This document shows, piece after piece, positions 1 to 40,000 of a stretch of DNA of 40,000 nucleotides (within the stretch, counting starts at the first letter, position 1; the number at the start of each line of letters is the position of its first letter). The notes below the pieces were generated by a model. The model worked only from the letters and a program-made list of their open reading frames with translations, had not been told where the DNA came from and searched no databases. The translations under genes were made by a program, and so were the position numbers. The stretch is from Desemzia incerta (GTDB taxonomy: Bacteria > Bacillota > Bacilli > Lactobacillales > Carnobacteriaceae), in contig NZ_FOXW01000002.1 of assembly GCF_900115825.1 (NCBI RefSeq), forward strand, positions 51,795 to 91,794. The letters are read 5' to 3'.

Positions 1-695
1 TGCTCAATGAACTCTCCATTGATTTCTTTCAGTAAAAGAGGGACTTCAGTGATATAAGCATTTAAAGTCTCTGTTTTAGCATTGACATTTTCTAGAACCT
101 CTTTGGCTTCAATGTGATCTCCTTGAGCAGTAAACTCAGAAAAAAGCGAAAAATCCGTTTCCAATAAAGTCAGTTTTTGTTCCAATTGCTCTAGAGCCGG
201 ACCGAAACTGAAACTTTGAGTCAACAACTTCTTGCGAATCGTTTGATAGGTTTCTTTGATTCTATTTAATTCTTCTTTATTCTTTTCTTCGCCTCTCACC
301 AATTCTGTCAAAGCATCTTGGATCAACAGCAAGGTTTGTTTTGTTTCATCAAGCTTGCTTTTGGCACTTTCTTCTAAACTTCCTGCGTGACTAAACCGCA
401 ATTTATCAACAGCACGTTCTGCTTCATATAAATGGTTTTCGATTTCGGGTATAGAAACCGTCTCTACCTTTTTCCATTCATTTTCCCATTTTTCAAAATT
501 TTCTTTTGTTTGTCCTGTCAACTTCAGTGTCTTGATGACTTGTACATCATCCACTATCGGCATATCCAGCAACTGGATTTTTTGTTCTTCTAATTGATCT
601 ACTATTCGATAATGTTTTTTCCTCGTTATGTAACTGAAAATAAAAGCAGCTACTGCTAAGAGAAGAATAACAGCTATGATAATTTCAACTTTCAT
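1..695 (-). CDS. ezrA: Septation ring formation regulator EzrA, N-terminal part (gene runs off the left edge of the window)
   Basis: Absent from the ORF track because no stop codon lies in the window. Manual translation from ATG 695-693 gives MKVEIIIAVILLLAVAAFIFSYITRKKHYRIVDQLEEQKIQLLDMPIVDD...LKLTGQTKENFEKWENEW: one N-terminal TM helix, then a coiled coil typical of EzrA. SD GGAGGG lies 8 nt upstream. The ezrA/rpsD neighbourhood is conserved in Bacilli. Confidence 0.8.
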   Translation of the reverse strand, partial: MKVEIIIAVILLLAVAAFIFSYITRKKHYRIVDQLEEQKIQLLDMPIVDDVQVIKTLKLTGQTKENFEKWENEWKKVETVSIPEIENHLYEAERAVDKLRFSHAGSLEESAKSKLDETKQTLLLIQDALTELVRGEEKNKEELNRIKETYQTIRKKLLTQSFSFGPALEQLEQKLTLLETDFSLFSEFTAQGDHIEAKEVLENVNAKTETLNAYITEVPLLLKEINGEFIE

Positions 696-896
696 GTGTA
701 AAGCCCTCCGTTTGAAATGAACCACCCGTTTTATCCGTTCGTTTCACTTTTATGCATAAGGGATGGATTTTTTTCATTTTTCCTAGTAAAATACCTATTA
801 ATTAGTATAACATAATGAAAAATTTCTAACACTAGAAATAAAAAAATTCTGGAACAATCTTTAACGCGTTCCTAAAAAGAAAGTTGGAGTCCACAT

Positions 897-1364
897 ATGT
901 CAAAAGAAAGTAGCTATTCATTAATGAACAATCAACTCCGTGCTTTGATAGACGGAGAACCTAACTTGATCGCTAACCTGAGCAACGCATCTGCTTTGCT
1001 TTATGAAACGTTGCCTCAAATCAATTGGTCTGGTTTTTATTTATTTGAAGAGGCTTCTAAAGAGTTGGTTTTAGGACCGTTCCAAGGAAAAGTAGCTTGC
1101 GTAAGAATCCAACCTGGAAAAGGTGTTTGCGGAACAGCATTTGAGCAAAACCGTTCGATCGTAGTGGAAGACGTTAATCAGTTCCCTGGACACATTGCTT
1201 GTGATGCAGCGAGTCAATCTGAGATCGTTGTCCCTCTTGAAACGAAAAACGGAGAATTAATCGGTGTATTGGATATCGATGCTCCTATAACTGGAAGATT
1301 CGATGAAATCGATCAAAAATACCTGGAAGAATTCGCGGTTATTTTAATGAATGCGGTCAACTAA
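897..1364 (+). CDS. GAF domain-containing protein (free methionine-R-sulfoxide reductase / YtsP-like)
   Basis: 155-aa ORF with a GGAG SD 7 nt upstream. It shows the motif pattern of small GAF/fRMsr proteins (GFYL...LVLGPFQGKVACVRI..GKGVCG...VEDV..FPGHIACD..S.SEIVVPL). Confidence 0.85.
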   Translation: MSKESSYSLMNNQLRALIDGEPNLIANLSNASALLYETLPQINWSGFYLFEEASKELVLGPFQGKVACVRIQPGKGVCGTAFEQNRSIVVEDVNQFPGHIACDAASQSEIVVPLETKNGELIGVLDIDAPITGRFDEIDQKYLEEFAVILMNAVN

Positions 1365-1413
1365 AAGTTCTTTTTTTCTTAACACTTATATTGACATCAA
1401 AACAGAGAAACAC

Positions 1414-1443
1414 TTGACGTTTCACTGATTCGTAAGGTATACT
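1414..1443 (+). promoter_or_regulatory. Putative sigma-A promoter of rpsD
   Basis: TTGACG (1414-1419), 18-nt spacer, TATACT (1438-1443). It lies about 200 nt upstream of the rpsD start. Confidence 0.45.
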
Positions 1444-1642
1444 ACTGGTTGTGTAAAATAATGCAGCAAAAAAAGTGGTAACCGCGTCAACAGTTCATTG
1501 CCTAAAGAGTTAAATCTTTAGTTTAGTCCAATTGTGTAACCTGCGGCTGCAAAGGTGAAGATTGAAAATGAACTGCACGTATTACTGAACTTTTAACTTA
1601 ATTATTTTACTCCAAAAAATTATTCATTGGAGGAATTTTATA
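1444..1642 (+). promoter_or_regulatory. Long structured rpsD 5' leader (possible S4 autoregulatory leader)
   Basis: Untranslated leader of about 200 nt. A 9-bp long-range helix pairs CAGTTCATT (1491-1499) with AATGAACTG (1567-1575). S4 autoregulates rpsD translation through its leader in Bacillus. Confidence 0.35.
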
Positions 1643-2248
1643 ATGTCACGCTATACAGGTCCAAGTTGGAAAAAATCTCGTCGTTTAGGTATTTCATTAA
1701 CTGGTACAGGAAAAGAAATCGAACGTCGTCCTTACGCACCAGGAGATCACGGTCCAAACAGCCGTAGAAAATTATCTGAATACGGTTTGCAATTACAAGA
1801 AAAACAAAAATTACGTTTCATGTACGGTGTAAATGAACGTCAATTCTTCAACCTATTCTTAAAAGCTGGTACTATCAAAGAAGGAAAACATGGGGATAAC
1901 TTCATGATCCTTTTAGAACAACGTTTAGATAATGTTGTTTTCCGTTTAGGTTTAGCTACTACTCGTCGTCAAGCACGTCAATTAGTAAACCACGGTCACG
2001 TACTTGTAGATGGCAAACGTGTTGATATTCCATCATACAGCGTTCAACCAGGACAAGTAGTTTCAGTTCGTGAAAAATCTAAAAACATGGAAATCATCAA
2101 AGCAGCTGTTGAATCTGTATTTGGTCGTCCAGAATTCGTTTCTTTTGACGAAGAAAAATTAGAAGGTTCATTAACTCGTCTTCCATTACGTGAAGAATTG
2201 AGTGCTGAAATCGACGAAACTCTTATCGTTGAGTACTACTCAAGATAA
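1643..2248 (+). CDS. rpsD: 30S ribosomal protein S4
   Basis: 201 aa, [16 protein letters not shown]...S4 domain...VEYYSR. Strong SD GGAGGA. Confidence 0.98.
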
Positions 2249-2312
2249 TAAGAATCATTCGACGATCTTTCTTAAAAGCTTGGAAATCTTTCATAGATTT
2301 CCAAGCTTTTTT
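2243..2312. repeat. Left copy of a 70-bp perfect direct repeat (putative attL): last rpsD codon, stop, 3'UTR and terminator
   Basis: AGATAATAAGAATCATTCGACGATCTTTCTTAAAAGCTTGGAAATCTTTCATAGATTTCCAAGCTTTTTT is identical base for base to 5860-5929. Confidence 0.95.
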
Positions 2313-2313
2313 T
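2276..2313 (+). terminator. rpsD intrinsic terminator
   Basis: Perfect 14-bp stem AAGCTTGGAAATCT / AGATTTCCAAGCTT, 5-nt loop, then T7. Confidence 0.85.
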
Positions 2314-3048
2314 ATAGAATTTTTTTAATTTTTAATAACAGTTAGAATGATTTAGGAAAATCAAAATTGATAGTCGCATTCTATTACTCGTCTGTTTTAT
2401 TCGGTTGTTTCAAACCTTTTTCGGTAACCAAAGGTGTCTTCTATATTCATTGAAATTCACGTAGTTCTTTACTACCCAATTAACGATGACAACAACCTGC
2501 CATTATTCTCATATCTATAAATCATATATGAGAGCAACATTTCTCTTAAAAAGTAACAGTGATTTTAACGCCACTTGTTTGCCGCTGAAGTATGAATGTT
2601 AAAAACTTGTTGTTTTTTAACGTTATAGTAGTTATTATAACGTTAAAAGATGTGTCACCGACGAGCGATATATTATTGCAAAAGAAAATACAAATTGAAT
2701 ACTGCAATTTTGTTAACGAAAATATGGAAGCAAAACTCAAAAGAGTCCATTACAAAATGGCTTCATCCTTTTGATTGCTGATTCAAGGGTATATTAGCTA
2801 TATGCAGTACATATAAATTGAAATAAGATAACCTGCTAAAACATTGGAAAAAACCATAGAAATAAGTTGTCAATCTATAAAAAATGCTCTAGTCACTGCA
2901 GCTAACAGTAACTAGAGCTCAACTCCTTGATATGTAGATATAAAAAGTTCAAGGCTAAAAATTTAAGTAAACAAACTGAAAACTGATGAGAACAGTTTTC
3001 AAAGATACGTTTTCCTTATATACATTATACCATATTGGAGGTTTTATT

Positions 3049-3741
3049 TTGAAAAAAATTGTTGGTGGATTATTATTATCACTTTCGGCGGTAACACTAA
3101 TGGCGTGTTCTGGTGGTTTAGATAATACAGGAAAAGAAACATCTAAGGATAGCAACGCAGCTACATCTTCTAGTGCCATTGAACCTGTAGATGAAAACTA
3201 TGTAGAGAAAGGTAAATTGTTAGAAGTTGGACAATGGACTGATGACGAAGGTTATGGCGGTAAGATTACTCTTGCTAAATTAGCTAGTCCAAAAGAAACT
3301 ATTCAAATCTTAGATGGTTTTTCTATATTAATTAATGATATCAAAATACTTGAGTATTCTGAAGTTGATCAAAATTTATTAGAATCAGACGTTTCGGATG
3401 GATTTATCCCAGAGAATTCACTAACTGAAGATGGTTTTTATACTATTCAAATTGACTACGTAGTTACTAATGATACAGATAATGCTTTAGATTTTTATGG
3501 TTTAAACTATATTGTCACTGATCAAGGACAACAAATAGACGTTATGATGGATAACTTAAACTACAGCAATACTACAACTTTCCAACCAAATACTAAAGTC
3601 GAAGATTACATAGTAGCACCAATTAACGCTGAAGCTATGAGTGATTTAAGCAAAGTCACCTTAACTACGTCAGAGTTATGGGATGAAAGTGATGGTTCTC
3701 AATTAGTTGATGAAAAATCTATAGAAGTAAACTTTAATTAA
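3049..3741 (+). CDS. Putative secreted lipoprotein (island cargo)
   Basis: A TTG start at 3049 follows SD GGAGGT and is in frame with track ORF 2986..3741. The N-terminus MKKIVGGLLLSLSAVTLMAC carries lipobox L-M-A-C. The mature part is Ser/Thr/Asp-rich and looks beta-rich. Confidence 0.8.
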   Translation: MKKIVGGLLLSLSAVTLMACSGGLDNTGKETSKDSNAATSSSAIEPVDENYVEKGKLLEVGQWTDDEGYGGKITLAKLASPKETIQILDGFSILINDIKILEYSEVDQNLLESDVSDGFIPENSLTEDGFYTIQIDYVVTNDTDNALDFYGLNYIVTDQGQQIDVMMDNLNYSNTTTFQPNTKVEDYIVAPINAEAMSDLSKVTLTTSELWDESDGSQLVDEKSIEVNFN

Positions 3742-3755
3742 TAACTTAATTACTT

Positions 3756-3804
3756 AAAAAATAAAAATGCAGCACTCTCCCCGACCAAAGGTTGAGTGCT
3801 GCAT
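3756..3804. terminator. Hairpin terminator after the lipoprotein gene, better suited to leftward (minus-strand) transcription
   Basis: Perfect 11-bp stem ATGCAGCACTC (3767-3777) / GAGTGCTGCAT (3794-3804). The plus-strand downstream tract is poor (CATTTGAG). The preceding A-run AAAAAATAAAA gives a good U-tract on the minus strand. Confidence 0.5.
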
Positions 3805-3867
3805 CATTTGAGTTAGATATTGAATAGTACACGTTAATTTTTAAGTTTTAATTCAGGTGTATTCAAA

Positions 3868-4118
3868 ATGAAATTTGGAATTCGAAAGCCTAGTATTAAG
3901 AATCAATAATCTCTAGGACAACAGGAAAAACTAAAAGAGCTATTAAAGTAGAAATAATAACAAATTCCTTCTTTCTGATTCGGAAGTGGCGAAAAAGAGG
4001 TGAACAATATTTACGAAATAATTACATCTATCCTGGTCTGTGGTTTGCTTGCAGGGTGCATAAAATTTATAACAAAATAAAAACAACCCACTCCCCTACT
4101 TTGGACGGTGAGGAGTGA
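3868..4118 (+). pseudogene. Possible frameshifted gene remnant (MKFGIRKPSIKNQ* followed by a 70-codon Met-less frame)
   Basis: The ATG at 3868 opens 13 codons ending at TAA 3907-3909. A frame offset by one nucleotide (codons starting at 3909, overlapping the last base of that TAA) stays open to TGA 4116-4118 (ISRTTGKTKRAIK...). From memory, the lysine-rich N-terminus resembles small conserved hypothetical proteins of Firmicute mobile elements. This is unverified. Confidence 0.25.
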
Positions 4119-4119
4119 G
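4073..4119 (-). terminator. Minus-strand-specific intrinsic terminator just beyond the 5' end of the 227-aa gene
   Basis: On the minus-strand RNA, CUCACUCCU pairs with GGGAGUGGG (9 bp including two G-U pairs) around a 15-nt loop, followed by UUGUUUUUAUUUU. On the plus strand the same positions give C-A mismatches and no U-tract. Confidence 0.5.
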
Positions 4120-4181
4120 ATAAATAACGCATTATGGAATATCTTTGTATTATTATACCATAAGATCGAGGTGAATTTTAA

Positions 4182-4865
4182 GTGTCCAATACTTATTTAA
4201 TTGCAAAAACAAGCAATTTTAATAGAAATTATTCAATAGACCCTAACGTACAAACAAGTCTGCTAGATGCAGATGGATTAGCTATCACAGAAGGAGATCC
4301 GGAAACTAGGATGCAACACTCTACAAATATACAAGTTGATAATAAAGATGTTGCAGTCTACACTATTCATCATGATTATAAAGTGAAAAAAACAGGAAAA
4401 GTTTTTGATAGAATATTTCATTATTACTTAGATCCAAAAGATTTTTATCTTTACTATGTTGAAGCAGAAAGTCTTTTGTTAGTCCGTGCTCAAAAAGATG
4501 TTGCAAAAGATTTTTTAAGTTACTTATCTCAAGAATTTCCTAATTTTAAATATGAAATACTGGAGCCTAATTTAAAAACTATAATGTCTAAAGTCGATGG
4601 GTTAAAAGGAGCCTGGATTTCCGTTGTAAAAGATGGCGTAAATACAGAAGCTTATTTTGGAAGCGAAGTAGAAAATGACGATGATGTTCGTGAGGGAATA
4701 GATAACGAAAAAGCCACGTATATAACCTTCATCTACTTGTTTGCAGACAAAGAAATATATTGTGGCATTTCTAAAAAAGGAAATATTACATTGTATGACG
4801 ATTCTCTAACGGATGATGAAAAACAGGTAATCATCATGCGAATATACGAGCACTTAATTAAATAA
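4182..4865 (+). CDS. Orphan hypothetical protein, 227 aa, soluble and acidic (island gene A)
   Basis: GTG start with SD GAGGTGA 7 nt upstream. The next in-frame Met is at codon 44. There is no TM segment, no P-loop, and no catalytic motif that I recognise. Confidence 0.75.
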   Translation: MSNTYLIAKTSNFNRNYSIDPNVQTSLLDADGLAITEGDPETRMQHSTNIQVDNKDVAVYTIHHDYKVKKTGKVFDRIFHYYLDPKDFYLYYVEAESLLLVRAQKDVAKDFLSYLSQEFPNFKYEILEPNLKTIMSKVDGLKGAWISVVKDGVNTEAYFGSEVENDDDVREGIDNEKATYITFIYLFADKEIYCGISKKGNITLYDDSLTDDEKQVIIMRIYEHLIK

Positions 4866-5633
4866 GTTGTTATTCGATATTGCTATATACTCTTTTGAAA
4901 TAGATTTTATTTGGGCTAAAGAAGTAGAATGAATTGAAATATTATTATTTTTTATAAATACAGTTCCTTCATCAAGCTCATACTTCATATTAAAATTCAA
5001 TTTATCAATTTTTTCAAAATTGTTTAAATATACTTTATAAAATGGATTGAAATCATCCAATTCAATTGATAACAAACATGAAACATCCGTTGGATGGATA
5101 AAGTTAGAACGAATAATTCCTTCTACTTCTGAGTACGTAGTGTATAAATCACTCAAAGAATTTCTATATGATGTTCGATATTTAGAAGATATTCTAACTT
5201 CATATTCATCAGGATTTTCTATTGATAGCACATATTGATTTTGATTTACACTGATTTCATACTTGGTTAAGTTTTTATTATAAGAATTAGGAAATTTAAA
5301 ATCCGAATATTTGCTTGACAGGTCTTTAAAAATATCTTCAGTAAGGTTTTCATTAATCTGATTAACAGAATACACCGTAGTGATTTTCCAAGAGACAGAT
5401 GGATTTGCTATATAAACAATCAGTTTTCTCCAGTTAGTGAATATCCAATTAACGTGTGAATAGCTGTAACTACATATAAAAATAAAGTACCCTATTAATT
5501 CTATAAAAGAAGTTACTCTTGAAGTGTTTGAACTTTCTTTAAATGAATTAATGTAGTTGATACTCAATACAGCGAAGGCTATCCATGCAATAATTACTAA
5601 CACAAGAGGGGTATACTTTTTTATCTTATCCAC
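4854..5633 (-). CDS. Orphan membrane protein with two N-terminal TM helices and a ~190-aa Asn/Ser/Tyr/Lys-rich C-terminal domain (island gene B)
   Basis: The track ORF runs 4854..5645, but GTG 5645 has no SD. The sequence AGGTGGTGA (5647-5639) is itself a strong SD, 5-8 nt before the in-frame GTG at 5633. TM1 is roughly YTPLVLVIIAWIAFAVLSINYI and TM2 roughly FIELIGYFIFICSYSYSHVNWIF. Positive residues flank both helices, which puts the C-terminal domain in the cytoplasm. Confidence 0.75.
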   Translation of the reverse strand: MDKIKKYTPLVLVIIAWIAFAVLSINYINSFKESSNTSRVTSFIELIGYFIFICSYSYSHVNWIFTNWRKLIVYIANPSVSWKITTVYSVNQINENLTEDIFKDLSSKYSDFKFPNSYNKNLTKYEISVNQNQYVLSIENPDEYEVRISSKYRTSYRNSLSDLYTTYSEVEGIIRSNFIHPTDVSCLLSIELDDFNPFYKVYLNNFEKIDKLNFNMKYELDEGTVFIKNNNISIHSTSLAQIKSISKEYIAISNNNLFN

Positions 5634-5655
5634 CCATATCACCACCTATATTTAC

Positions 5656-5683
5656 ATTATACACAAAAAGGAACATATGTTCT
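5656..5683 (-). promoter_or_regulatory. Extended -10 promoter of gene B overlapped by a LexA (Cheo) box
   Basis: The minus strand reads GGTAGAACATATGTTCCTTTTTGTGTATAATG. The extended -10 TGTGTATAAT is at 5665-5656. GAACATATGTTC (5682-5671) matches the Firmicute LexA consensus CGAACATATGTTCG in all 12 core positions and covers the -35 region. Confidence 0.55.
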
Positions 5684-5859
5684 ACCTTAACTATTTATTA
5701 GAGTAGAACGATTTTTAATCTACTGGCCTACGTTAAATTTTTTCTCATAGCTCTTTTTGTCGACTAATAATATCACACTTAAGGATGTGATAACAAATCC
5801 TTTCTAGATTCCCATCCGGCAATCTGTAAGGAATGAATTACGAGTACGACATTGAAACC

Positions 5860-5929
5860 AGATAATAAGAATCATTCGACGATCTTTCTTAAAAGCTTGG
5901 AAATCTTTCATAGATTTCCAAGCTTTTTT
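5860..5929. repeat. Right copy of the 70-bp perfect direct repeat (putative attR)
   Basis: Identical to 2243-2312 at all 70 positions (checked base by base). Confidence 0.95.
5893..5929 (+). terminator. Duplicated copy of the rpsD terminator hairpin
   Basis: It has the same 14-bp stem as 2276-2308, followed by T6. It would stop rightward transcription leaving the island before yueI. Confidence 0.6.
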
Positions 5930-6048
5930 GTTTCCCCTTTATTTCACACTTGTGTTTTCATTTATCTACGTCCCAGTTTTTGTTTTTAATCAGCAAAATG
6001 TGGTACTATTGGTAATGAGACGAATTATTTTTGAATGAGGTGTTATAC

Positions 6049-6495
6049 ATGGTCAATAAAGATGCCAATGATTACTTGCAAAAAGGACAATATGGTGTTA
6101 AACAAACGTTGATTTCAGAACGAAAAGAATTCATGGGCAGTTTACGAGAAAGAGTTTATTTGACTGCACGACTAGAGCAGCTTTCCCAAGAGAATGCACT
6201 TCAAGCTTTCCAAGATGAATTTCAAAAACATCCAGATGGCCATTTGCTGTTGAATGGTACATTTGGTATGAGTTTCTTTGACGGCTATATCAAAGAAAGT
6301 AAACATATGGGGATTCCATTCACTCTAATAGCCAATGAATATGCACAAACCACCCCTTATGCAATCATTTATACTGCTTCGACTGCTGTAGATGAACCCA
6401 TTATTGACCTTGCCGAGAAATACCCTCTTCCTCTAAAGAGTGAGCCTCAACAAAAAAGTCAGAAAAAGTCATTCTTTAAACGCTTTTTCTCCTAA
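6049..6495 (+). CDS. YueI-like protein (DUF1694 family)
   Basis: ATG 6049 follows SD GAGGTG; the track ORF starts 18 nt earlier at a TTG. The N-terminal pattern DYLQKGQYG...ERKEFMGSLRERV is typical of YueI/DUF1694 proteins. Confidence 0.7.
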   Translation: MVNKDANDYLQKGQYGVKQTLISERKEFMGSLRERVYLTARLEQLSQENALQAFQDEFQKHPDGHLLLNGTFGMSFFDGYIKESKHMGIPFTLIANEYAQTTPYAIIYTASTAVDEPIIDLAEKYPLPLKSEPQQKSQKKSFFKRFFS

Positions 6496-6524
6496 TTCTT
6501 AATTTATACAGGAGTGATTTAAAC

Positions 6525-6998
6525 ATGCAAATCAAAGAAACAAAAGATTTTAATTTGATGGGACAGCTGGGAAAAACCATGCAAGAAAAACATCGTGCAT
6601 TATACCCTGATTTTTTCAAACCATATGATGAGGAATCAATAGCTCAGCATTTTGAAACAGTTTTTCAAAATCCAAAAGAAAAGGTTTTTCTGTGGCTGGA
6701 TGATTCAAAACAGGATCAACCTGTCAGTGCTTATTTATGGTTAAGCGAACAAGAAATCAAAGAAACTCCTTTTCGTTATGGCTATACACGATTATATATT
6801 TCACATATAGCCGTTTTGCCGGATTACCAAAACAAAGGTCTCAGCAGTGAATTGCTGCAATTCGCAGATGATTATGCGAAAGAAAAAAAGATCCCGTATG
6901 TGGAACTGCATTATTGGGCAAATAACACGATTGCAAAAGAGACTTACCAAAAAAACGGTTTTTCTATTTACAATGAAATCGCTCAGAAGAAACTTTAA
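6525..6998 (+). CDS. GNAT family N-acetyltransferase
   Basis: 157 aa. Acetyl-CoA binding motif region IAVLPDYQNKGLSSELLQFA....NGF. SD AGGAG. Confidence 0.85.
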   Translation: MQIKETKDFNLMGQLGKTMQEKHRALYPDFFKPYDEESIAQHFETVFQNPKEKVFLWLDDSKQDQPVSAYLWLSEQEIKETPFRYGYTRLYISHIAVLPDYQNKGLSSELLQFADDYAKEKKIPYVELHYWANNTIAKETYQKNGFSIYNEIAQKKL

Positions 6999-7008
6999 AC
7001 AAAACGTC

Positions 7009-7041
7009 AAAAAGGACACAGCAAAACGCTGTGCCCTTTTT
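7009..7041. terminator. Bidirectional terminator between the convergent GNAT gene and mtnN
   Basis: Hairpin GGACACAGC/GCTGTGCCC (one mismatch), with an A5 tract upstream and a T5 tract downstream. Confidence 0.55.
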
Positions 7042-7053
7042 GATCATCTTCTT

Positions 7054-7743
7054 TTAGATGTTTTTGATGATTTCAATGACCATCTCTGCTGATTTTTTAC
7101 CCGCTTCAATAATAAATTGGTCAAAGACCACTCCTGCTTCATCATCTGCAGTATCAGAAACAGCTCGTACGATTACAAACGGCTTATTGAATTGGTAGCA
7201 TACTTGCCCTACAGCGGCTCCTTCCATTTCTGAAACAAGAGCATCCGGGAAGTTCGCTTTGATCTCTTTGATGACGTTTTTATCCGCTATAAATGAATCA
7301 CTGGTTACGATAACACCATTAACTGATTTCAATCCGACTTTTTTCGCAGCTTTATCTGTAATTTCGATCATTTGTTGATCTGCTTTATAACGCGCCGGCA
7401 TTTGAGGAACTTGTCCCATAACATAGCCGAAAGCACGTGCATCAGCATCGTGATAAGCTAATTCAGTAGAGATCACAACGTCCCCTATCGCTAAACTTCC
7501 ATCAATCGCGCCTGCAGAACCTGTATTGAATACAACATCTGCCTGGTGATCATTGATCAATAATGTAGTTGCTATCGCAGCGTTGACTTTTCCTATTCCT
7601 GATTGAACTAAGATAATGTCATGACCCCACATCTTTCCAGAAGAAAAATTTGCTCCTGCTGTAGACCAATCTTGACGATCTGTTAAATTACTTTTTAATG
7701 TAATGGTTTCTTGTTCCATTGCTCCAATGATACCGATTCTCAT
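7054..7743 (-). CDS. mtnN: 5'-methylthioadenosine/S-adenosylhomocysteine nucleosidase
   Basis: 229 aa, MRIGIIGAMEQE...SGIGKVNAA...SEMEGAAVGQV, the classic Pfs/MtnN motifs. SD GAGGAG. Confidence 0.93.
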   Translation of the reverse strand: MRIGIIGAMEQETITLKSNLTDRQDWSTAGANFSSGKMWGHDIILVQSGIGKVNAAIATTLLINDHQADVVFNTGSAGAIDGSLAIGDVVISTELAYHDADARAFGYVMGQVPQMPARYKADQQMIEITDKAAKKVGLKSVNGVIVTSDSFIADKNVIKEIKANFPDALVSEMEGAAVGQVCYQFNKPFVIVRAVSDTADDEAGVVFDQFIIEAGKKSAEMVIEIIKNI

Positions 7744-7781
7744 ACTCTATTTTCTCCTCATGTCTAGGACGCATCTATTTT

Positions 7782-8033
7782 TTATACAACAAAAACAATC
7801 ACTAAAACGATTGCCAGTAAAGCAGCCACTGCCAATATGGCTAAGTTAAGTTTCTTTCCAGCATCTCTTATTTTATCGTTTTCACTTTTACGGCTTTTAG
7901 TAGCAAATCCTTGTTTTTCTCTTTCTTTTTGGTATTTCTTTTCAGCTTTTAACCGTTTCTTTTCCCGTTCTTTTTGAGCTTTCAATTCTTGCTGCTGCTT
8001 TTCTCTTTCTTGCTCTCTTAAACTTTTACCCAT
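7782..8033 (-). CDS. Small Lys/Glu-rich protein with a C-terminal TM anchor (83 aa)
   Basis: ATG 8033 follows SD AGAGGGTGA and overlaps the nudF stop by 8 nt (ATGGGTAA). The longer track ORF (to 8147) would run inside nudF. The C-terminus LNLAILAVAALLAIVLVIVFVV is a single TM helix. Confidence 0.55.
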   Translation of the reverse strand: MGKSLREQEREKQQQELKAQKEREKKRLKAEKKYQKEREKQGFATKSRKSENDKIRDAGKKLNLAILAVAALLAIVLVIVFVV

Positions 8034-8595
8034 TGTTCTCACCCTCTTTGTTGGTTTGCAACAATTCGATTTTCCAATAAAGTAAAGCCATGATGGTTTT
8101 AGCATCAATGATTTTGCTATCTTCATAAGCTTGCCAAGCTTCTTCAAAAGACAGCTCGATCAACTCTAAAAATTCATCTTCATCTAATGCTGCTTCTTCT
8201 TGTTCTTCTAAAGACGAAGCTCGATACAAATGAATCACTTCATCTGTAAAACCAGGAGTCGTATAGAACGTTTTTACGAACTCGAACTCGTGGGCATAAT
8301 ATCCTGTTTCTTCTTTTAACTCTCTGACCCCTGTTTCTTCCGGATCAGTATCTGTATCGTCTATTTTTCCGGCAGGAATTTCATAAATCGTTTGTTCAAT
8401 CGGTTTACGAAACTGTTCTACGAATATCATTTTTCCTTCTGAGGTAAACGGCATGATCGCGACTGCTCCAGGATGTCTGACGATTTCTCTCGTAGACACT
8501 TTTCCATTGGGCAACTCTACAGACTCTACTGTATATTCTGTAATGTTCCCTTTATAAATAGATTCCTTGGATAATGTCTTTTCTTCAAATTTCAT
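8026..8595 (-). CDS. nudF: ADP-ribose pyrophosphatase (Nudix hydrolase)
   Basis: ATG 8595 follows SD AAGGGAGGA. Nudix box GKIDDTDTDPEETGVRELKEETG. Confidence 0.88.
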   Translation of the reverse strand: MKFEEKTLSKESIYKGNITEYTVESVELPNGKVSTREIVRHPGAVAIMPFTSEGKMIFVEQFRKPIEQTIYEIPAGKIDDTDTDPEETGVRELKEETGYYAHEFEFVKTFYTTPGFTDEVIHLYRASSLEEQEEAALDEDEFLELIELSFEEAWQAYEDSKIIDAKTIMALLYWKIELLQTNKEGENNG

Positions 8596-8822
8596 GACTT
8601 TTCCTCCCTTTGTCAACATCTCGTTCTATGATAACGTTGAACTCTGAAAAAAACAAGAACCAGAATATCTAACAGTCGAAAGAATCCCTAGTTTGCTTTA
8701 TACTTAGAGTAATAATTCATTCTTAAGTCGCATATATTTTCAGCTGCTTTTTATGCTAGAATAAATGTAAGATAAATGACTCATAGAGATGTTTTTAAAC
8801 TATTTTAAGAGGTGGACAAAAA

Positions 8823-9068
8823 ATGGATAATTTTATTAAAAATTTTGGAGATATTTTGAAATACACTTTTACGACTGCAAGTACCATTGTGGTTTTCTTA
8901 GTCTTGCTGGTATTTGATTTTGGTTTTTGGCCATCCTTGATCATCAGTTTGATTATCGGAAGCTTTTTATACTTTAAAAAAGACAAATCAGATAAGCCGG
9001 CAAAAACAAAAGTGCAGCGACTCCGGAAATTGACTCCCGAAAAAGAAGCATTTTATAAATCCAAATGA
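8823..9068 (+). CDS. XpaC-like protein, N-terminal membrane fragment (ends at in-frame TGA 9066-9068)
   Basis: 81 aa with two TM helices. It shares a reading frame with 9084..9530. It lies directly upstream of a telA/yaaN-like gene, as xpaC does in B. subtilis. Confidence 0.5.
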   Translation: MDNFIKNFGDILKYTFTTASTIVVFLVLLVFDFGFWPSLIISLIIGSFLYFKKDKSDKPAKTKVQRLRKLTPEKEAFYKSK

Positions 9069-9083
9069 CTTTCTAAGGATGAA

Positions 9084-9530
9084 ATGAAATTTTTTAGAGA
9101 AACGATGCAAACAGCAAAAGTTAATATATTAGAACTAGAACAAAATATGCGCAAATCTACTAAGTTGACTGCTATTGAAAAACGCAACAATACGATCCAT
9201 TTAGCGAAAGCTTTATTTAAAGAAATCACTGAAGAACCTCAACGTTTGCATGAAGTAGATAAATTCTTATACGTGCACCTTCCTTCGTTAAAAGATTTGA
9301 CCGCTAAATACATTGAGGTGGATAATCATGAAGTGAAGCACAAATCAACTTTTTCTGTTTTATCAGAAAGTGCCGAAACGATTGATGGTATGTGTAATCT
9401 GATTGCTAAAGATTACGTCTCTTTCAAATCTGAAGAAATTGAAGACATAGAATTAGAGATGGAACTTGCAAAGAAAGCCATTACAAGAGATAATCATTCC
9501 ACAGACGAAATCAATGATGAGGAACTATAA
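9084..9530 (+). CDS. XpaC-like protein, C-terminal soluble fragment
   Basis: 148-aa helical domain, in frame with 8823..9068 (9084 - 8823 = 261). Only TGA and four sense codons (LSKDE) separate the two ORFs. Confidence 0.5.
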
Positions 9531-9547
9531 TATTAGGAGTTGAGAGT

Positions 9548-10774
9548 ATGGTCGATACAAACAAAGAATCATTTAATACCCAAGAAAACGAAACGCCATC
9601 AACGGTCAAAGACGTAAACGTTGAATTAGAGAGTTTATTAGCTAATCCATTCCAAACACCTGCAGCTCCTGTAGCTGCAGATCCTTCTATTGAGAATGAT
9701 GTACAAAAAGAAACAAAGACTGAACGCTTGGTCGATAAACTGCCTAAAGAAAGACAACAGCAAGCTTATGCATTAGCCGGTCAAATCGACGAAAGCAATA
9801 TTGAATCGGTCATGTCTTATGGTGCAGCTGCGCAAAAAAAACTAGGGGAATTTTCTCATTCCATGCTGGATCATGTCCAAAATCAAGATACTGGAGATAT
9901 TGGAGAAACCTTGAATGAATTGATGTATCGTTTGAATGAAGCTAACCCAGATGATTTAAGAGCTGAAGACAACAATATTTTCAAAAAACTTTTTGGGAAG
10001 ATCAATCGCTCGATATATGAAGTAACCGCTAAATACCAAAAAATCGGTGCTCAAGTCGATAAAATCGCTGGTAAGTTAAACAAAGAAAAAGATTTGCTGT
10101 TGCGAGATAACGCTATGTTGGAACAATTGTACACAAAAAACTTAGACTATTTTGAAGCGTTGAATATCTACATTGCTGCCGGTGAAGTAAAAGCAGAAGA
10201 ACTTTTAACTAAGTTGATTCCTGAAGCTGTAGCAAAAGCAGAAAACAGTTCTGATCAAATGGATGTTCAACATGTAAATGATTTGAATCAATTTCTTGAT
10301 CGTCTTGAAAAACGAGTGTACGACTTGAAGTTAGCTCGTCAAATGACGATCCAACAAGCTCCGCAAATCCGTTTGATTCAAAATACAAACCAAGCATTGT
10401 CTGAAAAAATTCAATCTTCTATCAATACCGCTATTCCTTTATGGAAAAACCAAATTGTTATTGCATTGACCCTATTGAGACAAAAAGATGCTGTTGAAGC
10501 ACAACGCCAAGTATCTGAAACCACTAATGACTTATTAAAGAAAAACTCTGAACTATTGAAAACTTCTGCTATTGAAACAGCTAGAGAAAATGAACGAGGT
10601 ATTATTGACTTAGAAACCTTGCAAAAAACTCAAACTGACCTGATCGATACGCTGCAACAAACTTTGGAAATCCAAAAAGAAGGCCGTATCAAACGTAAAG
10701 AAGCAGAACGTGAGTTAACCACTATGGAGACTACTCTGCGCGATCAATTACTAGAAATCACAAGTAAAGATTAA
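9548..10774 (+). CDS. Toxic anion resistance protein (TelA/YaaN family)
   Basis: 408-aa all-helical protein. It has the TelA-type conserved stretch ...[22 protein letters not shown]...LNELM.... SD AGGAG. Confidence 0.85.
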
Positions 10775-10813
10775 TTTTTTTCTTCCCCTTTCCATGTGAT
10801 GTGAGCATATCCT

Positions 10814-10842
10814 TTGAACTTTGAACAATTAGTGTCTATACT
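10814..10842 (+). promoter_or_regulatory. Putative sigma-A promoter of the GlsB-like gene
   Basis: TTGAAC (10814-10819), 17-nt spacer, TATACT (10837-10842). Confidence 0.5.
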
Positions 10843-10895
10843 AGGTATTGTAATAGTTCATTACAAATACTTTATTTCTTAGGAGAGTGGAACTT

Positions 10896-11144
10896 ATGTC
10901 ATTTATTTGGTCATTAATCGTTGGTGGTATTTTAGGAGCCGTTGCTGGGATGATCGTTGGACGCGACGTACCGTTTGGTATCGTTGGTAACATCATTGCT
11001 GGATTTATCGGATCTTGGTTAGGTACATCATTATTAGGACAATGGGGTTTGAATATCGGAGGATTTTACATCTTCCCAGCGCTGATTGGTGCTATCGTTC
11101 TAATATTAATCTTCTCTTTCATTACTGGAAGACGCAAAGGGTAA
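10896..11144 (+). CDS. GlsB/YeaQ/YmgE family stress-response membrane protein
   Basis: ATG 10896 lies 9 nt after SD AGGAGA. Glycine-zipper TM repeats (IVGGILGAVAGMIVG...IAGFIGSWLG). Confidence 0.85.
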   Translation: MSFIWSLIVGGILGAVAGMIVGRDVPFGIVGNIIAGFIGSWLGTSLLGQWGLNIGGFYIFPALIGAIVLILIFSFITGRRKG

Positions 11145-11165
11145 TTGTTCCCTAATAAAATAAAA

Positions 11166-11196
11166 AAGATATACTCTTCGGAGTATATCTTTTTTA
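11166..11196 (+). terminator. Intrinsic terminator of the GlsB-like gene
   Basis: 11-bp stem AAGATATACTC/GAGTATATCTT, TTCG loop, T-run. Confidence 0.8.
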
Positions 11197-11211
11197 TTTT
11201 AATGTAAAACG

Positions 11212-11245
11212 ATAAAAAGAATGGAAACTATGAAGTCTCCATTCT
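11212..11245 (-). terminator. Intrinsic terminator of csp
   Basis: Minus-strand hairpin AGAATGGAGAC/GTTTCCATTCT (one mismatch), followed by TTTTTA. Confidence 0.6.
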
Positions 11246-11259
11246 TTTTGATTTTTTAA

Positions 11260-11460
11260 TTATAATTTAACAACGTTAGCTGCTTGAGGTCCACGGTTGC
11301 CTTCAACAATTTCAAATTCTACCGCTTGTCCTTCTTCTAAAGTTTTAAAACCATCGCCAGTGATTGCGCTGAAATGTACGAATACATCGTCTCCGCCTTC
11401 AACTTCGATAAATCCAAAACCTTTCTCAGCGTTAAACCATTTTACAGTTCCTTTTTCCAT
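11260..11460 (-). CDS. Cold-shock protein (CspA family)
   Basis: 66 aa, [19 protein letters not shown]...VFVHFSAI, carrying the RNP1/RNP2 motifs. Confidence 0.97.
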
Positions 11461-11636
11461 AACTAACTACCTCCACTATATCTTATTGCAACAGATCTTT
11501 TTTCTATAGAGGTCTATTTATGTAACTCAACGATCAAAGTGCATTTATACAAATATAAACGTCGTTCTTGATTAGTTATTGATGTGACATAAAATCAACT
11601 TTCTCATTTTTAAAAACAAAATCTATTACATTTTCA

Positions 11637-11665
11637 ATTATAACGCAGTTGTTTTTTATTTGCAA
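11637..11665 (-). promoter_or_regulatory. csp promoter (gives a 5'UTR of about 170 nt)
   Basis: The minus strand reads TTGCAA, a 17-nt spacer, then TATAAT (-35 at 11665-11660, -10 at 11642-11637). Long 5'UTRs are typical of cold-shock mRNAs. Confidence 0.6.
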
Positions 11666-11805
11666 GGGCTATCATCTGCATTTTAACAGCGAACAACAGC
11701 TTTTTATTGATTATGAGTTTTCAACTACTTTGGAAACGTTCTATCAAAATAGTTCTCATTCACCACCTACCTCAAATTAATTGCCCTCTTTTCACTTTCG
11801 TACTC

Positions 11806-11850
11806 AATAAAAAAGCTCCATCAAACAGATTGAACTGTTTAATGGAGCTT
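11806..11850 (-). terminator. ileS intrinsic terminator
   Basis: Composite hairpin AGCTCCAT..AAACAG-TTCAAT-CTGTTT..ATGGAGCT, followed by a U-tract on the minus strand. Confidence 0.8.
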
Positions 11851-11856
11851 ACTGGT

Positions 11857-14649
11857 CTATTCTGCTTCTGTTTCAGGTATTAACGCTTCTGGATAGTGTT
11901 CCTTCACGATATGGTAGCAACGACCACAAAGTGTTGGAGCCTCCTCAAATGATCCCACTTCTTCACTGACGATGCGGCATCTTTCACACGTCTCTCCGTG
12001 TGCATGTTCAATAGAAACAGCTACATCTGCAAATTTATGAGCTGATTCAGGTGCTGACTCGTAATCACCAGCAATTTCTAAATCAGAAACGATCAATAAT
12101 TGCCCAATATTTGCGTCTAAACTATTCAACAACTCTTTTACTTCTGCTGTTGGGTAAAGAGTTACTTTTGCTTCAAATGACTTACCAATGATTTTTTCAT
12201 TACGTGCTTCTTCCAAAGCTTTCAATACTTCATCTCGCACATTCATGAATGCTTTCCAATCTTTTAACACTTCTTCTTGATTGTTGAAACGTTCTACTTC
12301 AGGTAATTCTGCCAATTGAGCAAATTCTTCGTCTTCTTTAAGGAGTTTCCAAATCTCTTCACTAGTATGCGGAAGGATTGGTGTCAATAATTTTGTCATC
12401 TTCACTAAGATATCGTAAAAGACTGTTTGCATAGCACGACGATCGTGTCCATCTTCTAAGTCGATGTAAACAATATCTTTAGCAATATCTAAATAGAATT
12501 GAGACAAATCAACTGTACAGAAGTTCATTACTGTTTGGTAAATCCCCTTGAAATCATACGTTTCATAAGAATGTTTGATTTTTTCTACGATTTGGTTGAA
12601 ACGAATCAACATATATTGGTCTAAAGCATTCAACTCTTCGTAAGCAACGGCATTGACTGCAGGATCAAAATCAGATGTATTAGCCATTAAGAAACGCATC
12701 GTGTTACGTATTTTACGGTAACCTTCAGATACTTGTTTCAAAATATCATCTGAGACGCGCACATCGTATTCGTAATCAACGCTTGAAACCCACAAACGAA
12801 TAATATCTGCACCCATTTGTTTGATTACTTTATTTGGAACAATAACATTTCCGATAGACTTACTCATCTTACGGCCTTCTCCATCCATTACGAAACCTTG
12901 AGAAAGGACGCTTCTGTAAGGAGCTTCTTCGTTAACCGCCACAGAGGTTGTCAAACTAGAGTTAAACCAGCCTCGGTATTGATCTGAGCCTTCTAGATAC
13001 ATGTCTGCTGGGAATGATAACTCTGGACGAGTTTTCAATACACCTGCATGAGATGATCCTGAGTCAAACCATACATCCATGATATCTGTTTCTTTAGTAA
13101 ATTCATTATTTGGACTAGCTGGATGCGTAAAGCCTTCTGGTAATAAATCTTTTGCTTCCCGTTCAAACCACACATTCGATCCATGCTCACTCACTAATGA
13201 AGCCACATGATCAATGGTTTCTGGAGTAATAATCGGTTCGCCATTTTCAGCATAGAAAATCGGCAGAGGCACGCCCCATACACGTTGACGTGAAATAACC
13301 CAATCACCGCGGTCTCGAACCATATTGTACAATCTTGGTTTTCCTGATGGATGCAACCACGTTACATCATTTTCAATAGCATCTAAAATTTGTTGACGGA
13401 ATTTATCGATTGAAGCAAACCATTGAGGTGTTGCTCTAAAAATAACTGGTTTTTTTGTTCTCCAGTCATGAGGGTAGCTATGTGTAAAGAAGCTCATTTT
13501 CAACAAGTTTCCTTTTTCTTCAAGCCATTCCGTAATTTGTTTGTTGGCAGTATCATAGAAAACACCTTCTAAGCCTGGTGCTTCATCAGTGAAACATCCT
13601 TTATCATCAATAGGAGAAAGAACACCTAGTTTGTATTTTTGACCTGCAATATAGTCATCTTCCCCGTGTCCAGGAGCCGTGTGAACTAAACCAGTACCGG
13701 CTTCTAGTGTAACGTGATCTCCCACAATTACTAGAGATGTACGATCATACAATGGATGTTGTGCTGTCATCAATTCTAAGTCTTTTCCGTTCACTTCAGA
13801 TACGGTTTCAACATTTTCCCAACCTAATGTGGCTGCTACATCGTTTACTAAGTCTTTAGCCAATACATATTTTTTGCCATCAACTTCAACTACAGAGTAC
13901 ACATAATCTGCATTCACAGCGATAGCTAAGTTTGCTGGAATCGTCCATGGTGTAGTTGTCCAGATCACGAATGATGTGTCACCATTTAAAATTCCTTTTC
14001 CGTCAACAACTGGGAAAGAAACATAGATACTTGGTGATTTAACATCTTGGTATTCAATTTCAGCTTCAGCTAATGAAGATTCACTAGATGGTGACCAGTA
14101 AATAGGTTTCAAACCTTTATAGATGTATCCTTTTTCCGCCATCTGTCCGAATAAACGAATTTGTTGTTCTTCAAATTTAGGATCTAGAGTCACATAAGGA
14201 TTGTCCCAATCACCAGCTACTCCAAGACGTTTAAAATCTTCTCTTTGTTGGTTGATTTGTTTCCAAGCATACTCCTCACAAATCTTGCGGAATTCTGCTT
14301 CCGACATTTCTTTCCGTTTCACACCGCTGTTTGTGACAGCTTGTTCAATAGGCAGTCCATGTGTATCCCATCCAGGAACGTAAGGAGAACGGAAACCGCT
14401 CATGCTTTTTGATCGGATGATAATATCTTTTGTAATTTTGTTTAAAGCGTGACCCATATGGATATCGCCGTTTGCATATGGAGGTCCATCATGCAAGATA
14501 AAAGTTGGTTTATCTGAGTTTTTTTCTTGACGTTTTTCATATACACCAGCATCTTTCCACTCTTGTTGCCATTCCACTTCTCGTACTGGCAAGTTTCCTC
14601 GCATTTTGAATTTAGTATTTCCTAAATTCAATGTTTCTTTCATTTTCAT
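11857..14649 (-). CDS. ileS: Isoleucine--tRNA ligase
   Basis: Start [21 protein letters not shown] at 14649 after SD AGAGGGG. HIGH (HMGH) and KMSKS motifs are present, with a C-terminal Zn-finger CERCR...CGRC. The 41-codon upstream extension in the track ORF runs through the T-box leader. Confidence 0.98.
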
Positions 14650-14720
14650 TGTAAGAATTCCCCTCTTCTTTGTTTTTCCTTGTTTCCTTTGATCAACACC
14701 ATTGCCTAACTTTTGGAGCA

Positions 14721-14962
14721 TAAAAAAAAGACCTCCTCCCAAAAGGGACGAAATCTTCGTGGTACCACCCATAGTTCAAGAAAAGAGTTCCCTCTTTTCT
14801 CCTCTAGTAATTGTTAACGCCAATCACACGATTGATTCTACTCCTAGTTCGAATCAATACTCATGGAGGATCTTACGACAGCAGGGACTTGTTAGACTTA
14901 CACTATCTCTAACTCGCTGAAAAGTATACTTACTGTCGCTTTCTGTTCCAATCTTCGCTATT
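14721..14962 (-). promoter_or_regulatory. T-box riboswitch leader of ileS (Ile specifier AUC)
   Basis: The minus strand reads AACTATGGGTGGTACCACGAAGATTTCGTCCCTTTTGGGAGGAGGTCTTTTTTTT. It holds the conserved T-box motif and an alternative terminator helix GATTTCGTCCC/GGGAGGAGGTC followed by U8. Stem I elements AGCGAAGA and AGAGATAGTG lie upstream. AUC at 14871-14869 sits in an internal loop between helices CGACAG/CUGUCG and UGGA/UCCA. Confidence 0.85.
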
Positions 14963-14980
14963 CATTATTCAAATGGTTGA

Positions 14981-15676
14981 TTATAAAGGCATTTCTACAG
15001 CAGGCATGTTGCCTTCTTCGTAGTCCGCTTCATCTGTTTCAGACGAAGTTTTTTCTGAAACAGTCTCAGAATGAACTTCAATGGATTCCGTTCTTTCAGA
15101 ATCATCATCTGTTATTATAGCTTTTTCGACATCTACTGGCAACCGTTTCTCATTAGTTTCTGTCTTTTTCAGAAATTCTTTAACCGTTGGAATTTCGATA
15201 ACTTCTTCTACATCGCTTTTCAGCAACTCATCCCATTCGTTGTTTTTTACCATTTCCAATTGAGATTCAATCATCAATTGAAGACGTTGCTTGAATACAC
15301 GGCTTTGTTTTTTCAATTCTTCTGTTTCAGCAGTGATTCTACGAGCTTTTTCAACGGAATCGTTCAATAAGCGATCTGCATTATTTTCAGCTTCTTGAAT
15401 GATGATAGCTGCTTCTTTATCAGAGTTTTCTTTCAAACGGTCAGCAGCCTCTTGAGCAACAATAATGGATTTATTCAAAGATTCTTGAAGATTATTGTAA
15501 TAAGCCACTTTTTCTTCAGCAAATTTCAAGTTCTTTTCCAATTCTTTTTTGTCTTTTAAAATGGCTTCGTAATCCTTGATGATTTGATCTAAATAATCAT
15601 TTACTTCATCTTGGTCGTAACCACGCATTTTGACCGGAAATTCTTTATTATGTATATCTAATGGTGTTAGTACCAT
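14981..15676 (-). CDS. divIVA: Cell division protein DivIVA
   Basis: ATG 15676 follows SD GGAGGTG. The N-terminus MVLTPLDIHNKEFPVKMRGYDQDEVNDYLD is canonical DivIVA. A coiled coil and an acidic tail follow. Confidence 0.93.
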   Translation of the reverse strand: MVLTPLDIHNKEFPVKMRGYDQDEVNDYLDQIIKDYEAILKDKKELEKNLKFAEEKVAYYNNLQESLNKSIIVAQEAADRLKENSDKEAAIIIQEAENNADRLLNDSVEKARRITAETEELKKQSRVFKQRLQLMIESQLEMVKNNEWDELLKSDVEEVIEIPTVKEFLKKTETNEKRLPVDVEKAIITDDDSERTESIEVHSETVSEKTSSETDEADYEEGNMPAVEMPL

Positions 15677-15710
15677 TATTGACACCTCCAATAGTAAAGT
15701 TGTTAGTCTG

Positions 15711-16493
15711 TTATTTAAATAAAACGCCTAATTCAAGTTTCCATTTGTCTTTCTTGCTTTTTCCTTCAATTTCTTGTATTTGGAAACGTCCAAACCCGCG
15801 AACTGAAACAATATCTTGTAAGTCCAACACAAAATCCGGACGTTGCATTTCAGTCCAATTGACCTTAATATGCCCTGATTCTATCATTTGTTTGGCACGT
15901 TGTCTAGAAATCTTGAAAATACTTGAAACAAGCACATCAATACGCATAGATGAAACGGTATCGTGGACAATCGTCCAACTATCTTTAGGAACGATCATAT
16001 CGGTGTAGCGTCTTTCTTCTAACCGAACAGCGACTCTCCCAATTTTATCGATTTGAGAGACCACATAGTTCTCGATAGAGTCGTCAATAAAAAATTGCCA
16101 TCTCTCTCCATCCGAAATAATATCTCCGAAATATTCCCTTTTCATACCGGTAGAAAGCAGAGTACCCAATATTTTCCCATGAGACATGGTGGCAAACTTC
16201 GCTGGGTACTTTACTTCATACAAGCGGATATTGAAATCTTCTTGTTTCGGTTCAAAGTAAGTCGGACAAATAAATGCTCGGTTTCTCTCAGAGGATTCGT
16301 ATCCTCCAAAAGAATGCAACTTGATTTCACTGCTTTTACCGATGATCGTTTCCAATATATAGTATTGGCGAGGATCTAAAAAATTTGTCAGTACCGGTGT
16401 ATATTGGTCCTCAACTTCTCTGACCCAATCCATTACCATATCAATAAAAGGTATTTCATCTTTTCGGAAATGCTGATAAACATTTTCAATCAT
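15711..16493 (-). CDS. ylmH: YlmH family RNA-binding protein (S4 domain)
   Basis: 260 aa with a C-terminal S4-like domain. It occupies the conserved position between yggT and divIVA. Confidence 0.85.
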   Translation of the reverse strand: MIENVYQHFRKDEIPFIDMVMDWVREVEDQYTPVLTNFLDPRQYYILETIIGKSSEIKLHSFGGYESSERNRAFICPTYFEPKQEDFNIRLYEVKYPAKFATMSHGKILGTLLSTGMKREYFGDIISDGERWQFFIDDSIENYVVSQIDKIGRVAVRLEERRYTDMIVPKDSWTIVHDTVSSMRIDVLVSSIFKISRQRAKQMIESGHIKVNWTEMQRPDFVLDLQDIVSVRGFGRFQIQEIEGKSKKDKWKLELGVLFK

Positions 16494-16506
16494 TGTGACC
16501 TACCCC

Positions 16507-16797
16507 TTATGAAAGTATTAATCGATAAATGAACACGAAGATACTATCTAAACCTGAACTTGCCAGATTCAATACAAATAACGCTACTATTCCAGATATA
16601 CTGATCATACCGATTGGCGGAATGAATCTGCGGAATATTTCCAAATAAGGTTCGCAAATTCGAGCCAACAACTGCCCAAAAGTAGATTGATAAGCATTCG
16701 GAAACCAAGACATCAGTATATAAATAATCAGTAATACGGAATAAATTTCTAGAGCAGCAGATAATACATCATGAAGTACAAATAGTAAGTTTAACAC
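16507..16797 (-). CDS. yggT: YggT family membrane protein (YlmG)
   Basis: 96 aa, GTG start, two TM segments. Conserved position after sepF. Confidence 0.85.
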   Translation of the reverse strand: MLNLLFVLHDVLSAALEIYSVLLIIYILMSWFPNAYQSTFGQLLARICEPYLEIFRRFIPPIGMISISGIVALFVLNLASSGLDSIFVFIYRLILS

Positions 16798-16817
16798 TGA
16801 ATGGTATTTCCTCTCTT

Positions 16818-17303
16818 TTAGTAAATCTCAAGATCATCAAAGGTGTTGGTTTGTTCTAACACACCATCGATTTCAACATTTTTTGGTGTGCAAAGAAAAA
16901 TTTCATTTCCAACACGTTGCATGTCTCCTTCAATGGCATAGATACTTCCCATCAAAAAATCCACTATTTTTTTGGCTTCGCTTTTTTCAATACGGCTAAA
17001 GTTCAAAATAACAGATTGATTCGACAACAGTAAATCTGCAATATCTTTTACTTCCGAGTAGACTCTTGGTTCAACTACGATGATTTTTCCTTGTTGTTGA
17101 ACTTGGCTCAAAGCAACTACATTATTGTTTTTCTTAACTTCTCTTCGTGTATTCATCGCCGGATTACTTCCTTGTCTGTTTGGAAACTGAGGTTTTTGTT
17201 TATTTTTCATCTCATTATTTTCTTGTGCATTGTTTTCGACTTGAAAAGTTTCTTCTTCATCACCCAGCCCAAAAAAATCATTTAATCGGTTTATCATTCC
17301 CAT
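16818..17303 (-). CDS. sepF: Cell division protein SepF
   Basis: 161 aa with the conserved C-terminal SepF domain (VVEPRVYSEVKDIADLLLSNQSVILNF...). SD GAGGAGGG. Confidence 0.9.
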   Translation of the reverse strand: MGMINRLNDFFGLGDEEETFQVENNAQENNEMKNKQKPQFPNRQGSNPAMNTRREVKKNNNVVALSQVQQQGKIIVVEPRVYSEVKDIADLLLSNQSVILNFSRIEKSEAKKIVDFLMGSIYAIEGDMQRVGNEIFLCTPKNVEIDGVLEQTNTFDDLEIY

Positions 17304-17326
17304 TGTAAACCCTCCTCATTCAAAAA

Positions 17327-18022
17327 TTAATCTTCGTCAACAGTAGTATTTTTGAAAAAAGCTGACCCAATACGGACAAAATTAGAACCTTCTTCTATAG
17401 CGATTGGATAGTCTTGACTCATCCCCATACTTAATTCCGTACAAGGAGCGTAGGACAACCCGAGCAATTGAACTTCGTCTCGCAATTGTTTTAACTCACT
17501 AAATGTTTTTCGAATAGTTTGTGTATCAGCATTTTTAGGAGCCATCGTCATCAAACCAATAACAGTTATTTTTTCAAATTGTGCCAAAGAACGAATGAAA
17601 TCCATCACTTCATCAGGAGAAAAACCACTTTTAGAGTCTTCTCCAGCTACATTCACTTGTACGAAACAAGAAACAGGCTTTTCAGCTCGTTTTTCTATTT
17701 CTTCCGCCAAAGACATACGATCTAAAGAATGTAAATAATCAATACGATTGATCACTTTTTTTACTTTTCTAGTCTGAAGTGATCCAATATAATGCCAGAC
17801 AATACTGTCGTCTTGTAAAGCTTCTTGTTTCGCGATCAAACCTTCTGGTCTATTTTCTCCCAAATCTTTGTAACCTAATGATACTACCTCTTTAGCCTGT
17901 TCAATGGATACATATTTTGTTACGACTACAACACGAAGACCAACTCTATCACGTTGAGCTTCTCTAAGTGATTTTCCTAGTTGATCTTCTATGCTGTGAA
18001 CATTTTGTTCAATGGTGTTCAT
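17327..18022 (-). CDS. yggS: YggS family pyridoxal phosphate homeostasis protein (YlmE)
   Basis: 231 aa, VVVTKY...GENRPEG..., alanine-racemase N-terminal-like fold family. It lies directly after ftsZ. Confidence 0.9.
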   Translation of the reverse strand: MNTIEQNVHSIEDQLGKSLREAQRDRVGLRVVVVTKYVSIEQAKEVVSLGYKDLGENRPEGLIAKQEALQDDSIVWHYIGSLQTRKVKKVINRIDYLHSLDRMSLAEEIEKRAEKPVSCFVQVNVAGEDSKSGFSPDEVMDFIRSLAQFEKITVIGLMTMAPKNADTQTIRKTFSELKQLRDEVQLLGLSYAPCTELSMGMSQDYPIAIEEGSNFVRIGSAFFKNTTVDED

Positions 18023-18025
18023 TTT

Positions 18026-19285
18026 TTACTTCCGTCTTCTTCTGAAGAAAGGAGGTGTATCTAGGCTGTCTTGAGGCATTTCTTTTTTCTCTTCTGGCGC
18101 TGTCTCTCGGTTTGATGAATTGAAATCATGATTATCCTCTTCATTGAAAGAAGCTGGCTCTTCTGTTTGTACTGTACGGCTGCGTGTATTCGGTTCGCGA
18201 CGGATATCCCAATCAGCAAACGGATCTTTTTCTCTCGTTTCTCGGTTTGAGTCATTGGTTTGTTGTCCGCGATTTGAAGATGGTTGAACACGATTGCGCG
18301 TGTTTTGAGCTAACCGCTTGTCTGATTCCGTTGTATCGATTCCTGTAGCAATAACAGTTACCACAACTTCGTCTCCTAATTCTTCATTGATTGAAGTACC
18401 AAAGATAATATTCACTTCAGTAGTAGATGCCGCTGAAACAATGTCTGAAGCATCTTGCGCTTCAAATAATGTCAAATCTGATCCCCCTGTAATGTTCAAC
18501 AATACTGATTCTGCTCCATCAATAGAAACTTCTAACAATGGTGAAGAGATAGCTTTCTTAGTTGCTTCTACAGTACGATTTTCTCCGCTTGCTGTACCAA
18601 TACCCATTAAAGCAGATCCTTGATTTTCCATTACGGTTTTAACATCCGCAAAGTCCAAGTTTACGTATCCAGGAGAAGTGATTAAATCAGAGATTCCTTG
18701 TACTCCTTGACGCAATACATTATCTGCTTCACGGAAGGCTTCCAACATAGGTGTCTTTTTGTCCACGATTTCTAATAAACGGTTGTTTGAAATCGTTACT
18801 AATGTATCTACGTATTCTTTCATTTGAGCTAAACCTTCAGCAGCGAAACGGCCACGTTTTGGTCCTTCAAATGAAAATGGTCGTGTAATCACTCCAACAG
18901 TCAAAGCTCCTTGCTCTTTAGCAATACGAGCAACGATAGGTGCAGCACCTGTACCAGTACCTCCACCCATTCCTGCAGTAACAAAGATCATATCTGCTCC
19001 TTTTAGAGAGTCTGCGATTTGTTCTGCACTTTCTTCAGCGGCTTTATGGCCAATATCTGGATTTGCCCCTGCTCCTAAACCACGTGTCAGTTTAGGTCCA
19101 AGTTGAATTTTTGTTTCAGCGTTTGAATTTGCCAAAGCTTGTAAATCTGTGTTGGCTACAATAAATTCCACGCCTTTTACGTTATCCATGATCATACGGT
19201 TTACTGCATTGTTACCTGCTCCACCCACACCAATTACTTTAATGACAGCTCCACTTACTGGTGCTGTATCGAATTCTAAGTCCAT
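18026..19285 (-). CDS. ftsZ: Cell division protein FtsZ
   Basis: 419 aa. Tubulin signature [10 protein letters not shown]. Disordered linker and conserved C-terminal peptide [11 protein letters not shown]. Confidence 0.99.
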
Positions 19286-19326
19286 CTTGTTTCCTCCTAC
19301 TATCTGATTGGTTTCATTTTTTTAGT

Positions 19327-20655
19327 TTAATCAAAGAAGTTATTGAACATTTTTTTCATTTTTGAAAACATGCTTTCTTCTTGGTTCTTTTGCTTTTTAA
19401 CTACTTGTTTCTTTTCAACATATTCCCCTGCATCTTCTTCTGCATACATTGGAACAACTGTCTGTTCTTGTGAAAAAGAAGGATTTTGATTGAATCCTGT
19501 TGCAGTTTGGTTGGCAATCTTTTGAATATCATTTAGTTTTGCTTGATATTCGATCAACCCAATACCGGTTGTAAAGGAAGGATATCTGATTCCCATATGA
19601 TCTGGAATGTATAATTTTACATTCACTTCAAATATCTCTTTTGCCAATTCTACCATACCTGGTATAGAAGATGCTCCTCCAGTTAAAACGATACCCCCAG
19701 GCAGCTCTCTAGCTCTGACTGAGTCCAACTCTTCTTTTATAGTCTCAAATATTTGGACCAGACGAGCTTCTATAATCTCAGATAAATACAATTCATTCAC
19801 TTTTACTGGTTCTGTTTTACCGACCACTTCGACCGGGAAGACCTCATCCTCTGAAGCTTCAAGAGAAGTAGCATAACCAAAGTCACGCTTTATTTTTTCG
19901 GCATTCTCTAAGCTTGTATTCAATACAATGGAAATATCTTTTGTGACATATTCTCCACCTTCAGGATCAACAAATGAAAACTTCAATTGATTGTCATGAA
20001 TAACTGAAGCAGCAGTTTGGCCGCCTCCCATGTCAATCAATATCGTTCCAAAATCTCTTTCACCGCTTGACATACTTACTTTACTGGCTGCCAAAGGCTG
20101 GAGAACAATGTTTTCAATGTTTAATCCCGCTTTTTCCACACAACGTTTAATGTTATGTACAATGGTTTTAGGTCCAGTGATCATTGTGGCATGCATTTCA
20201 AGTCTGACACCGATCATTCCCCTAGGATCTTTTATACCATCAAATCCATCTACGATAAACTCTTCTGGAATAATAGCCAATATTTCACGTTCTGGAGGAA
20301 CGGATTTGACCATTGCTGCGCTGATCGTATTTCGTACATCTTCGTCTGTAATTTCTTTATTTTCACCTGATACTGCAATCATTCCATGACAGGTTTCAAT
20401 TTCTGTAGATGTACTTTGAGTTCCTACGATAACGTTGCGAATATCAACATTAGCTTTTTTTTCTGCTTGTTTAATCGCTTTCTTCACAGATTCCACAGTT
20501 TTATCGATATCCACTATGATACCTCTGCTTAGACCTTCAGATTTTTCATTTCCAACTCCAATAATATTCATTTGTCCATTAATATACTCGGCTACAACAA
20601 CCTTTATTGAAGTGGTTCCAATATCTAAACTAACATACATCTCAGAATTCCTCAT
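19327..20655 (-). CDS. ftsA: Cell division protein FtsA
   Basis: ATG 20655 (MRNSEMYVSLDIGTTSIKVVV) lies 9 nt after SD AGGAGG. Actin-like ATPase fold motifs. The 10-codon track extension would include the SD. Confidence 0.97.
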   Translation of the reverse strand: MRNSEMYVSLDIGTTSIKVVVAEYINGQMNIIGVGNEKSEGLSRGIIVDIDKTVESVKKAIKQAEKKANVDIRNVIVGTQSTSTEIETCHGMIAVSGENKEITDEDVRNTISAAMVKSVPPEREILAIIPEEFIVDGFDGIKDPRGMIGVRLEMHATMITGPKTIVHNIKRCVEKAGLNIENIVLQPLAASKVSMSSGERDFGTILIDMGGGQTAASVIHDNQLKFSFVDPEGGEYVTKDISIVLNTSLENAEKIKRDFGYATSLEASEDEVFPVEVVGKTEPVKVNELYLSEIIEARLVQIFETIKEELDSVRARELPGGIVLTGGASSIPGMVELAKEIFEVNVKLYIPDHMGIRYPSFTTGIGLIEYQAKLNDIQKIANQTATGFNQNPSFSQEQTVVPMYAEEDAGEYVEKKQVVKKQKNQEESMFSKMKKMFNNFFD

Positions 20656-20732
20656 ACATTGAAACCTCCTAGCTTTAAATTTCAACTTTTATCTATTTTT
20701 AATGATGATTTATACAAAATCAATTCTACCAT

Positions 20733-20762
20733 ACTTTACGCTATTTTTTGAAGCTATTCCTT
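20733..20762 (-). promoter_or_regulatory. Putative ftsA-ftsZ promoter (extended -10)
   Basis: The minus strand reads TTCAAA, an 18-nt spacer, then TAGAAT. TGG directly precedes TAGAAT (TGGTAGAAT at 20741-20733), giving the extended -10. Confidence 0.35.
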
Positions 20763-20836
20763 TAGTTTACTGATTATTTTAAAAAAAATCTTGATTTATT
20801 TTTTTAAGAGTCTAAGAATTTCATTTGATACTTATC

Positions 20837-21739
20837 TCATTCTTCGACCACTTCCTCAATCTCTTGAGAAACCTCAGGATTTTCTTCTGCAGACTTTTCT
20901 TTTGAATCAGATGTGTCAGATTCAAAAGGTGTGAAATAGCCCCCAACTTCAAGATTGAACAGACCATTTTGGTCTCCAACTTTTTGCACCATATCTGGAT
21001 AATAATTCATTTTCTCAGCAAAGCTGGGCAATGTAGCTACTACTTGGTTTCCGTCATTCATATAAATTTTGATTAAATATTCATCTGTTTCCGTCGGAGT
21101 ATGTTCAATCTCAGAGATACCGTTTTGTACACTGGTATTCAGCAATTTATATTGCTCGATCAATATATCCAATGCTTTACCTTCTGAAAAATCTTTGAAG
21201 ATGGGATTGTTGCCCATTGAGACTTTCTTGCTTTCATTTACAATCTTTCCGTTTTCCAATATCGGGAAATAATCATCTTTTATATGAGAATAGGCGATCA
21301 TTTTGTATTCTTCTACTGTAACCACGATATTGTTCCACCCTTGACGTTTTACATCAGCTGATTTTACTTGAGGAATATCCAACACAGCTTTTTCTGTTTC
21401 TTCATCATTCCATAAAGTAGTCCACAATGGCATTCCAGATGACAGTTGACTAGAGTCGATCACTTGTTGATCAGTCACGTTTTTGCTTCCATCCACCGAA
21501 ATTGTGCCTACTTTACTTAACGGAGAAATGAAATATACGACAATTAAGATTGCACATGAAAACAGCAAAAGTAACGGAATCAACCGTCGATACATTTTAC
21601 TTCGGCGCTGTTTTTTCAATTTGGGTAAATTTTCTTCCAAACTGCGCGCAGAATTAGAAGATTTTCTTGCATTGTTCAAGGAGGAGTCTCCAGGAAAATT
21701 GCTATTCATTTTGGGTTTATTTTTTTTGAATGAATTCAT
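20837..21739 (-). CDS. divIB: Cell division protein DivIB/FtsQ
   Basis: 300 aa. Basic N-terminus, single TM (LIPLLLLFSCAILIVVYFI), POTRA/FtsQ-type extracellular domain. Sits between murG and ftsA. Confidence 0.85.
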   Translation of the reverse strand: MNSFKKNKPKMNSNFPGDSSLNNARKSSNSARSLEENLPKLKKQRRSKMYRRLIPLLLLFSCAILIVVYFISPLSKVGTISVDGSKNVTDQQVIDSSQLSSGMPLWTTLWNDEETEKAVLDIPQVKSADVKRQGWNNIVVTVEEYKMIAYSHIKDDYFPILENGKIVNESKKVSMGNNPIFKDFSEGKALDILIEQYKLLNTSVQNGISEIEHTPTETDEYLIKIYMNDGNQVVATLPSFAEKMNYYPDMVQKVGDQNGLFNLEVGGYFTPFESDTSDSKEKSAEENPEVSQEIEEVVEE

Positions 21740-21769
21740 CTTGGATCATCCTCCTTCCAATGGATTTGA

Positions 21770-22858
21770 TTAGACAATATCTTTGATTACTTGAATCAAT
21801 CGGTCTGCAGCATCTGGAACTCCGATTTTTTCAGCTTGTCGAGACATTTCTATTCTTTTTTCTGGATCATTCATCAATTCATCAATCGTTTGAATGAATG
21901 TTTCTGTAGTCAAATCTTTTTCAGCGATCATTTTAGCCGCATCATGCTTCACTAAACTGTTCGCATTGCTTGTTTGATGATCGTTAGTCACGATTGGACT
22001 TGGAATTAAGATACTAGGAAGCCCCAGTGCAGTAACTTCTGCTAGTGTCGTTGCACCACTTCTAGAAACTACTACTGAAACATTGGCAAATATTTCTGGC
22101 ATATTAGGGATATAAGGAACAATTGAAATGTTTTCAGTCGCTTCTCCAATTTGTTCGACTATTGTATCGTAGTGGACTTCTCCAGACGCAAATAATACTT
22201 GATAGTCTTTCTTGGAAAAAGCAGGTATTGCCTCAACAAAAGACGTATTGATTGCTTTCGCTCCTCTACTGCCTCCAAAAATCAGTACAGTTGGAACTCC
22301 AGGTTTAAGATTGTATTCTTTCAAAGCATCAGACGGCTGAATACCAGCTACTTCTTGAGCTCTAGGATTACCTGTATAAACTACTTTAGAAGAATTTTTA
22401 CCAAACTCTGACTGTGCTTCTTCAAAACAAGTGGCGATTTTGTCCACGTAGCGAGCTAAGAATTTGTTTGTTACACCAGCTATACTGTTTTGTTCATGGA
22501 TGATTGTAGGAATCCCTAGTTTCGCTGCTGCGTACACTACTGGACCACACACATATCCTCCAGTACCAATCACTACATCAGGTGCAAACTCTTTAACGAT
22601 TTTTCTAGCTTTAAAAATTCCTTGTAAAAACAGTTGAACAGTTTTTATGTTATCTAAGGATAAAGAACGCTTGAACCCCTCTACTTTAATAGCTTTAAAA
22701 GGGACGCCAGCATTTGGCACGATCGTACTCTCCAATCCACGCTCTGTTCCAACATATAAAAACTCTGTAGTGGGATCGATACTCTTTAATCTTCTCATTA
22801 AGGCTAAAGCAGGATAAATGTGGCCTCCTGTTCCTCCGCCTGATAATAGTACTTTCAT
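21770..22858 (-). CDS. murG: UDP-N-acetylglucosamine--N-acetylmuramyl-(pentapeptide) pyrophosphoryl-undecaprenol GlcNAc transferase
   Basis: 362 aa, [19 protein letters not shown]... Confidence 0.97.
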
Positions 22859-22884
22859 GTAAATGTAAGACCTGTGTAAAAGGT

Positions 22885-24264
22885 CTATTCCCCCTCTTCT
22901 ATATTGGCAATCAGTTGTTCAATGGCGTCGATAAACGCATCTCCCCGCACTTCAAAACTGCGGTATTGATTCCAACTAGCACATGCTGGCGACAAGAGAA
23001 CAACATCTCCCTCTTCACTCATGTCATAAGCGACTGGTACTGCTGCTTCAACATTTTGCACGGTTACAATCGATGGTACACCAGCTTCTTCTCCAGCTTG
23101 AGTCAACTTAGCAGCCGTTTCACCATAAACGATTAACCCCTTGACTTGTTTGAGATGCGGCACCAAATCATCAAAATCATTTCCACGATCTAATCCACCA
23201 GCTACCAAAATTACTGGCTGCGTAAATCCATTTAGAGCATTAATGGTTGCTAATGTATTCGTTGCTTTTGAATCGTTATAGAATTTTCTGCCTTTATAGT
23301 CTCTAACAAATTGAGTCCGATGTTTTACGCCGGCAAATGACGCTAACACTTCTTTGATGACAGGTGTTTCTTGTCCCATCAATTTAGCAACTGCAATAGC
23401 TGCCATGGCATTTTCCAGATTGTGTTCTCCTGGAACTAGGATATCTTTTTTATTCATGATTGGTTCATTTAAATAGTAAATGGTCTCTCCACTAAGGAAT
23501 ACGCCGTTTTCTACCATTTCTTGTCTCGAGAAAGGAATAACAGTAGCTTTGCTGGCAAGTGCCAATTCTCTTAACTCCGGTTGATCCCAATTTACGACTA
23601 GATAATCTTCTTCGGTTTGATTTTTTGTGATTTGCATTTTAGCTGCCACATATTCTTCTCTCGTTCCATGATAATCCAAGTGAGCTGAATAAATATTGGT
23701 GATTACCGCTATATGTGGTTTAAACGTCGTTGTACCTAATAATTGGAAACTGGATAATTCCATAATAATAGCATCTTCATCGGCTACATCTTGAACCACT
23801 AAACTCGCAGGAGTTCCTATATTCCCTGCCACGTAGGCTTTCCCACGCTGTTGTTTGCTGTTTAACAAATCAGCGATCATCGTCGTTGTGGTTGTTTTTC
23901 CATTTGTTCCTGTGATTCCTACAATAGGACATTGCGCCACTTCATAAGCCAATTGAACTTCTGTCAGTACCGGAATGCCTTTTTCCATTGCTTTAGCAAC
24001 GATTGGGTTATTGTACATAATTCCAGGATTTTTCACTACAAATTCAAAGTCTTCATCTAATAACTCGACTGGATGCCCTCCTGTTACTACTCGCATCCCA
24101 TCTTCTAAAAGTTCTTGTGCTTCAGTATTGTCTTCAAAACTTTTGTAGTCATTAACCGTGACCAATGCGCCTAATTTGTGCAAAAGTTTTGCAGCATTCA
24201 CACCACTTAAGGCTAAACCTAATACTAATACTTTTTTATTTTTATATGTCGTTACATTTTTCAC
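22885..24264 (-). CDS. murD: UDP-N-acetylmuramoylalanine--D-glutamate ligase
   Basis: 459 aa, GTG start 6 nt after SD GGAGGA. GLALSG and [11 protein letters not shown] motifs. Confidence 0.97.
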
Positions 24265-24291
24265 CCAAAATCCTCCATTGCTGTTTAATTG

Positions 24292-25257
24292 TTAAAGTAC
24301 GATCCATAAAGCAATTAGGGCCATTAGTAAACCAATCGTCCAAAAAGTAATGACGATTCTCCATTCGCTCCAGCCGCTCATTTCAAAATGGTGGTGAATA
24401 GGCGCCATTTTGAATACACGTTTATTTCTTAACTTAACCGATCCCACTTGCAAAATGACCGATAAGGTTTCTACGATAAAAATCAGGCCGATCAACAATA
24501 ATGTCCATTCTTGATGCAATAATACAGATACAGCAGCAAGTCCGCCACCAAGTGCTAATGAACCTACATCACCCATAAATATTCTCGCAGGCTTTTTGTT
24601 GAACCCTAAAAATCCTATTAACCCACCGATTACTGCTAAACAAAAGATTAATACATCTATTTGTTCTTGGTGGAACGCTATTATTGCATATGCTGAATAC
24701 GCTATGATACTTGTTCCAGTAGCCAGCCCGTCTAATCCATCTGTCAAGTTGACTGCATTTGAAAATCCAACCAGCCAAAAAATGATGACTAACCCATAAA
24801 ACCAGCCTAAACTCACATCAGCTAATCCAAACAAATTCAACTCGCTAGGCAATCCTTGCATTCGGTAAACAATGTAGAATAAAGCTCCGCCTACTACTTG
24901 GCCGATGAATTTTTGCGCTGACGTAAGACCTAAGTTTCTTTTTTTGATCAATTTGATGTAATCATCTAAAAATCCTAATAATCCATATAACATCAGAATA
25001 AATACCAACAAGCCTAAACTGACTGTAAATGCATTCTGCCAGATGGCTGTCCATATAATCGTTGCACTGGCAGAAATCAAAAAGACGACTCCTCCCATTG
25101 TTGGAGTTCCTGTTTTTACTTCGTGCCATGTCGGACCTTCTTCTCTAGTTGTCTGTCCTAATTGTTTTGTTCTAAAATACCCTATGATAAAAGGCATTAA
25201 AATTATTGTTATTGCAAAACTGCTTACTGCTGAAATCAGCATTTCTTCCCACTGCAT
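24292..25257 (-). CDS. mraY: Phospho-N-acetylmuramoyl-pentapeptide transferase
   Basis: 321-aa polytopic membrane protein with NAVNLTDGLDGLA and MGDVGSLALGG motifs. Confidence 0.98.
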   Translation of the reverse strand: MQWEEMLISAVSSFAITIILMPFIIGYFRTKQLGQTTREEGPTWHEVKTGTPTMGGVVFLISASATIIWTAIWQNAFTVSLGLLVFILMLYGLLGFLDDYIKLIKKRNLGLTSAQKFIGQVVGGALFYIVYRMQGLPSELNLFGLADVSLGWFYGLVIIFWLVGFSNAVNLTDGLDGLATGTSIIAYSAYAIIAFHQEQIDVLIFCLAVIGGLIGFLGFNKKPARIFMGDVGSLALGGGLAAVSVLLHQEWTLLLIGLIFIVETLSVILQVGSVKLRNKRVFKMAPIHHHFEMSGWSEWRIVITFWTIGLLMALIALWIVL

Positions 25258-25350
25258 ATGATCGCTCCTAATTTTTACTTTTTAACAGATTGCCTTTTTC
25301 CTGCTACGAAGTCAAGACCTGTTTACTTTACAACTAAAATCTCCTTATGA

Positions 25351-27510
25351 TTAAGGAGATTCCAGTTTGATTTCAATTAGACTTTCTTCTGTCAAAAGAG
25401 CATTAGGTTCTAAACTTTGCTGCGTAACGTAACCATCACCATCAAAGGTAAATTCTATACCTGTGATTTCAGAAACCTTCAACACATCGTTTTTCGACCA
25501 TCCCGTCATATCAGGCATAGTCATTGCTCCATTTGTCATCAGAATGACTCGTTGTTCATCAATGATCACTTCATCAGTCAATGGCAATTGCTGTACTATT
25601 GTATCACCATTTCCAACAACGGTCACGTTCAAACCCATTTCTTCTAATTTTGTTAACACGTCATTTTTAGGCTCGCTGGTTACTTTAGGCATCTTGATTT
25701 GATTGTCTAATGCTTCTTGAGCAGTATCGTTCAAATGCAGGTATTCCAATCCCCTCTTCATCACGGGATTAAAAATTGAAGCTAAAGCATCAGAAGGAGC
25801 AACCGTGTAATCAGTGATTGTAGGACGTTCCATTGTGATATACAACACTAGTTCAGGATCATCAGCTGGTGCCATTCCAACTACTGAATATAAGAAATTG
25901 TGCCCCCCACTGAAATAGCTCTTCGTTTTAGGGTTGTAAATTTGAGCGGTCCCGGTTTTAGCTGCAATCTCATATCCATCGATTGCATACTTTTTCCCCG
26001 TCCCATTCTCGTTATACACAACTTCTTTTAAGTATTCTAACGTTTGTTGAGCAGATTCTTCTGAAACAGGGTTCCCAACTACTTCCGGCTCTACGATGGT
26101 TTCTTTTCCCGTATTGGGATCAACATATTTATCAATAAATTGAGGCTTCATCATTTGTCCACCATTTGCAATAGCACTAAAGGCTTGCATCATTTGCAGC
26201 GGCGTGACGGTCAATCCTTGTCCAAAAGCCGTATTTGCTTGATCAATAGCTCTCTTATAATTATTTGAACCTTTATTTTCATGAGGCAATCCTGAATTGG
26301 TTGATTTTCCTATACCAAAAGCATCCATATACTCTTTCCAGACATCTGCACCCATTTTTTCGACAATTTTTACAAACGCAACGTTACTGGAACGAGCCAG
26401 TCCTTCTAAATAAGTGATCGTCCCCCATCCTGTACGATTGACATCTCGAATAGGTATCCCGGACACTTTGATCATACCGGACTCAAAATAAGCGTTAGGG
26501 TCAAAAGCTTTTTCGTTTATGGCGGAAGCTAACGTCAAGGCTTTTAAAGTAGATCCCGGTTCATAAGTGTATTCGGTTAGTAAGTTCATCCATAAATCAC
26601 TGATACCTTCTTTTGTCGTTCCATTAAAAGAAGGTCGCTGAGAAGTCGCTATGATTTTACCTGTTTTCGGGTCCATCAGCGTTGCTGTCAAAGCCACTGG
26701 ATTGTATTTTTCATCTACTTCCGTCATCAAACTTTCTAACAGAACCTGCATACGTTTGTCTAGCGTCAGATAAATATCCATTCCATCAACTGGATCAATC
26801 ACCTCAGCGTCTTCATTAGGCAATGCGTAACCGAAACTATCTTTTTGATATTTTAATTTTCCATCCGTTCCAGTCAATTGGTCATTGTAAGCTTGTTCGA
26901 TCCCCATAATACCGACCATTTCTTCATCGACTTTTACTTCACCTTCTTTAGTTGTCGGAAGCTGTGCTACACCAACTAAATGAGAAGAGAATATTCCGTT
27001 GGGATACAACCGAGTAGGAGTCTCTTTGAAAAAGATACCTGACAAATCATGTTTTTCGATGTCGCTTTTGATTTCGTAGGATAAATTTTTCCCTGCTGTC
27101 CCAAATTCAACTTGGCTCAAATCTTGACTCAACTTCTTGAAGATTTCTTCTTCACTCATTGAAATGTATTGGGCTAGGATCTCAGCAGTTTTCTGCTTAT
27201 TGGTTACGTGTTGAGGATTTTTCTTATTATTCGACCACTCATCTGTCAGTACAGCATATAATGAATAAGAAGTAGCATCCATAGCGACCGGATTCCCCCC
27301 TACATCATAGATGGTACCACGGTTAGCTTCAAGGACACTACTTCTTGTATATAGATTATTCACATTGGTCTCTAAATTTTCCCCGTTAACTTCCCCTTTG
27401 ACCATTATATATGAGAATCGTCCAGCAAATATGACAAATGCTAAGATAGATCCAAAAAATAAGAAAATGGCAATTAATTTTCTATTTGTTAAGGGACTTC
27501 TTTTTTTCAT
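25351..27510 (-). CDS. pbpB: Penicillin-binding protein 2B (division transpeptidase, FtsI-like) with two C-terminal PASTA domains
   Basis: 719 aa. N-terminal TM anchor, then the transpeptidase motifs STLK (in EPGSTLKALT), SSN (in ARSSNVAF) and KTGTA, and a tandem PASTA tail. The start overlaps the ftsL stop (ATGA). Confidence 0.93.
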   Translation of the reverse strand: MKKRSPLTNRKLIAIFLFFGSILAFVIFAGRFSYIMVKGEVNGENLETNVNNLYTRSSVLEANRGTIYDVGGNPVAMDATSYSLYAVLTDEWSNNKKNPQHVTNKQKTAEILAQYISMSEEEIFKKLSQDLSQVEFGTAGKNLSYEIKSDIEKHDLSGIFFKETPTRLYPNGIFSSHLVGVAQLPTTKEGEVKVDEEMVGIMGIEQAYNDQLTGTDGKLKYQKDSFGYALPNEDAEVIDPVDGMDIYLTLDKRMQVLLESLMTEVDEKYNPVALTATLMDPKTGKIIATSQRPSFNGTTKEGISDLWMNLLTEYTYEPGSTLKALTLASAINEKAFDPNAYFESGMIKVSGIPIRDVNRTGWGTITYLEGLARSSNVAFVKIVEKMGADVWKEYMDAFGIGKSTNSGLPHENKGSNNYKRAIDQANTAFGQGLTVTPLQMMQAFSAIANGGQMMKPQFIDKYVDPNTGKETIVEPEVVGNPVSEESAQQTLEYLKEVVYNENGTGKKYAIDGYEIAAKTGTAQIYNPKTKSYFSGGHNFLYSVVGMAPADDPELVLYITMERPTITDYTVAPSDALASIFNPVMKRGLEYLHLNDTAQEALDNQIKMPKVTSEPKNDVLTKLEEMGLNVTVVGNGDTIVQQLPLTDEVIIDEQRVILMTNGAMTMPDMTGWSKNDVLKVSEITGIEFTFDGDGYVTQQSLEPNALLTEESLIEIKLESP

Positions 27511-27887
27511 TTCGTAACATTCCTAACATTTTCTTCATTCATTTCCAACCCGTGAGCTTTAGCAATTTCATACACTCGATCGTAACGTGACAATTCTTGT
27601 ACTTCTTGCTCTAAATTAGTATTCATAACCGCAACTTCTTCAATAGCTCGATTTGTATCTTGCACTTCTCTGTTCGCAGTAGCAACCATGATTTCCAACG
27701 ACACACAAGCTACTCCTAAAGCAAAGATGATCATACTAGCCACAACTAATAATACCTTTTCAACTTTTAAATGACGCTGTTGTTTTGGCTCAGGAGTCTG
27801 AATAGGTTGTTGTTTAGGTTGGACTTGCGGTGCTGTTTGAGGCATTACGCTATGTAAATCCCTTGCTAAATTATTTTCTGCTGCCAT
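27507..27887 (-). CDS. ftsL: Cell division protein FtsL
   Basis: 126 aa, single TM, coiled coil. Conserved slot between rsmH and pbp2B. Confidence 0.8.
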   Translation of the reverse strand: MAAENNLARDLHSVMPQTAPQVQPKQQPIQTPEPKQQRHLKVEKVLLVVASMIIFALGVACVSLEIMVATANREVQDTNRAIEEVAVMNTNLEQEVQELSRYDRVYEIAKAHGLEMNEENVRNVTK

Positions 27888-27915
27888 ACAATAACTTCCT
27901 TTCCCATCTAAGTAA

Positions 27916-28878
27916 TTAGTTGCTTTCTGTTTTAACTTGTTTCTCTGCGATTCTTAATTTTGCACTTCTAGCTCGGTTGTTTTGTTCCAGTTCTTCTTCA
28001 CTAGGTAATATAGGCTTACGTGTAATGATTTTCAATTCTGCCATATATTCTGTAGGCAACACCGGCAATCCGGGCGGCAATTGAGGTCCTCTGGCACGAT
28101 CTTTGTATATGGATTGGACAATTCTGTCTTCTAGAGAGTGGAAAGTGATCACGCTGATTCTTCCATTCACATTTAATAGATCAATAGCTTTTTCTAAAGA
28201 CTCTTCCACAGCATCTAATTCATCATTTACAGCTATTCTGATTGCTTGGAAGGTTCTTTTGGCTGGATGACCGCCTTTTCTGCGAGCAGGTGCTGGAATA
28301 GCTTCTTTGATCAATTCAACTAGTTCGCCCGTCGTTTCAATTGGAGCTGTCTCTCTGGCTTTTTCGATTTTGCGTGCGATTTGTTTAGAGAATTTTTCTT
28401 CTCCGTAACGGTAAAAGATTTTGACTAATTTCTCGTAAGGCCAGTCGTTAACTACTTCTTTTGCAGTTAACGGAGATTGGGTATCCATTCTCATGTCTAA
28501 AGGTGCATCTTGATGATAGCTGAAGCCTCGTTCGGCTTGATCCAACTGCGGAGAAGATACTCCTAAATCGTATAAAATCCCATCCACCGAATGAACGCCA
28601 AGAGCATTCAATTCTTCTGTGATATAACGGAAATTCGACTTGATAAACGTTACCATTCCTTTTTCTACATAATGGCTCAACTTTTCTTTTGCATTAGCAA
28701 TGGCTGTTTCATCTTGATCGAAAGCATATAAATGCCCTTTTTCATTTAATTGAGAGAGCAGGTATTCGCTGTGTCCAGCTCCTCCAAGGGTACAATCGAC
28801 ATATGTTCCTTCAGGAGAAATGGACAATCCATCTACCGTCTCGTGTAGTAAGACTGTTTCGTGTTTAAATTCTGGCAT
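27916..28878 (-). CDS. rsmH: 16S rRNA (cytosine1402-N4)-methyltransferase
   Basis: 320 aa, HETVLL...[12 protein letters not shown]...DLGVSS. Confidence 0.97.
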
Positions 28879-28906
28879 CTATATCTCCCTTTCAATTTCT
28901 TATCGG

Positions 28907-29338
28907 TTAAAATCCGAAATCGATCATACTTTCAGCAATGTCTTCGTAGGATTCTTCTGCTTCAACAGCATACTGGCTCCATCTTTCATTGCTCCAAATT
29001 TCGATCCGTTCCGATACTCCTATAACGTGACATTCTTTGTCTAATTTTGCGTATTGTCTTAAGTTTTGAGGAATGTTGATTCTGCCTTGCTTATCCAACT
29101 CACATTCTGTGGCGGCGGAATAAAAGAAACGCGTAAATTGACGTGCATCTTTTTTAGCAAGCGGTAATTGTTTTAGCTTTTCTTCTAGTTCAGACCATTC
29201 TTCTTGCGGGTAACCAAATAAACAGCCATCAAGCCCACGAGTAATAATAAATCTCTCGCCTAAGTCATCTCTGAATTTAGCTGGCATGATCAACCGGCCT
29301 TTTGCATCAATATTGTGCTGATATTCACCGATAAGCAT
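28907..29338 (-). CDS. mraZ: Transcriptional regulator MraZ
   Basis: 143 aa, [23 protein letters not shown], with a second SpoVT/AbrB repeat [15 protein letters not shown]. Confidence 0.97.
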
Positions 29339-29380
29339 GTACTTTGGTCACCCCTATCATCCCTATTTAAATTCAGTCTA

Positions 29381-29407
29381 CCACAATCCCCCACTTTCCA
29401 CCACCAC
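29381..29407 (-). promoter_or_regulatory. Putative MraZ operator: GTGG direct repeats at 10-bp phasing
   Basis: The minus strand reads GTGGTGGTGGAAAGTGGGGGATTGTGG. On the plus strand, CCAC occurs at 29381, 29391 and 29401 (exact 10-bp period), 43-70 nt upstream of the mraZ ATG. The stretch contains AAAGTGG. Confidence 0.45.
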
Positions 29408-29609
29408 ATTCCGAAATTTTTGTGATTTTTTTTCATATCTCATAAACCGTTGTCATTACTGGCGTGGCAACACTTAAAAATTAAAATGTTCCTACATTTC
29501 ATTTGTAACAAACTGATTACTTTTTCTAATTATTTTCCTTTTGGTCTATAGAGCAATTTTCTTGAAAATAAGTCTATAATATGGGGTGGGTTTTCCGTTT
29601 CTAGGATAC

Positions 29610-29644
29610 AAAAAAAGAACGATGAGATTAAGATCTCATCGTTC
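29610..29644 (-). terminator. Intrinsic terminator of the DUF3397 gene
   Basis: 12-bp stem GAACGATGAGAT/ATCTCATCGTTC, 4-nt loop, U7 on the minus strand. Confidence 0.8.
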
Positions 29645-29652
29645 TTCGCTTT

Positions 29653-30027
29653 CTAAACACTTATGATAATGCTTGTAGCTGCTAATCCATAATATGTAAT
29701 GATGGAACTAATAAAAACAAAGCGCCACCAGCTCTTAAAAAACTTCCCATATAGAATCTCGCCTTTTTTCACAGCTAAATACAAGAGCAAGACTATTGCT
29801 AAGGAAAAAATAAAGATTAAAAAGTATGGGAAAACAGTCAATCCAAGTGTCAGCATACTTAATATATGAATACCTACTATTAAGTAAGGAACAAGCAAGT
29901 CTGCCAGCTTGAGAGTCAGACGTTGTCTTCGAAAATGTCGATTGATTTTTTTATTGAATAATAGGAATAAAAGAATCGGTACTAAAAATAACACGATTCG
30001 CATAACAAATACTGAATCCAACACCAT
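29653..30027 (-). CDS. DUF3397-like small membrane protein
   Basis: 124 aa, four predicted TM helices. SD GGAGGG. Conserved position upstream of mraZ in Bacilli. Confidence 0.7.
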   Translation of the reverse strand: MVLDSVFVMRIVLFLVPILLFLLFNKKINRHFRRQRLTLKLADLLVPYLIVGIHILSMLTLGLTVFPYFLIFIFSLAIVLLLYLAVKKGEILYGKFFKSWWRFVFISSIITYYGLAATSIIISV

Positions 30028-30111
30028 TTACTTGCCCTCCATCTATGAATAAGTTATTCAAATTGTACACTATTTTCATCTTTATTACTCTAACAAATTA
30101 GTTGAAACTTC

Positions 30112-30148
30112 GCAAAAAAAATAATCCTGAGAAAATCTCAAGATTATT
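30112..30148 (-). terminator. rpmF intrinsic terminator
   Basis: 13-bp stem AATAATCTTGAGA/TCTCAGGATTATT. It is fully paired only on the minus strand (through a G-U pair) and is followed by U8. Confidence 0.85.
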
Positions 30149-30179
30149 TTTATCTTAAGAGCGCAATAACAGAAAGTTA

Positions 30180-30359
30180 TTATGCTTCTTTAGATGATAC
30201 CTCTTTTCCATCATAGAAACCGCATGATGCACATACGTGATGGCTTTTTTTCAATTCACCACAATTAGGGCAAGCGTTCATACCTGGAACTTCTAATTTA
30301 AAGTGAGTACGACGTCTGTTTTTCTTAGCTTTTGATGTTCTTCTTGCTGGTACTGCCAT
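30180..30359 (-). CDS. rpmF: 50S ribosomal protein L32 (Zn-ribbon form)
   Basis: ATG 30359 ([19 protein letters not shown]) follows SD AAGGAGGTG. CxxC...CxxC motif. Confidence 0.97.
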
Positions 30360-30410
30360 TCTATACACCTCCTTAAACAATTGTTTCATTTTTAACTAAC
30401 ATGAAACAAG

Positions 30411-30986
30411 TTAGTCTTCATCTGGATTACTATTAGATTCATCATCTTTAAAAAAATCTTTCAGATTCGCAAAACGCGAATCAATAGCGTCTTCAGATTT
30501 TTTTTCTTTTGAATAGTAATCTTCTTCTGAAATTACTTTCCAACTATTTCCACTTGGCATATCTTCTGCTTCTTTTTCTTCTTCAGTAAATACTTGAAGA
30601 GGAAGATTAAGCAAAATCGTATCCTCGATACTTTCTGCTAAATCGATCCAGTCATGTTCTAAATAAATCACAACTTCATCTTCTCTAGCAGCAGTTTCAT
30701 TAGATGCTGATTTTGGAATATACACTTCATTTATCACAAATTCCATTGGAAATAATACAGGTTTTAGTGATCTTGCAGAAGGAAGTGTTAATTGTAATGA
30801 AACATTCATATGAAGAATCAATTCATCATCATTAACAGTTAAGATTCCATCCAAATGAATCGGTGAAACGTCTAATATTTCACTTTCTCTTTTTAACAAG
30901 GATTCTTTTAAATCCACCTCATCATTAAAGACAAAAGGTTCATTTAGATATCGTTTTAATTCGTTTAGTGACCACTTCATTTTCAT
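30411..30986 (-). CDS. yceD: YceD family protein (DUF177, ribosome maturation)
   Basis: 191 aa with an acidic tail, immediately upstream of rpmF as in most bacteria. Confidence 0.88.
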   Translation of the reverse strand: MKMKWSLNELKRYLNEPFVFNDEVDLKESLLKRESEILDVSPIHLDGILTVNDDELILHMNVSLQLTLPSARSLKPVLFPMEFVINEVYIPKSASNETAAREDEVVIYLEHDWIDLAESIEDTILLNLPLQVFTEEEKEAEDMPSGNSWKVISEEDYYSKEKKSEDAIDSRFANLKDFFKDDESNSNPDED

Positions 30987-31015
30987 TTCTCTTCACTCCT
31001 AAAGCAACAAAATTT

Positions 31016-31044
31016 ATTATACTAGTGATAAAAACCTTTGTCAA
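31016..31044 (-). promoter_or_regulatory. Consensus sigma-A promoter of the yceD-rpmF operon
   Basis: The minus strand reads TTGACA (31044-31039), a 17-nt spacer, then TATAAT (31021-31016). Confidence 0.7.
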
Positions 31045-31092
31045 GATATTTTACCTTACACCTCTAAGTTCTTTTTGATTGATTTCATGCGT

Positions 31093-32304
31093 TTATGCTT
31101 CCACTTTTCGCAAAGGCAAACGATGAAAATCTTGTTCTTTCGTTACTTCTCCAGTTGCTAGTTGATAAATTTTTCCTGCTTGAATATCTATTTCCCACAA
31201 ATCCTTATTCTTTTGATGCAAACGACTAATGATCGGAATCGAAACACTCTTTTTGATCTGGCTTAAATATTGCTGACCAGCGGCGGAAAAACCCAAAACT
31301 CGAATCGCTTTTGGTCCATCTAGAGCTTCGTCTGCAATATCTTTTGTGAATTGCAGCAAGACATAAGTGAACAACCGCTGCAACCGAACCCATGTGTAGC
31401 GTTTGGTTTTCACCAATTCTACAAAATGCTCAAAATTCTCGGCTTGTGTGACGAACTCTTTCAATCGGTATTCAATACCCTCGTTCATTTGATACGTTTG
31501 TCTCAATTGTTCTTCTGATTGGACGATCAGTTGGTACTTTAAAAAGGGCCAAAAGGCATTCCAGTCGACAAGCTGACTATCTACCAATATGTTGAACACT
31601 TTAGCTGGAACTGCCGCTTTGAGTGCTTGTTTATCAACATTGGATATCTGACCGGAAATCTGTTGTTCGAGAAGCTGTTTTCGAATCGCTGTAGCACTTT
31701 GAAAAGACGTTTTTTGGAGCTGTTTCTCATGGTAACCTGCTCCGAGACGTTGGATAGGTTCCAATAACATAGGATGACGGTATCGGCTGTTTTCTTTGGC
31801 ATAAGCCAACCCTAAGATAGTGTTGGGCAACTGCAAGTCAAGGCTGTGTTTTGATAAGACAGACTCTGCTGCTTGCTGCATCTGCTCTGAATAAGTGCCG
31901 CCGTTATTTTTGAACTGCTGAAATGCTGCTTCGATTTGTTCTTCATTTTTGAGCCAATCAGCTGCAAATTGTTGAAATTCTTCTGCTGTTCCGCTTTCTG
32001 TACCAAAAGACAACACATCACATCTCATTTCTTGCAGCAGGGCTACTCCACCTTTAGCAAAATAATCTGCCGGCTGCACACTAAACGCTACAGGCAGCTC
32101 AATCACAATATCTGCTCCTGAAGCCAAAGCCATTTCTGCTCGCTTCCATTTATCCACTATGGCGGGTTCACCCCGTTGCAAGAAATTACCGCTCATTACA
32201 ACAATCATGACGTCAGCGGAAGTTTTTTTCTTCGCTTCTTCTATCTGATATTGATGTCCTTTATGGAAGGGATTGTATTCTGCAATAATGCCGCAACTCT
32301 TCAC
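31093..32304 (-). CDS. tmcAL: tRNA(Met) cytidine acetate ligase (YlbM/UPF0348 nucleotidyltransferase)
   Basis: 403 aa, GTG start, CGIIAEYNPFHKGHQYQI signature. Confidence 0.88.
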   Translation of the reverse strand: MKSCGIIAEYNPFHKGHQYQIEEAKKKTSADVMIVVMSGNFLQRGEPAIVDKWKRAEMALASGADIVIELPVAFSVQPADYFAKGGVALLQEMRCDVLSFGTESGTAEEFQQFAADWLKNEEQIEAAFQQFKNNGGTYSEQMQQAAESVLSKHSLDLQLPNTILGLAYAKENSRYRHPMLLEPIQRLGAGYHEKQLQKTSFQSATAIRKQLLEQQISGQISNVDKQALKAAVPAKVFNILVDSQLVDWNAFWPFLKYQLIVQSEEQLRQTYQMNEGIEYRLKEFVTQAENFEHFVELVKTKRYTWVRLQRLFTYVLLQFTKDIADEALDGPKAIRVLGFSAAGQQYLSQIKKSVSIPIISRLHQKNKDLWEIDIQAGKIYQLATGEVTKEQDFHRLPLRKVEA

Positions 32305-32361
32305 TAGATCGTCTGCCTTTCTAAACTGTCGTCTTCTATCTTATTTCTAAAGCTCTGTTGA

Positions 32362-33099
32362 TTATTTTTTATGACAAACAAAAAACCATCGTGTGCTCTC
32401 TTCTGTTATCTCTTCTTCTCCATACTCAGCCGATACTTCTATAGAAGCAAATCCAGCTTTCTTCAACATATCAACGTAAGTCTGTAGTTGATATGTCCGC
32501 TCTTTATGAGTTTCATCGAATCGTTCGTATAAATCTATCTCATCTTGATAAACGAAAAAAGTTAAATCGTGTTCAATGGAATGCGGATACTCTCCCGCAA
32601 AACTTTTCCATAGAAAACTCACTTCTTCTGTTTGATCATTGAAGGTATAGCCAGGAAAGATTTCATCTATTTGATAAACAGAGTGGACATCAAATAGAAA
32701 CACCCCATCTTCCGTCAAATGTTGATAAACTTGATTAAAAGCAGTCTGAACAGATTCTTCATCAGGCAAATAACAAATCGAATCACAATAACACGTAACG
32801 GCATCAAATTGCTCCAAAGCTGTTAAATCGGTCATGTCTCCTTGCACGAATGGAATAACTGTTCCAGCTTCTTTTGAGCGTTTTTCAGCTATTTCCAACA
32901 TCTGCGCAGACAAATCCAACCCTGTAACTTTTAACCCCTCTTGCTGCATCTTAATGGCCAAATGACCTGCTCCACAAGCTAGGTCTAGTACATTTTGATG
33001 ATGTTCGACAAGATTTTTCTTCGTGAATAAGACCCACTGATCATACAATTCTTCATCCATCAAATCATCATACACTTGGGCAAAAATGTTGTAACTCAT
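32362..33099 (-). CDS. Class I SAM-dependent methyltransferase (YqeM-like)
   Basis: 245 aa, VLDLACGAGHLA SAM-binding motif. Last gene of the yqe operon. Confidence 0.85.
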   Translation of the reverse strand: MSYNIFAQVYDDLMDEELYDQWVLFTKKNLVEHHQNVLDLACGAGHLAIKMQQEGLKVTGLDLSAQMLEIAEKRSKEAGTVIPFVQGDMTDLTALEQFDAVTCYCDSICYLPDEESVQTAFNQVYQHLTEDGVFLFDVHSVYQIDEIFPGYTFNDQTEEVSFLWKSFAGEYPHSIEHDLTFFVYQDEIDLYERFDETHKERTYQLQTYVDMLKKAGFASIEVSAEYGEEEITEESTRWFFVCHKK

Positions 33100-33100
33100 G

Positions 33101-33457
33101 TTACATCATTCCAGAAATATCAACTAGTGGTGCGTCACTCCATAATTTTTCCAAGTTGTAGAATGAACGTTCTGTGTAATGGAATACGTGAACGACAACA
33201 TCTCCTAAATCGATCAAAATCCATTTAGCAGAGTCTTTTCCTTCTACGTGTTTCACTGTGTATCCAGCTTTTTCTACACTGTCTACGATTCCTTCAGCAA
33301 TAGCTGCAACTTGTCTATCATTATTTCCGTGCATCACTACAAAATAATCGGCTAAAAGAGAGATTCCTGCAACGTCCATCGCCATAATATCTTCAGCTCT
33401 TTTATCGTCACCCGCTTTAACTACTGTTTTTAATAATTCCATATTTGTTTCAATCAT
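33101..33457 (-). CDS. rsfS: Ribosome silencing factor RsfS
   Basis: 118 aa, ...ADYFVVMHGNNDRQV...WILIDLGDVVVHVF.... Confidence 0.93.
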   Translation of the reverse strand: MIETNMELLKTVVKAGDDKRAEDIMAMDVAGISLLADYFVVMHGNNDRQVAAIAEGIVDSVEKAGYTVKHVEGKDSAKWILIDLGDVVVHVFHYTERSFYNLEKLWSDAPLVDISGMM

Positions 33458-33467
33458 GTTTTTCCTC

Positions 33468-34076
33468 CTATTTGTCAGCTACCCATCTATTGTAAGTAGC
33501 TACGGCTCTTGGGTAAATCTTTTTCTTTGTTTGAATCAAATGAGCTAACGTCTGCTGCGTTCCGAATGATACCGCTGCTTCTAGGTCTTCGTCAGCCAAG
33601 CGGCGAGCTTCTTCCACACCTGGAAACTGTCTTCCAGCTTCGATATAATCAGCTACATAAATCACTTGCTCTAGTAAAGACATTTCACTTCTGCCAACCG
33701 TATGGTAACGAATAGCGTTTAAGATATCCTCATCAAAAAGATGATACTCTCTTTTTACGATTTCCGCTGCGCAAGGTCCATGCCAAATGTTGCTGCCATA
33801 ATCTATCATTTCGCTGGGCAATCCAGTTTCTTTGATCAACTCTTTCATCTCTTGGTCAGGTTTTTCTTTTGCCATGTCATGGCATAGTGCTGCAATACTA
33901 GCTGCTTCTATGGATGCTCCATATTGTTCAGCTAATCGGACTGCTGCTGCTTCTACTCCCAACACATGCTTAAAGCGTTTAGCACTCATTTGAATCCTTG
34001 CTTGTCCCTTCAATTCTTCACGGGTCAGAGCGAAGTAGCGGTTTGAATAGATCAGCTCATCAACCTCACTTTTCAT
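33468..34076 (-). CDS. yqeK: Bis(5'-nucleosyl)-tetraphosphatase, symmetrical (YqeK, HD domain)
   Basis: 202 aa. HD motif (RFKHVLGV...LCHDMAK). Overlaps nadD by 11 nt. Confidence 0.9.
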   Translation of the reverse strand: MKSEVDELIYSNRYFALTREELKGQARIQMSAKRFKHVLGVEAAAVRLAEQYGASIEAASIAALCHDMAKEKPDQEMKELIKETGLPSEMIDYGSNIWHGPCAAEIVKREYHLFDEDILNAIRYHTVGRSEMSLLEQVIYVADYIEAGRQFPGVEEARRLADEDLEAAVSFGTQQTLAHLIQTKKKIYPRAVATYNRWVADK

Positions 34077-34710
34077 CTCTATACAACCCTTCTTGTTGAA
34101 TATAGTCTAAAACTGCTGCCGGCACTAAGTAGTTAACTGTACAGCCTCTGGCAATGTTTTTTCTAACTGAAGTAGAACTCACTTCTATTTCCGGAACATC
34201 TACCCATATCAAAGGATATTGAGTATCGATCACGTATCCTGGACGTTTTACTCCTACAAACTGAACCAGCTGCATCAATCCGTCAATCTTGTACCATTTA
34301 GGTAAATAGTTGACCATGTCTGCTCCAATAATAAAATAATATTCTGTATCAGGATGACGTTGAATCAATTCCAACATCGTATCGTAAGTGTAGCTTTTTC
34401 CGCCACGCTCAACCTCAATCGTTTCAATATCAAATTGAGGATTGTCTGAGATAGCTCGTTTCACCATATTTACCCTATGTTTAGCGTCAATGGTTTTTTT
34501 AGCATCCACATGAGGAGGATTAGCAGTCGGCATAAAGTAGACTTTATCCAACCCTAATTGTTGGCATACTTGATCTGCAACAACCAAATGTGCCAGATGT
34601 GGAGGATTGAATGTTCCTCCAAGAATACCCACTCTTTTCTTTGTTTCCGTTTCAGTTAATACTTCACTTAAAACTTGAGTTTGTTTCCCAGAAAAAAATG
34701 ACTCTCTCAC
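34066..34710 (-). CDS. nadD: Nicotinate-nucleotide adenylyltransferase
   Basis: 214 aa, GTG start, GILGGTFNPPHLAH motif. Confidence 0.93.
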   Translation of the reverse strand: MRESFFSGKQTQVLSEVLTETETKKRVGILGGTFNPPHLAHLVVADQVCQQLGLDKVYFMPTANPPHVDAKKTIDAKHRVNMVKRAISDNPQFDIETIEVERGGKSYTYDTMLELIQRHPDTEYYFIIGADMVNYLPKWYKIDGLMQLVQFVGVKRPGYVIDTQYPLIWVDVPEIEVSSTSVRKNIARGCTVNYLVPAAVLDYIQQEGLYRDEK

Positions 34711-34746
34711 ACAACTTCCACTCCTTCTTACTGTAAACTCTAAAGA

Positions 34747-35058
34747 TTATTTTTTAGGGATATCTAATGAGATCTTGCGGTATTTCTCTTGTGAAGATGG
34801 TTTAAACAACACGATCACACGACCGATTTTTTGGATGACTTCGCAGTGGACTGCTTGTTCGATTGCTTCTGCAACTTCAGAAACGTCTTCATCTGCATTT
34901 TGCAATAACGAGACTTTGATCAATTCTCTTTTTTCCAAAGCTTCCCCGATCTGTACTAACATTTCTGGATTCATCCCATTTTTACCTACTTGAAAAATAG
35001 GGTTCAAATGATGTGCTTTGCTTCTTAAAAAACTTTTTTGCTTACCTGATAAGTTCAT
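34747..35058 (-). CDS. yhbY: Ribosome assembly RNA-binding protein YhbY (CRM domain)
   Basis: 103 aa, LSGKQKSFLRSKAHHLNPIFQVGKNG. Confidence 0.88.
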   Translation of the reverse strand: MNLSGKQKSFLRSKAHHLNPIFQVGKNGMNPEMLVQIGEALEKRELIKVSLLQNADEDVSEVAEAIEQAVHCEVIQKIGRVIVLFKPSSQEKYRKISLDIPKK

Positions 35059-35089
35059 AGTAACTCTCCATTTCTATACTCGATTGACA

Positions 35090-36223
35090 TTAAATAATTG
35101 ACTTTCTGATTAAAACATCGATGCCTTTAGGCGCCCATCCGGCTACCACTACACCTGGCTTGGCTACAGTGATCCATCCTAAACCGGCAAAAACAATGTC
35201 TGACTTTTCTTTGATTGAGAACTCAAAACGAACCAGCTCAGGAAAAGCATCTTTTTCTTCCATGCGCGGCGGCTGCAATAAAGCTCCTTTTTGTTTTGCA
35301 TACAATTCATCCGCTTTTTCCAATTTTGTCCGATGAATAGTTAAATCATTTGAGACGTAACAAGTAAAGGAACTTCTTTCACCTTTGATGAAATCAAAAC
35401 GAGCTACTCCACCAAAAAACAAGGTTTGTGCTTCGTTCAATTGATAGACTTTCGGTTTGATTTCTTTTTTAGGTGCGATCAATCGCAAGTCTTTCGCTCC
35501 TAATACGTGAGCCATTTGGTGACGATGGATGATTCCCGGTGTATCAATCAAAGCTTTGCCGTTGTCTAAAGGAATCTCGATTTGATCTAATGTAGTACCT
35601 GGAAACTGAGAAACAGTAATCAAATCTTGAACCCCTGCCGAACTTTTGATAGTTTGATTGATGATACTTGATTTCCCAACATTGGTCACACCGACTACAT
35701 AAACATCTTTTCCATTACGGTATTTTTCAATGGCTTCTTTCAACTCATCTATTTCGTTAGTTTTCATCGCACTAGTCAAGACTACATCTACTGGACGTAA
35801 ACCAATTTCATGCGCTCTTTCACGCAACCACTGAGTCAAACGGCCTCTTTTTTGCGACTTAGGCAATAGATCCACTTTATTCCCCACAAGCAATACAGGG
35901 TTTTTCCCAACGAATCGATGCAGCCCCGGAATGACGCTTCCATTAAAATCGAATACATCTACTACGTTTACAATCAAGGCATCTTTAGAGCCGATTTCGT
36001 TTAGTAATTTTAAGAAATCGTCATCTGTCAAATGAACGTCTTGTATTTCATTGTAATGACGCAATCTGAAACAACGTTGACAGTAAACTTCTCCCGTTTC
36101 TAAACCTTTCTCTAAAGCTGCTGCAGGTGTATATCCAGGTTTAGTTTTGTCTGTTGTCTGTAATATTGCACCACAGCCAATACAACGAATCTCTTCTTCG
36201 TTATTTAACTCTGTCTTTGTCAT
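35090..36223 (-). CDS. yqeH: Ribosome biogenesis GTPase YqeH
   Basis: 377 aa. N-terminal Zn-finger CIGCGA...CQRC. Circularly permuted GTPase motifs NKVDLL...GVTNVGKSS. Confidence 0.92.
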   Translation of the reverse strand: MTKTELNNEEEIRCIGCGAILQTTDKTKPGYTPAAALEKGLETGEVYCQRCFRLRHYNEIQDVHLTDDDFLKLLNEIGSKDALIVNVVDVFDFNGSVIPGLHRFVGKNPVLLVGNKVDLLPKSQKRGRLTQWLRERAHEIGLRPVDVVLTSAMKTNEIDELKEAIEKYRNGKDVYVVGVTNVGKSSIINQTIKSSAGVQDLITVSQFPGTTLDQIEIPLDNGKALIDTPGIIHRHQMAHVLGAKDLRLIAPKKEIKPKVYQLNEAQTLFFGGVARFDFIKGERSSFTCYVSNDLTIHRTKLEKADELYAKQKGALLQPPRMEEKDAFPELVRFEFSIKEKSDIVFAGLGWITVAKPGVVVAGWAPKGIDVLIRKSII

Positions 36224-36746
36224 GTATTGATGTCCTCCATCTCATATCTGGGTCTTTCTTGATCAAATAATTCATAATGTGCAATTCAAAAAAGCGATTG
36301 ATGCGCGTATTCCATGCATCAGAGTTTAGAATGGGTTTGACAAGCACATTACGGATACCGGCGATATTCGCTCCCCAAATATCTGTCATGATTTGATCTC
36401 CTACCATTAAAATCTGTTCCTTAGGCAATTTCAGCCCCTCAGCAGCTTCATTAAACCCTTTTGATAAAGGCTTCATAGCGCGAGGAACATAGCGTACACC
36501 CAATAATTCTGCTACACGTTTGACACGTTCATCACTATTGTTCGACAGAATAATGATTGGTATATCTACTTCCTTCATCACTTGAATCCAAGCAATCAAT
36601 TCTTCCGTACCATTTGGATTGTTCCAAGCGATCAGTGTGTTGTCCAAATCTGTCAAAACGGCTTTTATATTGTGCTCTCTCAACTGCTCCGGAGTGATCT
36701 GATAGATTGCTTCTACCATCCAGGTAGGTTTAAATATATTTAACAT
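36201..36746 (-). CDS. yqeG: YqeG family HAD-IIIA phosphatase
   Basis: 181 aa, VLTDLDNTL HAD motif I and GDQIMTD motif. Overlaps yqeH by 23 nt. Confidence 0.88.
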   Translation of the reverse strand: MLNIFKPTWMVEAIYQITPEQLREHNIKAVLTDLDNTLIAWNNPNGTEELIAWIQVMKEVDIPIIILSNNSDERVKRVAELLGVRYVPRAMKPLSKGFNEAAEGLKLPKEQILMVGDQIMTDIWGANIAGIRNVLVKPILNSDAWNTRINRFFELHIMNYLIKKDPDMRWRTSIHDKDRVK

Positions 36747-36812
36747 AACATCTCCCTACTCATTAAAATGGGAGCACTGTATTGAGTACTCCCATAGTAT
36801 TCTATGTTTTTA

Positions 36813-36840
36813 TTATACGCGAAAAGCTGAGAATATCAAT
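36813..36840 (-). promoter_or_regulatory. Putative sigma-A promoter of the yqeG...yqeM operon
   Basis: The minus strand reads TTGATA (36840-36835), a 16-nt spacer, then TATAAT (36818-36813). Confidence 0.55.
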
Positions 36841-36911
36841 TTTCTCTAGACATCTTCTTCCTTCCAATAAGCATCAATCTATTTGTAGGAAGAAAGGCCA
36901 TCTCAGTTTGT

Positions 36912-38429
36912 TTAACGCTCTTTATTGTATCTTTCTAAACTTTTGATCACGTGGAAAGTATCACCTTCGTAATCTACATACCCATTCCCGACACGTTGAT
37001 TCGTTTCTGCGCCTTTACCTACGACTGCTACAACTGTAGGTCCATCAACATGACTCATAGCTTTCTGAATAGCTTCAGCCCGATCTTCAACGATTTCATA
37101 ACAACCATTCTCAGCAATTACAGCTTCAGCGACCTGCTCACATATCTCAATAAGTGGTTCATTAGCAGGATCGTCTTCAGTAATATAAACTTTATCTGAA
37201 AACTTACCGGCTACTTCTCCCATCTCTTTTCGTCGGTTGTAAGCTTTACCTCCAGGACACCCAAATACTGAAATCAGTTTGTGGTGCGGATATTCTTGTT
37301 TCAATGAATCAAACAATACCTCAAAGCTCAATCGGTTGTGGGCATAATCTACTATCCCAACCAAATTTTTATCTTGGCTGGTGTACAACTCCATACGTCC
37401 TTTAGCTCGTGCCTTTAGCAATCCTGACTTAATGTATTCTATAGGAATTCCTAAGACATACATTGCCGCAATAGCTGCTAATGCGTTCTCCACATTAAAC
37501 AGTCCTGCGATTCCTAAAGAAACTTTTTCAGTGTATGTCGGCGTGCGAACATCAAATGTGATATGATTGTGCTCTTTTTGTACATTAAAGCCGTAAATAT
37601 CTGCTTTTTCATTTCGCTGACTGAACGTGATCACATTACTCGCTTGGCGAGAAGCTTTTTCGATTCGTTCAAAATAATCCGTATCTAAATTTAAACAAAC
37701 CGTCTCAGATTGTTTAAATAATAATAATTTTGAATTTAGATAGTCATCCATATCACTGTGTTCCACTGGACTTAAGTGGTCCTCAGAAATGTTTAAAAAT
37801 ATACCAATTTTAAACATTAACCCTTTAGTACGATCGTATTTTAGCGCTTGACTGGAGACTTCCATCTCAAAAAACTCGACTCCAGAATCTACAGCTGTTC
37901 TGAAATTTTGTTTCAAGACCATGGCTTCAGGAGTCGTCATGCGTGAAGGTGCTTTTGTGACTCCATCGTAATTTTCAACAGACGAAAAGTAACCAGATGT
38001 TCTTTTTTGGTTAGCTACTAAATAGTCATCTAAAATAGAACGCATAAAATTTGTAGTAGTTGTTTTTCCTTTTGTTCCTGTTACCCCTATCAGCGTCAAC
38101 TGCTCTTCAGGAAAGTCATAGAAAAGAGAACTTAACACCGCCATAGCTTCGCGTATCTCTTTTACTAATATAACTGGTACATCTATACCGTAGTCTACTT
38201 CACTGACATAAGCCACAGCTCCATAAGATACGGCTTGTTTTAAATATTCTATTTTAAACGTAGCACCCTTACAGATAAACAAAGAAGGTTCACTAACTTC
38301 TCGTGAATCATATGTCATTTGCAAAATAGCGCTGTTAGCAATAGCAGAATCTCGAACAACCGTTGTATTGACTAAAATATCCTGTTCAACTAATTGATCA
38401 ATATAGTCTTGTACTTTTAAAGTTCTCAT
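36912..38429 (-). CDS. murE: UDP-N-acetylmuramoyl-L-alanyl-D-glutamate--L-lysine ligase (MurE, Lys-type)
   Basis: 505 aa, GVTGTKGKTTT P-loop. It has EDDPANE where DAP-adding enzymes carry DNPR, which suggests L-Lys specificity. Confidence 0.93.
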   Translation of the reverse strand: MRTLKVQDYIDQLVEQDILVNTTVVRDSAIANSAILQMTYDSREVSEPSLFICKGATFKIEYLKQAVSYGAVAYVSEVDYGIDVPVILVKEIREAMAVLSSLFYDFPEEQLTLIGVTGTKGKTTTTNFMRSILDDYLVANQKRTSGYFSSVENYDGVTKAPSRMTTPEAMVLKQNFRTAVDSGVEFFEMEVSSQALKYDRTKGLMFKIGIFLNISEDHLSPVEHSDMDDYLNSKLLLFKQSETVCLNLDTDYFERIEKASRQASNVITFSQRNEKADIYGFNVQKEHNHITFDVRTPTYTEKVSLGIAGLFNVENALAAIAAMYVLGIPIEYIKSGLLKARAKGRMELYTSQDKNLVGIVDYAHNRLSFEVLFDSLKQEYPHHKLISVFGCPGGKAYNRRKEMGEVAGKFSDKVYITEDDPANEPLIEICEQVAEAVIAENGCYEIVEDRAEAIQKAMSHVDGPTVVAVVGKGAETNQRVGNGYVDYEGDTFHVIKSLERYNKER

Positions 38430-38754
38430 GTTTCCATATCTCCCTTTATTCAGCTAATGGCTGATTTTAGTACATCAATCGAATCTTTTTCATACCAAAA
38501 CCTCATCAGCATCTCCTACCTGTTTCAATGTTCCATTAAAATGATAGATATCTACTTCTTCTAATCTCCAGACATATTAAGTCTAACAAACTTCTCCTTA
38601 TTATAACAAAATATTTTATTATTTACTTGAAAATTAGTTAAGGATATTCTTTTCAGCCTTATCTTGCTTTTTAGCCTGTCAATATGTCGGAGCATGCTGA
38701 ACTGCCCTTTTAAACACCAAGCGGATGTCCGAAAGGGATTTTCCATTATTTTAG

Positions 38755-38803
38755 ACAAAATAAAACAACCGACACAGAAATACCACTATTTCTGCATCGG
38801 TTG
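38755..38803 (-). terminator. ykuJ intrinsic terminator
   Basis: 17-bp stem around a CCAC/GTGG loop. It is fully paired only as minus-strand RNA (two G-U pairs that would be C-A mismatches on the plus strand). UUUUAUUUU follows. Confidence 0.7.
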
Positions 38804-38808
38804 ATTGC

Positions 38809-39042
38809 TTAATCTTGAAGTAGTTCAAATATTTCTATGGCTACAATATCAATATCATCAAATTGATAAACTTGACCAGTGGCTATTTCTTCTAGTTCAT
38901 AAACTCCTGATTTACCATCATAATTGATCAGACAACGCTCAGCGCCTTCTTTTTCAAAGCGACGGACTTGTACTTCTCCATCTGATCCTTCTTGCATAGC
39001 TTCTAATCTGCGTATAATGGCAGTTAATTGTGAAGACTTCAT
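38809..39042 (-). CDS. ykuJ: YkuJ-like protein (DUF1797)
   Basis: ATG 39042 follows SD AAAGGGG. MKSSQLTAIIRRLEAM...DDIDIVAIEIFELLQ matches the YkuJ C-terminal signature. Confidence 0.85.
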   Translation of the reverse strand: MKSSQLTAIIRRLEAMQEGSDGEVQVRRFEKEGAERCLINYDGKSGVYELEEIATGQVYQFDDIDIVAIEIFELLQD

Positions 39043-39075
39043 GGTTCGTGCCCCTTTCAAACTTGACTCAGTACT

Positions 39076-39084
39076 ATTCTAACA
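39076..39084 (-). promoter_or_regulatory. Possible extended -10 element for ykuJ
   Basis: The minus strand reads TGTTAGAAT about 35 nt upstream of the ATG. No good -35 is present. Confidence 0.3.
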
Positions 39085-39338
39085 GATTTCAATGTAAATA
39101 ACACTATACTCACTTCTGTTTTACAAAAAAAAAATCCAGCACTTTGGAGTATTCCTATAAACAAAGCTTTTTTACTTTACTGACAAACCCTTCTTTTCTT
39201 TAATTATGATAAAAAAATGATATCTTTCAGTAAAAAAGTTGAAAATAACATGACAAAAAAATGAGAAAACTGTTTCTTATCTGCTGTACTTGTTGAATAC
39301 ATTCGATTCACAAGAGGACCCCGATCAGTTTTTTGCAC

Positions 39339-39377
39339 AAAAAAAACGCCCGCAGAAAAAAAATGACTGCTGACGCT
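39339..39377 (-). terminator. Terminator of the dehydrogenase gene
   Basis: Minus-strand hairpin GCGTCAGCAG/CTGCGGGCGT (9 of 10 positions paired, including wobbles), followed by U8. Confidence 0.55.
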
Positions 39378-39390
39378 TTTCTCAATATCT

Positions 39391-40000
39391 TTACATTTCC
39401 CACCATAGTTTGATTAATGCTTGTGTACCGTCATTCCCTTTACCTTTACCTTCCAATTCTTCATAGAGTTTTTCTGCTAAGGCTGTAGAAGGTAAATTCA
39501 GGTTCATTCTTTGCGCTTCTTCTAAAGCTATCTTTAAATCTTTAACAAAGTGTTTAACGAAGAATCCAGGAGAATAATCTTCTTTTAAAATACGTGGAGC
39601 ATAATTGGTCAATGACCAGTTTTGGGCGCTCCCGCCTCCAACAGTATCGACTACTTTTTCAATATCTAATCCAGCTGCCTTTGCGTACACTAACAATTCT
39701 GTCATGCCTGTCATCGTGCCCGCAACCATGATCTGGTTAGCCATTTTAGTATGTTGTCCGCTGCCAGCCGGTCCTTGAAGATTGACCTTGCTGGAAAATA
39801 AATTAAAGATGGGTTCCAGTCTTTCAAATACATCTTGGTCTCCGCCTACCATGATGGTCAGAGTTCCGTTTTTCGCACCTAAATCTCCTCCTGAGACCGG
39901 TGCATCTAAAATACCTATACCTTTTTCTTGACCGGTTTCATAGAGCTTTTTCGCTAATGTCGGTGTACTAGTTGTCATATCGACCAACACTTGCCCGGAC
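39391..40000 (-). CDS. NAD(P)-dependent beta-hydroxyacid dehydrogenase (3-hydroxyisobutyrate dehydrogenase family), C-terminal part; N-terminus lies beyond the window
   Basis: The reading frame stays open to the window edge (...SGQVLVDMTTSTP...DAPVSGG..GA..GTL.IMVGG...HTKMANQI...). This is the typical HIBADH/YkwC-type sequence. Confidence 0.85.
   Translation of the reverse strand, partial: SGQVLVDMTTSTPTLAKKLYETGQEKGIGILDAPVSGGDLGAKNGTLTIMVGGDQDVFERLEPIFNLFSSKVNLQGPAGSGQHTKMANQIMVAGTMTGMTELLVYAKAAGLDIEKVVDTVGGGSAQNWSLTNYAPRILKEDYSPGFFVKHFVKDLKIALEEAQRMNLNLPSTALAEKLYEELEGKGKGNDGTQALIKLWWEM

Follow-up and report, generated by a model that had tools for sequence, protein, structure and literature searches.

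A probable grounded prophage remnant bracketed by a perfect 70-bp repeat at the rpsD 3' end of Desemzia incerta

Introduction

In the window examined here (the whole 40-kb stretch of Desemzia incerta DNA that was analysed), the 3' end of rpsD stands on both sides of an insertion of 3.5 kb, which raises the question of what kind of element placed it there and whether this element still moves. A preliminary description, made from the sequence alone, left the choice between a decayed element and a small cassette mobilised in trans. Here we conclude that the island at 2243-5929 is probably a grounded prophage remnant, immobilised and decayed, whose retained genes may be protective.

Results

The 70-bp direct repeat and the insertion

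A repeat search returned a single family, in which positions 2243-2312 and 5860-5929 are identical at 70 of 70 positions with a spacing of 3617 bp. A 46-nt part of this repeat has exactly two copies in the 40-kb window, and none was found in 100 shuffles. The left edge coincides with the last rpsD codon, AGA (2243-2245), followed by TAA (2246-2248), and the repeat holds the complete rpsD terminator hairpin, with a 16-bp stem and a T run. This intrinsic terminator lies at 2274-2310 (plus strand, detected as an inverted repeat) in the left, attL-like copy and at 5891-5927, where the hairpin was scored as terminator-like, in the right, attR-like copy (both copies on the plus strand). The target gene rpsD (1643-2248, plus strand), encoding ribosomal protein S4 of 201 aa (Pfam Ribosomal_S4, 4e-26; S4, 9e-22), is intact, and a protein identical to its product is present in 78 index blocks. 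The left repeat copy matches, without a difference, the one copy that empty-site contigs (for example, L001) have, and it forms, together with the rpsD end, a complete and unaltered attB sequence; rpsD is the same in empty and occupied strains, the insertion leaving this essential gene whole. The right chromosomal flank is a DUF1694 (yueI-like) gene (6049-6495, plus strand; Pfam DUF1694, 2.8e-25). The interior (2313-5859) has a GC content of 0.303 versus 0.36 in both flanks, a real dip, although "far more AT-rich", as it had been called, is an overstatement.

The same island structure was also found in an ENA metagenome contig (L007). In the Logan short-read contigs L023 and L024, it appears as 3607 bp, composed of 3547 unique bases and 30 bp of repeat at each end, which fits an assembler run at k=31 (our assumption for k). 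Separate assemblies break precisely where the repeat starts and ends, and the 70-bp repeat is no product of a single assembly. The perfect repeat bracketing 3.5 kb at the rpsD end therefore stands as first described, at 100% identity and with independent assemblies in agreement.

Occupancy of the rpsD-DUF1694 site

Among Desemzia incerta contigs, this site is empty, carries the same island, carries remnants of about 9 kb, or carries prophages with a 382-aa tyrosine integrase. An empty site with a single 70-bp copy was found in L001-L004, L006, L008, L010, L014-L016, L019, L020, and the JGI contig L029, with flank identities of 99.3-99.7% (99.5-99.7% for L029). The ~9-kb prophage remnants (L005 and L009) contain lysin, holin, and a 156-aa integrase fragment, and the prophages in L017 and L018 have the 382-aa tyrosine integrase adjoining the DUF1694 gene. 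The 70-bp sequence itself varies between strains (two differences in L002 and three in L009), and copies of the island, recovered from six contigs or more, differ from each other by at most six single bases. No other cargo between the same 70-bp repeats was seen among the fetched contigs, no island copy elsewhere was found in the contig searches, and no tandem array of phage and island was seen among the contigs read. The check proposed earlier, a search of relatives for an empty or differently occupied rpsD-yueI junction, found both, and these conspecific junctions bear out the view that the duplication is of the attL/attR type at a genuine integration site.

Phage-derived remnants within the island

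Next to the left repeat lies a noncoding arm of 351 bp (arm Y, 2313-2663) with palindromes at 2575-2648, for which neither a homolog nor a recognisable origin was found among the fetched loci. It is followed by a pseudogene (2664-2867, plus strand) with three in-frame stops, a remnant of the C-terminal S24-peptidase domain of a CI-like repressor; in a tblastn search, residues 140-208 of the L018 repressor aligned to it at 38% identity (E 3e-6), including the motif EAxLKRV. The stretch 2812-2918 is 79% like the end of the repressor gene and the downstream hairpin of prophage L017 (blastn), and a hairpin search placed the hairpin at 2886-2918. Further downstream is a lipoprotein gene (3049-3741, plus strand; 230 aa; phrog_3727, 6.5e-21), a lysogeny-module accessory gene named DUF4352 in one source, which has a TTG start after GGAGG and a signal peptide with the lipobox LMAC. 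Its 71% homolog in L031 is located downstream of an intact cro/cI pair with one 101-aa ORF between, and in Listeria phage vB_LmoS_P7 the integrase gene is immediately preceded by a 36% homolog. A hairpin at 3767-3804, obtained by folding, has a conserved loop motif, CACTCTCCCCGACCAAAG, that recurs at cassette borders of related elements. Blastn (82%) and tblastn (two frames, E 1e-5) detected a decayed remnant (3854-3959, plus strand) of a 68-aa ORF that comes after the lipoprotein/accessory gene in prophages L017 and L018. The gene order of the island, namely CI (S24) pseudogene, lipoprotein, 68-aa ORF remnant, and cargo slot, is that of a phage lysogeny module. The island is thus of phage ancestry.

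Its integrase has been lost. The noncoding right arm (arm X, 5646-5859), upstream of the second cargo gene, is the expected place for an integrase; the gene is absent, and no remnant of it was found there. Six-frame translations of all noncoding parts of the island gave no recombinase or excisionase signal, no relaxase or transfer gene or remnant was detected in the island, and none of its three intact ORFs is structural, lytic, or replicative; searches of these ORFs against Pfam, NCBIfam, and PADLOC returned no family match. Profile and six-frame searches therefore agree with the earlier statement that no integrase, excisionase, relaxase, or replication gene lies between the repeats, and the suggested check of the noncoding DNA for recombinase remnants, once run, yielded none.

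A convergent gene pair in an exchangeable slot

The cargo slot begins with a conserved left flank (4076-4171; blastn and folding) with a hairpin at 4084-4120. By blastn, this flank is 89% identical to L018 6601-6646, where it precedes a SIR2 gene, and 76% identical to L026 7094-7188, where it precedes a homologous gene pair. The SIR2 protein of L018 matches the PADLOC candidate PDC-S25 (5.5e-198), and the pair in L026 stands beside HerA+SIR2 and an HNH gene.

Cargo gene 1 (4182-4865, plus strand) encodes a 227-aa protein of an uncharacterised family, with at least 141 cluster representatives and without annotation. A protein listed under Desemzia incerta matches it at 100% identity. Its structural model (pLDDT 76.5) has a predicted RdgC-like fold, with a Foldseek match to RdgC 2owl (E 2e-6, TM 0.49) and matches to phage RdgC-like proteins (TM about 0.5, up to 0.53; E about 1e-6). 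Sequence membership in RdgC gained no Pfam match and none in a profile search of PDB sequences; the 227-aa protein was ruled out as a member of the RdgC family (about 300 aa), the match being at the fold level only. In PADLOC-DB 2.0, no match was found for the three island proteins or for 10 distant relatives of the 227-aa protein.

Cargo gene 2 (4854-5633, minus strand; from the ORF list) encodes a putative membrane protein of 259 aa with a GTG start after AGGTGGTGA and is convergent with gene 1, with an overlap of 12 bp. Its model (pLDDT 68) has long N-terminal helices, which we read as membrane-spanning, and an alpha/beta domain. In the homologs L026, L027, and L034, gene 2 is always paired with gene 1, and in L034 the next gene after the pair encodes a 379-aa tyrosine integrase. 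Both genes are under purifying selection, with dN/dS values of 0.10-0.15 for gene 1 and 0.19-0.27 for gene 2 (0.10-0.27 for the pair).

Only its position and neighbours suggest that the cargo may act in defence or in the exclusion of phages, its fold matches being moderate (TM about 0.5) or weak. It is possible, if speculative, that the pair at 4182-5633 forms an undescribed prophage-borne anti-phage system in an exchangeable defence slot between repressor and integrase, and that the remnant has been domesticated by the host.

Attachment sites of the resident prophages

The attL and attR of L005, L009, L017, and L018 contain a 25-bp core, GTTGAGTACTACTCAAGATAATAAG (2228-2252 in the window, plus strand), which is contiguous in the attP of L021; we refer to this arrangement as type A. 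Within it, attB and attP agree at all 19 bp of 2234-2252. The core is located in the rpsD end and overlaps the 70-bp repeat of the window only in AGATAATAAG (10 bp). In the viral contig L021, the uninterrupted attP consists of int, then GTTGAATACTACTCAAGATAATAAG, then the phage's own diverged terminator, and this attP makes the rpsD site a true phage attB. The type A phage terminator is homologous to the host terminator (none of 1000 shuffles reaches the alignment score).

In L017, L018, L005, and L009, the integrase adjoins the DUF1694 gene, that is, on the attR side and not on the attL side. An int gene had been expected in the 670 bp by attL; this expectation fails, since relatives have int at the attR end and the 670 bp holds the repressor pseudogene. 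The attR of the window is without GTTGAATACTACTCA at the left of the type A core, of which the first 15 bp are missing, and the arms of the island share k-mers with the type A attP arms no more than by chance. Because the type A block is 25 bp long and displaced to the left, with an overlap of 10 bp, the island is not a simple deletion derivative of the observed phages. Our searches found no intact relative that has the 70-bp att type or arms X and Y of the island, so the ancestral attP is one we infer.

Discussion

Proposed origin and alternatives

The origin that we favour would begin with a temperate phage integrating as a circle (Campbell-type) at the rpsD 3' end, its attP holding a copy of the host sequence that began at the last rpsD codon and ran past the stop to the end of the terminator. 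On integration, such a copy would have preserved both the gene and its terminator and produced the 70-bp duplication. Later, deletion may have taken away the left side, with the genes for lysis, replication, and structure, as far as midway through the repressor gene, and also the integrase on the right. What remains would be the accessory genes of the lysogeny module, which a prophage normally expresses: the lipoprotein gene and the two-gene cargo in its exchangeable slot. The two terminator copies might insulate the remnant from rpsD and the DUF1694 gene, and selection for protection against other phages might have kept the retained genes, with the lipoprotein acting in surface exclusion and the RdgC-fold protein and its membrane partner by another mechanism. 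The decayed element of the preliminary description is thus upheld by the CI pseudogene, the decayed ORF, and the lysogeny-module order, while mobilisation in trans is not. Counting against the remnant reading, two separate deletions are required, both sparing the att copies.

An alternative to which we give modest weight retains a prophage remnant but attributes the 70-bp duplication to homologous rather than site-specific recombination. A prophage, or a piece of one, would have gained the host terminator by imprecise or homeologous excision, for example through exchange between the phage's diverged terminator at the attL end and that of the host at attR, and would have gone back in by one RecA crossover inside the 70 bp; the repeat edges would then be homology limits or deletion endpoints instead of an integrase core. 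The diverged homolog of the host terminator in the type A attP offers a substrate for such an exchange, the repeat stops exactly where the T run of the terminator ends, and it is the same as the host allele. Moreover, the interval from the pair to int in L034 is 205 bp, near the 214 bp of arm X, so the left repeat edge could be the endpoint of a deletion that removed int. However, the terminators of phage and host match exactly only over short stretches (about 8 bp), on which RecA works poorly, no intermediate was recovered, and extended identity of attP with attB also occurs in ordinary tyrosine-recombinase systems.

We regard as unlikely a living integrase-less cassette, similar to a CIME or a minimal satellite, with functional attL and attR and moved in trans by the integrase of an rpsD phage. 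Consistent with it, the two repeat copies are identical in spite of the polymorphism of the 70 bp between strains, the island occurs in several contigs with few single-base differences, the left copy and rpsD end offer a full attB for the resident phages, and integrase-bearing phages occupy the same locus. Nevertheless, the repressor pseudogene and the decayed ORF would be junk for a streamlined cassette, neither different cargo between the same repeats nor a copy elsewhere was seen, and short-read contigs break at both repeat edges, as for an integrated form. The arms unlike those of type A attP and an attR without GTTGAATACTACTCA further argue against movement in trans.

An assembly artefact or a transposon with target-site duplication has the bare existence of a direct repeat in its favour and nothing more, and can be practically dismissed: independent assemblies of different samples agree and short-read contigs break at the repeat borders, Pfam showed no transposase, terminal inverted repeats were neither seen on reading the two island ends nor listed by the repeat search, and 70 bp is far longer than transposase target duplications.

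Significance

The biology of the site is ordinary, with a ribosomal-protein gene 3' end as attB and prophages decayed to various degrees across strains, and the island is an ordinary kind of genomic island with a little-known, rare gene pair. Our results document rpsD as a prophage attB outside Streptococcus, including the empty site, attP, attL/attR, and several stages of decay. Two att designs at one attB have only AGATAATAAG in common, and this sole overlap suggests, from sequence comparison, where strand exchange may take place and how attP-attB identity blocks may drift. The exchangeable slot, occupied in one phage by a SIR2 defence candidate, here contains a conserved pair that lacks annotation, which makes this pair a cheap candidate for phage-resistance testing.

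Comparison with known systems

The preliminary description took the rpsD 3' end for an undescribed hotspot; in Streptococcus agalactiae, it has already been published as the attachment site of SagCI (PMC4129442) and PICI1/PICI2 (PMC7487436). These share with the window element the target gene, the gene end, and the intact essential gene. They are phage-inducible islands of roughly 15 kb with a 398-aa integrase, primase, and regulatory genes (PMC4129442, PMC7487436), whereas the window element is without those genes and belongs to another family (Carnobacteriaceae). A PICI or phage satellite was rejected as its identity: it is 3.5 kb in size versus 10-15 kb and without integrase, switch, primase/replication, or packaging-interference genes. 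As in 3'-end integration by tyrosine recombinases, a copy of the gene end is supplied; an integrase adjoining one att site, absent from the window, is found in L017, L018, and L034 and, in truncated form, in L005 and L009. Compared with the prophages at the same site, with their 25-bp core, the island has a 70-bp repeat comprising the stop codon and terminator.

CIMEs are cis-mobilizable elements that have lost integration and transfer genes and kept attL and attR (PMC6323972). The island likewise lacks both gene classes and is integrase-less DNA between two att-type repeats at the site of an integrase element; the catalogued CIMEs hitchhike on ICEs (PMC6323972), whereas the island is phage-derived and has pseudogenes.

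The moron/defence slots between repressor and integrase of Firmicutes phages, with the Ltp lipoprotein in L017 and the PDC-S25 SIR2 in L018, resemble the cargo slot in position and orientation, in conserved flanks with exchangeable cargo, and in a lipoprotein gene following the repressor; the island pair (227 and 259 aa) differs in matching no described defence or exclusion system.

The closest likeness is to grounded or cryptic prophages, defective remnants retained in bacterial chromosomes (PMC6379469). As expected of a defective prophage, the island has att-type repeats at a prophage site, genes in phage order, no lytic modules, and relatives with an empty site. It resembles grounded prophages also in the loss of its integrase, in accessory genes under purifying selection, and in conspecific strains that are empty at the site or have fuller prophages, and differs from them in being very small (3.5 kb) and in having both att copies still perfect.

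Structure and content of the island

The window contains a perfect 70-bp direct repeat (2243-2312 and 5860-5929), a 46-nt portion of which has two exact occurrences in the window and none in 100 shuffles. Because the rpsD ORF occupies 1643-2248, the repeat starts at its last sense codon (AGA) and TAA stop, and it spans the rpsD terminator hairpin (2274-2310) with its T run. These coordinates bear out the preliminary description of a perfect repeat running from the rpsD end through the terminator. The 3547 bp between the two copies have a GC content of 0.303 (about 0.36 on either side) and contain three intact ORFs: a lipoprotein gene (3049-3741, + strand) and two convergent genes overlapping by 12 bp, which encode proteins of 227 aa (4182-4865, + strand) and 259 aa (4854-5633, - strand). 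Searches of Pfam, NCBIfam, and PADLOC returned zero matches for these three ORFs.

The 70-bp repeat is no artefact. An ENA metagenome contig (L007) has a structure identical to the repeat-bracketed island, and the Logan short-read contigs, exactly 3607 bp long, open with the final 30 bp of the repeat and close with the first 30, as would be expected of an assembler (assumed to use k=31) breaking at a 70-bp repeat. The island copies differ from one another by 0 to 6 bases.

Occupancy of the rpsD site

The 227-aa protein shows 100% identity with one named from Desemzia incerta. The exact rpsD and DUF1694 proteins were looked up in public assemblies, and the conspecific contigs fell into four states. 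The commonest is an empty site, consisting of rpsD, a single 70-bp copy, and the DUF1694 gene (6049-6495, + strand, in the window). Other contigs carry the same 3.6-kb island, a prophage with a 382-aa tyrosine integrase (L017 and L018), or a roughly 9-kb remnant (L005 and L009) in which lysin and holin accompany a 156-aa fragment of an integrase. A terminator scan of JGI metagenomes yielded one contig only, with an empty site and 99.5-99.7% identity. Integration at the rpsD 3' end is thus supported by the empty and differently occupied junctions that the preliminary description had proposed to look for. In all integrase-bearing relatives, the integrase gene directly adjoins the DUF1694 gene, which is the attR end in the window orientation, and not the attL end, where it had been expected.

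The 9-kb remnant (L005/L009, 10626-19490) represents a second kind of decayed prophage, which also contains a GDSL lipase-domain protein and a SocA_Panacea-domain protein, and shows that prophages at rpsD have decayed repeatedly and independently. In one strain with an empty rpsD site (L003/L011, GCA_020882875.1), insertions among the flanking housekeeping genes comprise two IS-type transposase genes and one for a group II intron reverse transcriptase, and the GNAT gene is shortened (133 aa).

Phage ancestry of the island

Using proteins of sibling prophages, tblastn detected a remnant of a CI-like repressor at 2664-2867, corresponding to the C-terminal S24 domain (38% identity over 72 residues); it carries the EAxLKRV motif, and three stops interrupt its frame. 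Positions 3854-3959 correspond to a 68-aa ORF, likewise decayed. In contig L031, a lipoprotein homolog (71%) follows an intact cro/cI pair, with one 101-aa ORF between them, and a 36% homolog immediately precedes the integrase in Listeria phage vB_LmoS_P7. In contig L034, a 379-aa tyrosine integrase comes directly after a 65% homolog of the pair of 227-aa and 259-aa genes. Together, the island remnants and these homologs give the order repressor, lipoprotein, small ORF, cargo, and integrase with att, the usual arrangement at the lysogeny-module end of these phages. Of this end, the window has lost only the integrase and the initial two-thirds of the repressor. The island is indeed integrase-less, as its noncoding parts contain no recombinase or excisionase trace in any frame. 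It is what remains of a decayed prophage, and its attachment site is of a known type; the CI pseudogene, the ORF remnant, and the phage gene order support the decayed element that had been proposed as one of two possibilities.

The left noncoding arm (Y arm, 2313-2663) has two AT-rich palindromes at 2575-2648, immediately before the repressor remnant; among them is a perfect inverted repeat of 13 bp, TTTTAACGTTATA(8)TATAACGTTAAAA. They may represent a former operator or a feature of an attP arm.

Attachment sites and origin of the repeat

The repeat in the integrase-bearing relatives is not the 70 bp but a core, GTTGA(G/A)TACTACTCAAGATAATAAG, formed by the last rpsD codons (2228-2252 in the window). 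At the attL of this resident prophage type (type A), a phage-supplied terminator replaces the host terminator, of which it is a diverged homolog (local alignment score equalled by 0 of 1000 shuffles). Since an IMG/VR viral contig (L021) carries the uninterrupted attP, comprising the integrase 3' end, core, phage terminator, and attL-adjacent sequence, the 3' end of rpsD genuinely serves as a phage attB here. The window repeat and the type A core overlap only in AGATAATAAG, from which the window repeat extends rightwards; therefore, the left copy and the rpsD end together make up a complete attB. In the right copy, the type A core is missing its left 15 bp. Strand exchange would take place within the 10-bp overlap if the integrase behind the island and the type A integrase were related.

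One remnant differs within the 70 bp: at L009 19490-19559 (window 5860-5929), the loop of the rpsD terminator reads TCTATGAAAGA, the reverse complement of the TCTTTCATAGA usually present there, which accounts for all three differences. This change looks like a loop inversion.

Several collections were searched for related elements. GenBank phages gave no match to the island DNA (blastn, distant mode) or to the 227-aa protein (tblastn). IMG/VR gave no match to the 70-bp pattern or to that of the junction with the right noncoding arm (X arm, 5646-5859), and alignment- and protein-based scans there for the pair and the lipoprotein returned nothing. An exact look-up of a 35-aa ORF across the X/att junction retrieved the same contig only. 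The sole match of the L017 integrase in the genome collection, in Streptococcus oralis, was uninformative at 26% identity, and the attP regions of the integrase relatives closest in GenBank, Psychrobacillus phage Spoks and Enterococcus phage SEsuP-1, showed no rpsD-like sequence by eye. MAFFT hinted that the X arm contains a diverged copy of the 3' end of rpsD, but this was not significant (248 of 1000 shuffles) and was dropped.

Because no intact element with the island arms was found, we infer the origin of the 70-bp repeat. The simplest reading would be Campbell integration of a phage whose attP carried host sequence from AGATAATAAG through the terminator; in the type A phage, the identity instead lies on the rpsD side, and it is the terminator side that has diverged. 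Alternatively, the host terminator could have been captured by recombination between the phage and host terminator copies, followed by homologous re-insertion, in which case the deletion that took away the integrase may simply have ended at the left edge of the repeat. In keeping with this, the pair and the integrase are 205 bp apart in L034, close to the 214 bp of the X arm. Mobilisation of the island in trans, the other possibility proposed previously, is not supported, because a comparison of its arms with the type A attP for shared arm-type sites revealed k-mer sharing at chance level.

Cargo slot and gene pair

The sequence that immediately precedes the pair (4076-4171, including a hairpin) recurs in conserved form upstream of a SIR2 gene of L018, whose product matches the PADLOC candidate PDC-S25 (5.5e-198), and upstream of the pair in L026, where a truncated S24 peptidase precedes the pair, and HerA+SIR2 and an HNH gene lie next to it. 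The pair is scarce (5 and 3 clusters in a word-indexed search), convergent in every case, and under purifying selection (dN/dS 0.10-0.27). The 227-aa family has at least 141 representatives in a profile search, and ten sampled relatives had no Pfam match in the homologous region and no PADLOC match. The 227-aa model (pLDDT 76.5) resembles RdgC (PDB 2owl; E 2e-6, TM 0.49) and phage RdgC-like proteins, with no RdgC membership at the sequence level. The 259-aa model (pLDDT 68) combines an alpha/beta domain with long N-terminal helices, read as putatively membrane-spanning, and its fold search gave weak matches only (TM below 0.33). Position and neighbours suggest that the island cargo may act in phage exclusion or defence. 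The island is of value mainly for two things: this unannotated gene pair, which occupies a defence-type slot, and the two att designs that share one attB.

The L026 cluster (4951-13153, ENA ERZ25039478) belongs to another organism and lies between an ABC transporter and the suf operon; it also includes DUF2321 and an IstB fragment, and resembles a defence island that formed on a dead prophage. Accessory-gene cassettes of unrelated prophage fragments are repeatedly bordered by a hairpin whose loop motif, CACTCTCCCCGACCAAAG, is conserved (window 3767-3804 and, as an inverted variant, 4084-4120; L026 8716-8762; L031 about 3392-3430; L034 1578-1624; L018 6596-6650). Its stem sequence varies between copies with pairing kept. 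The copies inspected are A-rich upstream, and their 3' tails are not T-rich, so the hairpin is no plain intrinsic terminator on this strand; it may be a cassette-boundary mark or an opposite-strand terminator.

Other features of the window

A T-box leader (14741-14964, - strand; Rfam RF00230, 100 bits) was found upstream of a 971-aa ORF (11857-14772), which is a tRNA-synthetase (ileS-like) gene by synteny. Judged from ORF sizes and synteny, the remaining window looks like a cell-division and cell-wall gene cluster. No tRNA genes are present in the window.

Comparison with known systems

The preliminary description took the rpsD 3' end for a hotspot that is not known to have been described, but it is the published integration site of SagCI and PICI1/PICI2 in Streptococcus agalactiae (PMC4129442, PMC7487436), so the hotspot is not new as a kind; in Desemzia, it was not described before. 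The island is not a PICI, and it resembles a CIME (PMC6323972) only in the negative half of that definition, the loss of integration and transfer genes. It fits defective or 'grounded' prophages (PMC6379469).

Follow-up and report, generated by a model that had tools for sequence, protein, structure and literature searches.

Two convergent genes on a small mobile island of Desemzia incerta, here called A and B, form a recurrent pair that is carried by temperate phages and satellites of lactic-acid bacteria. Protein A is soluble and its predicted fold resembles those of RdgC and Iml3, and protein B is predicted to be anchored in the membrane. Our preferred reading, to which we give a probability of about 40%, is that A and B are a Rex-like, prophage-borne exclusion module in which B would be gated by the SOS response.

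The gene pair and its island

Positions are those of the window, by which we mean the whole 40-kb stretch of DNA that was analysed. The island and its genes are laid out as follows.

2243-2312: left 70-bp direct repeat, att-like, a perfect copy (100% identity) of the right repeat; it holds the final rpsD codon, the stop codon and the rpsD terminator hairpin
2313-5859: inserted AT-rich island, delimited by the GC profile and by its absence from the empty site
3050-3741, plus strand: lipoprotein gene, with a signal peptide and the lipobox LMAC (phrog_3727, E 4e-20)
4182-4865, plus strand: gene A, an open reading frame of 227 aa with a GTG start
4854-5633 (5645 if longer), minus strand: gene B, an open reading frame of 259 aa (263 aa)
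4854-4865: 12 bp shared by the convergent 3′ ends of A and B, between which there is no terminator
5860-5929: right 70-bp direct repeat, att-like, which includes a copy of the rpsD terminator

The island is a precise 3.6-kb insertion at the 3′ end of rpsD and has no integrase; a tblastn search of the island for an integrase remnant found none. GC content is 0.26-0.31 in the island region against 0.35-0.42 in the flanks, and the matching empty site is seen in contig L031, which has one repeat copy and flanks that are 99.5-99.7% identical. Together with the phage and satellite carriage described below, the att-like repeats and the empty site bear out the original prediction of an AT-rich, horizontally acquired cassette. 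Rfam and tRNA/tmRNA searches gave no match that explains the insertion site or the conserved hairpins. The 3607-bp contig L026 was considered as an excised circle and rejected, as it holds the island and 30 bp from each repeat and reflects an assembly break.

A and B had been proposed as the main cargo of this island. Both are indeed on it, but the lipoprotein gene is carried as well (a mechanical ORF call begins this gene at 2986). It is a candidate superinfection-exclusion moron, and in the loci L005, L028 and L030 its position is taken by DUF5067 or other membrane proteins.

The convergent reading frames of A and B were found as predicted, and these are real genes under purifying selection, because pairwise dN/dS is low across five loci, although dS is saturated: 0.08-0.15 for A and 0.17-0.28 for B. 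The likelier start of B is the GTG at 5633, which gives 259 aa, follows the ribosome-binding site GGTGGTG and fits the N-termini of the homologues. The 12-bp overlap is kept in all five close loci. In distant convergent loci the 3′ ends overlap by 4-24 bp, except in L005 and L030, where there are gaps of 3 and 43 nt, respectively.

Pairing and genomic context

A homologue of B adjoins the A gene in 27 of the 27 loci examined, and the pairing persists down to about 20-25% identity. Because of this adjacency the sequences support the view that A and B act as one functional unit, as expected of the two-gene system originally proposed. The proposal that the genes are convergent rather than operonic describes the usual state (26 loci), but not an obligatory one, since they are co-directional in L029. 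The two proteins are not paralogues of each other; we rejected that idea on an hhalign probability of 0.2%.

The pair almost always lies between a cI-like repressor, sometimes accompanied by ImmA, and an integrase, with A on the strand of the repressor. The order repressor (with ImmA in some), A, B, integrase is seen in L005, L006, L007 and L028-L030, although the repressor of L028 was not called. This is the prophage immunity region, and a place beside the repressor is one of the marks by which Rex-type systems are recognized. The carriers include the Streptococcus phage Javan59, the satellite Javan743, a Pediococcus phage-plasmid and metagenomic prophages. The same cassette is found in a full phage and in a satellite, and cassettes that are 95% identical sit beside integrases that are only 23-53% identical, an exchange that looks like moron-like shuffling. 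The expectation that homologues would be found in prophages or defence islands is therefore satisfied by the prophage lysogeny modules, the satellite and two further neighbourhoods. In L001 the pair adjoins SIR2-HerA (E 7e-56 and 1e-161) and in L027 it adjoins PDC-S51 (E 3e-92). These neighbours are known or candidate defence genes, and both contexts are outside prophages.

Could A and B simply be unrelated morons that happen to share an insertion hotspot? Unrelated accessory genes are known to collect between integrase and repressor, e.g. the prophage lipoprotein Ltp of TP-J34 (PMC11514479), and A and B have separate promoters, but adjacency in 27 of 27 loci among members only about 20-30% identical, beside unrelated integrases and also outside prophages, along with the conserved overlap of the 3′ ends, leaves this explanation effectively refuted on the sequence record.

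None of the models in Pfam, NCBIfam or PADLOC matches A or B, so the pair is undescribed in these collections, in line with the original prediction. For PADLOC-DB 2.0, with any Abi models that it includes, this extends to 63 members of the A family and 4 distant homologues of B, without a significant match among them. We found no description of the pair in the literature.

Predicted proteins and the control of B

Protein A was predicted to be an acidic soluble protein with no assignable motif. At the level of sequence this holds: the pI is 4.86 with a net charge of -12 (the median pI of the family is ~6), and searches for A and B, with single proteins and with profiles, against Pfam, NCBIfam, PADLOC and PDB sequences returned only noise (eIF4A, tissue factor, HPr). 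The 63 family members have no match to the RdgC model PF04381 at E 0.1 or below, and neither they nor A itself match the RexA model PF15969, which recovers lambda RexA at E 1e-97 as a control. An hhalign comparison of the A family with lambda RexA gave a probability of 0.04%. The structural model (AlphaFold, pLDDT 76.5, pTM 0.75), however, has matches in Foldseek searches of the PDB, namely RdgC (2owl, E 2e-6, probability 1.0) and Iml3 (4it3, probability 0.99). Among BFVD models the matches are phage RdgC-like proteins, with TM scores of 0.45-0.53. The RexA crystal structure is outside the top 50 PDB matches. We thus predict that A is a soluble protein with an RdgC/Iml3-like fold.

The term “orphan” that was first applied to the pair does not suit A, whose unannotated family comprises about 141 clusters at 50% identity; phrog_18260 is matched by 30 of 63 members. 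A profile of close A sequences found no relative in IMG/VR or among GTDB species representatives. Searches of IMG/VR with three distant A proteins, and of phage genomes with P0020 and, by tblastn, with the window proteins, also gave no match. The homologues in phage genomes were reached only with distant family members as queries, and across the broad alignments the sequences are too diverse for DNA patterns to be derived.

For B, hydropathy and the structural model (pLDDT 75.5, pTM 0.62) agree with the earlier call of two N-terminal transmembrane helices followed by a cytoplasmic domain; one helix is strongly hydrophobic and the other moderately so. The N-terminus is rich in K and R and the C-terminal domain in N, S, I, K and Y; the prediction is an N-in two-helix membrane hairpin with a ~180-aa cytoplasmic alpha/beta domain. 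This domain carries the conserved motifs SYR and NPFY, and the invariant residues of B are Y156, P197, Y249 and S253. Fold matches to AdoMetDC, ACT domains, CYTH and CENP-N are all weak (TM 0.33 or less), and we rejected each of them as a fold assignment. B and 14 aligned homologues have no match in Pfam to the RexB model PF15968, or to RexA or RdgC.

The promoter and hairpin elements around the pair are as follows.

5671-5682: LexA/Cheo-type box GAACATATGTTC in the B promoter, overlapping its -35 and spacer
5656-5661, minus strand: predicted -10 box of the B promoter, TATAAT; L001 and L002 have TATAAT at the aligned position
3769-3802, minus strand: hairpin followed by a U-run (-24.7 kcal/mol, z -6.0)
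4087-4119, minus strand: intrinsic terminator on the B strand (-16 kcal/mol, z -2.6), U-run 4086-4070

The promoter has a poor -35 and was missed by a simple consensus scan. The box GAACATATGTTC is the single match to the Cheo type in the 40-kb window, and as a GAAC-N4-GTTC box within a promoter it would place B in the LexA regulon. L001, L002 and L004 each have one LexA-type box 18-47 bp upstream of B, and it is also present in L025 and L026, which carry the same island. In all, four of the five distinct elements of the Desemzia clade have the box over the B promoter. Its half-sites are kept despite diverged surroundings, and in L004 it is shifted relative to the -10. No LexA box was found near B in L003 or in any of the distant loci (Streptococcus, Pediococcus and others). 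The original prediction that the pair is wired to the SOS response is supported, at the level of promoter sequence, for B in a Desemzia-like clade, to which, judging from these sequences, the wiring is confined, but not for the family at large.

The 3769-3802 hairpin is homologous to one that lies upstream of the B promoter in L001, L002 and L004, with DNA matches at 1561-1609 of L002 and 1545-1608 of L004. The 4087-4119 terminator sits beyond A and the A promoter, close to position 4074, at which DNA homology with L001 ends on the left, and L001 has the same element upstream of A (7100-7125). The B transcript likely ends at this terminator and would therefore be antisense to all of A.

A Rex-like reading and its competitors

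We propose the following for a Rex-like exclusion module. A would be cytoplasmic, with an RdgC-type DNA-clamp fold, and would be co-expressed with the repressor from the lysogenic strand. Its role would be to sense, or to bind, DNA that is foreign or damaged, or else a nucleoprotein complex, and B would be its obligate membrane-anchored partner. Together with A, B would halt the cell, or the infection, at the membrane, giving phage exclusion or abortive infection that favours the lysogen. In the Desemzia clade LexA would bind at the B promoter, and DNA damage, or activation of RecA on infection, would release B. The B transcript, running antisense through A and its promoter, would in turn shift the A:B ratio, the parameter that decides between firing and silencing in lambda Rex.

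In favour of this reading are the pairing, the position between repressor and integrase, the moron-like shuffling, the persistence outside prophages, the predicted fold of A, and the LexA box with its terminators. Against it stand the absence of sequence similarity to RexA, RexB or RdgC, the absence of RexA from the top 50 structure matches, a B protein that is not RexB-like and has weak fold matches, the empty PADLOC search for both proteins, and the acidity of A, which makes DNA binding non-obvious. The main role of RexA itself may lie in tuning the lysogeny switch and not in defence. Furthermore, the regulatory part cannot be general, because the LexA box is clade-limited and L029 shows that convergence is not universal.

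The original prediction held that no described system combines these properties. This was too strong, as lambda RexA/RexB is an analogue: a soluble RdgC-fold protein and a membrane protein encoded in an immunity region. We compared the pair with lambda RexA/RexB, Sbash gp30/31, CarolAnn, Butters and P. putida PP_5643/5644 (PMC11077077, PMC12894663); the published structural relatives of RexA are RdgC and IML3/CHL4 (PMC11077077). Functionally, Rex-type systems are marked by the exclusion of superinfecting phages and a loss of membrane potential. Like RexA/RexB, the A/B pair joins a soluble protein of RdgC/IML3-type fold (predicted for A) to a membrane protein. In both cases the genes belong to the lysogeny or immunity region of temperate phages, where they are part of the repressor transcription unit or adjoin it (cf. 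cI-rexA-rexB), and the membrane component is controlled separately. However, A and B have no detectable sequence homology to these proteins. A has 227 aa, whereas lambda RexA has 279 aa and its actinophage homologues 337-372 aa, and the model of A is closer to RdgC than to the RexA crystal structure. RexB, of about 144 aa, has four transmembrane helices and no soluble domain, in contrast to the two helices and 180-aa cytoplasmic domain of B. While rexA and rexB are co-transcribed, A and B are usually convergent and overlapping, B appears to be LexA-controlled in one clade, and the hosts are Bacillota.

The best fold matches of A are RdgC (PF04381) and phage RdgC-like proteins. That said, RdgC binds dsDNA as a ring-shaped dimer with subunits of about 300 aa, and A is ~75 residues shorter and unmatched by PF04381. 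RdgC is also a stand-alone housekeeping or phage recombination factor, whereas A comes with a membrane partner.

Two other kinds of system invite comparison. In the Kiwa defence system (KwaA plus KwaB, DUF4868) a membrane protein is likewise combined with a soluble DNA-associated protein (PMC11785009). Neither A nor B matches the KwaB DUF4868 or KwaA profiles in Pfam and PADLOC, and Kiwa structures are absent among the top PDB fold matches. KwaA has four transmembrane helices, and the Kiwa genes are co-directional. The lysogeny morons of LAB phages (Ltp, Sie2009, prophage Abi genes) share the integrase-repressor slot with A/B, and the lipoprotein gene beside the pair on the Desemzia island resembles an Ltp-type arrangement (PMC11514479). 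Morons of the Ltp/Sie2009 type are, however, single surface proteins that block DNA injection, and A/B has a cytoplasmic component with a predicted RdgC fold.

The best of the competing explanations, which we nevertheless consider unlikely, is that the pair is an accessory of the switch between lysogeny and lysis. A would tune RecA- or repressor-dependent induction, and SOS-induced B would remove or counteract A, by membrane sequestration and antisense transcription, and so commit the prophage to induction. E. coli RdgC damps the activities of RecA, including LexA cleavage, and RexA biases the bistable switch of lambda (PMC11077077), precedents that suit the RdgC-like fold of A. Gene A also immediately follows the repressor or ImmA gene on the same strand, and the LexA box over B would supply the induction signal. 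Yet the pair is intact and under selection where the prophage is gone (the Desemzia island, L001 and L027), a satellite carries it too, and the LexA box is clade-specific.

A bolder form of the exclusion reading, and in our judgement a decidedly unlikely one, is that A and the cytoplasmic domain of B build a membrane-tethered clamp resembling RdgC and IML3-CHL4, which would catch incoming or damaged DNA and trigger a B-mediated arrest at the membrane. This would be an unrecognised DNA-sensing family of abortive-infection systems in Gram-positive prophages and satellites; convergent transcription through the overlap would oppose its two subunits, and LexA cleavage would arm them directly in one clade. 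As a side observation that hints at such a clamp, the weak fold matches of B include CENP-N, which we take to be the counterpart of Chl4 and the partner of Iml3/CENP-L, and Iml3 is among the fold matches of A.

Quite improbable, in our view, is an addiction module or SOS dormancy system of the toxin-antitoxin kind, in which LexA and A, as a protein antidote or through convergent transcription, would hold off a membrane toxin B, stabilizing the element or arresting damaged cells. LexA-controlled membrane toxins are an established class, e.g. tisB and dinQ of E. coli. A B promoter that is insulated by an upstream terminator and would be repressed by LexA suggests tight control of a harmful product, and the A and B transcription units would be mutually antisense without a terminator between them. 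Against this, a 259-aa B with a conserved globular domain is unlike the small SOS membrane toxins, toxin-antitoxin families in Pfam and PADLOC are unmatched, and L029 (A then B, co-directional) and the loci without a box indicate that the regulatory logic is not intrinsic.

It is very improbable that B is an SOS-induced cell-cycle or lysis factor (a division inhibitor like YneA/SosA, a holin or a determinant of lysis timing) with A as its cytoplasmic regulator. The LexA box and the N-terminal membrane hairpin of B would suit such a role, and there is a very weak match to the holin family phrog_2073, but at E 0.51 this is not significant and B does not count as a holin. B is also distant from the lysis cassette: L005 has a separate holin and lysin, at the end of the prophage opposite to the pair. 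The known SOS division inhibitors of Gram-positive bacteria are small, cross the membrane once and have their domains outside the cell, whereas the large domain of B is predicted to be cytoplasmic. Strict pairing with an RdgC-fold protein would be left unaccounted for.

If the pair is a defence or exclusion module, Rex-type logic, in which a membrane protein partners a soluble RdgC-fold sensor and the genes of both are in the immunity region, would reach beyond lambda and the actinophages to streptococcal, pediococcal and carnobacterial prophages and satellites. Annotation and defence-finder tools miss the pair, because its membrane component is unrelated and its sequences are not similar to those of Rex. 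With B gated by LexA and its transcript running antisense over the full length of A, as proposed for the Desemzia clade, the pair would be a compact example of a partner ratio that is switched by DNA damage. The pair thus offers an entry to a broader question: are Rex-like systems mainly a defence, or are they modulators of the lysogeny switch?

A convergent gene pair on an insertion at rpsD

The genes encoding the soluble protein (A) and its membrane-anchored partner (B) were found exactly at the positions given in the original prediction. Both are genuine genes, because dN/dS is low in each across five loci (0.08-0.15 for A and 0.17-0.28 for B, with synonymous divergence saturated). They face each other and share their final 12 bp. 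The main features of the island, in Desemzia incerta, are:

2243-2312 and 5860-5929: perfect 70-bp direct repeat, covering the end of rpsD (with its stop codon) and the rpsD terminator
3050-3741, plus strand: lipoprotein gene, lipobox LMAC; matches the phage family phrog_3727 at E 4e-20
4182-4865, plus strand: gene A, 227 aa; acidic, pI 4.86
4854-5645 (263 aa) or 4854-5633 (259 aa), minus strand: gene B
5661-5656: -10 element (TATAAT) of the predicted B promoter
5671-5682: LexA/Cheo box GAACATATGTTC, the sole GAAC-N4-GTTC site in the 40 kb

The GTG at 5633 is the likelier start of B; it is preceded by GGTGGTG and agrees with the N-termini of all homologues. The B N-terminus is Lys-rich and is followed by one strongly and one moderately hydrophobic helix, then by a C-terminal domain of ~180 aa rich in Asn, Ser, Ile, Lys and Tyr. 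Searches of Pfam, NCBIfam and PADLOC returned no matches for A or B, and we found no description of the pair in the literature.

The 70-bp repeats bracket an AT-rich segment of 3.5 kb that holds A, B and the lipoprotein gene, with a GC content of 0.26-0.31 over the pair, compared with 0.35-0.42 in the flanks. A metagenomic contig that is 99.5-99.7% identical in both flanks has a single copy of the repeat (289-358) and nothing between, therefore the segment is a precise site-specific insertion. Neither an integrase nor a remnant of one is present in the island, which has the appearance of an integrative element, decayed or mobilisable in cis, that targets the rpsD 3' end. No close homologue of A occurs in GTDB representative genomes, which marks the island as variable, accessory DNA.

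The lipoprotein gene has no Pfam match and is possibly an Ltp-like superinfection-exclusion gene. The slot upstream of A holds DUF5067 or other membrane proteins in a Pediococcus phage-plasmid, the Streptococcus phage Javan59 and two more distant loci (L028 and L030). Between two hairpins upstream of A there is also a 26-codon ORF, VNNIYEIITSILVCGLLAGCIKFITK (4000-4080, plus strand), whose RBS is good and whose product has a lipobox-like LLAGC; it may encode a tiny lipopeptide or be a fragment of a gene. Elsewhere in the window, a T-box leader (14741-14964, minus strand; Rfam RF00230, 100 bits) upstream of a 971-codon ORF (11857-14772) is ordinary housekeeping regulation, unrelated to the pair.

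A mobile family in which A and B stay together

Close homologues are very rare: a set of 5.8 billion clusters yields five sequences for A and four or five for B, and the convergent pair with its 12-bp overlap is kept in every close-homologue locus. The label "orphan" originally given to the pair is nevertheless wrong for A, as the A profile, run in full with HMMER, finds a wider, unannotated family of 141 clusters at E <=1e-3, nearly all of 220-240 aa. The phage family phrog_18260 is matched by 30 of 63 A-family members.

The proposal of a two-gene unit is borne out by this family. A B homologue adjoins A in every locus with retrievable DNA, that is, 23 loci scored by profile HMMs and four more distant loci added later (B matches at E 1e-20 to 1e-38). 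The pairing holds for pairs ~20-30% identical to those of the window, with hhalign probabilities of 93-98%. The convergent layout is seen in 26 pairs, with 4-24 bp shared by the 3' ends in all but the Pediococcus phage-plasmid (a 3-nt gap) and L030 (a 43-nt gap), but not in the distant locus L029, the single co-directional pair. The association of A with B is therefore independent of convergence.

It was also asked whether homologues sit in prophages or defence islands, and both settings were found. In Javan59, the satellite Javan743, the Pediococcus phage-plasmid and several metagenomic prophages the pair lies between a cI-like repressor and an integrase, with A on the strand of the repressor; some of these have an intervening gene, for ImmA protease or for a surface protein. 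The Pediococcus "plasmid" is really a phage, carrying holin, lysin, Rha and XRE genes. Outside prophages, the pair has a SIR2-HerA system (10052-13153, minus strand; E 7e-56 and 1e-161) at a distance of 1.4 kb in one close relative (L001), and the PADLOC candidate defence gene PDC-S51 (3708-4634, minus strand; E 3e-92) lies beside it in the more distant locus L027. L001 also carries an HNH (PtuB-like) gene, a DUF2321 gene, a Peptidase_S24 protein and fragments of IstB and of an integrase.

The cassette is ~95% identical across Streptococcus loci, beside integrases that share only 23-53% identity. The same cassette (B 88% identical; 4989-6443) occurs in Javan59, a 42.7-kb temperate phage of S. 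anginosus, and in Javan743, a 16-kb pneumococcal satellite, whose integrases are ~25% identical. Judging from its conservation beside divergent integrases, and from its presence in both phage and satellite, the cassette behaves as an exchangeable moron. In Javan743 a DinD-like gene separates B from the integrase.

Predicted regulation of B in the Desemzia clade

The box at 5671-5682 overlaps the -35 and spacer of the predicted B promoter. A box is found 18-47 bp upstream of B in three of the close relatives (L001, L002 and L004), and in two other copies of the Desemzia island. The boxes stand in diverged surroundings, and that of L004 is on the opposite side of the -10. LexA would be expected to bind here. 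The proposed wiring of the pair to the SOS response would thus hold for the window and most close loci, but not for the fourth close relative (L003), where the box near B is absent, or for any of the distant loci checked. To our knowledge streptococci have no classical LexA, hence the absence of a box from their loci is expected. L003 carries a 33-bp palindrome with perfect arms, GAACATATTTATTAGACTAGAATAAATATGTTC (2068-2100), and a separate Cheo box, CGAACATTCGTTCC (2283-2296), 320-540 bp upstream of B.

On the B strand, stable hairpins with trailing U-runs occur at two places. One is just upstream of the B promoter, in homologous loci; the other is directly past gene A, in the window (4087-4119) and in L001. 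No terminator lies between A and B, therefore the B transcript, with ends predicted from these hairpins, should extend in antisense across all of A and the A promoter. The upstream hairpin may insulate the B promoter from read-through. Members of this terminator-hairpin family are:

window: 3769-3802 and 4087-4119
L001: 7100-7125 and 8729-8758
L002: 1578-1609
L004: 1588-1620
Pediococcus phage-plasmid: 7489-7525
Javan59: 6490-6520

They share the core CTTTGG(T/A)CGG(G/T)GAG(A/G)GTG, have no match in Rfam, and flank the cassette in opposite orientations. The distant Pediococcus and Streptococcus loci, too, have a recognisably similar hairpin in the interval from B to the integrase.

Predicted structures and a Rex-like reading

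The AlphaFold model of A (pLDDT 76.5, pTM 0.75) matches E. coli RdgC (E 2e-6, probability 1.0, TM 0.49), yeast Iml3 (probability 0.99) and phage RdgC-like proteins in BFVD (TM 0.45-0.53). RdgC and IML3/CHL4 are also the structural relatives of lambda RexA, the soluble half of the RexAB exclusion system, which binds DNA non-specifically and is encoded beside cI (RexA crystal structure; PMC11077077). The likeness of A to RexA and RdgC appears to be one of fold only: the Pfam RexA and RdgC models match none of the A-family members scanned, hhalign of the family with RexA gives a probability of 0.04%, and the RexA crystal structure is missing from the top 50 Foldseek matches of the model. Conservation in A falls mainly on Gly and aromatic residues, suggestive of a scaffolding role and not of catalysis.

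In the B model (pLDDT 75.5) the helical hairpin is accompanied by an amphipathic helix and by an alpha/beta domain, the fold of which could not be assigned from its weak matches. The SYR and NPFY motifs of B are conserved across 14 homologues. Unlike RexB, which has 144 aa and four TM helices, B combines a helical hairpin with a ~180-aa domain. By sequence, the pair falls outside RexA, RexB, RdgC, Kiwa and every PADLOC model.

The most economical reading, to which we give a probability of roughly 40%, is that A/B is a two-component module of Rex-like type, carried by temperate elements, that would exclude other phages. A cytoplasmic A of RdgC fold would be expressed with the lysogenic genes, and B would be its obligate membrane-anchored partner. 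In one clade, the A:B ratio would be altered by antisense coupling and by SOS gating of B. According to the classical Rex literature, the RexA:RexB ratio decides in lambda whether Rex fires.

The main rival, a role of the pair in tuning prophage induction such as RexA and RdgC can play, is rather unlikely, as the pair persists under selection where the prophage is gone. Toxin-antitoxin-like readings explain less than the Rex-like one and seem improbable, and readings in division or lysis, which likewise explain less, are more improbable still. Coincidental adjacency of A and B is effectively excluded.

We would place A/B with the Rex-type immunity-region modules, in a new form. It is one among many uncharacterised candidate defence pairs, and a well-defined, widely mobile and testable one.

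Follow-up and report, generated by a model that had tools for sequence, protein, structure and literature searches.

The DNA analysed here, which we call the window, is a stretch of 40,000 nucleotides from a contig of Desemzia incerta (NZ_FOXW01000002.1). Its chromosome is of the Lactobacillales type, with rpsD, a DUF1694 gene, mtnN, telA, ileS and the division and cell-wall cluster running from divIVA to mraZ. Two genes of the window, named A and B below, share with a lipoprotein-like gene an islet of 3.6 kb that has about 30% GC, between flanks of 36-38% GC (Table 1). Two direct repeats of 70 nt, with 100% identity and a spacing of 3617 (repeat family D1), read as an att-like boundary of this islet, and a perfect repeat of the rpsD end is a mark typical of site-specific integration at the 3′ terminus of that gene. 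No integrase was found between the repeats, so the islet looks like the remnant of a prophage or island, or like a cis-mobilisable element. When a 21-mer of the att-like repeat was searched against the genome collection, the match was limited to a chance Nitrospirales contig, with no sign of an empty site or of an intact element at rpsD. The lipoprotein-like gene, a member of a phage family of proteins, is a possible superinfection-exclusion gene; in a related locus described below (L010), a DUF5067 gene holds the corresponding position upstream of A.

Table 1. Features of the islet in the window, and LexA-type boxes upstream of gene B in the window and in homologous loci (L numbers). Positions are those of the window.
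Feature	Positions	Strand	Sequence	Description
Direct repeat, left copy	2243-2312	plus		70 nt; last rpsD bases and rpsD terminator
Lipoprotein-like gene	2986-3741	plus		Signal peptide, lipobox LMAC; phrog_3727, E 4e-20
Second hairpin	3755-3848	minus (B-sense)		Stem 3766-3805, then T-run; -24.7 kcal/mol, z -5.2
Hairpin with T-run	4087-4119, T-run 4086-4072	minus (B-sense)		-16 kcal/mol, z -2.6
Gene A	4182-4865	plus		227 aa; annotated as hypothetical protein of Desemzia incerta
Gene B	5633-4854	minus		259 aa, GTG start
Ribosome-binding site of gene B	5647-5639	minus	AGGTGGTGA	8 nt past the -10
Gene B promoter (predicted)	5684-5656	minus		-35 TAGAAC 5684-5679; 17-nt spacer ending in TGTG 5665-5662; -10 TATAAT 5661-5656
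LexA-type operator (SOS/Cheo box)	5671-5682		GAACATATGTTC	Perfect palindrome
Direct repeat, right copy	5860-5929	plus		70 nt; holds bidirectional terminator hairpin 5891-5927
Window box			AGAACATATGTTCC	9 nt before TATAAT
L003 box			AGAACTCTTGTTCT	15 nt before TATAAT
L005 box			AGAACGTTTGTTCT	9 nt before TATAAT
L016 box			AGAACTTACGTTCC	8 nt before TATGCT
L012/L013 box			AGAACAAATGTTTC	9 nt before TATCAT
L010 box			CGAATGTATGTTCT (two copies)	One copy abuts extended -10
L006 box			AGAACATTTGTTCC	Between -10 and ribosome-binding site
L007/L008 box			AGAACGTAAGTTCT	Between -10 and ribosome-binding site
L009 box			TGAACACAAGTTCG	Between -10 and ribosome-binding site
L011 box			CGAACACCAGTTCT	Immediately before called start
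L004 box			GGAACGAATGTTCG	539 nt upstream
L014 half-box			..ACATATGTTCG	Cut by contig end

Genes A and B are convergent, and their 3′ ends overlap by 12 nt. Gene A has no match in Pfam, NCBIfam or PADLOC, the Pfam search being also empty for 50 members of its family, and a search of its profile against the sequences of solved structures gave no match either. Among 5.8 billion proteins it is represented by five 90%-identity clusters; a full profile search brings the family to 141 representatives, and 22 of 50 family members match phrog_18260, a family of unknown function. The AlphaFold model of A has a pLDDT of 76.5 and a pTM of 0.75, on a shallow alignment of five sequences. With this five-sequence model, the best solved match in Foldseek was the RdgC of E. 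coli (2owl; E 2e-6, probability 1.0, TM-score 0.49, rmsd 8.7 Å), followed by the yeast Iml3. RexA is absent from the top 50 solved-structure matches, and the viral models closest to that of A are phage RdgC-like proteins. RdgC (2OWL) and IML3/CHL4 are also the structural neighbours reported for lambda RexA, which, like its homologues, binds DNA non-specifically (PMC11077077). The model of A thus appears to have the RdgC-like fold that has been reported for lambda RexA as well.

The start of gene B is most likely the GTG at 5633, which gene calls made independently on identical contigs also use; the first in-frame GTG, at 5645, falls inside the ribosome-binding site. In the protein, a strong transmembrane helix is predicted near the N terminus, together with another hydrophobic helix that is weaker, and about 180 aa form a conserved domain that carries the motifs NPxVxW, SYRxS and NPFYKVY. 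No match for B was obtained in Pfam, NCBIfam, PADLOC (E up to 1) or PHROGs; the PHROGs searches around A and B yielded nothing beyond families of unknown function. It forms three 90%-identity clusters among the 5.8 billion proteins. The model of B (pLDDT 68, on a 3-sequence alignment) gave weak TBP-like and YwmB matches with TM-scores of 0.2-0.3, on which we do not rely. Homology between A and the C-terminal domain of B was considered and rejected (hhalign probability 0.2%).

The operator lies at the promoter of gene B. Its sequence and coordinates, as given in the earlier note together with the match to 12 core positions, are confirmed. With its flanks it reads GGAACATATGTTCT, which agrees with CGAACATATGTTCG at 12 of 14 positions; the two flanking bases are G and T, where the 14-mer consensus has C and G. 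Read on the minus strand, the elements follow each other in the order AGAACATATGTTCC - TTTTTGTG - TATAAT - GTAAATAT - AGGTGGTGA - TATGG - GTG. The operator takes up part of the spacer and overlaps the -35 hexamer at four of its six positions, and the placement of the box over the -35 region therefore stands. The further statement that it lies 9 nt from an extended -10 holds only in part, since the 9 nt separate the end of the operator from TATAAT, whereas TGTG is 5 nt away. In addition, TGTG directly abuts TATAAT (the two forming TGTGTATAAT, 5665-5656 on the minus strand), which is not the canonical TGnTATAAT register. By its near-consensus -10, the promoter is predicted to be strong, and the position of the ribosome-binding site implies a leader that would be very short, as it also is in L003 and L005. 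The -10 and its spacing from the box align among the window, L003 and L005, and L012 and L016 have the same layout.

The significance of such a match depends on what is counted. The generic pattern GAAC-N4-GTTC occurs once in the 40-kb window, at the operator, where 0.42 copies are expected, and 32 of 100 shuffles of the window hold at least one, so that a generic match alone could indeed be due to chance, as the earlier note had cautioned. It had also judged the full 12-mer at a promoter to be much less likely, and this agrees with an expectation of 0.004 exact 12-mers per 40 kb and with a chance of about 7e-4 that the 60 nt upstream of any one start codon hold an exact box. For one-mismatch boxes the frequency is about 0.24 per kb. 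As the generic pattern is not significant on its own, significance comes from conservation in homologous loci.

The A/B cassette was recovered in 11 further lineages, or 12 with the window, in which identity is as low as about 23% for A and about 17% for B. An exact box is found at most 46 nt from the start of gene B in eight of the 12 (the window, L003, L005, L006, L007/L008, L009, L011 and L016), and two others carry one-mismatch GAAT/GTTT variants at the promoter (L010, with two copies, and L012/L013). GAAT is also a form of the box at B. subtilis recA. In the remaining two lineages, L004 has an exact box 539 nt upstream of gene B, and L014 has a box that is incomplete at the contig end, about 100 nt upstream of a separate promoter. 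Thus all lineages open to examination have a LexA-type box ahead of gene B, partial in L014, and the question whether homologous loci keep the box, raised in the earlier note, can be answered positively. No locus has more than one exact box, even across 12.7 kb.

Among the 11 complete boxes, G1, A2, A3, G9, T10 and T11 are invariant and C4 and C12 are each kept in 10, with the central four bases and the flanks varying freely. The intergenic DNA around the box is poorly conserved, with the exception of the -10. The box is placed in one of two ways, either ahead of the -10 by 9-15 nt (8 nt in L016) or past the -10, before the ribosome-binding site; from both the -35 side and the +1 region, LexA classically blocks RNA polymerase. 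A box that changes sides, from -35 to +1 or back, with unchanged arms represents binding-site turnover under purifying selection. The distant box of L004 and the incomplete one of L014, which lies upstream of a separate promoter, indicate that promoter occlusion is not universal. That the palindrome is a chance match with no regulatory function is hardly conceivable: the window-wide expectation and the shuffles given above leave room for it, but the box is conserved at the gene B promoter of diverged lineages, at about 7e-4 per locus, and these comparative data effectively refute it.

The palindrome is very probably a real LexA binding site, judging from a sequence that combines a palindrome, overlap with the core promoter and conservation in orthologous promoters. 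The assignment to LexA follows from the identity of the motif with the published SOS box of B. subtilis and other Firmicutes, GAAC-N4-GTTC (PMC4234289); no lexA, recA, uvr or din genes or promoters are found in the 40-kb window. The box might instead bind a regulator encoded by the element, either the product of gene A or a phage repressor, in a self-regulated system with no link to DNA damage. This would suit the constant association of box and cassette in all lineages, as well as the DNA-binding-type fold of the gene A model. We consider it very improbable, however. The arms of the box stay identical while the proteins have diverged as far as about 23% (A) and about 17% (B) identity, so that a highly conserved host factor fits better than a co-evolving partner. 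Furthermore, RdgC and RexA bind DNA non-specifically (PMC11077077), the motif is also present at ImmA-integrase promoters (see below), and the variants seen are GAAT and GTTT, the latter being a form reported for the clostridial lexA and recA operators (PMC4234289).

The arrangement of terminators suggests what derepression of gene B would entail. No terminator could fit between A and B. The hairpin at 4087-4119 is situated about 60 nt beyond the start codon of gene A, past a -10-like element, the sole conserved one ahead of A, whose own promoter is weak and poorly defined. It is nearly identical at the same position in L005, and is likely the terminator of the B transcript. With no terminator between the genes and hairpins only beyond A, this transcript should cover B, the whole of A in antisense and the A promoter. 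The antisense read-through from B into A proposed in the earlier note thereby gains structural support from the conserved convergent overlap and from the T-tailed hairpin in the window and L005, and a derepressed B promoter is inferred to interfere with the weak promoter of A.

The second and stronger hairpin, another B-sense terminator further downstream in the direction of B, has a loop (CTTTGGTCGGGGAG) similar to the terminator hairpin in pT181 countertranscript RNA, and such a hairpin, with a covarying outer stem, is also found upstream of the B promoter in L003, L005 and L006. Membership of the pT181 ctRNA family was rejected for all flanking hairpins, because their scores for Rfam RF00242 (38.1 bits for the second hairpin, 34.6, and 25.9 for that at 4087-4119) are below the gathering threshold of 56; they are alike in the terminator hairpin and loop alone. 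On the other side of gene B, the hairpin of the right repeat (5891-5927) may shield the B promoter from upstream read-through and could also end A-sense transcripts. This promoter-shielding role probably falls, in L003, L005 and L006, to a B-sense hairpin that immediately precedes the box and has a T-tail in the first two.

The convergent A/B pair was present in every lineage fetched and is conserved down to about 23% A identity, with A being more conserved than B. The 3′ ends overlap by 4-12 nt in most lineages, and are separated by a short gap in L012/L013 and L016. The gene order in L012 and L016 is cro-like gene and antirepressor, cI-like HTH gene, one ORF, A, B (on the opposite strand), ImmA-type metalloprotease and integrase, which places the cassette within a temperate-phage lysogeny module, in the immunity region and next to the cI-like repressor, a context that is lost in the window copy. 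A tyrosine or serine recombinase adjoins B divergently in L006, L007/L008, L010 and L011. The neighbours in L005 are SIR2-like and DUF87 genes, an HNH gene, and a Peptidase_S24 gene beside a DUF2321 gene. From the lysogeny-module and integrase contexts, the cassette can be regarded as an accessory module of temperate elements. The mobile-element link suggested in the earlier note is in keeping with these prophages and islands, and with the 70-nt direct repeats of the window islet. A close gene A alignment gave no match in the genome collection, in which the window itself is probably masked, the viral contig scan was empty, and sequenced phages gave no tblastn match to A, to B or to two distant relatives of A.

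The same prophages contain further boxes. The gap of about 150-200 nt between B and the ImmA gene in L012 and L016 holds two boxes, one of which is at the B promoter. The second, AGAACATACGTTTG, follows the -10 and precedes the ribosome-binding site of ImmA-integrase in L012, and in L016 it comes immediately ahead of the ImmA ribosome-binding site. Both L010, toward the integrase, and L009, in the corresponding upstream region, have a recurring one-mismatch 14-mer, AGAACATACATTCG. Second boxes of this kind would be expected in a prophage wired to the SOS response, and the LexA-type boxes of these elements mark promoters that should fire at induction.

In our view, it is quite probable that the predicted LexA operator gates the B promoter of a conserved cassette of temperate phages and integrative elements, and that DNA damage would flip this cassette from a state with A on and B off to one with B on and A down. 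In undamaged cells, LexA bound on the -35 side would keep B off, and A would be made from its own weak promoter, or from the lysogeny strand in intact prophages. Upon damage, the RecA-stimulated cleavage of LexA would free the near-consensus B promoter, and RNA polymerase would transcribe B and then, in antisense, A and the A promoter, as far as the conserved terminator. Since the cassette of the window is stranded without an integrase, B would act there as an accessory member of the host SOS regulon.

The same operator could serve a different end, with the cassette being a toxin-antidote or abortive-infection module in which B is a membrane toxin set free by the SOS response and A an antidote that is lost through antisense transcription, the cell being killed or arrested so as to halt an infecting or inducing phage. 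This is a less likely reading that nevertheless deserves some weight, given the tight insulation of the B promoter (operator, upstream terminators and near-consensus -10), the convergent arrangement of A and B with antisense overlap, the defence-type genes around L005 (SIR2-like with DUF87, and HNH) and the occurrence of the cassette in a prophage accessory-gene slot beside an integrase at several loci. Against it, no PADLOC defence model was matched, an antidote would not usually be the better conserved of the two genes, as A is, and the killing of the host at the SOS response would abort the induction of the very prophage that carries the cassette.

The LexA box is in itself an ordinary element. 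The cassette that it is predicted to control is uncharacterised, rare and conserved, and has an unusually legible regulation, which can be read from the sequence: one promoter has a predicted host LexA site, and transcription of the two genes toward each other should silence the partner gene. With this cassette, the SOS regulon predicted for one species of the Carnobacteriaceae gains an unannotated gene pair derived from a mobile element. The turnover of the binding site between the -35 side and the +1 side can also be used as functional evidence in cases where the relatives are metagenomic alone.

Several known systems can be compared with the cassette. YneA and SosA are small, single-pass, LexA-repressed membrane proteins of Gram-positive bacteria that are encoded beside lexA. 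The earlier note had described B as unlike them, and this proved correct: B is larger (259 aa), has a large conserved non-membrane domain and no LysM or other YneA/SosA-type features, is paired with A on mobile elements, and has no lexA nearby, all of which led us to reject its identity as a YneA or SosA protein. A functional analogue of these proteins, that is, a prophage-borne SOS division inhibitor that delays septation upon DNA damage or prophage induction, with an unrelated role for A, is also improbable. B does share with the known Gram-positive SOS inhibitors that it is a membrane protein with a LexA-type box, but its size, its domain and its distance from lexA speak against such a function, and so does its strict coupling to A at every locus.

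With respect to the LexA operators of Firmicute recA, lexA and uvrB, the box has the same palindrome, including the tolerated GTTT form, and the same overlap with the core promoter; the difference is that here the predicted control is over an uncharacterised mobile-element cassette and not over a repair gene. LexA-controlled switches are also known from mobile elements, namely the Tum protein of coliphage 186, the Gifsy antirepressors, GIL01 and the CTX phage. The cassette resembles these in that a host LexA operator is predicted on a promoter of the element, with the ImmA-integrase boxes fitting the same scheme, but what is regulated here is not an antirepressor but a membrane protein whose partner gene is convergent.

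The comparison of A with RdgC is a structural one. A has 227 aa, whereas RdgC has about 300 aa and is matched at a TM-score of about 0.5, and A shows no sequence match to the RdgC family (PF04381). RdgC is a recombination-associated ring that binds DNA and restrains RecA, and a link to RecA and the SOS response would suit a LexA-wired cassette. The cassette might then be a LexA-gated switch for commitment to prophage induction, made up of an RdgC-like restrainer acting on RecA or DNA transactions and a membrane antagonist, with an all-or-none response. In the lysogen, A would damp RecA or stabilise the repressed state; the SOS response would turn B on through LexA cleavage, and B would silence A both by antisense transcription and by sequestering the A protein at the membrane, a positive feedback that would make induction all-or-none. 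We regard this elaborate scheme as doubtful. If true, it would parallel the RexA/RexB-PLIT circuit of lambda in a Gram-positive setting, with LexA wiring and unrelated sequences.

Irrespective of such a feedback, the most likely role of the cassette, which we propose with moderate confidence, would be a Rex-like one, with a cytosolic DNA-binding protein present in the lysogen and a membrane partner that is switched on separately at induction. This analogy is drawn from fold, context and separate regulation, and is not a classification: no match was found between A, B or their relatives and the Rex families in Pfam, NCBIfam and PHROGs. If A is truly of RdgC/RexA type, the cassette would represent, among Firmicutes, an analogue of the Rex system that has long been puzzling, and one in which the induction of the membrane partner is hard-wired to LexA, making the idea of Rex control by stoichiometry directly testable. 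In lambda, rexB has its own promoter, PLIT, which remains active after induction and then drives rexB alone (bioRxiv 10.1101/2021.04.19.439022), and RexB antagonises the effect of RexA on the lambda switch (PMC11077077). The two systems differ in that B has one or two helices and a 180-aa domain, whereas RexB has four membrane helices in 144 aa, and in that A and B are convergent and overlapping, not in tandem, with a predicted control by the host LexA. Nevertheless, as in RexA/RexB and also in the Rex-like pairs of actinobacteriophages, a soluble protein that is close to RdgC and Iml3 (for A, according to the model) is combined with a membrane protein, the pair is found in a prophage immunity region beside a cI-like repressor (L012 and L016), and the membrane partner is predicted to have an induction promoter of its own, comparable to PLIT for rexB.

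Beside the operator at the promoter of gene B, the membrane-protein gene of the cassette, second LexA-type boxes, with the sequences AGAACATACGTTTG and AGAACATACATTCG, are found at four of the homologous loci, L012, L016, L010, and L009. In the first two, the cassette lies inside a temperate-phage lysogeny module, in which an ImmA-type metalloprotease and an integrase diverge from gene B. The position of these boxes suggests that, in the prophages carrying them, host LexA would directly control both the anti-repressor protease and the integrase. L004, the only lineage with a distant exact box, carries a long AT-rich inverted repeat, which resembles a box whose halves are 27 nt apart.

Features identified in the window and at homologous loci
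Feature	Position	Strand	Remarks
Second LexA-type box	L012:6625-6636		divergent ImmA-integrase promoter, between -10 and ribosome-binding site
Second LexA-type box	L016:1874-1885		divergent ImmA-integrase promoter
Second LexA-type boxes, two copies	L010:2654-2667 and 2720-2733		between gene B and integrase
Second LexA-type box	L009:1685-1698		14-mer of L010 again; upstream of gene B
Inverted repeat	L004:309-345		AGAACATATTTATT-ctagtct-AATAAATATGTTCC; ~320 nt upstream of gene B
Direct repeat, perfect, 70 nt	window 2243-2312 and 5860-5929		rpsD end and rpsD terminator
Lipoprotein-like gene, phage family	window 2986-3741	+	phrog_3727, E 4e-20; directly upstream of cassette
Tiny ORF, 26 aa	window 4000-4080	+	GTG start, VNNIYEIITSILVCGLLAGCIKFITK; upstream of gene A, between two hairpins
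Recurring hairpin	window 3755-3848 and 4071-4150	-	conserved loop, covarying outer stem
Recurring hairpin	L003:1-40
Recurring hairpin	L005:~7535-7575	-
Recurring hairpin	L006:1569-1659	-

The islet enclosed by the 70-nt repeats in the window spans 3.6 kb, has a GC content of ~30%, and contains no integrase. The repeats read as att-like sites left by integration at the rpsD 3' end, and the islet accordingly reads as what is left of a prophage or as an element mobilisable in cis. Its lipoprotein-like gene, whose position is taken by a DUF5067 gene in L010, is a candidate superinfection-exclusion lipoprotein. The tiny ORF has a lipobox-like LLAGC motif, is not conserved in L005, and could encode a small membrane peptide or have arisen by chance. 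The gene A product has an NCBI record, whereas the protein cluster of the gene B product (window 4854-5645, minus strand) is sourced from ENA and Logan only, and thus the genome deposited for Desemzia incerta may lack an annotation of gene B or place its start elsewhere.

The surroundings of the L005 cassette (3753-5824 and 8854-11955) resemble a defence island. There, a DUF2321 gene adjoins a Peptidase_S24 gene, and a DUF87 (HerA-like) ATPase adjoins a faint SIR2-like gene; an HNH nuclease and an IstB fragment are also among the neighbours.

The recurring hairpin has the conserved loop CTTTGGTC(G/A)GGGAG, and its two copies in the window, on the same strand, have mutually complementary loops. 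In L006, the hairpin is preceded by a TGTGCTATAAT promoter, which suggests a possible role as a small antisense-type RNA opposite the integrase leader. The recurring hairpin scores 26-38 bits against the pT181 countertranscript RNA (RF00242), whose terminator hairpin it resembles; with the threshold at 56, the likeness is sub-threshold.
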